Shown here: positions 1 to 64,000 of the stretch, piece by piece
Layout of the letters: the number at the start of each line of letters is the position of its first letter
How positions within the stretch are numbered: the stretch's first letter is position 1
Translations under genes and position numbers: made by a program
From: Squalus acanthias
Taxonomy: Eukaryota
Length of the DNA: 64,000 nt
Direction of reading: 5' to 3'
Assembly (NCBI GenBank): GCA_030390025.1
Contig: CM059431.1
Span: 105,960,001 to 106,024,000, forward strand
Notes under the pieces: generated by a model
Told to the model about the DNA's origin: nothing
Databases searched by the model: none
What the model saw: the letters and a program-made list of their open reading frames with translations, nothing else

Positions 1-345
1 CAGATGCTGAGAGGCTGTTTCCCCTGGCTGGAGAGTCTAGAACTAGGGGGCACAGTCTCAGGATAAGGGGTCGGCCATTTAAGACTGAGATGAGGAGGAG
101 TTTTTTTCACTCAGAAGGTTGTGAATCTTTGGAATTCTCTACCCCAAAAGGCTGTGGATGCTCAGTCGTTGAGTATATTCTAGGCTGAGATAGATAGATT
201 TTTGGACTCAAGGGGAATCAAGGGATATGTGGATCAGGCGGGAAAGTGGAGTTGAGGTCGAAGATCAGCCACGATCTTATTGAATGGCGGAGCAGGCTAG
301 AAAGGCCGTATGGCCTACTCCTGCTCCTAATTCTTATGTTCTTAT
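1..345 (+). mobile_element. CR1 LINE 3' fragment
   Basis: ORF2 C-terminal motifs (SRTRGHSL, VNLWNSLP) plus the 3' tail shared with other CR1 copies in the window. Confidence 0.85.
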
Positions 346-349
346 GTTC

Positions 350-790
350 ACAGGAGCATTATCAGACAGGATTTGACACCGAGCCACATAAAGAGATAGT
401 AGAACAAGTGACAAAAATTTTGGTCATATAGGTAGGTTTTAAGGAGCGACTTAAAGGTAGAGAGGTAGAGAGGCGGAGGTGTTTAGGGAGGGAATTCCAG
501 AGCTTAGGGGCTAGCAAGCTGAAGGCACGGCCACCAATGGTGGGGCGAAGGAAATCAAGGATGCGCAAGAGGCCAGAATTGGAGGAGTGCAGAGGTCTCG
601 GAGGTTTGTAGGGCTGGAGGAGGTTACAGAGCCAGGGAGACAAGGATGAGAATTTTAAATTCGAGGTGTTGCCAGTCAACGTAGGCCAGCGAGCAAAGGG
701 GAGTTGTGTGAACGGGACTCGGTGCGAGTCAGGATACTGGCAGCACAGCATTAGATGAGCTGACGTTTGCGGAGGGTGGAAGGTGGGAGG
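350..790 (-). mobile_element. L2-type LINE 3' fragment
   Basis: Minus ORF motif TIGGRAFSLLAPKLWNSLP; repeated many times in the window. Confidence 0.8.
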
Positions 791-795
791 CCGGA

Positions 796-1288
796 AGGTG
801 CAGGTCCGTGAGGTTGAATCCTGAGATGAAGGGGTTGTCTTAGGAAGAAATGTTGAGCAGGCTGGGCCTATACTCATTGGAGTTTAGAAAAATGAGAGGT
901 GATCTTATTGAAACATATAAGATTCTGAAGGGGCTTCACAGGGTAGATGCTGAGAGGATGTTTCCCCTCGTGGGGGAATCTAGAACTAGGGGGCATCATT
1001 TCAGAATAAGGGGGCACCCTTTTAAATCGGAAATGAGGAGGAATTTCTTCTCTCAGAGGGTCGTGAATCTTTGGAATTCTCTTCCCCAGAGAGCTGTGGA
1101 GACTGGGTCATTGAATATATTTAAGGTGGAGATAGACAAATTTTTGAACGATAAGGGAGTCAAGGGTTATGGGGAGCGGGCAGGGAAGTGGAGTTGAGGC
1201 CAAGATCAGATATGATCTTATTGAATGGCGGAGCAGGCTCGAGGGGCCAAATGACCGACTCCTGCTCCTATGTCATATGGTCTTATGT
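796..1288 (+). mobile_element. CR1 LINE 3' fragment
   Basis: ORF 850..1197 LGLYSLEFRKMRGDLIETYKIL...FFSQRVVNLWNSLP. Confidence 0.9.
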
Positions 1289-1999
1289 AAATGCCAAGAC
1301 ATGAATCCAGCATTTCTCCACTCCACAGGAGCTGTTTCCAGAGCTGCCTCTTCCTGAAATGGAGTCAGTCCAAAATCGCTGCGCTGAAGGTACAATTCCT
1401 CCTCAAAGAGGTCAGCCGGTGCACCTCAACAACGAACCCAAACCAGCAAAGACCGAACGACGCCATGGCCTGCTCATTCTTGCTGCCACCCGCCAGTTTT
1501 TTTTAAAAAAACCTCCAGTTTGAATGTTACAAAGCAACTTTTTAGTACTCCTGCATAAATTTGGCAGCTGATATCCGCCGTATCCCTGCCATTCCACCTG
1601 TCTACATTTTGACGGTTCTCTTCCTTATCACAGTCCTGTCAAAAAAGTTCAGTCTGTGTAACTCTGATTCTGTTTTTCCTCAGACAGTTTGAAAACCTAG
1701 ACTGGGTAAGACAACAGAAATGGATATTGTGATATGCCACTCATTCCCCCTATCTGATTGTCTCATACTGATGATATCACTCGAGCATGGCACTGAACAC
1801 TATCAGCTGTCAGTGACTGATTCTAGATTACTCTCTTTTTTTTGATAACGAACACTGAAAAGCTGCTATTGAAAAGCTAGTCTAGTCTTTTCTTTTCTGT
1901 CATCTTTATTCTGTTACTTGGATAAGGATTTGATGGGTTCCGTTACAATACATGGTGGGTAAAGTCATTACAGCAATGGCAGGGCCTGCTTTTCATAGC

Positions 2000-2345
2000 A
2001 ACATAGAAAATAGGAGCAGGAGCAGGCCATTCGGCCCTTCGAGCTGCTCCGCCATTCAATATGATCATGGCTGATCCTCTATCTCAATTCCCGCTCTCTC
2101 CCCATACCTCTTGATGCCTTTTGTGTCTAGAAATCTATCTATCTCCTTCTTAAATATATTCAGTGACTTGGCCTCCACAGCCTTCTGTGGTAGAGAATTC
2201 CACAGGTTCACCACCCTCTGAGTGAAGAAATTTCTCCTCATCTCAGTCCTAAATGCCCTACCCCGTATCCTGAAACTGTGACCCCCTCATTCTAGACCCC
2301 CCAGCCAGGGGAAACATCCTCCCTGCATCCAGTCTGTCCAGCCCT
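2000..2345 (-). mobile_element. CR1 LINE 3' fragment
   Basis: Reverse complement of the CR1 ORF2 end and tail. Confidence 0.8.
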
Positions 2346-2487
2346 GTCATGCATCATCCATGCGGGGAGCGGGGACTTGAAGTCCAATATTAGATCACAT
2401 TTATCATGCATCGAGCTTTCTCTTCTTCCAGCTATAAAGAGCCAAAATATTCCACCAGAATATAAACCGCTTGGAACTCTGGTAACC

Positions 2488-2924
2488 CATCACCCCTGTG
2501 CTCGTCGACCTACATTGGCTTCCAGTCTGGTAAAGTATCGATTTTAAATTCTCATCCTTGTTTTCAAATCCCTCCGTGGCCTCGCCCCCACCCTATCTCA
2601 ATAGCTTCCTCCAGCCCCACAACCCTCTGAGATCTCTGCGCTCCTCTAATTCTGGCCTCTTGCGCCTCCTCGATTTTCATCGCTCCACCATTGGCGGCCG
2701 CGCCTTCAGCTGCTGAGGCCCTAAGCTCTGGAATTCCCTCCCTGACCCTCCCTACCTCTCTCCCCCCTCTTTTAAGATGCTGCTTAAAACCTACCTCTTT
2801 GACCAAGCTTTTGGTCACTTGTCCTAATATCTCATGTCAAATCTTTGTCTGAAACACTCCTTTGAAGTGAATTTGGACGTTTTTCTACCTTAAAGGCGCT
2901 ATATAAATGCAAGTTGCTGTTGTT
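2488..2924 (+). mobile_element. L2-type LINE 3' fragment
   Basis: LHWLPV...IGGRAFS...LWNSLP; tail ends ggcgctatataaatgcaagttg. Confidence 0.8.
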
Positions 2925-3404
2925 GAGACTGAAAGGCTCCCTAACATAGTGATAGGGTAGAGATTCCTTAACGTTAGCTCCCTCAAGGAGACAGTTTCTC
3001 CGAAGTTATTTTGTTCTGTTTGATGCACAGGAAATGTTCAGGTTTTGGCTTTGAAGCTGTCGCACATTGTGGGGTTCTGTTACTGTGAAGTATCCTGCGT
3101 CAAACAGAACAGACTGGGCCGAATCTTACAAAAACGAGGGGGAGCCTAGTCCACGTACAGCGTGTGTCAAAAGATGTCGGGCGTAATGCTGTGATTTCTC
3201 CGATGTGCTCTGCCAGCGGGCAGCTCCTCCACTGTAACTTCAACAGAGGAGGAACAAACAGGGGTTCCACCATACTTTTAGCCAAGTTATGGCAGTGGAG
3301 CAGGAGCAGCTCCGAGGAAATTCCTGGACTTAGGAGAGTCCAGGCGTGGTCCGATAAAAGCACTATACGGTCTGAACATGGTTTCCTCTGTCTTGTGTTT
3401 CCCT

Positions 3405-4025
3405 TACATAGGATATACGGCACAGAAACAGGACATTCGGCCCAACCAGTCCATTCCGGCGTTTATGCTCCACTCGAGCCTCCTCCCGTCTTTCCTCATC
3501 TAAATCTATCAGCGTAACCCTCTATTCCCTTCTCCCTCATATGCTTGTCTAGCCTCCCCTTAAATGCATCTATACTATTTGCTTCAACCACTCCCCTGTG
3601 GTAGCGAGTTCCACATTCTCACCACTCTTTGGGTAAAGAAGTTTCTTCTGAATTCCCTATTGGATTTCTTGGTGACTATCTTATATTGATGGCCTCTAGT
3701 TGTGCTCTTCCCCACAAGTCGAAACATTCTCTCTGTATTCACTCTATCAAAACCTTTCATAACTTTAAAGACCTCTATTAGCACCCCCCATCAGCCTTCT
3801 TTTTTCAAGAGAAAAGAGACCCAGCCTGTTCATCCTTTCCTGATATGTATACCTTCGCATTTCTGGCATCATCCTTGTAAATCTTCTCTGCACCCTCTCC
3901 AGTGCCTCTATATCCTTTTTATAATATGGCGACCAGAACTGTACGCAGTACTCCAAGTGTGGTCTAACCAAGGTTCGATACAGGTTTAGCATAACTTCAC
4001 TACTTTTCAATTCTATCCCTCTAGA
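3405..4025 (-). mobile_element. CR1 LINE 3' fragment
   Basis: LYRTLVRPHLEYCVQFWSP motif in ORF 3765..4244. Confidence 0.9.
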
Positions 4026-4074
4026 AATTGATTGGGGAAAAAAAAGGTTGGTATCAACGATTAAAGTACAGGTA

Positions 4075-4371
4075 CAAAAGCAAAATACTGCGGCTGTTGG
4101 AAATCTGAAATAAAAACAGAAAATGCTGGAAATACTCAGCAGGTCAGGCAGCATCTGTGGAGAGAGAAACAGAGTCAACGTTTCTGGTCGATGACCCTTC
4201 GTCAGAACTGGAAAAAGTTGGAGATGGAACAGGTTTTTAAGCAAGTGTAGGGGGGAAGGAGAGGAAAGAACAAAAGGGAAGGTCTGCGATAGGGTGGAAG
4301 GCAGGAGAGATTAAGGGACAAAAGGGATGATGGTGCAAGGCAAAAGGAGATGGTAATGGGACAAGTATTTA
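4075..4371 (-). mobile_element. Penelope-type terminal-repeat fragment with hammerhead motif
   Basis: 13-bp direct repeat taaagtacaggta at 4062-4074 and 4372-4384; homologous to the Penelope 3' end at 61570-61975. Confidence 0.75.
4173..4209 (-). ncRNA. Minimal type I hammerhead ribozyme motif (slightly degenerate)
   Basis: Minus strand AGTT-CTGACGA-AG-GGTC atc GACC-A-GAAA-CGTT-GACT. Confidence 0.55.
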
Positions 4372-4825
4372 TAAAGTACAGGTATTTCCATCCCCCAGCT
4401 CTCAGCTGCACTGACGGTAACCAGAAACAGGATCCGTCTGCTTACCTTGAACATGACCTCTTGGACTGAAGTGAGAAATCACAATACACATGCAAGCTCG
4501 ACGCAACGCAATGGAGAAAACACGATTCAATCTAATAATGTGATTCTAGAATCGCGTATTCAGCTAAACTGTCATCTTGGAGATAGGAATCTACACAGAC
4601 ATTCCTGAGCAACATGGAAAAAAAAATCGTTTGACCAGTCCCATGATTGGTACAACCTCAAAAATGTTGCGGAAGCATTTTTTTAAAATATTCAATGCAT
4701 AAGGCATTGTACTCCTTTTAGCCCATGGAAGCGTGCCAATTTTATATGAAAATTCAGTGTCGCAGTTGAGCTATGTAGAAGAAGAAGCACTCATGCCTGG
4801 CCTGTGTCCAAATTTACAGCTTAAA

Positions 4826-5290
4826 AAAAAGGCTTGCATTTCTATAGCGCCTTTCACAACCTCAGGATGTCCCAAAGCACTTTACAGCCAATGAAGTACA
4901 TTTTGAAGTGTAGTCGCTGTTGTAATGTGGAAAACGCGGCAGCCAATTTGCGCACAGCACGCTCCCACAAACAGCAATGTGATAATGACCGGATCATCTG
5001 TTTTTGTTACGTTGATTGAGGGATAACTTTGGCCAGGACACCGGGGAGAACTCCCCTGCTCTTCTTTGAAATACTGCCGTGTGATCTTTTATATCCACCT
5101 GAGAGAGCAGACGGGGGCCTCGGTTTAACTTCTCATCCAAAAGACGGCCCCTCCGACAGCACAGTGCTCCCTCAGCACTGCACTGGGAGTGTCAGCCTGG
5201 ATTTTGCGCTGAAGTCCCTGGAGTGGGACTTGAACCCACAACCTTCTGACTCAGAGACAAGTGTGCTACCCACTGAGCCACAGCTGACAC
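4826..5290 (-). mobile_element. tRNA-derived DeuSINE (SacSINE1-like), full length
   Basis: tRNA-like head with A/B boxes, central Deu-type domain, tail similar to the L2 3' end. Confidence 0.8.
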
Positions 5291-5911
5291 TCTTAATACC
5301 AGTTATAAGGACTACAACTCAAAGGCCCTTTTGTCATGTTGAGTCGCTGCAGATTGCTTGAGACTTTCCACCTCAACACTCCTGGCATACTTTGGGAGAG
5401 TACATATCAGGAAATTCTACGCACCCAGGCCTGTACTTTTCTGACCATTGAAATGAATTAGAAAGTAATGGTCAGAAAATCAAGAGCAGAGAATGCGGAA
5501 TTTGGTAACAGGCATTATAGGGCTAATGTGGAAAATCCCAACCTTTGTGTCTAGATTTGGTATACACTCGTTTATTAATGTTAGAGCACAAGCTCATCAC
5601 AGAAGGAAAATATCCATTACGCTGTGAATGGGTGAATAACAAATAAGATTTTAAAGTAGTCCAAGTCTGCTGTGATTTTATATCCTCCTTTTTTCTTGCT
5701 CAACCCCTTAGTCTTCCTGGTGTAGATATAGTTCAGTTCATGAAAAAATATCTTTACAGAGGTAAATTAAAGTCTTGCAGTCCAGTAGTTCTTACTTTAA
5801 CTTAGAGAGCGAGGTGAAAGGCCTAAGGTCCTTTGGTACAGAACCCCAGCAAGGTTGAAAATAGCAGGAAAAGCACTGTTGCTCTCCACCTTGCCCCTTA
5901 GTCAACACCAG

Positions 5912-6368
5912 AACAACAACTTGCCTGCATATAGCGCCTTTAACATAGTAAAACGTCCCAAGGCACTTCACAGGAGCGATATCAAACAAATTTTGCCATT
6001 GAGCTACATAAGGAGATAATAAGACAGGTGACCAAAAGCTTGGTCAAAGAGGTAGGTTTTAAAGAAAGAAGAAGAAAGAAAGATTTGCATTTATACAGCC
6101 CCTGTCATGACCTCAGGATGTCCCAAAGCGCTTTACAGCCAATGAAATACTTTTGAAGTGTAGTCACTGTTGTAAGGAGTGTCTTAAAGGAGGAGGGAGT
6201 GGTAGAGAGACGGAGAGGTATAGGGAGAGAATTCCAGAGCTTAGGGCCTAGGCAGCTGAAGGCACGGCCGCCAACGGTGGAGCGATGGAAATCGGCGATG
6301 TGCAAGAGGCCAGAATTGGAGCAGCGCAGAGATCTCGGAAGGTCGTAGGGCTGGAGGAGCTTACAGAG
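5912..6368 (-). mobile_element. L2-type fragment with a DeuSINE tail inserted at about 6062-6172
   Basis: L2 sequence resumes on both sides of the SINE 3' piece. Confidence 0.75.
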
Positions 6369-6484
6369 AATATCAGCGGACTATTTTAGCATGGGGCTAT
6401 TATATCTATGGCTGATTCTACCCTCACCTGACATCCAAATACAGGCACTTCTGGGAGGAGTCAATCACAAAATCATAGAACATA

Positions 6485-6950
6485 GTGTCAGCTGTGGCTC
6501 AGTTGGTAGCACTCTTGTCTCTGAGTCAGAAGGTTGTGGGTTCAAGTCCCACTCCAGGTTCTTGAACACATAAAGCTAGGCTGACACTCCAGTGCAGTGC
6601 TGAGGGAGTGCTGCACTGTCGGAGGTGCCGTCTTTTGGATGAGACGTTAAACCGAGGCCGCGTCTGCCCTCTCAGGTGGACGTAAAAGATCCCATGGTGC
6701 TATTTCGAAGAAGAGCAGGGGAGTTCTCCCCGGTGTCCTGGGCCAATATTTATCCCTCAACCAACATAACAAAAACAGATTATCTGGTCATTATCAAATT
6801 GCTGTTTGTGGGAGCTTGCTGTGCGCAAATTGGCTGCCGCGGTTCCCACATTACAAAAGTGACTACACTCCAAAAGTACTTCATTGGCTGTAAAGCGCTT
6901 TGAGACGTCCGGTGGTTGTGAAAGGCGCTATAGAAATGCAAGTCTTTCTT
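6485..6950 (+). mobile_element. DeuSINE (SacSINE1-like), full length
   Basis: gtgtcagctgtggctcagttggtagc...ggttcaagtccc head, Deu domain. Confidence 0.85.
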
Positions 6951-8039
6951 TGTTTTCTTCAACAGTACAACACAGAAGGAGGCCTTTTGGCCAATCTTTC
7001 GAAGAGCAATCCAGTTAGTCCCACTCCCCCAGTGGACGGGAGAAACAAGCAGAAAGCTTAACTGGATGTTTTTTCCACCTTCCTAACCTGGAAAGGGTGA
7101 GTAACCGCACAGCAAACTGTCAAATATTGGACCTGCATTACCCACATATTTTTCCGGCACCATGCTTTCACCTGTAAAGCAGTCGGACGGAGTTCTGATG
7201 GTTAAATCTGATCTCCAAAATTGAAAAAGAAATGCAACCTTGCTCAACAAAATTAAAACATCCAACTGTTAAGGATCATTTGCTTCCGTTTTAAACTTTA
7301 TGAACAGTGAAATGATTTTTTTAGTGCTGTCATGAACAATACATTCAAAGAGATGCGATAATTAAGGCACACGGAGCGGAATAGATATTAAGCTGGTACC
7401 AAGTTAGCAATTTGCCATTCAAACTGAAGAAAAGGATTCATTGAAAATGATTGAAGCGTCAGACACCGCCATTGTTGTACGGTGCCAGTGAGGCAAATGC
7501 ACCATTTCGTGCTGCTGGAGCTCCATGTGCTCAGGTACATGTGCAGATCTCAGTCACTAAGGCTGCAGTTTATACGGCCACACTTGCTCCGAAGCGGCTT
7601 GCCCTCGCTAGGTGAGGGGTTTCACAAAGATGTTGACCAGGTCGTAGCAGGCAGCTGCCCAGAGCTTGGGCCTACACCTAAGACAACAGTCGAATAGGCT
7701 GCATCATGACGTCAGCACGCGCCAAGACTGCAGAAAAAAGGCACTGTCCAGCAAAAGCCCGGCAGCTTGCAGCTATCAGACTACAGGGCTGTTTGTATCT
7801 CCCGCTGGGGGCGGACGGCAATCCCGCACGGGAGTTTGAGTCGGAGGCCCCGCTGATTTTAACTGCCGGGCCTCTTTGGAACGCCGCCTGGTCAACCGCT
7901 CGGCTTTTGACTGGGGGAAAGCAGGCTGGCTGGGGAGGTTGAAGGTCAGGTGTGTCACGGGACCCTGATTTGCATTTATTAATGAGGCTCCTGTTGTAAT
8001 GTAGGAAACGCGTCAGCAGTGGCTGAACAACAACTTATA

Positions 8040-9290
8040 TTTTGTCTAACCAATTTGATTGAATTTTTCGAGGGGGTGACTAGGTGTGTGGATGAGGGCA
8101 GTGCAGTTGATGTAGTCTACATGGACTTCAGTAAGGCTTTTGACAAAGTACCACATGGGAGACTGGTCAAGAAGGTAAGAGCCCATGGGATCCAGGGCAA
8201 TTTGGCACATTGGATCCAAAATTGTCTTAGTGGCCGGAGGCAGAGGGTGATGGTCGAAGGTTGTTTTTGTGACTGGAAGCCTGTGTCCAGTGGTGTACCA
8301 GAGGGATCGGTGCTGGGTCCTTTGCTGTTTGTAGTGTACATTAATGATTTAGATATGAATGTATGATCAGTAAGTTTGCAGAAGACACGAAAATTGGTGG
8401 GGTGGTAAATAGCGAGGAGGGAAGCCTCAGGCTACAGGACGATATAGACGGGTTGGTTAGATGGGCAGAACAGTAGCAAATAGAATTCAACCCTGAAAAG
8501 CGTGAGGTGATGCATTTTGGGAGGACTAACAAGGCAAGGGAATACACAATGAATGGTAGGACCCTAGGAAGGACAGAGGATCAGAGGGACATGTACATAG
8601 ATCCTTGAAGGCAGCAGGACAGGTAGATAAGGTGGTTAAAAAGGCATATGGGATTCTTGCCTTCATTAGCCAAGGCATAGAATATAAGAGCAGGGAGGTT
8701 ATGATGGAGCTGTACAAAACGCTAGTTAGGCCACAGCTGGAATACTGTGTGCAGTTCTGGTCGCCACACTATAGGAAGGATGTGATTGCATTGGAGAGGG
8801 TGCAGAGGAGATTCACCAGGATGTTACTTGGGCTGGAGTGCTTCAGCTATGAAGAGAGACTGGACAGGCTGGGGTTGTTTTCCTTAGAGCAGAGAAGGCT
8901 GAGGGGGGACCTGATTGAGGTGTACAAAATTATGAGGGGCATAGATAGGGTAGATAGAAAGGAACTTTTCCCCTTAGTAGAGGGGTTAATAACCAGGGGG
9001 CATAGTTTCAAGGTAAGGGGCAGGAGGTTTAGAGGGGATTTGAGGAAAAACTTTTTCACCCAGAGGGTGGTTGGAATCTGGAACTCACTGCCTGAAAGGG
9101 TGGTAGAGGCAGGAACCCTCACAACATTCAAGAAGCATTTAGATGAGCACTTGAAACGCCATAGCATACAAGGCTACGGACCAAGTGCTGGAAAATGGGA
9201 TTAGAATAGACAAGGCTTGATGGCTGGTGCAGACACGATGGGCCGAAGGGCCTCTTTCTGTGCTGTATAACTCTATGACTCTATGACTAT
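8040..9290 (+). mobile_element. CR1 LINE, 5'-truncated, RT domain with stops and frameshifts
   Basis: YMDFSKAFDKVPH, SGVPEGSVLGPLLF; (ctatgact)n tail. Confidence 0.95.
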
Positions 9291-9364
9291 TTATTTAGCG
9301 CCTTTAACATAGTAAAACGTCACAAGGCGCTGCACAGCAGTGTTATAAGATGAAAATTTGAATC

Positions 9365-10018
9365 TGTGTGAGTGTGTCTGTGTGTGTGTGAGTGTGCGCG
9401 AGAGTGTGAGTGTGTCTCTGTGTGTGTGTGAGTGTGTGTGAGTGTGTGTGAGCGTGTGTGTGAGCGTGTGTGTGAGAGAGAGTGTGAGAGTGAGTGTGTG
9501 TGTGTGTGTGTGTGTGTGAGTGTGTGTGCGTGAGAGAGAGAGTGTGTGAGTGAATGTGTGTCTGTGCGTGTGTGTCTGTGAGTGTGTGTGTGTGTGTGAG
9601 TGTGTGTCTGTGTGAGTGTGTGTGAGTGAGAGTGAGAGTGAGAGTGAGTGTGTGTGTGAGTGTGTGAGTGTGAGTGTGTGTCTGTGTGAGTGTGTGTGTG
9701 AGAGTGTGTGTGTGTGAGAGTGTGAGTGTGTGTGTGTGACTGTGTGTGTGTGAGAGTGAGTGAGTGTGTGTGTGTGTGTGTGTGAGTGTGTGTCTGTGAG
9801 TGTGTGTGAGTGAGAGTGAGTGAGAGTGTGTGAGAGTGCGTGAGTGTGTGAGTGTGTGTGTGAGTGTGTGTCTGTGTGAGTGTGTGTGTGAGAGTGTGTG
9901 TGTGTGAGAGAGTGTGAGTGTGTGTGTGTGACTGTGTGTGTGTGAGAGTGAGTGAGTGTGTGTGTGTGTGAGTGTGTGTGTGTGTGAGCATGTGTGTGTG
10001 TGTGTGTGTGTGTGTGTC
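9365..10018. repeat. Compound (TG)n/(TGAG)n microsatellite
   Basis: About 650 bp of interrupted TG/AG dinucleotides. Confidence 0.98.
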
Positions 10019-10940
10019 TACTTGCAGTTCGGAGTCTGTGCCCATAAAGAAGCAGAAGGTTTGGAGTCATGTAAATAAATTATCAATCCACGTACCAGTA
10101 GATACACATAGGAAATTAAGTCTTCCAATAACAACTAATTGATGTTTGGTCATCACTAAACAGGAAGCTGAACACAGTTTTAATAATCAAAAGCTACTTA
10201 AGTTCTGCTGCATAGAGGCTTTTTTTTTTTTTACTGTGCTTAAACCAAAGCACAATGTTACACCACTCAAAGCCTGTCAGTAAGACAAAAGTACCTCAAT
10301 TTTATGATAATATATTCACTAACCTCTTAATTCTTCTATTATTCTGCTTTGGAAACCGACTGCCTTATAATACCCTCCTGTGAGTCATGTTCACTATTAT
10401 CTGGAGTGAGCAAATTACAATATCCTCTCCCAGTCTCCAGTTCGGGTCATTTCAGCTCTACTTATAGATGTCATTAATGCAAGGTTCTCGTTTTACCGAG
10501 GCCATCGCATATAATTCTTTGTTTAAAATTTGGATGGTTGGGAACAATTATCAAGGCTGCAAAGATGAAAGGGGTCCAATAACATTCACAAACCTCTCGA
10601 GCCATGCTGGAGTATCTCTTGTAGTCATTTCAAATGGCATGAATCTTTCCGATCATATCTCTAGAGTTGGTCTAAAAGTGATTAACACCACTGTAATGGC
10701 AGCCACCCCCGCCCCAAGCATGACCTCTACATTCCACAATGGATTGCAGAGATAGCACCAAAATCTGGCTTCGTGTTCTGTAATCCAGCAGAACAGAGTC
10801 CAGCTTTCAGAAACCAAGGCCGCATACAATCAATCCTTCATTTATCCTTAAACTGATCGTAAGAGGTCAGATTTTAAATGGGCTTCTCTGTGAGGGAACT
10901 GCAGACATGTCTCGTCTTAGGTCAGCAGTAAACACACAGA

Positions 10941-12027
10941 GGCCTCGATTTTCACCCACCCCCGACAGGCAGGAAAGGGCGATCCCACCGCCAACCCGCC
11001 GTGTTCCCAGCCTCCGTAATATTAACAGTCGGCGATTCAGGCCCTGGTCGAGGTCCCCGCCAAAGGCAGGCGGGGGCCTACTTAACATGCAACAGTCTCG
11101 GCCTGATGTCATCATCGGTGCCGTTATATAATAGCAACTTCATTATCCCGCACTGTCTGTTGCCCCAGCAGCAGAAACATGCCAGAAGAGGCCCAGTTAA
11201 GTTTAAGAAATCGGCCTTCTGTTCGAACTCCTTGTGGGCTAGGAGGTACAGGCCCTTTGAAGAGTTCTTGGGTCTCCCCAGCCTCGGCCTTTATTGTTAT
11301 TCATTCACGGGATGTGGCCTTCGCTGGCATGACCAGCATTTACTGCCCATCCCTAATTTCCCTTGAGAAGGCGGTGGTGATCCGCCTTCTTGAACCGCTG
11401 CAGTCCGTGAGGTGGAAGTACTCTCAGAGTGCTGTTAGGGAGGGAGCTCCAGGATTTTGACCCAGCGACGATGAAGGAACGGCGATATATTTCCAAGTCA
11501 GGATGGTGTGTGACTTGGAGGTGGTGGTGTTCCCATGTGTCTGCTGCCCTTGTCCTTCGAGGTGGTAGAGGTCGCGGGTTTGGGAGGTGCTGCCGAAGAA
11601 GCCTTGGCGAGTTGCTGCAGTGCATCTTGTAGATGGTACACACTGCAGCCATGGTACGCCGGTGGTGGAGGGAGTGAATGTTTAAGGTCCTGGATGGGGT
11701 GCCAATCACCCCAATCGTGCTGGAAACGCCCCCACCACCCCGTCGACCTTAGATGCCTGGTCGCTTTCAGACCTGACTGCCGGGGACCGTTGCCATGGGT
11801 CCCTGGTGGTGGCCTCCCAGTGTCACACTCAATCTCCACCCCCGCCGGCCAATCTGATCGGCTGTCTGGTGGGGACTGCGAGAAGTTTTATATAAATGAG
11901 GCCCAGCCATCAAGATCGACAGTGCCTCCACATCCCCAAAATCTCTGGGTGTGTCTCCCACTACCGGGCTCATGCGCACCCTTCCCGCCCACCAACCCCC
12001 CATCCCACTACTGTAAAAATCAAGGCC
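10941..12027. mobile_element. PIF/Harbinger-type non-autonomous element with a nested LINE fragment
   Basis: TIRs ggcctcgattttca / taaaaatcaaggcc (12/14 match), 3-bp TSD AGA on both sides. Confidence 0.75.
11292..11708 (-). mobile_element. CR1/L2-group LINE 3' fragment
   Basis: HSLHHRRTMAAVCTIYKMHC...SKSWSSLPNS, resembling a LINE ORF2 C-terminus. Confidence 0.75.
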
Positions 12028-12048
12028 AGAGAAGCAAGCTTTAAAATA

Positions 12049-12401
12049 AAAGACTAGCATTTACGTAGCGCCTTTCACAACCGCAGGACATCCCAAAGCG
12101 CTTTACAATGTAGGAAATCCAGCAGTCAATTTATGCACAGCAAGCTCCCACAAACACTGATAATGACCAGATAATCTGTTTTATTGGTGATGTTGATTGA
12201 GGGATAAATATTGGTCAGGACACCTGCTCTTCTTCGAAATAGTGCCAAGGGATCTTTTACATCCATTTGAGAGAGCAGACGGGGCCTCGGTTTAACGTCT
12301 CGTCCGAAAGACGGCACCTCCGACAGTGCAGCACTCCCTCAGCACTAGATTTTGTGCTCAGTTGACTGGAGTGGGACTCGAACCCACAATCTTTTGCCTC
12401 G
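12049..12401 (-). mobile_element. DeuSINE, internally deleted
   Basis: Homology to other copies. Confidence 0.8.
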
Positions 12402-12829
12402 GGAAACAAACTTTTAATCCTGTTACGAATAGTTGCAGTCTCAGCTTGTGTGTTGATCTCGATATTCAATTGCAGCATAAGCCCAATGCTGGAGTTGAAT
12501 CCTGAGACCAGTGCATTTATTGCTCCGAACAGAGATCAGGCCTCCTGCTCTACTGTTGTACATCGATTCCAGTTTGTTCATCCTGACTAGCTTCCTTCGT
12601 TTACCTCCCCCTCCACCCGCTGCTTTCTGGGGCAGGATAGCAGCTGAGCAAGTGACAGGCTCTTGCACAGCTTCAGAAACAGCTCTGATGTTCTGCAGGT
12701 GAGGCACCAGATGAATGAGAGAAATCAAGTTGAGGTTAGTTCCCATGGCGGGACCTCGCTCAGCTTAGAACTGACAAAACTTGTTACAGGCAGTGAGAAG
12801 GCGACTGGACTGACAGCCGCTGCTAGCAC

Positions 12830-13195
12830 ATGAATCATGAAGGGTTTAGATCGAGTAAATAAAGAGAAACTGTTTCCAATGGCTGAAGGGTCGATAATGA
12901 GAGGGCAGAGTTTTAAAGTGATTGGCAAAATAACCAGAGGCGACGTGAGGGAAAACTTTTTTTACACAACGAGTGTTTAGGATTTAGAATACGCTGCCTG
13001 ATGGGCGGTGGGCACAGATTCAATAGTAGCCTTCAAAAGAGAGTTGGATAAATACTTGAAGGAGAAAAAATTGCAGGGATATGGGAAAAGAGCAGGGGGA
13101 GTGGGACTAACTGGATTGCTCTTCGAAAGAGCCGGCGCAGACTCGATGGGCCGAATGGCCTCCTTCTGTGCTGTACTATTCTATGATACTATGAA
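12830..13195 (+). mobile_element. CR1 LINE 3' fragment
   Basis: IMKGLDRVNKEKLFPMAE and ctatga tail. Confidence 0.8.
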
Positions 13196-13252
13196 CTTTG
13201 TAACACATGAACTGGCTGAATCAATATTCAGGCGAAGATATCTTTCACTATG

Positions 13253-13828
13253 GGGCCTAAATTGATTGGCGCCTGAAACCGGGATCAACGTGGTATGTAG
13301 TCATGGCGACCAGATGGAGGGGCCCAAGGACCATAAATTTGTCTTCGGGTCTCACTATCATAATTGGTGCAGGAAGCTTGCCCGTCCAGGCCTGTCAAAC
13401 TTTGGCCGGCCTAGACAGGTGAGGCACACAGGTGAGTCCGAGGAGGGGGCAGGGTAATCGGGAGGTGGGGGCTCGGGGGAGCGGGGGGGGGGGGGGGGGG
13501 GGGGTGGTGCGAGTGCAGGCCGACAGTGGCCAGAGTATTAAAATAAGTTCAAAAAACTTACCTGCAGGCTTTTTTTCCACCACCTCTAGTAGGCCCGTTG
13601 GTTAGGCTGCTGTTAGGCCTGAAATAGTAGTTGGAAACTTACGGCACCGCAAGCTCCAATTTGACAATGTGTGCAGGAGTCACTATTCAGATGGACGGCC
13701 TAAATAAAGGCCCTGCCAAATTTAGCAATGGCCCGGGCGCCCATGCGAATCGCACGTGGGCCTTCTCGCTGCTAAATCTGTTGTTGTTGTGCTTGTAAAA
13801 CAGGAGCAGCAGTGTTGAATTCAGACTC
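13253..13828. mobile_element. Possible degenerate Harbinger-type MITE with internal poly-G
   Basis: Ends gggcctaaatt / aattcagactc resemble the other TIRs; GC-rich interior; no clean TSD. Confidence 0.35.
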
Positions 13829-14877
13829 CTGTGCTTCTTAAATCAGCTGCGCACATTAATTTGGCACAGTTGATAGCGGAATTACTGTCATTGTGATCCT
13901 ATCAGCAGCAGTCTGTTCCTTTTAAAACATTTTGAGGCCGTCACGTTTGCCATCGCACTGGGAATCAATTTGGAGGGGCATAAAGTAAGCCTGCTCAAGT
14001 CGTGCGTTCCTGTCAAACTGCACTCTTTGACCCTCATGAGTGCATATTGAATTTACATCAAAAAATAGACACACATGGCTCTTTTATGTAAGCAAGTGAG
14101 AGCTGCATTGTTTGATTTAACAGAAAGACACAGCTTGTACAGTTACGCAATAGAGATAAAAAAAGATCTGCAAATGCTGGAAATAGGAAATAAAAGAAAG
14201 AGAATTCTGCAAACATTCAGCAAGTCATTCGGCATTTGGAAAGAGAAAAAGTTAGTTCGACCCTTCAGTAAAATGGAGAACATCCAAAACTTTATAACCC
14301 ATCTTTTCTCTTTTCAAATGCTGATGGACAAAGCATTTTCTGCTTTAATTAAAACATTATCAAGTCCATGTCAGCTTGATTTAGGAAGCCAACAGATAAG
14401 ACTATTGTGATTTTTTTGGGGGGTTCCTGCCATCATTTCTGATGAATGTAGTAATAAGTTCAACTAGAAAACTGACATTTTGTTTTCCTTACAGGCAGAT
14501 CAATGCACAACTTTGGTTTTTTTTGCAAATGACTATGTTTATTCTGTAAAGACCTTGAATAATAAGGATCATGTGTTAATAGAATTGTACAAGATGCACA
14601 AAGGCAATGGGGAAGCAAACCTCAACACAGGGAATAAGGTCACGTAAAGGCTGATCAATAGATCCCAAGGTTGTTAATGGCCCAGCAATGGGTGATTTAC
14701 CAGCCATATCACATGACTCAGATTGTGTGTTGTGATGGGCTGGTCATGGGCTCCCTGGTGCAATAAGAGCTTGCCAAACACACTACTTTCTGCTCATACT
14801 TCGAGCAGGCATTCAATTGTAATGAGCGTTGAAGTTCTGACAATGTATGTGAGTCTTTCTAACCGTAAACCTCAGTA

Positions 14878-15579
14878 CGACAACTTGTATTTATACAGCG
14901 CCTTTAATGCAGTAAAACGTCCCAAGGCGCTTCACAGTAGCGTTCTAAAACAAAATTTGGCACCGAGCCACATAAGGGCAACACGGTGGCATAGTGGTTA
15001 GCACTGTTGCCTCACAGCGCCAGAGACCCGGGTTCGAATCCGGCCTCGGGTGACTGTCTGTGTGGAGTTTGCACATTCTCCCCGTGTCTGCGTGGGTTTC
15101 CTCCGGGTGCTCCGGTTTCCTCCCACAGTCCAAAAAGATGTGCGGGTTAGGTTGATTTGGCTATGATAAATTGACCCTTAGTGTTAGGGGGATTACATAC
15201 GTGGGGTTACGGGGATAGGGTGGGATATGTGTCGGTGCAGGCTCGATGGGCCGAAATGGCCTCTATCTGCACTGTGGGGATTCTGTGATTCTGAGATATA
15301 AGGGCAGATGACCAAAAGCTTGGGTCAAAGAGCTAGGTTTTAAGAAACGTCTTAAAGGGGGAAAGAGAGGTAGAGGGGCGGAGAGGTTTAGGGAGGGAAT
15401 TCCAGAGCTTAGGGCCCAGGCAGCTGAAGGCGCAGCTGCCAATGGTGGAGCGATTAAAATCAGGGATGCTCAAGTGGCCAGAATTAGAGGAGCGCAGATA
15501 TCTCGGGGTGCTGTAGGGCTGGAGGAGATTACAGAGATAGGGAGGGGCGAGGCCATGGAGGGATTTGAAAACAAGGATG
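14878..15579 (-). mobile_element. L2-type 3' fragment interrupted by HE1 SINE
   Basis: L2 tail resumes after 15295. Confidence 0.8.
14977..15292 (+). mobile_element. HE1-like V-SINE
   Basis: tRNA head, V domain tgtgtggagtttgcacattctccccgtgtctgcgtgggtttcctccgggtgctccggtttcctcccaca, CR1-like tail. Confidence 0.85.
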
Positions 15580-15838
15580 CCTCACCATCACCAAGTGCAC
15601 GCATTACAATTTGTTCATTTTATTCCATCTTTCACGTATAAATTGGGATCCAATTAGCCATTTGGCAAAAGAGCTGAAACAAATTGTGAAGAGAATACTG
15701 AAAGCTTTGAAATTTGTAAATAATTATTGGGCAGTGTTTAATAAGTGTTAACATGTGCAATTTTTAACAACACCAATAATCCATTTAGTGCAATAATTTA
15801 GACTTTAAATATCGTTCAGTATAATGACTTACCATGAG

Positions 15839-16262
15839 GTGTCAGCTGTGACTCAGTTGGTAGCACCCTTGCCTCTGAGTCAGAAGGTTGTGGGTTCATG
15901 GTCCCACTCCAGAGACTTGAGCACAAAAATCTAGGCTGACACTCCCAGTGGAGTGCTGCAGTGTTGTAGGTGCCATCTTTGGGCTGAAACATTAACTCAA
16001 GTCTGCCCTCTCAAGTGGGTGTAAAAGATCCTGTGGCACTCGTTTCGAAGAAGAACAGTGGGAGTTATCCCTGGTGTCCTGGCCAATATTTATCCCTCAA
16101 CCAACATCACTAAAGCAGATTATCTGTTCATGATTGTGCGAGCTTGCTGTGCGCAAATTGGCTGCCACATTATAACAGTGACTGCACTTCATTGGCTGTA
16201 AAGTGCTTTGGAACGTCCGGAGGTTGTGAAAGGTGCTATATAAATGCAAGTTCTTTCTTTCT
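15839..16262 (+). mobile_element. DeuSINE
   Basis: Homology to other copies. Confidence 0.8.
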
Positions 16263-17435
16263 TCCTCTAAGGTGTCCTTGGCAGAAAAGGATTCAGATGC
16301 GCTGCAGATTAAATGCCTTGGCCTCCAACTTCAGTGGTTTATCAACACACGGAAGCCGTTTATTGGCTATCACACTTGAGGCCAACAAGCATTATCTCCT
16401 TTTTTCACCCTGTACTGCAGCCTCTCTCCCCAACTAACAGGCCAAATGTGATTCTCACCTCCTGGGCCAGGAAACACCTCTTCCCCAATTCAGATTAAAT
16501 TGGCATGAATTCCTGGTATCTGGAGTTGCTAAATGGACTGAAGAGATTGTGTCCCAGATGCCTATGCAGAAAGCATTGAAGTTGCAAGGCTTTGACCCTG
16601 CCATTCAGGAACATGAACACCTTTTAGCTTTAAGTTTGATCTGTACAATATGTACAAACCATATTCATTTCCCTCTAATTAAAAAGAGCACACATGAACT
16701 AAACTCAATAAACTTTATGCTTTCAGTAAAAAAGCAATTCAGTGCTCTCTGACAACTGTGAAGCCATATTATTCATTGAACTATTAAATATTGATGCATT
16801 GCATAGTTTACCTTAGTGCATAGTCTTTTGGGAATGCAAAAGCTCACTCAAACTCCAAAGCGTGCTAGCCTAGCCATCTTTAAATTGTTTCTTTTAACTA
16901 ACACAATGATTTCAATTTCTGTACGATACCATATCACAAGTGACACAATGGAGGGCTATGTCACTGTACAGTAATTATACCTATAAGATGAGAGTGCATT
17001 CATATCTCTGTGGCTTTTGTGAAGATGTTGTAAAGTTTCATACCCACTGCAGCAGAAGAGCCAATATTCGAGAGCCAAAAAGTAAGCTGAGTTGGTGATG
17101 GAGCAGTCAGAATTCAGCTTTTCCAGTATTTGAAATGGGTGGCAGCTGTATACATGTCTCCTGTACCAGCGTCAGGTTTTTTGAAAACTGTAATGTACAC
17201 TTTGCCCAAGCAAGTGTCAGCTGTGGCTCAGTGGGTAGCACTATCACCTCTGAGTCAGAAGGTTGTGGGTTCAGGTCCCACTCCAGAGACTTGAGCACAA
17301 AAATCTAGGCCTGACACACCTGTGCAGTACTGAGGGAGCGCTGACACTGTTGCAGGTGCCGTCGTTCGGATGAGATGTTAAAACCGAGGCCCCGTCTGCT
17401 CTCTCAGGTGGATGTAAAAGATCCCATGGTTCTCT

Positions 17436-17570
17436 ACTTCACCTGAGGAAGGGGCGATCGATAGCTCCGAAAGCTTGTGATTTCAAATAAAACTGTTGGA
17501 CTATAACCTGGTTTTGTGCGACCTCTCAATTTTGTCCACCCCAGTCCAACACCGGCATCTCCGCATCATG
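17436..17570 (+). mobile_element. Short hammerhead-bearing insert (probable Penelope-type terminal repeat, second family)
   Basis: Second copy at 56423-56551 has a TSD; hammerhead core at the 5' end; contains AATAAA. Confidence 0.65.
17439..17480 (+). ncRNA. Minimal type I hammerhead ribozyme motif
   Basis: TCAC-CTGAGGA-A-GGGGC gatcgata GCTCC-GAAA-GCTT-GTGA: stem I, stem II and palindromic helix III. Confidence 0.7.
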
Positions 17571-18245
17571 ACCACTATTTTGAAGAACAGCAGAGGAGTG
17601 ATCCCCAGTGTCCTGGCCAATATTTATCCCTCGATTAACATCACTAAAACAGATTATCTGGTCATTATCACATTGCTGTTTGTGGGAGCTTGCTGTGTGC
17701 AAATTGGCTGCCATGTTTCCGACATTACAACAATAACTACACTTCAAAAAGGACTTAATTGGCTGTAAAGCGCTTTGGGACATCCGGTGGTCGTGAAAGG
17801 CGCTATATAAATGTAAGTCCTTCTTTCTTTCAAGAAGATTACGAATGGCAGTACACAACAGCAGGTAGATTATGTTGCTCATGCACTACATTTCATATCA
17901 AAGGAATGGGAGTAGGTCAGTCAGCTCCTCGAGCCTGCTCTGCCATTCAATTAGATCATGGCTGATCTGTACCTCAACTCAATTGACCCACCTTTGATCT
18001 GTATCCCTTGATATCCTTGCCTAAGAAAAATCTATTGGTCTCAGTCTTGAATTCTCCAATTGTCCTAGCATTCACAAACTTTTGGGGGAGAGAATTCCAG
18101 CTTCCTACTACACTTTGTGCGAAAAAGGGTAGGTGTGAAAAATATTAATGAATACATTAGATTTCAGTGTGTCTGATCAATATTACTCACCTTGACTCCT
18201 CCAGTTCCTTTCAATAAATTCCCAATGAGTTTTTAAACTGATAAT

Positions 18246-19016
18246 GGCCCAGAATTTGCGGTCCTGATGATGGCGAACTGTCAGCGTTCGCCGTCATTCC
18301 GCCTTTGAAACCGACCACAACTGTAGGATTTAGCGCGCGCGCAGCCGAACATAGATATCCTGAAGTTGCGGTCAGTCATTCACTGCTCCTCCACAGGCTG
18401 CGCTGTGCCTGCCCCACATCCTCCGCACAGAGCCGGCAATCAGTGAAATCACTCAAATCAGGGAAACTGAGGAAAACTTTGGCTTCTCCACAGTAATTAC
18501 GCTGTTAAATTCCCCACTAAAAGTTAGACCCAAAGGGATTAGGTATAACGGGGGTTTTAATAGCGTATTGACTACTAAACAAAGGTTATGTGCCTGAAAA
18601 ACTCATTTTAATTTTGTGCAGTGTCAAATTTATCCATTTTAATAAAACTTAAATTTTTTAAGAAACTTTTTTAAAAAAAGTTTGTTCATCTTTATTTCAA
18701 GTTTTCCTTTTCCTTGTGTGAGAGCCCCAATCTTTGTTCTACTCTTTCAAACATTTTTAAAAAGTTAGAATTTTAAGAGCTTACCCACTTCCTGGTTCGC
18801 TGTCTGTGAGAATTCTGTGTTTTGATTGGCTGCTTAGACAGCCTGTTGCCGTCACAGCAGCTCGCGCTAGGGGATCCCCACTCTACTTCCTTGATTTGAA
18901 TTATGCGTCAGAAACCCGAACTTCTCGACACAGCGATCACTTGATGTTTGTGCGAAGCGTACTTCAGGGCCAGCGGCGAACGCCTTTGCTTCGCCGCTGT
19001 CTGCAAATTCCGGGCC
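18246..19016. mobile_element. PIF/Harbinger-type MITE
   Basis: TIRs ggcccagaatttgc / gcaaattccgggcc (13/14), TSD AAT on both sides; related copy at 47221. Confidence 0.85.
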
Positions 19017-19864
19017 AATGTCACTACAGTCATTAACTTGGAACTCATGCCCTCTTGAAAAAGAAGCATTTCTGTAGTATTCCAGCTTCCTTATACTGCT
19101 GAATCCACCTTTCTCCTGTCATAGGGTAGATTGGACAGTGGCAGAACCGTAGATGAACAAGCGCACGTGTACAAGCCTGTAGATGCGCAATTGATTAAAT
19201 GTCGGTGATCACAATTTCGTTTCGGGCAAATCTTCTGATGGCTGGGCAAGAAGCTTACAGCCCACTGAGAGAGAGAACAAAAAGACACCGGGGATGAGGC
19301 TGCGGGAAACTATGCTGATCTTTGGCTCCTGTGAAGAATAGCAACGCTGCCTCTGCAGAGGCCAGTGAAAAAATAAAACATCTGTTTGAGCATCTGGAGG
19401 CCGTGACACTTCCTCAGTCATCTTACACTCCAACCTCAAATCGGGCCTCCTGCCAGTGGCAGACAGCAACGTATAGGGCTCATTGCTGTCACTTCTTTTT
19501 TTTATCCCACAACTGCTCGTCCCCACAGACACTTTATTCTCATTTCCTTATCACTGCAAGTGCAGGCAGCTCTCGAAATGGCCAGTGTAATCGGAACCTC
19601 GACCAAACTGCAAACACTGGCAAGTCAATGCAAAAAGGGGTTTGATTTATAGTGACTTGATTGCAAAGTGGCTCTTGTTGAACGCATCTCTCTATGAAAA
19701 CTACACGGTGTTATTCACACTCTCACCCACTTATTTCGCTGGCAAAAAGAAAGTGACAAGAGTAAGAATCTACTTAAGCTGAACATCCATCATGGAAAAC
19801 TCATTGCCTGTTGAAACTGGACTCTTCCTGGCATGCACTGTTGGGGAAAGTTTCCAACTTTACT

Positions 19865-20030
19865 TATATTCAAGGCTGAGATCGATAGATTTTTGACTCT
19901 AGGGCAATCAAGGGATCTGGGGATCGGGCGGGAAAGTGGAGTTGAGGTCGAAGATCAGCCATGATCTTATTGAATGGCGGAGCAGGCTCGAGGGGCCGTA
20001 TGGTCTACTCCTGCTCCTAATTCTTATGTT
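19865..20030 (+). mobile_element. CR1 tail fragment
   Basis: Homology to other CR1 3' ends. Confidence 0.8.
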
Positions 20031-20492
20031 CTTGTGCTCTTATTACTGGTGGAGAACTTTTGCCTGATGGCAGTTCATATCGGACGTTCTGGCACAGTGC
20101 ATGACTGCTGTGGCCTTCAGTGGGTCTTGGTTTGCGATCTTCTGGGGCGCGTTTTCCCTTTCGAGGCCCCTCCCTGATCTTTCGGTGTGCCCCCACCACA
20201 GCATCACTAGACTTTCCTGCTTTGCATAGGCGGGTTCCCACCTGATGACGGGAAACCCGCTGGGAGCTTCCCGTGCGTGCTTTATAAACTCCGACCCAGG
20301 AAAATTGGTCGGGACTGGGCAGGTACAGAGGAACGGGTGGAAGTCTTGTTTGTCCGGGACATCGAGAAAATCTCCCTCCTTTATCTCCTCTCTGTCCTGT
20401 GAGGAGCACTGGTTGTTTGGCTTTGCTGAATGAAATGGGGTATCATTGGCTGATGGCGTGGCTTTGGCACATTTTTGAGGACCACCAGTCAT

Positions 20493-21142
20493 CATAGAAA
20501 TTTACAGCACGGAAGGAGGCCGTTCAGCCTATCGTGTCCACGCCGGTCGACAAAGCGCTATCCAGCCTAATCCCTCCTGCCAGCTCTTGGCCCGTAGACT
20601 TGTAGACCACGGCACCTCAAGTTTATTTTGAATGCGATGAGGGTTTCTGCCTCTACCTCCCTTTCAGGCAGTGAGTTCCAGGCCCCCACCACCCTCTGGG
20701 TGAAAACATTTCCCCTCAAACCCCCCCTCTAAACCTCTTACCATTTACTTTAAATCTATGCCCCTGGTTGTTGACCCCTCTACCAAAGGAGACAGTTCCT
20801 TCCTATCCACTCTATCTGGCTCTTCTATATAATTCAACAGTTCCACTTGTAGGCGTGTCCAAAACTAGAGGCCATAAATACAAGATCGTCACTAATAAAT
20901 GCAATCGGGAATTCAGGAGAAACCCAGGCAGGGGTAAGAATGTGGAACGAGCTACCACATGGAGTGGTTGAGGCGAATAGCACAGATGAATTTCAAGGGA
21001 AGCGAGATAAGCACATGAGGGAGAAAGGAATTGAAGGATATGCTGAGAGAGTTAGAGGAAGAGGAATGGGAGGAGGCTCTTGTGGAGCATGAACGCCAGC
21101 ATAGACCAGTTGGGCCGAATGGCCTGTTTCTGTACTGTAGAC
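20493..21142. mobile_element. Two adjacent CR1 3' fragments in opposite orientation (about 20493-20815 minus, 20840-21142 plus)
   Basis: CR1 ORF2-end motifs on each strand. Confidence 0.7.
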
Positions 21143-22324
21143 TCGACGTAACAGATTATTGAGAGCGTTAAGTTTTACGTTATGAAGGACCTGTCTTCGT
21201 GCCCAGCACACCGGGCGCACATATCACAATATTATACCCCCTCCAGCCCGTGAGTTTCCATCCATTACTTTTAATCCGCAGAAAAGCTTCGCTGGCAGTG
21301 TGCAATTTTGAAATATGTGAGCCCAGTGTGTACTGGGTGCACTCGAATGGAAAATTTACCCTTACGTTTTAACGAAAGTTACATTTTAGAACATGCACAC
21401 TTTGTATCGGTTTAGCCTGACAGAACAGTTGTGCACAAAGCTCTCTTCCAGTTAGAAATTCTATTCCCGGTCTGACGTGATTAAATTACCTCGCGTTTTT
21501 AATATAAACTATCTAATGAAAATTCACTCCATCAAATCACAGAGTCAACCCATCTAATTAAGTGACAAGTTAACCTGTAACAGGATATATAAACAGTTCT
21601 ACAACTGGCATAGTTCTCAATATTGAACAATTATGGGGTAATTAAATAGTGTCAGTAAATTGATAAATGTTGAAGGCGAACATTTCAATCTGCCGTATAA
21701 AATATTAATAAAACTTCTGACGTTTAACAGTAATAAAAATAGCTACCTACAATGTTTATCGCCAAAATTCATTGCTTTATTCATTTTTTTCCTTAAGTAA
21801 AACGTCATCAGAAAGGGAAAGTAGCCTTAACAGCACATCTAACTTTCACTGCAACAGCAGAGTGTGAATTTATGCGATTTGTATAACGCTGCTGACCTTT
21901 GTTCAGCTACAGAAAAATTGCTTTAAAATGCTTTACAAAGATATTTGACTCTTTAAGCAGCCAGATCGAGACACTTCAAGAACACACAGTATCTAGTGTT
22001 TCCATCGTGCTTGGGTACAGCAATCACACAAAAGGGGTTCAGCACACGAACCTGTCAGCCAAGTAGCTATTCTTTACAGCATGAACAGTAAATGGGCATT
22101 CCACTGCAGCAGGTATCATCAGTCAAACTCTGTCTTCACCTGATATCACATGCAAGCACCGCGATGAGGAGTCAGAGCCCAGGCCAATCGTTCTCCTGCC
22201 TTAGCCCAGGGACATTGCAGCCAACTGTAACATCCCCACCACTATCCCACGTAGATCAGCTCACTCAAAAGGCTCCAAAGAGTGAACTGGGGAGCTTCCG
22301 AGTTAATATGGCTCAGTAACACAT

Positions 22325-22525
22325 CACAGAATCATAGAATAGCACAGCATAGAAGGAGGTCATTCGGCCCATCGAGTCTGCGCCGGCTCTTTCGAAGAGC
22401 AATCCAGTTAGTCCGACTCCCCACCCCCACCGCCCGCCCCGTTCTTTCCCCTTATCCCTGCAATTTTTTCTTCTTCAAATATTTATGCAATTTCCTTTTG
22501 AAGGCTACTATTGAATCTGCATCCA
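22325..22525 (-). mobile_element. CR1 tail fragment
   Basis: catagaat tail and CR1 3' UTR. Confidence 0.75.
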
Positions 22526-22793
22526 GCTTCATTACCTATTGTTGCATCAAAGGGGCAGTCAATTGCTGAGTTGGGCGGGGAGCAACTGCGCCCATATTTC
22601 AACTCTTGGCTTAACGTGAGGATGGTTAGACCTTTCAAGTGCGGAGCGTGGTAACATCACTTGCTCCGAAGGACAGCGAGACCCAGCATGATCGCTGGCA
22701 AGGATTTCATTATAGCATAAAACAAAGTGATTCATCTGTGATAGATTTTTGATATAAAAATGGTCTAATAGAGAAAAAAAATACAAGGCAGTT

Positions 22794-25700
22794 CAACAAC
22801 AACAACTTGTATTTATATAGCACCTTTAATGTAGTAAAACGTCCCAAGGCACTTCACAGGAGTATTATCCACCAAAATTGGACACCGAGCCACACAAGGA
22901 GATATTAGGACAGGTTGGTTACAGAGTTAGGTTTTGAGAAGTGTCTTAAAGGAGGAGAGAGAGCTAGATTGGCGGAGAGATTTAGGGAGGGAATTCCAGA
23001 ACTTAGGGCACAGGCAGCTGGAGGCACAACCACCAATGGTGGAGGGATGAAAATCGGGGCTGCACAAGAGGCCAGAATTAGAGGAGCGCAGACATCTCGG
23101 AGGGCTGTAGGTCTGGAGGAGGTGACAGAGATAGGCCGTGGAGGGATTTGAAAACAAGGATAAGAATTTTAAAATTGAGGCATTGCCGGACCGGGAACCA
23201 ACGTAAGTCAGCGAGCACAGGCATGACTGGGACTTGGTACGAGTTAGGATACAAGGCAGCAGAGTTTTTGATAAGCTCAAGTTTACAGAGGGTGGCAGAT
23301 GGGAAACCGGCTAGGAGTGCATTGGAATAGTCAAGTCTAGAGGTAACAAAGGCAAGGATGAGGTTTTCAGCAACAGATGAGCTTGAGGCAGGGCGGAATC
23401 AGACGATGTTACAGTGGTTGAAACAGGCGGTCATACTGATGGAGCGAATATGTAGTTGGAACCTTATCTTGGTTCAGCCTCAGAGAGTTGCCAGGGAGAG
23501 TGATGGAGTCAGTGGCTAGGGAACAGAGTTTCTGGCGGAGACTGAAGACAGTTGCTTCGGTCTTTCCAATATTTAGCTGGAGGAAATTTCAGCTCATCCA
23601 GTACTGGATGTTGGACAAGCAGTGTGACACAGTAAAGAGAGTGGAGAGGTCGAGAGAGGTGATAGTGAGGTAGAGCTGGGTGTCATCAGCGTACATGTGG
23701 AACCTGATGTTGTGCTCACAGATGATGTTGCCAAGAGGCAGCATATAGATCATAGAATGGTTACTGCACGGAAGAAGGCCATTCGGCCCGTCGAGCCCGT
23801 GCCAGCTCTCTGCAAGAGCACCTCAGCTAGTCCCACTCCCTTGCCCTTTCCCCGTAGTCCTGCAATTTTTTTTCTTTCAGGTACTTATCCAACTCCCTTT
23901 TCAAAGCTGTGATTGAGTCTGCCTCCACCACCCTTTCAGGCAGTGCATTCCAGATCCTAACCACTCGCTGCATAAAAAAGTTTTTTCTTATGTCGCCTTT
24001 GGTTCTTTTGCCAATCACCTTAAAGTTGTGTCCTCTGGTTCTCGACCCTTCCGCCAATGGGAACAGTTTGTCTCTATCTACCCTGTCCAGACCCTCATGA
24101 TTTTGAACACCTCTATCAAATCTCCTCACAACCTTCCCTGCTCTAAGGAGAACAACCCCAGCTTCTCCAGTCTATCCACGTAACTGAAGTCCCTCATCCC
24201 TGGAATCATTCTCGTAAATCTTTTCTGCACCCTCTCTAAAGCCTTCACATCCTTCCTAAAGTGCGGTGCCCAGAATTGGACACAATACTCCAGTTGAGGC
24301 CGAACCAGTGTTTTATAAAGGCTCATCATAATTTCCATGCTTTTGTACTGTATGTCTCTATTTATGAAGCCCAGGATCCTGTAAGCTTTTTTAACTGCTT
24401 TCTCAACCTGCCCTGCCACCTTCAACGATTTGTGCACATATACCTCTAGGTCTCTCTGTTCATGCACCCCCTTTAGGATTGTACCTTTTAGTTTATATTT
24501 CCTCTCCTCATTCTTTCTACCAAAATGTATCACTTTGCATTTTTTGCGTTAAATTTCATCTGCCACGTGTCCGCTCATTCCACCAGCCTGTCTATGTCCT
24601 CCTGAAGTCTATCACTATCTTCCTCACTGTTCACTATACTTCCAAGTTATGTGTCATCTGCAAATTTTGAAATTGTGTTCTGTACACCCACATCTAAGTC
24701 ATTAATAAACATCAAGAAAAGCAGACCCCTGGGGAACACCACTGTATACCTTCCTCCAGTCCGAAAAACAACCATTCACCACTACTCTCTGTTTCCTGTC
24801 ACTTAGCCATTTTCATATCCATGCAGCCACTGTCCCTTTTATTCCATGGGCTTCAACTTTGCTGGCAAGCCTATTATGTGGCACTTTGTCGAATGCCTTT
24901 TGTAAATCCATGTACACCACGTCAACCGCATTGCCCTCATCAACCCTCCCTGTTACCTCATCAAAAAACTCGATCAAGTTGGTTAAACACGATTTGCCTT
25001 TAACAAATCCATGCTGGCTTTCCTTAATTAATCCACACTTGTCCAAGTGACTGTTAATTTTGTCCCTGATTATTGTTTCTAAAAGCTTCCCTACTACCGA
25101 GGTTAAACTGACTGGCCTATTGTTGCTGAGTTTATCTTTACACCCTTTTTTGAACAAGGGTGTAACATTTGCAATCCCCCAGTCCTCTGGCACCACCCCC
25201 GTTTCTAAGGAGAATTGGAAGATTATGACCAGTACCTCTGCAATTTCTTCCTTCACTTTCTTCAGCGTCCTCGGATGCATCCCATCGGTCCTGGTAACTT
25301 ATATACTTTAAGTACAGCCAGCCTTTCTAGTACCTCATCTTTATCAATTTTTATCCCATCCAGTATCTCCTCTACCTCCTCCTTCACTATGTCTATGGCA
25401 GCATCTTCTTCCTTGGTGAAGACAGATGCAAAGTACTCATTTAGTACCTCAGCCATACCCTCTGCCTCCATTCACAGGTCTCCTTTTTGGCCCTTAATCG
25501 GCTCCACCCCTCCTCTTACTACCCGTTTACTATTTATATGCCTATAGAAGACTTTTGGATTACCTTTAATGTTAGCTGTCATTCTATTCTAATAACCTCT
25601 CTTTGTCCCTCTTATTTTCTTTTTCACTTCTCCTCTGAACTTTCTATATTTAGCCTGATTCTCAGATGTATTCTCAACCTGACATCTGTCATACGCGCTC

Positions 25701-25955
25701 TTGAGCAAAAGGAGGGGGTCTAAGGATAGATCCTTGGGGGACACCAGAGGTAATGATGCAGGAGCGAGAAGAGAAGCCGTTGCAGGTGATTCTCTGGCTA
25801 TAACTGGAGAGATAAGAATGGAACCAGGCGAGGGCAGTCACAGCCAGCTGGACGATAGAGGACAGGCGTTGGAGGAAGATGGTGCGGCCAACCGTGTCAA
25901 AGGCTGCAGACAGGACGAGGAGGGATAGTTTACCAGAGTCACATAGGGTGTCATT
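22794..25955 (-). mobile_element. L2-type LINE split by a CR1 insertion (L2 parts about 22794-23747 and 25696-25955)
   Basis: RT motifs LSAAFDTV...SGVPQGSIL on the right part; MYADDTQLY on the left part. Confidence 0.85.
23748..25695 (-). mobile_element. CR1 LINE, 5'-truncated, decayed ORF2
   Basis: RT motifs in ORFs 24813..25280 and 24126..24533. Confidence 0.95.
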
Positions 25956-27121
25956 GCTAAATGTAGAGCTCCATGTTAGATGTGCAGAGGTTTCAAAAAT
26001 CATGTTGAGATTATTAATATCAGTCTTGTATGCATTGAAAGTCAGTTGCCTTGTCCAGTGGGACTTGGAAAGATAGGGACTTAATCTTTGAAATCAGTGT
26101 ATGAAATATAAAATACAGTCAGCTGGCTGGGATCAACTGATTTAACAGGAACCGAAAAATGCAATTAGTAATTTCCTCACAATGTCAAAAGAATATTACC
26201 TTACTGTAGCGCATTAATAATTACTAAGCTATGTTTAATGTCTCCCAAGGATACTTGTGACAAAATGAAGCGCTATTTTTAAACCCCAACATTTGATGAA
26301 AGAATTGGGTGAACAGAGTTCAAAAAAAACATTTCACACATAGTTCCGGAAAACGGAAAAAAAAGTCCATTAACATCCTCATCAAATAAGGAGGAACTGG
26401 GACATTTTGGGAAACATTGATAAGTTGGTTATGCAACTTAGCTCTTCTATATTGAAAGATGACGTTCGGACCAGCCCTTTCCGACAGGTCTACACAATAG
26501 GTCCCTCTCACACACTTCACAATACACCCCTCCCGAGAGAGGGATGGGTTCATGCCTGTGAAAGCACACACCATGACTGGCCCCCGATTGTACAAAGAAA
26601 AGCCACCAAGCCCAGAAACACCCCGAAAGAAGGTGGTACAACTCTTGCGCGTCCCATCAAACTGTGCCTGCCTCACCATCCCAACCCCTGAAACATGCTA
26701 AAACAATCAGGCGGGTTTTTATAATGGGCGATGCCTGTTTTACGCCCAGCCACAAGCTGAAAATTGTGCCCCAATGTGTCAACAAACCACCTTCTACAAT
26801 TGAGAAGCCAGTTGATGGTTTTTGCCAAATACCAACATGGATAGCCAACCTATGAAAGACTTTTACGCACCTCGGTGAATATTCCATTCAAAAGTCTCAA
26901 CAAGACTAGCCGTCAGGTTACGTTTGTTTCTGATTGCTTCTTTTATTGTTTACAGTTAAATTGAAGCTGCCTTGTGCTTCACAACGTATTTCCAGTAAGG
27001 ACGGGCAGCACAATATAAAGCCCAGCCGGGGGTCGATACAGGGACGGAAGGATACAGAGCAAGATGTTACAAACATGATAAGCTGCTGTTTTCTATTTAT
27101 TATTCCCACAGAGGAAGGCAA

Positions 27122-27755
27122 ATGGAATATTGGCCTTTATTGCAAGGATATAAAAGTAGCGAAGTCTTGCTACAACTGTACAGGGCGTTAGTGAGACCAC
27201 ACCTGGAGTACTACATACAGTTTTGGTCTCCTTATTTAGGGAAGGATATACTTGCATTGAAGGCAGTTCAGAGAAGGTTCACTAGGCTGATTCCTGAGTT
27301 GAAGGGGTTGTCCTATGTGGAAAGGTTGAGCAGGTTGTGCCTATACTCATTGGAGTTTAGAAGAATGAGAGGTGATCTTATTGAAATGTATAAGATTCTG
27401 AAGGGGCTCAACAGGGGGAGGATGTTTCCCCTCGTGGGAGAATCTAGAACTAGGGGGCATAATTTCAGAATAAGGGGTCATCCATTTAAAACGGAAATGA
27501 GGAGGAATTTCTTCTCTCAGAGGGTCGTGAATCTTTGGAATTCTCTTCCGCAGAGAGCTGTGGAGTCTGGGTCATTGAATATATTTAAGGTGGAGATAGA
27601 CAGATTTTTGAATGGTAAGGGAGCGAAGGGTTATGGGGAGCGGGCAGGGAAGTGGAGTTGAGGCCAAGATCAGATCAGCCATGATCTTATTGAATGGCGG
27701 AGCAGGCTCGAGGGGCCATATGGCCTATTCCTACTCCTGCGTCTTATGTTCTTAT
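27122..27755 (+). mobile_element. CR1 LINE 3' fragment
   Basis: ORF 27122..27661 LVRPHLEYYIQFWSP. Confidence 0.9.
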
Positions 27756-27756
27756 A

Positions 27757-27907
27757 CTGCTGTTTGTGGGACCTTGCTGTGTGAAAATTGATTACATTAC
27801 AACAGTGATTACACTTCAAAAGTACTTCAGTGGCTGTAAAGTGGTTTGGGATGGCCTGAGGTCATGAAAGGTGCTATATAAATGCACATTCTTTCTTTCT
27901 TTCTTTT
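27757..27907 (+). mobile_element. DeuSINE 3' fragment
   Basis: Homology to the SINE tail. Confidence 0.75.
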
Positions 27908-29272
27908 TATTATACAGTACTTCAAATGTGAAGGAGAGAACAGAACACGGGGAGAAAAAAAAATATCGCTGACATAAAGAAATGAAAAGATTAGAGGAAC
28001 AAAAACAAAGATGGGGGAAACTTGTCCTAATTAAAGTGAAGGATAGTCTTTCTCAGCATGCTACATTTTCCTGCTCACATCCAGATAAGACATCATCAAT
28101 ATCCCGAGCACTCTCCCTAAAATGTGCTTCAATTTCACCCATTCCACCACTCCCCACATCACCGTGCACTCCACCAGCTTTCCCACACAATCTATCATTA
28201 TGGCATCTCACAGCTTGAGAGTGAAGCTGTTAAGATTACTGCCAAATTCTTTCCGTTTTGGAGTGGAGACGAATCTCCACTCGGACTCTCTCCGGGGCTG
28301 GCTAAACTCATATCACACAACATCCTTTTAAGGTCATCAGAGTGAAGGCTTTCATCGTATCTATTCAGATCAGATTGGCACTCTGATGCCAACGGTGGAT
28401 GATATTCCAACCTATTGAACTCAGTAGTCACTGGCTATATAAAGAACTAAGACTGCTGAGCTGAATGTAAAAAAAAAGCGCAGTCATTTTAAAAGCAATC
28501 TCGGAAGAAAATCGGATAAAGTATTTTCAGTTCAGATGAATAAGAAGGTCTCAGCTTATGTATTGTCAACGGGCAACTGGTCTGACGTGTGGATATTACT
28601 TATTGCGTTCAGTGAATATCCAAAAATGTTTTTGAAGATTTACCAAATTTAGGGTATAGCGTCTGCCCACATTTGGAATGCTTCTAGATTTTAATTTGGT
28701 TTAGCACTTACCCCGTGAAAGAGGGACAGGGTGCAATCATCCAAGGGGAAAATCTGCAGTCACTGCAAAATAGCAATTTCCTACTGCTGCTCATTTTGAA
28801 TTCCCAGGCTAATGCTAGAAGGAATGTAAGGCATTCGCACACAGGCATCGATTTTCCCCCCTAACATTTTCCACTGCAAATTAAAATGTGTAAACACACT
28901 GTAATTTTACAGCAGATGAATTTAATTGACATCAGCAGGATGCCAGCTCATTTCCCACTGCTTGTGTAAATGACGGATGAGTCACTGGCCCTGTTGCAAA
29001 CATGCTTTAATGCGCAGGGAGTGGGGTTTACTTTTGTTAGATGAACTCCGCTGACTTGCTCCAGAACACCAAAGTTGCATTTCCTTTTTCCTGTCTCTTC
29101 AGTGATGAGCCAGCAAACACAACAGACATGAAAGCGGTACCTCTGTGAAATCATCTACAGTGAAACCTGTAAATTACAGACACCTTAGGCACTGGCATCA
29201 GCTGTTCCTTTTTATTTGCATTCGTTCTTATTTTCAAAATGGTCATAGTATGTAAGTGTAAAAAAAAAATCA

Positions 29273-29417
29273 GCAGAATGGGGAGTTCTTTACCCAGCAT
29301 CCATAGCGGCTGAGAAACCGCTCTATCCCTGGGACAGAGCCGTGCCAGCATTCAATCCCAGAGATAGAGTGGTTTCTCTGCAGCTGTGGATGCTGGGTAA
29401 AGAGCTCCCCATTCCGC
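29273..29417. repeat. Inverted repeat, 62-bp arms, 21-nt loop
   Basis: 29273-29334 vs reverse complement of 29356-29417, 7 mismatches. Confidence 0.9.
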
Positions 29418-29499
29418 CAAAGCCATTTCTTTCACAAAACTCACGGCCGCCTCACACTGACCTGCAGTGGCCTGTGTTTTAAGTTATAAAAGGTACTTA

Positions 29500-32400
29500 A
29501 GAGCATAAGAATTAGGAGCAGGAGTCGGCCATAAGGCCCCTCGAGCCTGCTCCGCCATTCAATATGATCATGTCTGATCTTCGACCTTAATTCCACTTTC
29601 CTGCCCAATCCCCATATCCCTTGATTCCCCTAGAGTCCAAAAATCTATCGATCTCAGCCTTGAATATACTCAACGACTCAGCATCCACAGCCCTCTGCGG
29701 TAGAGAATTCCAAAGACTCACAACCCTCTCAGTGAAGAGCTTCCTCCTCATCTCAGTCTTAAATGGTTGACCCCTTATCCTGAGACTATGTCCCCTAGTT
29801 CTAGACACTCTAGCCAGGGGGAAACAACCTCTCAGCCTCTACCCTGTCAATACCCCTCAGAATCTTATATGTTTCAATGAGATCACCTCTCATTCTTCTA
29901 AACTCCTGAGAGTATTGGCCTAATCTACTCAATATCTCCTCATAGGACAACGCTCTCATCCCAGGGATCAATCTAGTGAACCTTCGTTGCACCGCCTCTT
30001 AGGCAAGTATGTCCTTCCTCAGATAAGGAGACCAAAACTGTGCACGGTACTCCAGGTGTGGTCTCACCAAGGCCCTGTACAATTGTAGTATGACTTCCTT
30101 ACTCTTATACTCCAACCCACTTGCAATAAAGGCCAACATGCCATTTGCCTTTCCTAATTGCTTACTGTACCTGCATGCTCACTTTCTGTGTTTCCTGTAC
30201 AAGGACACCTAAATCTCTCTTAACATCAACATTTAATAGTTTCTCACCATTTAAAATATATTATGTTTTTCTATTCTTCCTACTAAAGTGAATAACCTCA
30301 CATTTCCCCACATTATCCTCCATCTGCTACCTTATTGCCCACTCACTTAATCTATCTTATATCCCTTTGCAGACTCTGTGTCCTCCTCAAAGCTTACTGT
30401 CCCACCTAGCTTTGTATCATCAGCAAACTTGGATACATTGCACTCGGTCCCTTAATCTAAGTAATTAATGTAGATTATAAATAGCTGAGGCCCAAGCACT
30501 GATCCGTGTGGCACCCCATTGGTTACAGCCTGCCAACTGGAAAATGACTCATTTATCCCTACTCTCTGTTTTCTGTCCGTTGATCAATCCTTTATCCATG
30601 CTAATATATTACCCCCAACCCCACAAGCCCTTTTCTTGCATAACAACCTTTTATGTGGCGCCTTATCGAATGCCTTTTGGAAATCCAAATATACTACATC
30701 CACTGGTTCCTCTTTATCTACCCTACTAGTTACATCCTCAAAAAACTCTAATTAATTTGTTCAACACGATTTCCCTTTCATAAAACTATGTTGATTCCCC
30801 CTAATCATATTATGATTTTCGAAGTACCCTGTTACCACTTCCTTAACAATGAATTCCAGCATTTTTCTGACAACTGATGTCAGGCTAACTGGCCTGTAGT
30901 TCTCTGTCTTCTCTTTCCCTCCTTTCTTGATTAGCGGGGTTACATTTGCTACCTTCCAATCCGCTGGGACTGTTCTAGAATCTAGGGAATTTTGAAAGAT
31001 CACAACCAATGCATCCACTATCTCTGCAGCCACCTCTTTTAGAACCCTATGATGTACGCCATCAGGTCTAGGGGATTTGTTGGCTTTTAGTTCCATTAGT
31101 TTCTCAAGTACTTTTTCTCTAATGATATTAATTACTTTAAGTTCCTCACTCTTATTAGACCCTTGGTTCCCCACTATTTTTGGTAAGCATTTTGTGTATT
31201 CTACTGTGAAGACAGATACAAAATATTTGTTTAAAGTCTCTGCCATTTCCTTATTCCCCATTATAATTTCACCTGTCTCAGCCTCTAAGGGACCAACAAC
31301 TTACTTTTGCTACTCTCTTCCTTTTTACATTCTTGTAGAAGCTCTTACAATCTGTTTTTATATTTTTTGCTAGTTTACTCTCATATTCCATTTTCTTCCT
31401 TTTTATCAATTTTTGGTCATCCTCTGCTGCTTCCTAAAGCTCTCCCAATCCTCAAGCTTACTATTATTCTTTGCAACATTATAAGCCTCTTTTTTTAATC
31501 TAATACTATCCTTAACTTCTTTACTTAGCTACGGATGGATCACCTTTCTTGCGGAGTTTTTATTTCTCAATGGAATGTATCTTCGTTGACAATTTTGGAA
31601 TATTTCTTTAAATGTTTGCCACTGCTTATCTAACATCAAACCTTTTAATCTAATTTCCCAATCTACCTCAGCCAACTCCCCTCTCATAATTGGCTTTATT
31701 TAAGTTTAAGGCCTAAAAATTCGGTTGCTTTGCACCTCCCGTTAGCGCCCTAAATGGGGTGCAAAGCAACTAGCGCCCAGACGCGGCGCCGCCAACGCCT
31801 CCCACGAAATTCAGCGGGAGGTTAGCGGCGGCGGTAACGGTTAGCGCCCTGCGGCGCTGTGCCACCGGCGATGATGTCATCGCTGTGCGCAACACCCCGC
31901 TCGCGCCCCGGTCACGATCCTTGGTAGCGGCCCACTGACTTACCACTGGACGCTATGTCCGACGGAATCAGGGGGGCCTACCTGCGGCCGGGGCAGCGCA
32001 AATTAAAGGGAAGGTGCCGGGCGGCCATTTTTGTTTCTAGCTGCCTGCCAGCAACTGCCCCCCGTTGCTGTCCCCGGCCTCCTCTGAAGCCCCCCCCCCG
32101 GGGAGTACCAGCTGCGCTGCATGAGCCCGGCACTTCTCTTGAGTGCCGGGCTCTTTTGCCGGTACTCCGATCCCCTGGTGGCCCAGCTGGGCCCCGGGTC
32201 GCGCTGCGCAAGGCCCCTCCCCTTTAAGAAGGGGAGGAAGGCCTGCAGTACCGCGGAGCGACGCGCTGCGGCACGTAGCGCCGTGATATTCACTCGCAGT
32301 GTCCCAAGAGGGAGGCGGGGCGCTTCCAGTAGCACCCTGCTTCCCTCTTGGGGCGCTATCGATGAATTTCGCCCACGGGGGCGCTAATTTTTTTCGTGGC

Positions 32401-33260
32401 GCTAAAAGTAGCGCCCCGGTGAAGTTAGCGCCCCAAAGGGGGCGCGACTCAATTTCTCCCCCCAAGACTCTTGTTTCAGATTTCATTCTCAAACTCAATG
32501 TGAAATTCTATCATATTATGATCACGCTTCCCCAGAGGATCCTTTACTATGAGATTACTAATTAACCCTGTCTCATTACACAATACAAGATCTAAAATAG
32601 TCTGTTCCTCGGTTGGTTCCATGATGTATTGTTCTAGGAAACTGTCTCAAATGCGTTCCATGAACTCATCCTCCAGACTACCTTTGTCAATTTGATTTGC
32701 CCAGCCTATATGAAGATTAAAGTCCCGCATGATTATTGTATTGCCTTTGTTACAAGCTCCTATTATTTGTTGATTAATACTCTTTCCAATGTTATAGCTA
32801 CTGTTTGGGGACCTATAAACTACTCCCACCAGTGATATCTGCCCCATGTTATTTCTTATCTCCACCCATACTGATTTTACTTCCTGATCTTCTGAGCCAA
32901 GATCCTTTCTCATGTCAAGTACCCTGGAATATTTCATTCCCAACCCTGGTCACCTTGCAACCACATGTTTGTAATGGCTATTAGATCAAAGTCATTTATC
33001 TCTATTTGTGCCACTAATTCATCGATCTTGTTACGAATGTTTTGTGCATTCAGATAAACAGCCTTTAATTTGAACTTTTTACAATTATTCCCTGCTTTCA
33101 CCTTATTCGCTGATGCACTGTTACTGTTAAACTCTCTGTCCCTTCCTGTCCCACTCTGCTTATCTTTACCCAAATCACTACACTGCTCCATTGCCTTGAC
33201 TTTTCTCTTTAGATTTCTAAATTTCTCCTCACCTGACCCCTCCCCCCACCCCCGCCCCAT
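29500..33260 (-). mobile_element. Long CR1 LINE with endonuclease and RT remnants, interrupted by a MITE
   Basis: APE-like start YLNAQNIRNKIDEL...DLIAIT, VGVVYRSPNS, RT NYRPVSLTSVV; multiple stops. Confidence 0.92.
31710..32462. mobile_element. GC-rich PIF/Harbinger-type MITE inserted in CR1
   Basis: Same family as 50261-51160 in reverse orientation; 3-bp duplication at the junction (TAA/CAA, or AAG if shifted by 1). Confidence 0.8.
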
Positions 33261-34160
33261 TGAAGGCTGTCTGTAGTTCACAATACGTGGTTTCAGAGTG
33301 CCTCTTGTACATTTTACCCTGTAAGTTAGTTGGGTTTCTCAATAAGTGTCTGTTTTTTTTTTGGGGGGGGGGGTATCTGTTTTATTGTACTGCAAACTGC
33401 TGATCCCATCCCCTCACAGTTCTATTTGAGGACTGCACAATTTGTAACCTTCAATTTGTGACGGTTTAGTCACCTGTATGTGACAAATATAATCTATGGG
33501 AAATGAGCAAACCCAGCTGTGAAGTGTATAAATAAGTGAAGCTAAGAGAAAACGACATCAAAGTAAAAATAATATTTTCAATAAGAAATTGTTGAGCAGC
33601 AATCTTAACATCAGTCACCTCACCGACAGCAATTAGGATTCATTCAACCAGCGCGATTAAATCAGGTAATAAGATTTCTGTTGAATGGAATCAGCAAATT
33701 ATATACAGATTCTGTACATTTTTTTCATAAAAAGCAACCTTGGAAATGCCATTCAACGAACAGCCGTCGCTTAATTTAATTTGCTGTGTACAACACAATC
33801 AACAAGCAGTGACTATTAGCTTTTATATCAGAACCAGTGGCAAATTCCACTTGCAGGTTTCTCATTGAACAGAAAGAATCCCTTAGGCAACCTGGGACAC
33901 TAATAGACTCTGACCTTTGTGAGCTATTCCTTTTATCGACATTTCAAGCAATTTTGTATCTGTTGAGAGTTAAGACAGGGTAATCTTAGCACATGTTGCA
34001 TTATTGGGTTATTGTAACCATGCATCTTTTCTTTGGCATTTCTTTTCACTAATATTGCTTTCCTTTAACTATTTAAGTGCTGACATTGTGGTTTATAAAT
34101 ATTTTTTCCCCTCAACAAATAGTTTGCGACATGCACGATCTTGTGATACCAGTAGCATGT

Positions 34161-34169
34161 GTGTCAGTC

Positions 34170-34211
<42 letters not shown>

Positions 34212-34631
34212 GTGGGTTCAAGTCCCACTCCAGAGCCTAGAGCACAAAATCTAGGCTGACACTCCCAGTGCAGTACTGAGGGAGCGCTGCGCTGTCGGAG
34301 GTGCCGTCTTTTGGAGGAGACGTTAAACCGAGGCCCTGTCTGCTCTCTCAGGTGGGCAGAAAAGATCCCACGGCACTATTTTGAAGAAGAGCAGGTGAGT
34401 TATCCTCAGTGTCCTGGCCAATATTTATCCCTCAACCAACATCACTAAAAAAAAACAGATTATCTGGTCATTATCACTTTGCTGTTTGTGGGACCTTGCT
34501 GTGTGCAAATTGGCTGCTGCGTTTCCTACATTACAACAGTGACTCCACTTCAAAAGTACTTAATTGGCTGTAAAGCACTTTGGGACATTCTGAGGCCATG
34601 AAAGGTGCTACATAAATGCAACTCTTTCTTT
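34161..34631 (+). mobile_element. DeuSINE, full length
   Basis: Homology to other copies. Confidence 0.85.
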
Positions 34632-34834
34632 TATCTGGATTTTTTTTTTAATGAATCACTTTTATCTCTGGGGCCTACCTTTGAAACCATCCCAAATTGC
34701 AGTCATTGATGCCATTTCTGTGGGGATGACGTGGATATTCCATCCAACTCACATCAGACCATCAGGAGAAACCCCCGCAGAAATGACTGGCGCCCATGTC
34801 TGATTCAACGTTACATATTTAGTTGGGTCAGACG

Positions 34835-34920
34835 AGCCAGGGAGTGGCCGATGTCTGCTGTTCCACGATCAAAGAGACCAGTGCCATAAAAACTACAACA
34901 ATCTAACCAAGGCAGGTAAG
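34835..34920 (+). pseudogene. Harbinger Myb/SANT ORF remnant
   Basis: VPRS/RDQCHKNYNNLTKAGK (one frameshift) followed by donor gtaagc; resembles SANT helix 3 RTxxQCRKRFNDL. Confidence 0.5.
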
Positions 34921-35529
34921 GTAAGCATTCTCTGGGCTTCAATTCAGATCTCAGAATTCTATTATGTAAAAAAGTTGTCTGCTGTTTTTTGAAAGTCTGG
35001 TTTCAGCTGGAGATGAGAGTTGTCCTTCTATTTCAATGCTCGTAGAGTGGGGGAGGTTAAGTGCTTTCAAGGTGAGGTCTGCTTATTTGCTCAAGGCAGA
35101 ACCAAAAGGCAAGTAAGGCGTAGAAGACTGTTGCCCTGGGGCACGATCTTTTCAAAGTGCGCAACTGATGAACTTGGCAGCTTCAGTTTCTATGGCCATG
35201 GTCCCTGCTGAGAAGCAGGAAGGCAGCAGATCCCAGGCCTACTTCTCTTCTGCAGCCCCAGGCTATGCGCCAGAAGCACAAGCATTGGAGGACCTGGTCG
35301 CTGAGATTGAGACTCCAATGACGTAGCCAGTAGCTGCCCCATCACCCGAGGCCGCTGCCAGTAGTCACATGACACCTGTTCTCCAGGTCCCCTAGGACCC
35401 ACTTCCTAACTCCCTGATCCTGACCAACATGTGGGAGGGAGAGGCCATGCCCTAGGAGAAGGGCGCAGGTTCACAAATGACAAGCCACTCCTCCTGCTCA
35501 GTTTCTTCCTCATGATCCATCTGTCAGGT

Positions 35530-35830
35530 ACGCTTCGGACTGTACAAGCATAATACCTTCACTGTCAATGACAAGGCCCTGTGGGAGGAAGGCCGTGGCT
35601 TCAAGTCTTCAAGGAACATCTTGCAGAGGTGCCCAATCGCTTCCTTGGTTAAGTGCACTCTGAGCATGCACAGCTCCTCCCATAGTGCCTTGAATGACAT
35701 TTGATCCTTGTACACTCTCTACGAGGGGGTAGTAGCAAGATTTGTTCAGTCTCCAGCCTTGATATAGCTCCATCTGCTCCTCCTCCAGGTTGTCCATGAG
35801 AATCAGGAAGAGGGGAATGGCCAGTCAATA
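35530..35830 (-). pseudogene. Harbinger (HARBI1-like) transposase N-terminal remnant
   Basis: YKDQMSFKALWEELCMLRVHLTKEAIGHLCKMFLEDLKP...RALSLTVKVL resembles the N-terminal helical region of Harbinger transposases; frameshifted and truncated. Confidence 0.6.
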
Positions 35831-35899
35831 GGCCATTGCAATGCTTTTACCTTCTTAACACATAGAAATTAATTGCATCAACTACAACAACTCCAAAAA

Positions 35900-36270
35900 C
35901 TTCAAAAACTTGCTTTTATATAGCGCCTTTAATGTAGTAAAACATCCCAAGGTGTTCACAGGAGCGTTATCAAACAAAATTTGAGACGGAGCTACATATG
36001 GAGATATTAGGACAGCTTTGTAGGTAGGTTTTACGGGGTATCTTAAAGGAGGAGAGAGAGGTACAGAGGCGGAGAGGTTTAGGGAGGGAATTCCAGAGCT
36101 AAGGGCCAAGGCAGCTTAAGGCACGGCCGCCAATGGCGGAACAAAGAAAATCGGGGATGCACAAGTGGCCAGAATTGGAGGAGCACAGAGATCTCAGAAG
36201 GTTGTCGGGCTGGAGGAGGTTACAGAGATAGGGAGGGGGCGAGGCCATGGAGGGAATTGAAAACAAGGCA
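35900..36270 (-). mobile_element. L2-type 3' fragment
   Basis: Homology to other copies. Confidence 0.8.
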
Positions 36271-36747
36271 CTGTTTAAAATCGTGGCGCTGTTGGACCGT
36301 AGGTTAGCAAACACAGGGATCTTGGGTGAACCGGACTTGAACTGGAGTCTGGATGGCAAAACTGACCAAAAAATCCTGAGAAAATTAGGAAAAGAATTCT
36401 TGAGAACAATTTCCAAATTGATGGGGTGAGGCTCCACACTTTTACATAGATTATATAGCAGAGAAACAGGCTATTCGGCCCAAACCAGGTCACCCACAGC
36501 ATTATTTTCCAGTCTTAAGAGGCTGCGGTGCTTTTAATGGCGATACTGGCATAAATCCAAACCCCAGTCAACTCAAATCAACGGCGATTGCGAATTTCCT
36601 GAATTTAGGCTAGTTTTCTCACCGCAGACATCTAACGGTGCATTTCAAATCATAAGTTCAAAATAATTGACTGACGTAAAATTAAATATCTATTGTTTCT
36701 TGATAAATTTAATTCTGAGCTAAAACTCATCAAAACACTTTATCATT

Positions 36748-37533
36748 GCGCGCTACGTTTAGTGTATATTGTGTGCTAGGTTTAGTGTATATTGTGTGCT
36801 ACGTTTAGTGTATATTGTGCGCTAGGTTTAGTGTATATTGTGTGCTACGTTTAGTGTGTATTGTTCGCTAGGTTTAGTGTGTATTGTGCCCTAGGTTTAG
36901 TGTGTATTGTGCCCTAGGTTTAGTGTATATTGTTCGCTAGGTTTAGTGTATATTGTGCCCTAGGTTTAGTGTATATTGTGCCCTAGGTTTAGTGTATATT
37001 GTGCCCTAGGTTTAGTGTATATTGTGCCCTAGGTTTAGTGTATATTGTGTGATACGTTTAGTGTATATTGTGCGCTAGGTTTAGTGTATATTGTTCGCTA
37101 GGTTTAGTGTGTATTGTGCCCTAGGTTTAGTGTGTATTGTGCCCTAGGTTTAGTGTATATTGTTCGCTAGGTTTAGTGTATATTGTGCCCTAGGTTTAAT
37201 GTATATTGTGCCCTAGGTTTAGTGTATATTGTGCCCTAGGTTTAGTGTATATTGTGCCCTAGGTTTAGTGTATATTGTGCGCTAGGTTTAGTGTATATTA
37301 TGCGCTAGGTTTAGTGTATATTGTTTGCTAGGTTCAGTGTATATTGTGCCCTAGGTTTAGTGTATATTGTTTGCTAGGTTTAGTGTATATTGTGCCCTAG
37401 GTTTAGTGTATATTGTGCGCTAGGTTTAGTGTATATTGTGCGCTAGGTTTAGTGTATATTGTGCGCTAGGTTTAGTGTATATTGTGCCCTAGGTTTAGTG
37501 TATATTGTTCGCTAGGTTTAGTGTATATTATGC
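36748..37533. repeat. 23-bp minisatellite, about 34 copies
   Basis: Unit gtttagtgtatattgtgc(c/g)ctag, head to tail with no spacers. Confidence 0.97.
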
Positions 37534-38159
37534 ACATATGCAAGGAGCCTTATGCCTATATAATGCGGCCACCAGGGACGCCTGGATATTGTCTGAGCCA
37601 TTATGGTGTCAGACGTATTTCAGGCACCCTTGAGACATATCCCTGAAATATTAGATCCTTCTTGTCCCCATTTCACGCCCAAAAAACGGGCGAAAGAGGC
37701 TCTGGTTTGTATAATCTGGGACTTTTTAAGTAGCTTAAATTACTAATTTCACCTTCTAACTAAATGGTCAAAAATAAGTCTGTTTGTAAGAATGTTCCTG
37801 AATACTGCAGCTGAGTGTGTCCATGACTCGACTGATCTTCTGGAAGTGATCAAGTTTAATACAGTGAAAGGGATTTGAAATGCAGAATTCGATGACTCAG
37901 GTCATGCCAATATTGATTTGTTTAATTGATGCAGATGGGTTAAGCCTTTGGCTGCACTGCTTCTGAGGTCTCTGATTCACCATTATGCTCGCTGCTGTGC
38001 ATTGAAATTACTACAGGAAACTTTGGATTAAATAATGGGATTGGGGCAGGAAACAGCATAATTAATGGCATGTGTCGCTGTTTCAGGAAAATCTGGACCA
38101 TTATCACATTTTGTTTTAAATACTAACATTGCGAATTCATGAGTAATAATAGAGAAAAG

Positions 38160-38618
38160 AAATAAAGACTTGCATTTATATAGCGTCTTTCATGACCACC
38201 GGACGTCCCAAATCACTCTACAGCCAATGAAGTACTTTTTGGAGTGTAGTCACTGTTGTAATGTAGGAAACGCGGCAGCCAATTTGCACACAGCAAGCTC
38301 CCACAAACAGCAATGTGATAATGACCAGATAATCTGTTTCAGTGATGTTGGTTGAAGGATAAATATTGGCCAGGACACCGGGGATAACTCCCCTGCCCTT
38401 CTTCAAAATAGCGCCATGGGATCTTTTACGTCTACCTGAGAGAGCAGACGGGGTCTCGGTTTAACGTCTCATCCGAAAGACAGCACCTCCGACAGTGCAG
38501 CACTCCCTCAGCACTGCACTGGAGTGTCAGTTTAGATTTTTGTGCTCAGGTCTCTGAAGTGGGACTTGAACCCACACCCTCTGACTCAGAGGTGAGGGTG
38601 CTACTCTCTGAGCCACAG
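38160..38618 (-). mobile_element. DeuSINE, full length
   Basis: Homology to other copies. Confidence 0.85.
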
Positions 38619-39071
38619 ATATTTGACATTGCTTTCTGAGGTCTTCCTCTAGAATTTGGAGTTGCCATGGAAACTGAATGCTCTCCAGTCGAAAGCAGAA
38701 TGCTTGAAGCACCTTTCGGCTTGTTACAAGTTCCTGCGTACCTCCAAGAACTGTACTCCTGACTTTATGGAAGCTTTTCAGCATTGTAAAACAGGGTGGC
38801 ATTATCTTCTCTGAGAATACTCAACAAAATGTACTGTAAAATCAGAGAGAACAGAGAATACTTGGACACAGTTAGTTGAACATACCCTTTTACATTTCAT
38901 TCTTATTTTTGTCTCTCTTCACATTATCTGTCACATTTTTCACATTCAATAGACTCATTCACAGTTTCTGTGTTTAAAGGTCTGTAAGGATCCTATGTAA
39001 TCCTATGTAAAAGCTGTTAAATAAACCCACCCTAAACTGCTATATGAAACATTATTATATCCCAGTAGTAA

Positions 39072-39528
39072 AAAGAAAGAACTTGCATTTATATAGCACC
39101 TTTCAAGACTTCCCAACGTACTACACAGTCAACAAAATACTTTTGAAGTGGAGTCACTGCTGTAGTGTAGGGAACGCATTTTGTGCACAGCAAGGTCCCA
39201 CAAACAGCAATGTGATAATGACCAGATTGTCTGTTTTTTGGTGATGTTGGTCGAGGGATAAATATTGGCCCCAGGACACCGGGGAGAACTCCCCTGCTCT
39301 TCTTCAAAATAGTGCCATCTGATCTTGCACCTCCACCTGAGAGGGCAGACGGGGCCCAGGTTTAGCGTCTCATCTGAAAGACGGCACCTCCGACAGTACA
39401 GCACTCCCTCAGCACGGCACTGGGAGTGTCAGCCTAGATTTTGTGTTCAAGTCTCAGAGTGGGACTTGAACCCCATGACCTTCTGACTCAGAGGTGAGAG
39501 TGACATCCACTGAGCCACGGCTAACACC
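39072..39528 (-). mobile_element. DeuSINE, full length
   Basis: Homology to other copies. Confidence 0.85.
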
Positions 39529-40582
39529 AATACTGCGATATATTTGCAACAATTCATGGATGTATGGGTATAAATGCAAAAAACAAAATCTCATTTTCAG
39601 ATGATAATGGATCACTTGACCTTCAATCTGCTGTTCATGACGTGAACTGAACCCACTGATGGGATTATTTTCTTGTAATCACTCCCACTCACCCATTTTC
39701 TTTGTGTAATCGCTCCCACCCGCCCACCTTACTCCACTTAAATGCCAATAATGTTAAAGCTAATAAATAAACTTATTGCAAAAATGCTTTATGAAATGGG
39801 ATGACTGTCCTTTCATAATGTGGTGTTTTTTTTAAAGAGACAAATTTCACAGAAATATTAACCTAATGTAAGAATGACTGTAAATTGGTGCTAATAAAAT
39901 ACTTTTTTTTTTAAACAACAGAAATGAGGGATTACTAGTTCATGCCTGGTAATAAGAGGCAACAACCACCCTCTGATCATATGCAATTCTTATACCGTAG
40001 CTCGGTTTCGATGTTACATCAATGGAAGTTAACATCTTTAAAGCCACCGCAATAATGTTTAAAAGGGCTGAATCATCCTGTGGTGAGTTGTAACTGCAAT
40101 TCTTCAAACAATCTAGAGCAGTCAAAACTGATGTCACGGCAACGGCGTATGAGTGGGACTACATGTGAAGCGTGCAAGCATATTGCAAAGTCCTTCCCCT
40201 CGTACCACTTGTGTGTGAGACGGGTTACCAATCAGCAAAAGCACGCAAACCTGATTTTCAAACACAAATGCATCTACTATTCCCCAAAAAAAGGCCAATA
40301 CAAAGAAGAACTGCAGTTTGTTAACGATGCCTGATAATTAATTTTTACACTCCAATTTTCTTTGACAAACAGAAAAACGTTTCTTAGGCATGTTCATTTG
40401 TATCACTAGCTCCTACTGTAGGAGAATATGGCCACAGCTCCCCTGACAGGTCAGTGGATAATAGCACTGTTGGGTGTTACAATGACTCATGTAGGCTCCC
40501 ATTTGGGTTGAAGGATTAGGAGATAGTATTCCTGCAAAATTCAACAACAATACAACAACCTCTCTTTATATAGCGCGGTTAA

Positions 40583-40778
40583 TGCTTATTAAGGTGAGGG
40601 ACACCAGGACTGGGCAATGGAACATTGTTTCACTTTTCAACCCAGTGTGAGCATCAAGAATTCCCTCAAGTTTGGCATAAACAGGTTTACATAGAAAATA
40701 AACTCCCCCTGAAGACTGAGGGGGTGGGGGTTGAAATTTTACAGTCTCTTTTCCTGTCAGTGAGAAATTGGAGGTTGA
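40583..40778 (+). repeat. 196-bp direct repeat, copy 1
   Basis: About 12 substitutions and no indels relative to 41928-42123. Confidence 0.92.
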
Positions 40779-41219
40779 ATCCCTGTTCTGAGCTAGCTGA
40801 CCTCAAATGGGATGACTGTAGGGCCTTGGGAGAAGGGGGAAGATGATACTCCTGGTTGTTAGCTGGTGATTGCAGTTGAAGAGTATTTGTATGGTTGGTA
40901 GGTGAGCTCATGACCAAGCGCAGTTGTGATACACCCCATGATTAGACAGCCTGCTGTCTCCCATTGTCTGCGTTCACGTATGAAAGGCACCGGCGCAAGG
41001 CTAGCGAATGTGTAGCTCTGCATAAGTAAACACCTTCAGGAAAGTGAGGGAGAAAAGGGTCAATGAAATATGATAAATCTGTAGCTTGAGACAAACCGTA
41101 GCAGAAAAGTTTGCTTGCTCTTGAATCTAGAAATAGGAGAACTAATCCGGGAATGTTTAAGTATTCAGATTCTAGACTTGTAAGTATTAGTATCTGGTTT
41201 CTCCCAATCTGATGATAGT

Positions 41220-41520
41220 TCCCTCTGAGAACTCTGCGTTCCTCCAACTCTGGCATCTTGTGCATCCCCTACTTCTTTTGCCCCACCATTGGCAACCGAG
41301 CCTTCAGCCGGCTAGATCCTAAGCTCTGGAATTCCCTTCCCAAACCTCTCCACCCTCCTTTAAGATGCTGCTTAAAACCTACCTCTTTGACCAAGCTTTT
41401 GGTCGCCTGTCCGAATGTCTCCTTCTTTGGCTCGGTGTGAATTCTTGTCTGATTCCACTCCTGTGAAGCACGTTGGGATGTTTTACTACATTAAAGGCGC
41501 TATACAAATACAAGTTGTTG
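41220..41520 (+). mobile_element. L2-type 3' fragment
   Basis: TIGNRAFSRLDPKLWNSLP. Confidence 0.8.
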
Positions 41521-41927
41521 TATTGTTGTTGAATATTGCAGGAATACTATCTCCTAATCCTTCAACCCGAATGACAAATGGTCTGATACATACTGCCACA
41601 AGTCTACCAGAGGTGCACGTCAATACATCAACTGCATTACCAGCCATCGAGATATACATAACAAAACTGGAGATCTAAAGTATTCCTTTAAAAAAAACTG
41701 AAATGATAAAATATCTACTTAATTAGCTCATATGGCATTCCCACCTAGTCCTATCCCCATGCTGGCAATTATATTCCCATGGCCACCATTACCTGTTCCT
41801 ACATTCTCACGTTACTACAACTGTAGTGCTTAAAACAATCTCTAGAGTCATCAGTTACAAATTTTTGAGATCCAATTGCACCTTGCATCAAGGATATATT
41901 ATCTCTTTTTTTGTGTATGTATGTTTC

Positions 41928-42123
41928 TGCTTATTAAGGTGAGGGACACCAGGACTGGGCAGTGGAACATTGTTTCACTTTTCAACCCAGTGTGAGCATC
42001 AGGAACTCCCTCAAGTTCGGCATAAACAGGTTTACATAGAAAATAAACTCCCTCTGAAGACCGAGGGGGTGGAGGGTGAAATCTTACAGTCTCGTCTCCT
42101 GTCAGCGAGAAATTGGAGGTTGA
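41928..42123 (+). repeat. 196-bp direct repeat, copy 2
   Basis: See copy 1. Confidence 0.92.
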
Positions 42124-42407
42124 GCAAAAAAAGCTGGATGCTGGCTGCACTTGCATCAGGCTGAATTGCGTATCCCATGCTAAACCTTTTAACCACGGTC
42201 TCAAAATCTACCACATTAACCAGTTATTAGGAAGCAATCTATTCTCATCAGGAATTAGTGGAACTGAAGTCTTTCCTCAGGTGCAGAGTTTATATTGCAC
42301 CAAGCAGTGCTAAATTGGGTCTTTTTAATAGTGATGGGAACAGTCACAGCCAGTCTGCTTGCTGCCATCAACTGTTAAGCTGCTGGAGAAGTGGTGCTGT
42401 GCACTTG

Positions 42408-42925
42408 CATAGAAGTTACAGCATAGAAACAGGACATTCGGTCCAACTAGTCTATACCGGTGTTTATGGCCCACATGAGCCTCCTCCCTCCCTACTTCAT
42501 CTCACCCTATCAGCATATCCTTCTATTCCTTTCTCCCTCATTACTTATCTAGCCTCCCGTTCAAGGCATCTATAATATTCACCTCAACGTCTCCACATTC
42601 TCTGAGTAAAGAAGTATCTCCTGAATTCCTTATTGGATTTATTAGTGACTATCTAGTTAGTTCTATCTTCTATCTAGTTCTCATCTCCCCCACAAGCGGA
42701 AACATATTTCTCACCATCTACCCTTTCAAACCCCTTCATAATCTGAAAGATCTCTATTAGGTCACCCCTCAGCCTTCTCTTTTCCCGAGAAAAGAACCCT
42801 CTGCCTGTTCAGTCTTTCTTGATCATTATGCCCTCTCAGTTCTGGTATCATCTTTGGTAACTTTTTTTGTACCTGCTCCAGTGCCTCTGTATCTGTTTTG
42901 TAATACGGAGACCAGAACTGTATAT
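42408..42925 (-). mobile_element. CR1 LINE 3' fragment
   Basis: Homologous to 3405-4025. Confidence 0.8.
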
Positions 42926-43007
42926 GGAGACGAGAACTTGCATACTCAAATGAACTCAGGCAGCTCTGTTCAACTGCTGATGAAAACAGCTAATAGAATA
43001 GTTCTTA

Positions 43008-43468
43008 GTGTCAGCTGTGGCTCAGTTGGTAGCACACTCACCTCTGAGTCAGAAGGTTGTGGGTTCATAGTCCCACTCCAAGGACTTGAGCACATAAAGC
43101 TAGGCTGACACTCCAGTGCAGTGCTGAGGGAAAGCTGCACTGTCAGATGTGCTGTCTTTCAGATGAGATGTTAAACTGAGGCCCCGTCTGCCCTCTCAGG
43201 TGGACGTAAAAGATCCCATGGCACTATTTCGACGAAGAGCAGGGGAGTTATCCCCGGTGTCCTGGGGCAAATATTTATCCCTCAACTAACATAACATAAA
43301 CAGATTATCTGGTCATTATCACATTGCTGTTTGTGGGAGCTTGCTGTGCGCAAATTGGCTGCCGCATTTCCCACATTACAACAGTGACTACACTTCAAAA
43401 AAGTACTTCATTGGCTGTAAAGCATTTTGGGACGTCCAGTGGTCGTGAAAGACGCTGTAGAAATGCAA
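43008..43468 (+). mobile_element. DeuSINE, full length
   Basis: Homology to other copies. Confidence 0.85.
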
Positions 43469-44144
43469 CCCAAGTCGTCTTCTTAGAATGGAAAGGTGGC
43501 GTAGCATAGAGAATGAATTATTAAAAAAAATATATAATTGTTTTAAAAGCCTGCTGTACATGTGCTGGGGATAACTGTACACATCGTGTAGAACCAAGTT
43601 CTGTGCACACACACGGCAAGTCTTGCTTTGGACTATGATGGAAGACCTCCTTACTCCAACACAATGCCTACAGTATAACTGGGGCATTTAATCTGCTTCG
43701 GGGAGGTTGAAAAACCGTATTGCTTGTAACCCAGAAGAATGAAATATTTGTGCTTACAAATTTTGTATTTTAGATATACATATTTATCCAGCAAATCAAA
43801 GGCCGAGTTCTAAAATGGCTTAATTTAAACCATGTCAGAGCTATTTTGTCACTGCACTGTACGGAAAAGCATAATTTTAAAACATGCTCCTGAAAACCTA
43901 TGGCCATGAAAAATAGTGTGTCTGTGAAATGGTGCAGCCCAAAACGCATGCTTTGTTAATAATATAAATGAGGCAAGCGGCAGAGGATGAAAGACAAACA
44001 CACGAGACAGACAATTCTGGGTACCTCGGGCTCCACTGCCAAGTTGGGGCTCACGTGTGAAATTTAGACGGAATGGGAAAGAAAAGAAAACCCACCATGG
44101 GCATGAAAAGCAGTCGCAGGACAAAGAATGATTGATGCAAAATG

Positions 44145-44150
44145 TTTATT
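44145..44150 (-). terminator. Candidate polyadenylation signal of the Myb/SANT gene (second AATAAA at 44247-44252)
   Basis: AATAAA on minus strand followed by U/GU-rich sequence, about 430 nt after the stop codon. Confidence 0.5.
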
Positions 44151-44578
44151 CCACACAACACGGGAACGATGAAAGATGAAAAAATACAAAACATTCATTC
44201 CAAACATCACAGGTAGAAGGTAGAAGATAGAAAATGTATACTTTTTTTTATTTCAAACAACATTAATAATTATGGGAGTGGAAAAAGTTTACAAAGAATT
44301 CCAAACAATACAGATAGGTGGAGACAGTATTTGGATTTTAGATTACATGCATGTTAAATGACATTGTATTCAATACATAACTGTTAACCTTATATTAATA
44401 TCCATGATAAATACTTGCATGCAGTAACTATTTAAAGCTAATATGCTACTGTATAAATTAGTGGAACTGCTAACTGCTATAAAATATAAAACTTTAAATC
44501 TAACTATATAATAAGAAAGGTGAAGTAGATAAATTCAAACAGTTAACTCCATGTATATTTGTTATCCTTCTACTGATT

Positions 44579-45345
44579 TTACCAGTCACTGTCTGAAGAA
44601 TTTTGGGAGGAATCTTCAATGGACATGCTCTCTGCAGAGTCACCATCAGGATTGAGTGATACTTCAATCACTGTGTCACTGGATGCAACCACTGTGTCAC
44701 TGGATGCAACCACTGTGTCACTGGATGCAACCACTGTGTCACTGGAGGTCATTGCGGTGTCACTGGATGTAGTCACAGTGTCACTGGATGCCACCCCAAC
44801 ATTCTCCTCCGGATGCCTTTCAGTCAGCACGATGGAGGTCTGAATAGCCACATCTCGGCGCGGCAAGGTGGAAAAATGATGGAGTCTCACAAGTGTGTGC
44901 ATCGCACCAACCAGAGACATGACGTTCTGAGACAGCCGGGCCCCACGATACTGCGAAGCATTTTGCAATGTGTTTATGTCCCTGTGCATGTGGTTGAACC
45001 CACGCTGCACAGTGCTCACAAGTGTATCTAACCTTCGACATATGGGGCAAAGCTCCCCCTCCTGTGAGTTCTGGGACTGTGATGGAAAAGAGGAAGGGAC
45101 ATTTCCCATCGCCTCTGGCTGATGTGTCCCTCTTCGCTCTGATTGCTCTGAGGAGGTCGCTTTCATATAAGAGGTTGCTTTCCATTGCCCACCTGCACCA
45201 CATGAACCTTGTTGAACCTCTTCAGTTTCCACACCTTCCGTAGCCAATCCAGGTCCTTGACGCTGGGTAGACACCTTCTCCTCCTCCAAGATCACGGTGG
45301 TTTGCTGTTGCTCTGATCTCAAGGGTTTTGAAGTGCAACATTCAT
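44579..45345 (-). CDS. Myb/SANT-like domain protein, coding exon 2 (acidic low-complexity region, helical segment, 7-aa repeats, stop)
   Basis: Acceptor ctttttatctccccag; phase 1 matches exon 1; 767 nt open to TAA. Confidence 0.8.
44669..44794 (-). repeat. Coding 21-bp tandem repeat, 6 copies (consensus VASSDTV)
   Basis: Plus-strand unit cactgtgtcactggatgcaac, in frame in exon 2. Confidence 0.95.
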
Positions 45346-45601
45346 CTGGGGAGATAAAAAGACAATACTTTGGCTTAATTGATGATAGACTATGCATAGA
45401 CCGAAGGACTAGATCGCAATAAGGCTTTGCAAGAATTTTGAGCACAAGGAAGCTGGCAATTCATTATAGAGCAAGAACATTTACATATGCTTTGAGGGAC
45501 TTGCATACATAATCACTGCAATGCATGCTTAATGATAATAGCTGCGACTGTAATATCTGAGGTAAGCAATGATGGGTTTGACAAAACAATGCAACACTCA
45601 C

Positions 45602-45995
45602 CAGAATCACTGGAGTCAGAGGACGCATCAGGTCCGTGTTCCACAAGGTGGACTATCGGGGTCACTTTTTCTTCCTCCCATGTTAGGACTTTGTCTTTTG
45701 CCACAGCTGTATGTTGAACTGTACCTTTCTTTTTGTTAAAAACGACTTTTTGCCGAGCACCAAGTCTCAAGTCAATGATGCGCTTTCGACAGTCCTCAGC
45801 TGTCCGTGCTACTTTGGAAACTTTGTTGACTTTTGCGGCAATAAGGTTCCAGCCACGTCGATGACCCTCACTAGTGGGCATTTTGGGTCTCGTGGCCAGG
45901 AATATTCTTTGTAATTTTGTGAATTGTTTCACAAGCATGCGTATAGCCAACGTGGAGAATTTAGGCTTCCGCCGTTTGGCTACGGTGGACGCCAT
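45602..45995 (-). CDS. Myb/SANT-like domain protein (Harbinger ORF2 / NAIF1 / MSANTD-like), coding exon 1
   Basis: Kozak aaaATGG; RKPKFS..MLV..W NLIAAKVN..RTAEDCRKRIIDL..LTWEEEKV; donor CTG|gtgagt; 256-nt GT-AG intron; joined CDS 1161 nt = 386 aa. Confidence 0.85.
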
Positions 45996-46704
45996 TTTCG
46001 TCTGTTTTCCGCCTGTGCGGAGTGGAAAGAAAAATCATTTGCAAAGGTCAAGTCAAGTTCCTTCTGGAAGTTAAGGTGCTAATTGTCAATTATTGCAGTT
46101 GACTTCTGCTTCCATTTTCCACACCAGTCATCCTTGTGGCTTCTGAATGGCATTGCCAATTTAATGTTAAATTAATGACAAAATATGGCCAGTTTTGTAT
46201 TAGGAATTTGCGGCAACCAGGAACTGTATCTGTATCTCCAAAGCACATTATGCTTAATGCCCTTATAAGCGGCAGAAAAAGAAGACTTTCATCCTTCCAG
46301 TTCAGGCTGTGGTCAAACCCAGGCTCCAGAAGGAACTGGATAGTCTGATAACCCAATGTAGCATCCAACTCAAATTATTATATTTGATAATATTTTGTTT
46401 CAAAAAATCATTCACAGAAAAACAATGACAACTTATATTTATATAACACCTTTAACTTAGTAAAACGTCCCAAGGTGATTATTATTTAAAAAGTATCGCC
46501 ATTGTATAAACCTTAATCTTCTTCACTTGCGCATGTGCCAGGTGACATTACTATGAGAGTCAGAAGATAATAACTGAGATGGATAACATATTTCTTAATG
46601 TTCATTGATTGGGTTTTCAATCACTGCTTAAGTTTTCTGTTCTTGTGGGATGTTTTGGAAAAGGGCACATTGTACTGTTTCCTGATGTGTAAAGTAACAG
46701 AATG

Positions 46705-47080
46705 CTTTGAAACATACAAAATCTTTACAGGGCTTGAGAGGGTAGGTGCAGGGAGGATGTTTCCCCTGGCTGGGGAATCTAGAACCAGAGGCCACAGTCT
46801 CAGAATAAGGGGTCGGCCATTTTAGGACTGAGATGAGGAGAAATGTCTTCATTCAGAGGGTGGTGAATCTTTGCAATTCTCTACCCCAGAGGGCTGTGGA
46901 GGCTCAGTCGTTGAGTGTATTCAAGCCAGAGATCGATAGATGTTTGAATATTAAGGAAATCAAGGGATAGTGCAGGAAAGTGGAGATGAGGTAGAAGTTC
47001 AGCCATGACCTTATTGAATGACGGAGCAGGCTCGAAGGGCCAAACGGCCTACTCCTGCTCCTATTTCTTATGTTCTTATG
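46705..47080 (+). mobile_element. CR1 LINE 3' fragment
   Basis: ETYKIFTGLERV...GESRTRGHSL. Confidence 0.85.
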
Positions 47081-47220
47081 AACTCATGAGTCATTACATC
47101 ACACTGCCCGTGACGTAAATTGGAGCCAGCTTAGTGCTTGCGTTCATTTTAAATCGCTATATTGGACCACTATTGTCTGCAGTGGCATTTTATACAGCGA
47201 CTGTATCATTTTAACATAGT

Positions 47221-47960
47221 GGCCCGGATTTGCGGTGGTAACGCAGCAAAACTGTCAGCGTTTGCCGTCATTACACCTCCAAAACTGACCGTAACTTCAG
47301 GGTTTAGCGCATGCGCAGATAAACGCGGAAATCCTGAAGTTGTGGTCAGTCATTCCCTGTTCCACCACAGGCTGCGCTGTGGAATCCCCATAGCCGGCAA
47401 TCAGTGAAATCACTTGAACTGATGAAAACTTCCCCTTTTCCGCTCTAATATCACTGATAAAAATCACCATAAAAAGTTAAGCCTTGTTCAATGAGCTGTA
47501 CCTGTGATTTTAACAGCGTTCTGAGTAATAACTGTTGCTGACCAACCGTTCTGGCCCTGAAAAGCTAATTTTATATTTGTGGAATGTCAAATTTCTCCCT
47601 TATGATAAAAATTACTAGATTTTGTAAATAATAAAAAAAATGTTTTTAATATTTCAGTTTTACCTTAACTCCATGTGTATGTCCCAATCTTTATTTCACT
47701 GTGTAAAAAATTTTTTTAAATGATAAAAGCTGCTTCTTATTTCCTGGTTTGTTGTCTGTGAGAATTCTTCAATGAGATTGGCTGCTTAGCCAGCCAGATG
47801 ACATCACTGCTGCCGAACGCTGGAGATCCCCAACACACAGCGCTACAAACAAATTAATGTTGAGAAAGCGAAATTTTCTGCCACAGAGATCGCAAGATCT
47901 TTGTAGGCAGCTTTCTTCGAGGTCAGGGGCAATCGCCGTCGCTTCACCACTAACTGCCAA
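47221..47960. mobile_element. Harbinger-type MITE, same family as 18246-19016, right end decayed
   Basis: Left TIR ggcccggatttgcgg and collinear interior homology. Confidence 0.75.
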
Positions 47961-48046
47961 TGTCATTCTATACAGTGAGCCAAAGAAATTCGGCTTTAAA
48001 TTTGGTTCCACCTTTGGGTAGCTAATTCCAGTACATTAACTGTTTA

Positions 48047-48472
48047 CAACAACAACAACAGCATGTATTTATATAGCACCTTTAATGTAGGAAAATATCC
48101 CAAGGCGCTTCACAGGAGTATTATCAAACAAAATTTGACACCGAGCCACACAAGCAGATATTAGGACAGGTGCTTGATCAAAGGGGTAGGTTTTAAGGAT
48201 CATCGTCAAGGTGGAGAGAGAGGTAGAGAGGCGGAGAGGCTTAGGGAGGGAATTCCGGAGCTTAGGACCCAGGCAGCTAAAGCCACGGCTGCCAATGGTA
48301 GAGCGATGAAAATTGGGGATGTGCGGAGGTCAGAATTGGAGGAGCGCAGAGATCTCGATGGGTTGTGGGGCTGGAGCAGGTTACAGAGATAGGGAGGGGC
48401 GAGGCCATGGAAGGATTTGAAAACAAGGATGAGAGTTTCAAAATTGAGGCTTTGCCCGACAGGAAGCCAATG
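48047..48472 (-). mobile_element. L2-type 3' fragment
   Basis: HWLPVGQSLNFETLILVFKSFHGLAPPYL. Confidence 0.85.
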
Positions 48473-48514
48473 TACAATCACCGAGCACAAGACTGAGGGA
48501 TCTCACATGACATA

Positions 48515-49350
48515 GGGGGTGATTTTGCCAATGGGGAGCTTTTGGAGGCGGGACTCCCACTTGTCGGGTTTCAGTCTCGCCTCCATCAACTTCTGGCCAA
48601 CCCACGCTATTTTCCCTTGATTGACCTGGTTAATCCCTCCCAGTGGGTTTAGCAGGACAATTAAGGGAAAGCCAGTTGCAGAGAACGTCAACGTATGATG
48701 TTTCATCTGTCAAAAATTTTTGACAGATGGAATTGTCATCGTTTGACAGCTCTGTGAAGCTGTCAAACAGCGACAGTCACTGTAGTTTGATGAGGTCTTG
48801 AATTCAAGACCTCATCAAACCTCTTTCCTTTACAGAAATGAGATGGTTGTTGCATTGGAGAATGCAACGGCCATCTGTCATCTCTACCGCGGAGGTGCGA
48901 GACTCTCCGCATACCCACCGACTGAAGCCTGCAGGAAGAAACAAAGGTAAGTAAACTTTTTCTAACACTTTGCACTTACCTCAGATACTCACCTCTCCAC
49001 ACTTGCACCCATCACTCACCTCCACAGCACACTTTTGCACCCCTCCGACCCCCGCAGACCCACTACTCGCCTCGGTGACCCTGGCGGGGTTTGCAGCCTT
49101 CGGGAAGCCGGCACTTGTGTGGGCAAAATGGTGATAAGCCTATTTTCTGCCAGTTAACTACCTGTTAACAGGCAGTTAAGTGGCTGTAATGCCTTCCCGC
49201 CTCCAAGGAGACGGGATCCGGCGCGGGACGGCTACCCGCCTCCTGGCAAGATGGCACGGAGGCGGGTTGGGCACCCGCCCCCAAATTCTGCCATTTTCCC
49301 GGCAATCCTGCCTCCATACCCGCCTCCCCAGGGCTGGCAAGATCGCGCCC
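48515..49350. mobile_element. Probable Harbinger-type non-autonomous element
   Basis: Imperfect TIRs gggggtgattttgcca / tggcaagatcgcgccc; TSD not clean. Confidence 0.55.
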
Positions 49351-50260
49351 TACATGTCAGCACGTCAAGATGGCAGCACCATAACAATGACAGGCAGTTC
49401 AATAAACCAGTTATTGCATTTCAATGTCCACAGTCCAATTTTTCTAAGCTTACTTCAGTTTTAAGAAGACAACCATTATCACCAAGGACCTAACTATATC
49501 CAATCCTATGGTTTCCAAGGTTACCTGATTAACCAGATAAAGCAACTGTTCTGGTCATAACAAATTAAAAACTGCATTAATCACAGGCTCTGTCATTTGA
49601 AGTTTCGGGTGCTTCTTTGAGCGGATTCCAGTTACATTATTGGTACAGCATTAGCAGAGTTCATCACTATCATCTTCTCTACATTGAGGTTATGTCAATG
49701 TTGCTTTGAAGCTGGTATATCTTTACTGCCCAACTAAATCATTCACAAGGGACTGCTTCATGTCACTGCAAAGTTGGCTGACAGAAGCAGGCTTTGCACA
49801 CGTGTGCACTGACGATACGGCATCTGCAGAGCATCAAATTGTTTCAATGTGTAGCAGACATTACTGTAATGTTTTTTTCCCCTTCAGATTATCTGACTAC
49901 AGTGAAGCCTCTCCTGGAATTTCAATTTACTGCTTTAAAGCTGTGTTGGCGTGATTGCTAAGTTAGCACGTATTTTTCCTGTTCATACAAACACACTAAC
50001 TGATCTGTGCAGTTACTAAATCATCTGCTAACGCCAACAAAATTCAAAGAAACTAGTTTGTAATAGTTAAAGGAGAAGGTATCTACTGTGGGGAAATTCT
50101 CTTTATTTCCGCACTTCTGAGATGAATAGTCCAGTGCAAGGACACGGTGTAGACACATGACAAACCAATGTTTTACAAGAGTGGACATTCTCAACCAATG
50201 TCACTGACTAGTCTAACCACAAGCCACATCTATTGTTAACTGCGTCAAGTTAGAATCATA

Positions 50261-51160
50261 GGGGGAAAAATTCAGTATCGCCCCGTTTGGGGCGCAATTA
50301 TCGGCCGGGCGCAAAGATTAGCGGCTGGCGCTAATTATCGCCTCCGACTGCAAACTTGACTTTTATCGCCCCTGGAGGTGATTGGAGCGCTAAATCAGGC
50401 GCTACACATCTGTCTTAAGGCGCAAAGGCCGAGGAGCGAGGCGCTAACTCAGAGCGCTGGCGAAGCTCATGTGATGTCAGTCAGCAATGGAACACAGACA
50501 CAATGGCGCTGTCCAGTTCTTAAAGGGGAGGGTTGATCTTGCTTTCCATCCACATCCTGCTCATTGCAGCCTTGAATCTCGGCCTGGAGAGACCTGTACA
50601 TCAAATCTGCTGGAAAGAACAATGGAGAGACCCAGGGAAAGAGCTCAGAGTGCAACCCCTACAGTCTCTTCTAAATCGATACAAGGAAGGGCAAATCAAA
50701 ATGAACCTGCAAAGTGCTGCTCAGTACCCAAAACTCCTTCACACAGCGTTGAATCTCTTCAGAAGTTCCTCTCTCTCTCTCTCTCTCTCAGAATGCATGG
50801 TTCAAAAATGTCACCAACAAAAAAAGGCAGGAAAGCAGTCACCTTTAAATAGCGCTCCCCCAGTCCCTTCCTGACTGCAAAACGCTCCCCTCAACCGGTC
50901 GTTGCTAGCGGCAGGCGGTAAGGCAGGGGGCGCCACTCAATATCCGCTCCGGGGTGCTACTGGGGCATTGCGCGCTCTACTGACATCACGATCTGCCGGC
51001 GCAGGAGATCGTGGTGGTAGTGTTTAGCGCCGCCGCAAAATGTCTAGTTAATTTCACGAGCGGCGCAAACATCGCCGCGCCTGGGCGCTAGTTGCTTTGT
51101 GCCCCATTAGCGCCCTCTTAAGGCGCTAACGGGAGGCGCAACCAACTGAATTTTTCCCCC
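50261..51160. mobile_element. PIF/Harbinger-type MITE
   Basis: Perfect 16-bp TIRs gggggaaaaattcagt / actgaatttttccccc, TSD ATA. Confidence 0.9.
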
Positions 51161-51201
51161 ATAGAATCATAGAATGATTACAGCACAGAAGGAGGCCATT
51201 T

Positions 51202-52214
51202 TGAAGGGATAATTACTAGTCCTAGCCCTTTTCGGGCTACCCCAGATCAGGCGTATTCCCCAGACGTTCACCTTCAATTAAAGTTAGAGATAGCCAAACT
51301 CAGAGTTAAAAACTTACAGAGCCTGCCTCCGAAGTTGAGAATCGCTTTGCCCCTTCCAGCAACTTCTGACTTTCTATCTGAAAGCTCTATATTTTATACC
51401 CTTTTTGCAGTGGTATATTCTTTGAAGTGTTCTGTTGATGTAAGCTAATTATCTCCAGTCATCTTTCTGTTGACTTCTTTCTATTCTTACTGTCAATTCA
51501 GCTGTTAACTTGCAGAATTGTGTCTCTACCTTTAGGTGTTTGAAAGTTATCATAAAATATGGTTGTGACAGTAGTTTTTTATTTGATGCCATTCTTACGA
51601 AGGTCTCCTATTGAATTCTTAAATTACTTTAACTGCTTGTATTACAGACTTTGCGTCTCCCAACTCTTCCAAGTTCAACACATAAACAATGTGATTGCTT
51701 GGTACATCTATTGATGTAATATTTACAAAGTCTTCTGTTTATACCTTTTACGATATGTAAATCAAAAACACTTCAACCGAGCACTTGATTGTTTCCCCAG
51801 CCATCTTAGTTGGTTGTATTACAAACTTATGTTTCCTGTCTTTCATTTGATATTACTTTTACAAAGACACATGGTTTTTTTAATGTTCTGTGTTTCTTGT
51901 TCGAAGTGTTAGCTTTTAACACTTTAAACTGGGTATAGCTATTGTGTTGGTTCCAAACTGCAGACTTCTTGGAACCTACAACCCTCTGTTTCAATGAGGC
52001 CATTGTCTCAGTGTCAACAAACAACTTCCATTTCAAAAGCTTGTATGGTGTTTACAGCTTTGTGTGCTCATCTTATCTCAGAAGCCTGTATTTACAGCTT
52101 TAGCTTGTTAAGGTTCCCAGATTTTTAAACCCAGTTTGTCATATTTTAATAAAGTCAGAATTCTGTTCATAGGATGGTGTATTTTTCTGAATAGTTTTGG
52201 CTCATTCCTTTACA
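51202..52214 (-). mobile_element. Solo LTR (ERV- or Gypsy-type)
   Basis: TG...CA termini (tgaaggga / tcctttaca), 4-bp TSD ATTT at 51198-51201 and 52215-52218; removal restores CR1 ggccatttggccc. Confidence 0.8.
51312..51398 (-). promoter_or_regulatory. LTR core promoter: TATA box, Inr-like start and splice donor
   Basis: TATAAAA 51398-51392; TCA with A at 51367 (31 nt downstream); donor TCT|gtaagt at 51317. Confidence 0.5.
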
Positions 52215-53070
52215 ATTTGGCCCGTCAAGCCCATGCCGGCTCTCTGCAAGAGCACTTCAGCTAGTCCCACTCCCCTGCCCTTTCCCCGTAGCCCAGCAAA
52301 TTGTTTTCCTTCAGGTACTTATCCAACACCTCTTTGAAAGCCACGATTGAATCTGCCTTCACCACCCTTTCAAGCAGACCATAACCACTCACTGCGTAAA
52401 AAAGTTTTTCCTCATGTCGCCTTTGCTTCTTCTGCCAATCACCTTAAAATCTGTGTCCTCTGGTTCTCCACCCTTCCACCAATGGGAACAGTTTCTCTCT
52501 ATCTACTCTGTCCAGACCCCTCATGATTTTGAAGTGAGTATTCAAATCTAAATTCAGTGATCAGATGCCAAGACTTTCACAACAGGTTAAGGGTGCAGCC
52601 TATTTTCCTATTTAAATGTTTAACAGCACCATGTCACAGCAGAGCACACAGAATTATAATCATTTCTTTATTTTGTTACACAGCACTATTGTAAAAAGCC
52701 ATCCAACATTCAATGAAGGAATAGTTAGAAAGACAGCAGGCAATGCAACAAGAACAACTTGCATTCATACCGTGCCTTTAATGTAGTAAAACGTCCCAAG
52801 GCGCTTACTAAAAGTGAGTGTCCCAGGGCGCATCAAGGGGTTGAGCGTTACTAAGCAAAGCTGATCCAACTTTTGAACTTCGCCCTCCGTTTCCTCGCAT
52901 CAGAAGCATTTCTCAAGTGCTTCCTTTGCATTTGGAGATCAAACAGAAGTTCAGAAACCTGCAATTAGTTGAATCAGCCAGCAGAATCTGAACGGATCAG
53001 AACTGGGTGCATCTCATTGTATTCGTGCATGCTTTAAATGCTACAACAATACCATCACGGGTACTTTGAA

Positions 53071-53512
53071 CGAAAGAAAGACTTATGTTTATACAGCGCC
53101 TTTCACGACCACCGGACGTCTCAAAGCGCTTTACAGCCAATTAAGTACTTTTTGAAGTGTAGTCACTGTTGTAATGTGGGAAACGCAGCAGCCAATTTGC
53201 GCACAGCAAGCTCCCACAAACAGCAATGTGATAATGACCAGATAATCTGTTTTTGTTATGTTGGTTGAGGGATAAATATTGGCCCAGGACACCGGAGATA
53301 ACTTCCCTACACTTCTTCGAAATAATGCCATGGGGTGTTTTACGTCCACCTGAGAGAGCAGACGGGGCCTCGGTTTAACGTCTCATCCGAAAGACGGGCA
53401 CCTCCAACAGTGCAGCACTCCCTCAGCACTGCACTGGAACGTCAGCCTAGATTTTGTGCTCAAGTTCCAGGAGTGGGACTGTGAACCCACAACTTCCTGA
53501 CTCAGAGGCGAG
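53071..53512 (-). mobile_element. DeuSINE, near full length
   Basis: Homology to other copies. Confidence 0.85.
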
Positions 53513-53721
53513 TTCATGCTATGCCCCGGTCCAGTTGCAAACGCATATATAAAATACGAACTGCAGGAAACGTTCTTAAATCTTGATGTATTTAGTGGCC
53601 AAATAGCTTTGAAACGCTATGTGAGGGGATCAACAACACAGAAGTTGCATCAATTTGACTGAAGGCTTTAAGGTAGGAGTGTTTAGAATCTAGGTTCTGT
53701 CATCCTAATCACAAAAAGAAT

Positions 53722-53958
53722 TAAGAAAGACTTGCATTTACATAGCGCCCTTCACAACCACCGGACATCCCAAAGCGCTTTACAGCCAATGAAGTACTTT
53801 TTGAAGTGTAGTCACTGTTGTAACGTAGGAAACGCAGCAGCCAATTTGCACACAGCAAGCTCCCACAAAGAGCAGTGTGATAATGACCAGATAATCTGTT
53901 TTAGTGATGTTGGTTGTGGGATAAACATTGGCCAGGACACCAGGGATAACGTCCCCTC
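53722..53958 (-). mobile_element. DeuSINE 3' half
   Basis: Homology to other copies. Confidence 0.8.
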
Positions 53959-54234
53959 ATTAATATTAAAACATTGCACTCACAGGTTTCAACAATCCGA
54001 CGATGACCAACTGGCTGCCCAGGCACCTTCGAAATGCACCTTAATAGCAAGCTGGAGCTGTACTGCAGCGATGGACAAACTCAAAATGGTGTCAGGTGCC
54101 CACTTGGAGAGTGTTTCGCATTGCTCCACGTAGGGAGCAGGTCTGAACCTTATCCCAAAGTTATACCACTACTTTTTGAGTCAATGGGCCACCAAAATCT
54201 CTCTGCATTGGCATGAAAACAGCAGAACAATTAA

Positions 54235-54395
54235 GAAAGACAGAACTTGCGCCTTTCATGATTCCATGACGTCCCAAAGCGCTTTGCAGCCAATTAAGTA
54301 TTTTTGAAGTATCGTCACTGTTGTAATGTAGGAAACGCGGCAACCAAATTGCACTCAGCAAGATCACAAACAATAATGTGGCAATGGCCAAATGA
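54235..54395 (-). mobile_element. DeuSINE 3' fragment
   Basis: Homology to the SINE tail. Confidence 0.7.
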
Positions 54396-54597
54396 TGGGT
54401 TTTTTTTTTAAACTGATTTTTTTTTTTACTGTATGCAAAACGATTCATTTTATGAAACGAATGGATGGAAGATGTTGGGGATCTGCATCCAAATTCATGA
54501 TAAGCTTTCCCGGTTGGCAAGGATCCGGTGCTGCAGTTTCGTAAAATAATTCCTACAGCGAGCTTGAAAATCGTCACCTGACAGTGAATCAACAGAC

Positions 54598-54708
54598 CTG
54601 AAACGTTAACTCTGTTTCTCTCTCCACAGATGCTACCTGACCTGCTGAGTGTTTCCAGCATTTTCTGTTTTTATTTCAGGTTTCCAGCAGTTGTCGTATT
54701 TTGCTTTT
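54598..54708 (+). mobile_element. Penelope-type terminal fragment (hammerhead 5' half missing)
   Basis: ctgaaacgttaactctgtttctctctccacagatgc...; degenerate flanking repeat gaatcaacagac / gagttaaccgac. Confidence 0.7.
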
Positions 54709-55065
54709 GAGTTAACCGACTGTGTTTCTTTGGGTATTTTACCATTTTGTTCCTGCTTTGTCAGTCTGTGATTTAAACTATTCTTTATTCTGTGCTATGC
54801 GTGCACTACATTCTTTTTAAAGCGTCTGCCTGCGTTAGCGTGAATGCTTTTGAATGTTTTGGAATACACATTTTGAAGCACCTTTCTTTCTGAACTTTGA
54901 GATCTTTGTTGTGTTGCGATCTGGGTGCAGATGACCTCATACACTGCTACCATTTATTGCTGAACTCTGTCTTGGTCTTTTTATTTGTCATATTCTCCTT
55001 CTTGCAATCTCTGAGCAGTTCTGAGATTTATGTATCACATTAGCTGTAGTGCTTATTGTCCTGGC

Positions 55066-55450
55066 AACTCATCCTTCTGTTCAAATCCCTCCATGGCCTC
55101 GCCCCTCCCTGTCTCTGTAATCTCCTCCAGCCCAACCACCCCGCAAGACTTCTGCGCTCCTCCAATTCTGACCTCTTGTGCATCCCCGATTTCCTTCACT
55201 TCACCATTGGTGTCCGTGCCTTCAGCTGTCTAGGCCCCAAGTGCTGGATTCTCTCCCTAAACCTCTCCGCCTCTTTCTCCTCCTTTAAGACGCTCCTTAA
55301 AATCTACCTGTTTGACCAAGCTTTTGGTCACCTGTCCTAATATCTCCTTATGTGGCTCGGTGTCAAATTTTGTTTGACAATTGTTCCTGTGAAGCACCTT
55401 GGGACGTTTTACTACGTTAAAAGCGCTGTATAAATACAAGTTGCCGTTGG
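55066..55450 (+). mobile_element. L2-type 3' fragment
   Basis: LFKSLHGLAPPCLCNLLQP. Confidence 0.85.
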
Positions 55451-56159
55451 TGTAGTTGTGGTGGTGAGTCTGGTCTGATCTGCTTTGTACTTGTACTGTT
55501 TCAGGTTTGCTTTGTGTCTTTATTTGTATCAGTTTGACTGGTGGTGGAAGGCAGGCTCTGTAATTGTCTCTGTTTTGTTCTCTGTCTTCAGCTAAATTGC
55601 ACTTGTCAGTTTCTATTTGTGGTGGCTTGTTCCCTCTGTAAAGTTGGGTTTCATGTCATCAAGTATGCAGTGAGCATCTGCTCGAGATTCTACGTTGTCT
55701 CCGTTTCCCTGTGGCATTTTCGGTGCACTTTTATGTTTCTAATATGCCATTACTCTGCTTGCTATTTGACATTTTGATTGGTTGTTTAACTGCTGTCATA
55801 GCAATGCTGTCAGGAAGTGCTCTGCCTGGTGGGCTGTGTTTAAAAGCATTGTAAGCTGCTCTGATTACTGAGTGCCTCAGACATTACCAAAGGAATATTC
55901 ACGTGTGAAATACATCCCACGTGCATTTCCGTCAAACAACTGTTACTTGTAACCGGTTTGCGTGAACAAAATGTTCAAAGTGGTTGACCACCATCTTCCT
56001 GCACTCACAAGGCTTGGGTTGGAAATGGGGCGATCTGGAATTAACACCACCGTCCACTGTGAAGTCTTGTCAATGAGCAGTGGACTTGGGTGCATGGAAT
56101 GCTGTATTTCCATGCCGGCGTCCCAGAAATGTGGCGAAGATGGTGACTTCAATCAAATG

Positions 56160-57215
56160 TTTGCACTTGAGTCTGAAACTAGGGGGCATAAACATAAGAT
56201 AGTCACAAATAAATCCCATAGAGAATTCAGGAGACACTTCTTTACCATAAAAGTAGGGAAGTCTTGCTACAACTGTACAGGGCACTGGTGAGACCACACC
56301 TGGAGTACTGCGTGCAGTTTTGGTCTCCTTATTTAAGGTGGGATATACTTGCGGTGGAGGCAGTTCAGAGAAGGTTCACTAGGTTGATTCCTGAGATGAA
56401 GGGGTTGTCTTATGAAGAAAGGACTTCGAATGACGAAGGAGCAGCGCTCCGAAAGCTTGTGATTTCAAATAAAGCTGTTGGACTATAACCTGGTGTTGTG
56501 CAACTTCTCACTTTTGTCCACCCCAGTCCAACACCGGCATCTCTGCATCACGAAGAAAGGTTGAGCAGGTTGGGCCTATACTCATTGGAGTTTAGAAGAA
56601 TGAGGGGTGATCTTATTGAAACATGTAAGATTCTGAAGGGTAGATGCAGGGAGGATGTTTCCCCTCGTGGGGGAATCTAGAACTAGGGGGCATAGTTTCA
56701 GAATAAGCGGTCGCCCATTTAAAATGGAGATGAGGAGGAATTTCTTCTCTCAGAGGGTCGTGAATCTTTGGAATTCTCTACCCCAGAGAGCTATGGAGGC
56801 TGAGTCATTGAATATATTCAAGGTGGAGATCGACAGACATTTGAGCTACAGGGGAGTCAAGGATTATGGGGAGTGGGCAGGAAAGTGGAGTTGAGGCCAA
56901 GATCAGATCAGCCATGATCTCATTGAATGGTGGAGCAGGCTCGAGGGGCCGAATGACCTACTCCTGCTCCTATTTCTTCTGTTTTTACTCAGCGAGTGGT
57001 GAGAATGTGGAACTCGCTACCACAGGGAGTAGTTGAGGTGAATAGCGTAGATGTCTTTAAGGGGAAGCTAGATAAACACATGAGGGAGAAAGGAGTGGAA
57101 GGATATGCTGATAGGGTGAGATGAAGAGGGATGAGAGGGGGGGTCATGTGGAGCATAAACAACGGCATGGACCAGTTGGGCCGAATGGCCTGTTTCTGTG
57201 CTGTAAATACTATGC
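56160..57215 (+). mobile_element. Nested CR1 fragments (inner copy about 56248-56980)
   Basis: Outer CR1 breaks at FFT and resumes at 56982; inner CR1 has its own tail. Confidence 0.8.
56423..56551 (+). mobile_element. Short hammerhead-family insert, second copy
   Basis: 9-bp TSD gaagaaagg (56414-56422, 56552-56560); homologous to 17436-17570. Confidence 0.75.
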
Positions 57216-58789
57216 AAGAACATCAGCTCATTAAATTTGCGTTTTAAATTGTTATTTTTTTTTCATAATCAGTGACTGCTTCAAAGGCTAATAGGCCTGT
57301 TAGCATTTGTAGAGAGAAAAGATGGGTCAACATCTGAAACGTTAACCATTTTTTCCTCATTTTATATGCGGACAGCCCGGCTGTGCATCTCCAGCAGTTG
57401 CTGGTTTTTATTTTACATTCACAAAAAATTCAAATTCTCTCTATTCAGTATTTAAAAAATGATATTCTAACTAATCTATCATTACAGCCACTGATGGTGT
57501 CAGGAAACAGCCCTGATGAAATGCCGTGGTCATAAAACAACCACAGTCAGTTATTTATTGCACACTCCTGTTTAGGCTGCTAAGTATACTTTTCAATGTA
57601 TCAACACGTAGGTGAAACCTTGAGTAGTTAAATCCCAGCATCCCCATCCTTCACTTTAATGAGATTCCAGGATCCTCACAGTGCTGCTTTTCATGCGGAA
57701 TTCAATCATTCATTTACAGGATGTTGGTCAATAAGCAATTTCTAAAAAGCTTCATTATTTATTTAATGAGGCGCCTAAATGCCTTTAATTTTCCATTGGG
57801 AAGTAATCAATAAATTTGGCAGTATTGTTTCAACAATTTAAATAAGCAATCCATTTAATGTACCTTTGTGTGGCGGAGGTTTCAATAAGAATAATCAGCT
57901 GCTCTGGGGCCACTGTGACTGTTATTATGCTCTACCCCTCCACTAAAATGCAATTTACTTCCTTTTAAAGCCTGATAGTTCTGGATTTTCCTTTCAAATA
58001 CTACAGTACTCCATCACTTTAACATGCTCCAATAGACTGTGACCTCTGATAGAACTCTCATTCTTCTTTATGGCTCCTTCCTTAATAGCGAGACGATCTG
58101 AAATGGTTTGCTTTTGTCCACGATGTAGATATGCTGTTTTTTGAGCAGCTCACAGAGATACACCGTGTTGGAGACTGGTCAGCTACACGTGTGTGTCTGT
58201 GTATCGATTCATACGATTATACACAGGAAGAGCCCAGAACTCTCCCACACTCTGAAAGCGAGAAACACCCATAGATTGAGAAATTGTGATCATTGTATTT
58301 TCTTCAGTATAAGAACGTGAGGGAGTGTGAAATGAGAAAAGGCCATTTAGATTGGTCAAGTCAGTCATCCTACCCGCTTCTCCCTCACCCCCTCTACACC
58401 CCCACCCCGGACCAAATTCATTTGAATAATATGGACTTTTTCGAAGGCACTCAATCTCCTGAAGGAAGTGAGAAACCACTGATAAACATCAAGGATTATA
58501 TATCTTGGTAATATTAATCCCCAGACCCAACAACCATTGAGGACACTTACAGAATTTGAATCCAATTTTACAACCCACACTTGTAACTCCGTCCAGTTAC
58601 ATTCTTTAGCGAACTGATTCTGGGCCCCATCAGCGCAAGAACACTTGCATTGCGTAGAATATTTAATAATCTGTTTCTGTCCTGATCCTTCTAACCTTCA
58701 ATCTGACTGTTAAACAGATCCTTATCCAGTTCTCTCTTTTTTTTTAAATTGTGAATCAACATAACACAAGTCACTTCTGCTGGAAGTCT

Positions 58790-59915
58790 ATTTCACATGT
58801 CCTCTACTCTGGAAACACAAAATCTATCTCTGCCCTTGCTCGAGGCTTGTCAAGCCTGCATTCATGTGCCTGAGTTCTGTCATCACAGTCCAACTTAAAT
58901 GTCCTGGAGACATCTGCTTTATTCATGCCTCCCATGATTTCAAAAACTTGAATCATGCGGCCTTTTGATATTCTCCTCTCTAATGAAAACAAGTGCTGTT
59001 GTTTGAGGCTTTCACCATAACTCACAGCCCCAGGTCCTGGAATCTTCCTAGTTGGAGCTCACTCCATGCGTCAGCGTCCCTTGGAAGATAGCACGTGCAA
59101 AATGCATATGATGTTCTAAATGTGGTCTTGCAATGAGTTACGTGGGGTTAAAATATTAATTAATAATCAAATGTCCTTGAGGTACATCTCAGTGCCCGGT
59201 TAGCTACATATTGATTGGATACTTTCAGAGAGCGTTACACCCAAATCCACCTTTGCTCATAATTTCTAAGTCCAATGTGCGTTAAGGTACATTTAGCTGC
59301 AATAAATTCAATTGGCTGTGTCTTGGTCCCTGCACTTAATTTGCTCAAATCCCTTTACATGCCATCAATCTCTCTTAGACCAGTTTCCTGACAAGTGTCA
59401 AAAACAAGCATTATACTGAGATATGAAGCATCCTTCTCCATATCACTTCAATACAATGTAAACAGCAGGGGTCCCAGAAGGGATCCCCGCAGAACTCCAT
59501 TAGTCACTGCTCCTCAGACAATGCATTTTGTTTTGCATTCATGATCACCTTCTGCTTTTTAATAGCCAACTTTTCCAGCTTGCTAATTTGCCATTCAGAG
59601 CATGAACCATGAACCGCTTTGAAAATCTCACATCTGGAAATTGATAAGATGCTTTCTGAACATTCCAGTAAAATTATATTCCCCTGATAAGCTTCATTCA
59701 CTGATTTAGTTACCTCTTCAAAGAATTCCAGTAGATTAGTGAGCCATGACCTATTGCTTCCAAAACGATGCTGACTACTCCTGTGGTCTGCGTACTCTTC
59801 ATATTACGCTCTCAAATACCGGCCATACTATTGATGTTAGGTTAACGGGCCTATAGTATTCATCTTAATATTTTGCTACTGACAGAACAACGTTTGCTGT
59901 CCTCCAGTGCTCAGG
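58790..59915 (-). mobile_element. Ancient, highly diverged CR1-like LINE
   Basis: LFSLERRISKGRMIQVFEIM; SQHRFGSNRSWLTNLLEFFEEVT. Confidence 0.7.
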
Positions 59916-60184
59916 CACAGTTCATATATTTATTATCTACAGCCTTGTTTGTTTGATAAAGATTCCCTCCACTGGCTGAGATTCCGCATGCTGACTTGGG
60001 AACATATTTTATTCTGAGTGTTCATTTTCATGAAAAAGTAGACATCAATAAACAGATGAGCAGCACGGGTAAGAAAGAGGTAGTAGACTATATGTCCATT
60101 AGTGACACGCCATTGCATCTTCCTCATGGCCCACAAAGGGTTTAGAGAAGTTAGCAAAAAAAGACAACGAGAGAAGCTGCGACG

Positions 60185-60583
60185 GTTCTCCTTAGAGCAG
60201 AGAGGTTAAGGGGAGATTGAATAGAGGTGTTCAAAATCATGAAGGGATTTGATAGAGTAAAGGAGAAATTGTTTCCAGTGGCAGAAGGGTCAGTAACCAG
60301 AGGACACAGATGTACGGTAATTGGCAAAAGAACCAGAGGCGAGATGAGGAGCAATGTTTTTACACAGCGAGTTGTTATGATCTGGAACGCGCTGCCTGAA
60401 AGGATAGTGGAAGCAGATTCAATAATAACTTTCAAAAGGGAATTGGATATATACTTGAAAAAGAAAAATTTGCAGGGATGTGGGGAAAGAGCAGGGGAGT
60501 GGGACTAATTGGATTGCCCTTTCAAAGAGCCGGCACAGGCATGATGGGCTGAATGGCCTCCTTCTGTGCTGTACAATTCTATG
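60185..60583 (+). mobile_element. CR1 LINE 3' fragment
   Basis: ORF 60227..60508. Confidence 0.88.
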
Positions 60584-61569
60584 AAAAAGCTTGTTAAGGA
60601 ATATGAAAAACTTCTTAAAGCCAATCATTAAAGCCTTACGGTGGGAGGGATAGAAACTAATATCGATTGCTGAACTCCCATTCATAGAAAGACAGTAATG
60701 AAGACCAGAGAGTTATCTAACTCCATTCTTACAAAGACATACAAAGCAAGGGCAAGATTTGGAGATTTGGAAGCATCAGTGCAAGTCATGTATATTGTTT
60801 AAATAAAATTTGTGGGTAGTCGTGGTGAGGTGTAACTTTGTCTCCCTTATTAACCCACTGGGCAGCTCCTATTGGCTCGAGTTAATCTGACTCCCACTGA
60901 ATCCGAAGTGTATCTTGTACATAACTATTTTTCTACTACACACGCACCTCGACTGCTTCACTCACCTGTAGATAAGCCTCATTGCTCTTTGCTTCCTTTA
61001 AAACAATTCTACGTAGCCTTTAGGTTGTTGTCAATCTCCCTGCTCAGCCGCTGTGATCTCACGACTATCTCTCTCTGAGCAAAAGAGAGCATCAAAGTAA
61101 ATCAGATAGGAGATGTTTAAATGAGTATCTAAACATACAATGCCATGTTCTGGTGAATGAGGAGCAGCAGTGGTCCTCGACATTGGTGTGTGTGTATGCT
61201 GGGGGTGGGAGAATTTAAACGGGAAAGCATGTCTAATTTTAACAGAGACGTCTACAGTGCTACCCACGACTGGGAAAAAAAACTTCAAAGTACGTTGGAT
61301 AGATTTGGTAAACCAGCCATGAGAATTTACAATGAGAGGAGCTTCCATCAAAGTGCAGATGGACTTTACTGTGCTCAGTGTTCCAGAACGCATAACGTAA
61401 GCAACTTAGTTTCTCTTCATTGCCCTACATCATGCCACTTTGACTGTTTTTCTGCATTCAGCAAGCCTGGTACCAGGTAGAAGTAAACAATTTAGATTTG
61501 TTCCTTCAAAAACACTGTTCAGTGTATATTTTGATACAGGGCACTAAACAGCCAACAGTCAGTTCCCAA

Positions 61570-61975
61570 TTAGGCACTTTACAACCTTCCAGATTCAACA
61601 TCGATTTCAATAACTTCAGACCATAACCACTGCTCCCATTTTTTCGGACAGCAGGCGCTGGTAATGGTGCTGCTGTTGCCATTTACACCTCCTCTGGACC
61701 CATCTTTTGTTTCTTTACTTGTAGCATTACCATCCCCTTTTGCCTCGCACCCCCATCCCTCTTGTCATTGAAATCTCTCCCATCACAGACCTTCCCTTTT
61801 GTTCTTTCCTCCCCTTCTTCTTTCCCTGGCTCTGTACTTGTTTAAAAAACTGTTCAATCTCCAACTACTTCCAGTTCTGAGGAAAGGTCATCAACCTGAA
61901 ACGTTAGCTCTGTTTCTCGCTCTCCACAGACGCTGCCTGACCTGCTGAGTGTTTCCAGCATTTTCTGTTCTTATG
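61570..61975 (+). mobile_element. Penelope-like element 3' end (ORF terminus plus terminal repeat)
   Basis: LGTLQPSRFNIDFNNFRP* resembles the C-terminus of the Penelope GIY-YIG endonuclease; hammerhead motif downstream. Confidence 0.75.
61873..61909 (+). ncRNA. Minimal type I hammerhead ribozyme motif
   Basis: AGTT-CTGAGGA-A-AGGT catca ACCT-GAAA-CGTT-AGCT. Confidence 0.65.
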
Positions 61976-61977
61976 TG

Positions 61978-63625
61978 AGTTTAACAAAAGAGAGGGACAA
62001 TGCAGACATTGTAGTTAAGGAGGAGGAGTGTGAAATATTAGTCGAGATAAACATAGTGAGAGAGGAAGCATTGAAGGGTTTAGCATCTTTGAAAGTAGAT
62101 AAATCGCCAGGCCCGGATGAAATGGATCCCAGGCTGTTAAGAGAAGCAAGGGAGGAAATAGCGGAGGCTTTGACCATCATTTTTCAATCCTCTCTGGCTA
62201 CAAGTGTGGTGCCGGAGGACTGGAGGACTGCTAGCGTTGTACCGTTGTTTAAAAAGGGAGAAAGGGAAAGACTGAGTAATTACAAGCAAGTCAGCTTATT
62301 ATTGGAAAAAATTCTGAGGGACAGTATTAATCGTCATTTAGAAAGGCACGGATTAATCATGGACAGTCAGCAAGGATTTGTTGAGGGAAGGTCGTGTCTG
62401 ATTAACTTGACTGAATTTTTTGAGGAGGTAACAAGGTCGACGAGGGTAGTGCGTTTGATGTAGTCTACATGGATTTTAGCAAATCTTTTGACAAGATCTC
62501 ACATGGCAGACAGGTCAGAAAAGTAAAAGTGCATGTGATCTAAGGGAAAGTGGCAAGTTGGATCCAAAATTGGCTCAGTGGCAGGAAACAAAGGGTAATG
62601 GTCGACGGGAGTTTGTGTGGCTGGAAGGCTGTTCCCCATTGGGTTCCCCAGGGCTCATTAAGAGGTCCCTTGCTTTTGTGGTATATATCAATGATTTAGA
62701 CTTCAATGTAGGGGGCATGATTAGGAAGTTTGCAGAGGATACAAAAATTGGCCATGTGGTTGATGGTGAGGAAGATATCAATGGACTGGTCAGGTGGGCA
62801 GAAAAGTGGCAAACGGAATTCAATCCAGAGAAGTGTGAGGTAATGCATTTGGGGAGGGCTAACAAGGCAAGAGAATACACAATAAATGTAGGATACTGAG
62901 AAATGTAGAGGAACAGAGGGATCTCGGAGTGCATGTCCTCAGATCCTTGAAGGTAGCAGGACAAGTGGATCATGTGGTTAAGAAGGCATACGGGATATTT
63001 TACTTTATTAGCCGAGGCATAGAATATAAGAGCAGGGCAGTTATGCTAGAACTGTATAAAACACTAGTTAGACCACAGCTAGAGTACTGCGTACAGTTCT
63101 GGTCTCCACATTACAGGAAAGATGTGATTGCACTAGAGAGGGTACAGAGGAGATTTACGAGGATGTTGCCAGGACTGGAGAATTTTAGTTATGAGGAAAG
63201 ATTGGATAGGTTGGGGTTGTTTTCTTTGGAACAGAGGAGGCTGAGGGGAGTCTTAATTGAGGTGTCTAAAATTATGAGGGGCCTAGATAGAGTGGATAAG
63301 AAGGACCTATTTCCCCTAGCAGAGAGGTCAATAACCAGGGGGCATAGATTTAAAGTAATTGGTAGAATGATTAGAGGGGAGTTGAGGAGAACTTTTTTCA
63401 CCCGGGGGTGGTGGGGGTCTGGAACTCATTTGCTGAAAGGGTGGTAGAGGCAGAAAGCCTCATCACATTTAAAAAGTACTTGGATGTGCACTTGAAATGC
63501 CAGAACCTACAGGGCTACGGACCAAGAGCTAGAAAGTGGGATTAGGCTGGATAGCTCTTTGTCGGCCGGCACAGACACGATGGGCCGAATGGCCTCCTTC
63601 TGTGCCGTAAATCTCTATGATTCGA
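61978..63625 (+). mobile_element. CR1 LINE, 5'-truncated, decayed ORF2
   Basis: KSPGPDEM, WRTASVVPLFKKG, LVRPQLEYCVQFWSP. Confidence 0.95.
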
Positions 63626-63887
63626 TGATAAAACTGTCTCTTTGAGTGTCATGGAAGCTCAGAAGCTTCTCAAGCCTCACCTTGAATGAACTGCCTGCAG
63701 TGCCTCCACGTAATTTACTGCTAGCTATCTGCTACTGCCTCTTGTAAAGAAAAGTTAACACACTTCTGAACACTTAATTAGAAATAAAATAAATCAAAAC
63801 ACAAAACTTAGTACCAGTACCAGTACCCAGTTCTGGTTTGCTCTACCCTCAGTCTCAATATGTGCCAACCTGGGTCTAACCGATTTT

Positions 63888-64000
63888 ACATAGAATCACA
63901 GACGCATACAGCACAGAAGGGGGCCATTTGGCCCATCGTGCCTGTGCTGTCTCTCTGAAAGAGCTGTCATGCTTAGTCCTAAGAGAATCATAGAAGTTTA
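63888..64000 (-). mobile_element. CR1 tail fragment(s)
   Basis: catagaat tail and 3' UTR motif. Confidence 0.65.

What the first reader, a model, noticed from the sequence alone, without database searches (positions are those of the whole stretch)
44145..46014. Intact solo Harbinger-type Myb/SANT gene: candidate new domesticated transposon gene
Seen: strong Kozak ATG, 256-nt GT-AG intron with matching phase, 386-aa uninterrupted CDS, polyA signals, an acceptor 17 nt before the ATG, and about 3 kb free of recognisable repeats, while other transposon ORFs here are decayed. No adjacent transposase or TIRs are visible. Established: Harbinger elements encode a Myb/SANT protein, and NAIF1/MSANTD genes were domesticated from it. 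The sequence does not look like those conserved genes to me, and it reads through the position after helix 3 where the local remnant at 34920 has a splice donor. Inference: a lineage-specific co-opted DNA-binding protein, possibly able to bind the abundant Harbinger MITE ends.
Basis: partly seen in the sequence, partly recalled or inferred. Interest (0 to 1): 0.8.

Follow-up and report, generated by a model that had tools for sequence, protein, structure and literature searches.

The report
Shark-lineage solo Myb gene from transposon
An intact, single-copy, two-exon gene for a Myb/SANT-type DNA-binding protein sits here as the only survivor of an old, otherwise decayed transposon-type gene family, and it is probably a lineage-restricted co-opted gene of a kind already known in vertebrates.

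Summary
On the minus strand there is a 386-aa CDS: exon 1 45995-45602, a 256-nt GT-AG intron, and exon 2 45345-44579. It has a strong Kozak ATG, polyA signals and an acceptor 17 nt before the ATG.

- **Domain:** exon 1 passes Pfam Myb_DNA-bind_5.
- **Copy number:** the gene is single-copy in its 3.7-Gb genome. About 20 relatives there are decayed DNA-level copies, 64-78% identical in nucleotides, with stops and frameshifts.
- **Orthologue:** an 85-89% identical 391-aa protein with the same exon junction is annotated in Heptranchias perlo. Contigs of three related organisms carry the locus together with its flanks.
- **Known genes:** it is not NAIF1, MSANTD1-4 or MYPOP. The best named hit is MYPOP at 25% identity.

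The Harbinger origin is indirect. Harbinger-linked Myb ORFs of this genome are 28-36% identical, but no transposase lies beside the gene or its closest relics.

Evidence on selection is mixed. The reading frame is kept, and a C-terminal block, modelled as one long helix, is almost invariant (3 of 86 residues changed). Overall, though, the coding sequence evolves nearly as fast as the intron and flanks. No dN/dS could be computed, and expression rests only on an indirect hint.

Verdict: probably a fast-evolving domesticated gene, a new member of a known kind.

The parts
43602..46271 (.). Single-copy stretch that holds the whole gene, between very high-copy repeats
   Evidence: Contig depth in DNA runs X4, X5 and X7 is 7-110 here, against 10^4-10^6 in 42267-43601 and 46272-49475.
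46013..46014 (-). Candidate 3' splice acceptor AG, 17 nt before the ATG, which implies an upstream 5'-UTR exon
   Evidence: The sequence is TTTTTCTTTCCACTCCGCACAG|GCGGAAAACAGACGAAA ATG. This is a motif only. The upstream exon was not found.
45602..45995 (-). Coding part of exon 1 (131 codons plus 1 nt), starting at ATG 45995
   Evidence: Translation. Kozak context aaaATGG and donor CTG|GTGAGT.
45744..45971 (-). Myb/SANT-like DNA-binding domain (residues 9-84)
   Evidence: Pfam PF13873 at E 8e-08, 32.6 bits, cut-off 21.7. In the AlphaFold2 model of the orthologue, helices 15-32, 42-59 and 66-92 have pLDDT 90-97. The best fold matches are Myb, SANT or trihelix DNA-binding domains, all at E > 0.001.
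45621..45704 (-). Conserved segment after the Myb domain (residues 98-125, VAKDKVLTWEEEKVTPIVHLVEHGPDAS)
   Evidence: Nearly invariant across the gene, P0002 and the P0003 group. Also recognisable in relics L033 and L045. The model shows a short helix at 106-114 with pLDDT 86.
45346..45601 (-). 256-nt GT-AG intron, phase 1
   Evidence: The Heptranchias protein model runs colinearly across the same junction. Homology to relics L032, L033, L034 and L045 runs through it.
44579..45345 (-). Exon 2 coding part, including the stop codon at 44579-44581
   Evidence: Translation. No Pfam family reaches its cut-off.
44819..45076 (-). Conserved C-terminal block (residues 222-307), the candidate partner-binding or self-association helix
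   Evidence: 3 changes in 86 residues against Heptranchias, compared with 31 in 168 in the linker and tail (Fisher p 7e-4). One 59-residue helix in the model, pLDDT 86-94. Shared at 34-55% identity with relics and with a conserved elasmobranch paralogue.
44665..44795 (-). 21-nt tandem repeat, 6.2 copies, encoding SSDTVxx heptads
   Evidence: Tandem Repeats Finder. The repeat variants differ between this species and Heptranchias.
44145..44252 (-). Two AATAAA polyA signals (44252-44247 and 44150-44145). A further ATTAAA lies at 43692.
   Evidence: Motif scan.

Best explanation
This is a lineage-restricted, single-copy host gene. It descends from the Myb-like 'gene 2' type ORF of an old, now extinct DNA-transposon family of the PIF/Harbinger kind.

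**Architecture.**
- An N-terminal basic patch (KRRKPK). Reading it as a nuclear localisation signal is my inference.
- A three-helix Myb/SANT-like domain that should bind DNA.
- A long disordered acidic, Ser-rich linker.
- One long, strongly conserved C-terminal helix.
- A Ser/Asp/Thr repeat tail.

**Most likely mechanism.** It works as a DNA-binding adaptor like NAIF1 or ALP2. The Myb domain picks out a DNA motif, and the C-terminal helix holds a protein partner: itself, or a Harbinger-type nuclease.

**Shown here.** The gene anatomy, the domain, single-copy status, the decayed relatives, an orthologue with the same junction, and uneven conservation along the protein.

**Inferred.** DNA binding, the role of the helix, expression, and that selection rather than luck keeps the frame open.
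For: **Gene anatomy.** The signals are complete and the 386-aa CDS is open.

**Domain.** Myb_DNA-bind_5 scores above its cut-off in the gene (32.6 bits) and in the orthologue (24.6 bits). The three Myb helices are modelled confidently.

**Single copy.** The next best genomic match to exon 1 is 35% identical, and to exon 2 34-58% identical over short stretches.

**Relatives are wrecks.**
- 15 of the 21 non-self matches to exon 2 carry stops inside short stretches.
- In alignments to 10 relics, 56 of 62 exon indels are not multiples of three.
- The relics keep intron homology, so they are DNA-level copies and not retrocopies.

**Orthologue.** P0002 of Heptranchias perlo is 391 aa. It shows 338 identities, 47 substitutions and 7 gap columns in two in-frame indels, with the same exon junction.

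**Same locus in relatives.** Contigs of organisms B, C and D run from the gene into both flanking repeat junctions: 43442-45501, 45476-46465 and 44714-46476.

**Frame maintenance.**
- In organism C the piece 44696-45501 has 24 differences and 0 gaps, while each flank piece has 8 gaps.
- In a substitution-only simulation, 47 amino-acid changes correspond to about 70 neutral substitutions, with P(no stop) = 0.10. At 15-19% divergence, P = 0.005-0.0025.
- At the indel-to-substitution ratio seen in the relics (62 to about 449), several frameshifts would be expected. That expectation is my inference.

**Uneven constraint.** The C-terminal block has 3 changes in 86 residues, against 18 in 90 in the linker and 13 in 78 in the tail (p 7e-4 and 0.004).

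**Harbinger link.**
- The Myb exon of an intact Harbinger element (L031) is 35% identical over 92 aa, and the match starts before the ATG, covering its shared 'QTKMA' context.
- 4 of the 8 best exon-1 paralogues have a DDE_Tnp_4 fragment within 5 kb.

**Hint of splicing (inference).** In run X1, which is the same species with 0-2 differences, contigs end at 45346 and begin at 45602. Each overlaps by exactly 30 letters with a contig that spans the intron. That is the pattern of a de Bruijn bubble between spliced and unspliced forms. No intron-less copy exists in the genome.

**Literature (passages read).**
- The C-terminal part of ALP2, HDP2, NAIF1 and Ping Myb binds the nuclease (PMC7282668).
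- Harbinger Myb-like genes were domesticated repeatedly in vertebrates (PMC9392472).
Against: No dN/dS could be computed, and the proxies point to near-neutral rates.

- **Gene against 10 relics.** Divergence at codon positions 1+2 is 0.250, against 0.226 in intron and upstream DNA (p 0.24) and 0.279 at position 3 (p 0.19). Transversion rates are equal.
- **Against the P0003 group.** Exon 1 is 70% identical in amino acids. The read-through intron, translated the same way, is about 71% identical over about 48 residues. The hallmark tryptophan W49 is a cysteine there.
- **Against close relatives.** Coding-rich pieces differ by 3.0% and 4.8%, the 3' flank by 4.1% and 5.4%. By my arithmetic this gives omega of roughly 0.6-0.75.
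- **Ascertainment.** The test of ORF intactness is biased, because the gene was picked for being open.
- **Transposon origin.** No transposase, TIR or TSD ties this copy or its closest relics to Harbinger.
- **Distribution.** Only one annotated orthologue exists among 5.8 billion protein clusters. The gene is therefore either very restricted or mostly unannotated.
- **Synteny.** Wider synteny with Heptranchias could not be examined.
Confidence: 0.6

Rival explanations
1. It is a dead relic that is open by luck: the last-inserted copy of an extinct element family, not yet hit by a stop or frameshift, and without function.
For: Coding and non-coding DNA diverge at similar rates in three comparisons. 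P(no stop) is still 0.10-0.24 for 3.5-6% neutral divergence. The P0003 copy has lost a hallmark tryptophan.
Against: Two lineages keep all 386-391 codons open, with only in-frame indels. The C-terminal block is far more conserved than the rest (p 7e-4). Exon 2 has no gaps in organism C, while the flank pieces have 8 each. Every other family member found is broken. A gene model with the same intron is annotated in Heptranchias.
Confidence: 0.2
2. It is still part of a mobile element: a non-autonomous Harbinger derivative that carries only the Myb gene and could be moved in trans by the many intact transposases of this genome.
For: The genome holds very many intact DDE_Tnp_4 ORFs. All 150 scored matches are over the cut-off, and 146 of them have no stop. 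Harbinger elements normally carry such a Myb gene.
Against: The gene is single-copy, with no copy above about 78% nucleotide identity. No TIRs were found. It sits in the same flanks in three related organisms. Its exon structure differs from the Harbinger Myb genes seen here, which have their intron straight after helix 3.
Confidence: 0.05
3. It is an old host gene that did not come from a transposon, and the relics are its own duplicated pseudogenes.
For: No transposase lies next to the closest relics: 1 of 13 loci has one, and that is probably chance. A conserved elasmobranch gene shares the C-terminal block.
Against: About 20 intron-bearing copies are scattered over many chromosomes, which fits transposition better than segmental duplication. 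The domain family and the best transposase-linked relatives are Harbinger Myb ORFs. No orthologue is annotated outside one shark.
Confidence: 0.1
4. It is the shark orthologue of a known domesticated gene: NAIF1, MSANTD1-4, MYPOP or TSNARE1.
For: It has the same Pfam domain family. The exhaustive search does reach MYPOP and MYPOP-like proteins.
Against: The best named hit is MYPOP at E 3.2e-4 and 25% identity. None of the 18 hits at E <= 0.001 is named NAIF1, MSANTD or TSNARE1.
Confidence: 0.02

Closest known systems
NAIF1 (vertebrate gene domesticated from a Harbinger Myb-like gene; partner of HARBI1)
   Same: Solo gene with no adjacent transposase. N-terminal Myb/SANT-like trihelix domain, then a helical C-terminal part. 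In NAIF1 that C-terminal part is the nuclease-binding region (PMC7282668, passages; PMC9392472, sections 7 and 14).
   Different: No detectable orthology: NAIF1 is not among the 18 hits at E <= 0.001. NAIF1 dates to the base of jawed vertebrates, whereas this gene has one annotated orthologue, in a shark. No partner is known here.
MYPOP (p42POP) and the 'MYPOP-like' proteins of sharks and salamanders
   Same: The closest named relatives by sequence (E 1e-4 to 8e-4, 25-36% identity in the Myb domain). MYPOP is listed as a putative Harbinger-derived gene (PMC9392472, passage in section 13).
   Different: Similarity is confined to the Myb domain. The C-terminal block is not shared, and the two are not orthologous.
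MSANTD1-4 (Harbinger Myb-like-derived gene family)
   Same: The same kind of event: recurrent, independent domestication of Harbinger Myb-like genes that keep the trihelix (PMC9392472, abstract and sections 7 and 14).
   Different: Those genes are ancient (430-500 Myr) and reported to be under negative selection. This one is narrowly distributed and evolves fast. No MSANTD-named protein was hit.
Myb-like gene of intact Harbinger elements in this same genome (for example L031)
   Same: Myb_DNA-bind_5 domain, 35% identity over 92 aa in a match that begins upstream of the ATG, two coding exons, and a helical second exon.
   Different: The element gene lies tail to tail with a 391-aa DDE_Tnp_4 transposase, exists in very many copies, and has its intron straight after helix 3. 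Its second exon is not alignable to this gene.
Insect MADF/Myb partners co-domesticated with PIF transposases; Arabidopsis ALP2 and HDP2
   Same: Domesticated 'gene 2' proteins that can evolve fast (dN/dS up to 0.517) and bind a partner through a C-terminal region (PMC9710019 and PMC7282668, passages).
   Different: Those have an identified co-domesticated nuclease partner. None was found beside this gene.

Membership tests
Pfam PF13873 Myb_DNA-bind_5 | HMM score at or above the curated gathering cut-off (21.7 bits) | tested here: met
   Gene exon 1 scores 32.6 bits at E 8e-08 over profile positions 1-76 of 78. The orthologue P0002 scores 24.6 bits.
Pfam PF13873 Myb_DNA-bind_5 | Three-helix Myb/SANT-like fold | tested here: inconclusive
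   The AlphaFold2 model has three helices at pLDDT 90-97. The top Foldseek matches are the Sap1, NgTRF, GT-1, DNAJC2-SANT and Zeste DNA-binding domains (prob 0.75-1.0, TM by target 0.52-0.75), but none reaches E <= 0.001.
Active PIF/Harbinger element (its Myb-like gene 2) | DDE_Tnp_4 transposase gene in the same element | tested here: not met
   tblastn with four transposases at E <= 1 finds only an unrelated relic at 35554-35727, 9 kb away.
Active PIF/Harbinger element (its Myb-like gene 2) | Terminal inverted repeats and a 3-bp TSD around the unit | tested here: not met
   No convincing flanking pair. The long pairs lie in high-copy repeats, and the short ones are at chance level. The boundaries of the old element could not be defined from the relics.
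Active PIF/Harbinger element (its Myb-like gene 2) | Several closely similar copies in the genome | tested here: not met
   Single copy. The nearest relatives are 35-58% identical in amino acids and 64-78% in nucleotides.
Domesticated transposon gene (criteria as listed in PMC9710019) | No close related copies and no TIRs | tested here: met
Domesticated transposon gene (criteria as listed in PMC9710019) | Orthologues at syntenic sites in distant species | tested here: inconclusive
   Contigs of three related organisms join the gene to both flanks. A Heptranchias orthologue exists as a protein, but its neighbourhood could not be read with these tools.
Domesticated transposon gene (criteria as listed in PMC9710019) | Purifying selection (dN/dS < 1) | tested here: inconclusive
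   No orthologous DNA could be read base by base: the difference table was cut. In favour: the frame is kept and the block is conserved. Against: coding and non-coding rates are about equal.
Domesticated transposon gene (criteria as listed in PMC9710019) | Expression as a host transcript | tested here: inconclusive
   Indirect only. Contig ends fall at both splice sites with 30-letter overlaps in one run whose kind is a guess.
NAIF1 / MSANTD1-4 / MYPOP / TSNARE1 orthologue | Closest relatives are members of that gene's clade | tested here: not met
   Among the 18 hits at E <= 0.001 in 1.84 billion representatives, the only named gene is MYPOP or MYPOP-like, at 25-36% identity and E 1e-4 or weaker.

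The most novel reading that the evidence does not exclude
The gene is a fast-evolving host copy of the Harbinger cofactor that has been turned against, or harnessed for, the very large and apparently still intact Harbinger population of this genome. Its Myb domain would track transposon subterminal or MITE motifs, which would explain why it changes quickly. Its invariant C-terminal helix would hold the transposase, so the protein would titrate or misdirect the enzyme. That would make it a transposon-derived regulator of its own superfamily, caught in an arms race.
Probability: 0.1. Interest if true: 0.75.

Novelty: new member of a known kind. Interest (0 to 1): 0.42.

Why it matters
Harbinger Myb-like genes have been co-opted again and again: NAIF1, MSANTD1-4, probably MYPOP and TSNARE1, plus cases in plants and insects. 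All the vertebrate cases described so far are ancient. A young case restricted to a shark lineage, with its decayed source family still visible in the same genome, would show an early stage of that process. It would also give a natural test of which part is kept first, and here that is the C-terminal helix rather than the DNA-binding domain. The genome around it carries an unusually large set of intact Harbinger transposases, so a functional link between the two could be tested directly.

Tried and rejected
- **RNA runs.** No RNA holder was listed for the 1.9-kb stretch. The kind of run X1 is only a guess.
- **Cover in X1.** Its cover ends at 46015, with 4 loose letters, and is nearly absent from 46005-46271 and 44403-44669. 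Parts without cover say nothing.
- **Joints and differences.** The joints table showed 15 of 5,165 joints and none across the intron, so splicing was not seen directly. The difference table was cut, with 725 rows not shown. No per-site differences inside the CDS were available and no dN/dS could be made.
- **Complex prediction.** Harbinger transposase L031 was tested with residues 78-182 of the exon 2 product. The verdict was 'no answer' at score 0.02 against a mark of 0.34, and the alignments were not used. This is no evidence either way.
- **Cognate transposase.** The fragment beside relic L042 belongs to a family with at least 150 matches at 59-79% identity, so it is probably a chance neighbour. 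Relaxed tblastn found none beside the other 12 loci.
- **Limits of the old element.** All-against-all blastn of 11 relic loci gave mostly unrelated high-copy repeats.
- **ESM Atlas search with the C-terminal block.** It returned only long-helix look-alikes such as DivIC and GrpE (TM 0.5-0.6, feature scores up to 0.82) and no family.
- **Pfam on exon 2.** Nothing reached a cut-off.
- **Pfam on the local remnant ORFs.** Nothing at 34710-34992 or 35524-35718.
- **Earlier findings of this scan.** Nothing for this place or sequence. Two similar cases in other genomes came up by words and were not used.
- **Sinzelle et al. 2008.** It is not held under the ids I tried. It is cited only through what PMC9392472, PMC7282668 and PMC9710019 say of it.
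- **Prior publication.** Three literature searches found no paper on a shark-specific Harbinger Myb-derived gene. Supplements were not opened.
Full report
**1. What is there**

The gene lies on the minus strand.

- The ATG is at 45995, in the context aaaATGG.
- The coding part of exon 1 runs to 45602 and ends in CTG|GTGAGT.
- A 256-nt intron (45601-45346) ends in a pyrimidine tract and CAG.
- Exon 2 runs from 45345 to the stop at 44581-44579.
- A script that joined the exons by coordinates gave 1161 nt, which is 386 codons and one terminal stop.
- AATAAA lies 327 and 429 nt after the stop. A good acceptor ends 17 nt before the ATG.
- A 21-nt tandem repeat (44665-44795) encodes SSDTVxx heptads near the C-terminus.
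- Contig depth in three DNA runs marks 43602-46271 as single-copy, between very high-copy repeats.

The rest of the window is mostly LINE debris. Of 15 ORFs scanned, 3 match RVT_1 and 12 match nothing. A decayed Harbinger lies at about 34.7-35.7 kb, with a transposase relic at 35554-35727.

**2. What the protein looks like**

Residues 9-84 pass Pfam Myb_DNA-bind_5 at 32.6 bits against a cut-off of 21.7. Exon 2 matches no family.

I made an AlphaFold2 model of the full-length orthologue from a 17-row alignment. Mean pLDDT is 62. It shows:

- three confident helices (15-32, 42-59, 66-92; pLDDT 90-97);
- a short helix at 106-114;
- disorder from 117 to about 230;
- one uninterrupted helix at 238-296 (pLDDT 86-94);
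- a disordered tail.

The best Foldseek matches are Myb, SANT or trihelix DNA-binding domains: Sap1, NgTRF, GT-1, DNAJC2 SANT and Zeste. None reaches E <= 0.001. Atlas look-alikes of the C-terminal part are long-helix proteins with no family name.

**3. Copy number and relatives in the same genome**

The window's assembly is 3.7 Gb.

- Exon 1 has 75 matches at E <= 0.001. One is the gene itself, and the next best is 35% identical.
- Exon 2 has 22 matches. One is the gene itself, and 15 of the other 21 have stops inside short stretches.

One set of loci shares motifs that are specific to this gene and lie beyond the Myb domain: FNKK..TVQHT, HLVEHGPD.S and FNHMHRD..LQN..QY.GAQLSQ. The loci are L032-L034, L039 and L041-L047. 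They are 64-78% identical to the gene in DNA. In L032, L033, L034 and L045 the homology runs through the intron, and in L039 it reaches 112 nt upstream of the ATG. These are therefore old DNA-level copies, not retrocopies. The gene is the one intact member of a decayed, dispersed family.

**4. Is it Harbinger?**

The genome is full of intact Harbinger transposase ORFs. All 150 scored matches to DDE_Tnp_4 are over the cut-off. 146 have no stop, and most have open frames of 384-392 aa. The first look gave 63,886 candidates.

One element, L031, has the transposase tail to tail with a two-exon Myb_DNA-bind_5 gene. That Myb exon is 35% identical to the gene over 92 aa, in a match that begins before the ATG and includes its shared 'QTKMA' context.

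Of the 8 best exon-1 paralogues, 4 have a transposase fragment within 5 kb. Three further weak Myb hits lie about 2 kb from transposase hits. The gene's own relic family is different. Among the 13 loci with no strong transposase hit, only L042 showed a fragment when re-examined. That fragment's family is so abundant that it is probably a chance neighbour.

The Harbinger Myb genes seen here have their intron straight after helix 3. This gene reads on for 47 more codons before its intron.

The Harbinger label is therefore reasonable but indirect.

**5. Orthologues**

The word-indexed searches found very little.

- Exon 2 found one protein, P0002, a 391-aa 'uncharacterized protein' of Heptranchias perlo.
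- Exon 1 found only P0003.
- The C-terminal block found only P0002 itself.

P0002 shows 338 identities, 47 substitutions and 7 gap columns against the gene. The gaps are two in-frame indels. The alignment is colinear across the exon junction.

P0003 and its two cluster mates are unnamed. They are exon 1 read on into the intron, 70% identical, with W49 replaced by C.

Contigs of three related organisms, 3-5% divergent, cover the gene together with both repeat junctions. The locus is therefore inherited and not re-inserted.

The exhaustive phmmer search over 1.84 billion representatives gave 18 hits at E <= 0.001. They are shark, ray and salamander 'uncharacterized' or 'MYPOP-like' proteins, and one bat MYPOP at 25% identity. 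None is NAIF1, MSANTD or TSNARE1.

**6. Selection: the weak point**

In favour:

- Changes against Heptranchias are very uneven. The counts are 9 in 95 in the Myb domain, 4 in 36 in residues 96-131, 18 in 90 plus 6 gap columns in the linker, 3 in 86 in the C-terminal block, and 13 in 78 plus 1 gap column in the tail. The block differs from linker plus tail at p 7e-4, and from all the rest at p 0.004.
- The frame is kept in two lineages.
- In organism C, the exon 2 piece has 24 differences and no gap. Each flank piece has 8 gaps.
- In the relics, 56 of 62 exon indels break the frame.
- In the simulation, P(no stop) is 0.10 at the divergence that gives 47 amino-acid changes, and 0.005-0.0025 at 15-19%.

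Against:

- Between the gene and 10 relics, codon positions 1+2 diverge by 0.250, intron and upstream DNA by 0.226, and position 3 by 0.279. None of these differences is significant.
- Exon 1 and the intron are about equally diverged from the P0003 group.
- Coding-rich pieces differ from close relatives by 3.0% and 4.8%, against 4.1% and 5.4% in the flank.

My reading, which is an inference, is that overall omega is about 0.6-0.75. The linker and tail would be nearly free, the Myb domain intermediate, and the helix strongly constrained. This is within the range reported for insect MADF partners, where dN/dS reaches 0.517 (PMC9710019, passage).

**7. Expression**

No RNA run is on record for this stretch (see Tried and rejected).

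One observation is worth telling. In run X1, which has 0-2 differences and is therefore the same species, one contig spans the whole intron (45317-45631). Its neighbours end at 45346 and start at 45602. These are the two exon borders, allowing for one shared G. Each overlap is exactly 30 letters.

That is how a k=31 graph breaks where spliced and unspliced forms coexist, and the genome has no intron-less copy. This is an inference and not a seen junction.

**8. Mechanism and place among known things**

From the passages I read:

- The Harbinger3_DR Myb-like protein binds a 9-bp subterminal motif and brings the transposase into the nucleus (PMC9710019).
- NAIF1 binds DNA, HARBI1 and the transposase (PMC9392472, section 14).
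- The C-terminal part of ALP2, HDP2, NAIF1 and Ping Myb is the nuclease-binding part (PMC7282668).

The most likely working of this gene is the same adaptor logic. The Myb domain sits on DNA, and the conserved helix sits on a partner or on itself.

[quoted passage not shown] It lists MYPOP, ZSCAN20, PRDM11 and TSNARE1 as further candidates. A case restricted to a shark lineage is a new member of that known kind.

Three literature searches found no description of it.

**9. Verdict**

| Reading | Probability |
|---|---|
| Real, probably functional, fast-evolving domesticated gene | about 0.6 |
| Relic that is open by luck | about 0.2 |
| Other readings together | the remainder |

Interest is moderate. 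The kind is known and selection is not yet shown. The visible source family, the inverted pattern of constraint (helix more conserved than DNA-binding domain) and the Harbinger-rich genome make it a useful case.

Noticed in passing
Whole genome G000 (for example L031 = C21:2174500-2183500): There is a very large population of intact Harbinger transposase ORFs. All 150 scored DDE_Tnp_4 matches have E <= 1e-38, 146 have no stop, and most have open frames of 384-392 aa. The first look gave 63,886 candidates. A published survey did not detect Harbinger in the elephant shark and asked for other cartilaginous fishes to be examined (PMC9179366, passages).
   Followed up: partly
L022 / L040 (G000:C10:134291302-134291676, minus strand; open frame 351 aa): This is an intact paralogue that shares only the C-terminal helical block (34% identity over 122 aa). 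It has no Pfam Myb domain and is almost unchanged between whale shark, bamboo shark and an electric ray (P0006, P0023, P0011, all 'uncharacterized'). It may be an older co-option of the same kind of C-terminal module.
   Followed up: partly
window 34700-35730: A decayed Harbinger lies here. A frameshifted Myb remnant on the + strand (about 34780-34930) has a GTAAGT donor straight after helix 3. A transposase relic on the - strand (35554-35727) is 48% identical to the intact transposase over 58 aa and contains a stop.
   Followed up: partly
P0003, P0021, P0022 (unnamed contigs of other runs): These are exon 1 orthologues, 70% identical, read through into the intron. The conserved tryptophan of helix 2 is replaced by cysteine. 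The first 11 intron-encoded residues are identical to the window, while the first 22 residues of the protein are about half changed.
   Followed up: partly
P0007 / P0024 (Ambystoma mexicanum, 919-920 aa): A salamander protein joins a KRAB box to two Myb_DNA-bind_5 domains. It is a KRAB fusion with a Harbinger-type Myb domain.
   Followed up: no
window 41263-41521 and 48055-48321: Inverted copies, about 260 nt long and 77-83% complementary, lie 6.5 kb apart and bracket the gene region. By contig depth they are very high-copy repeats of a SINE or LINE-tail type, not element ends.
   Followed up: partly
window 9291-10079: A long imperfect CA-rich microsatellite reads as Thr-His repeats in three frames of the minus strand. 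It produces the window's other long 'ORFs' of 224-262 aa.
   Followed up: no
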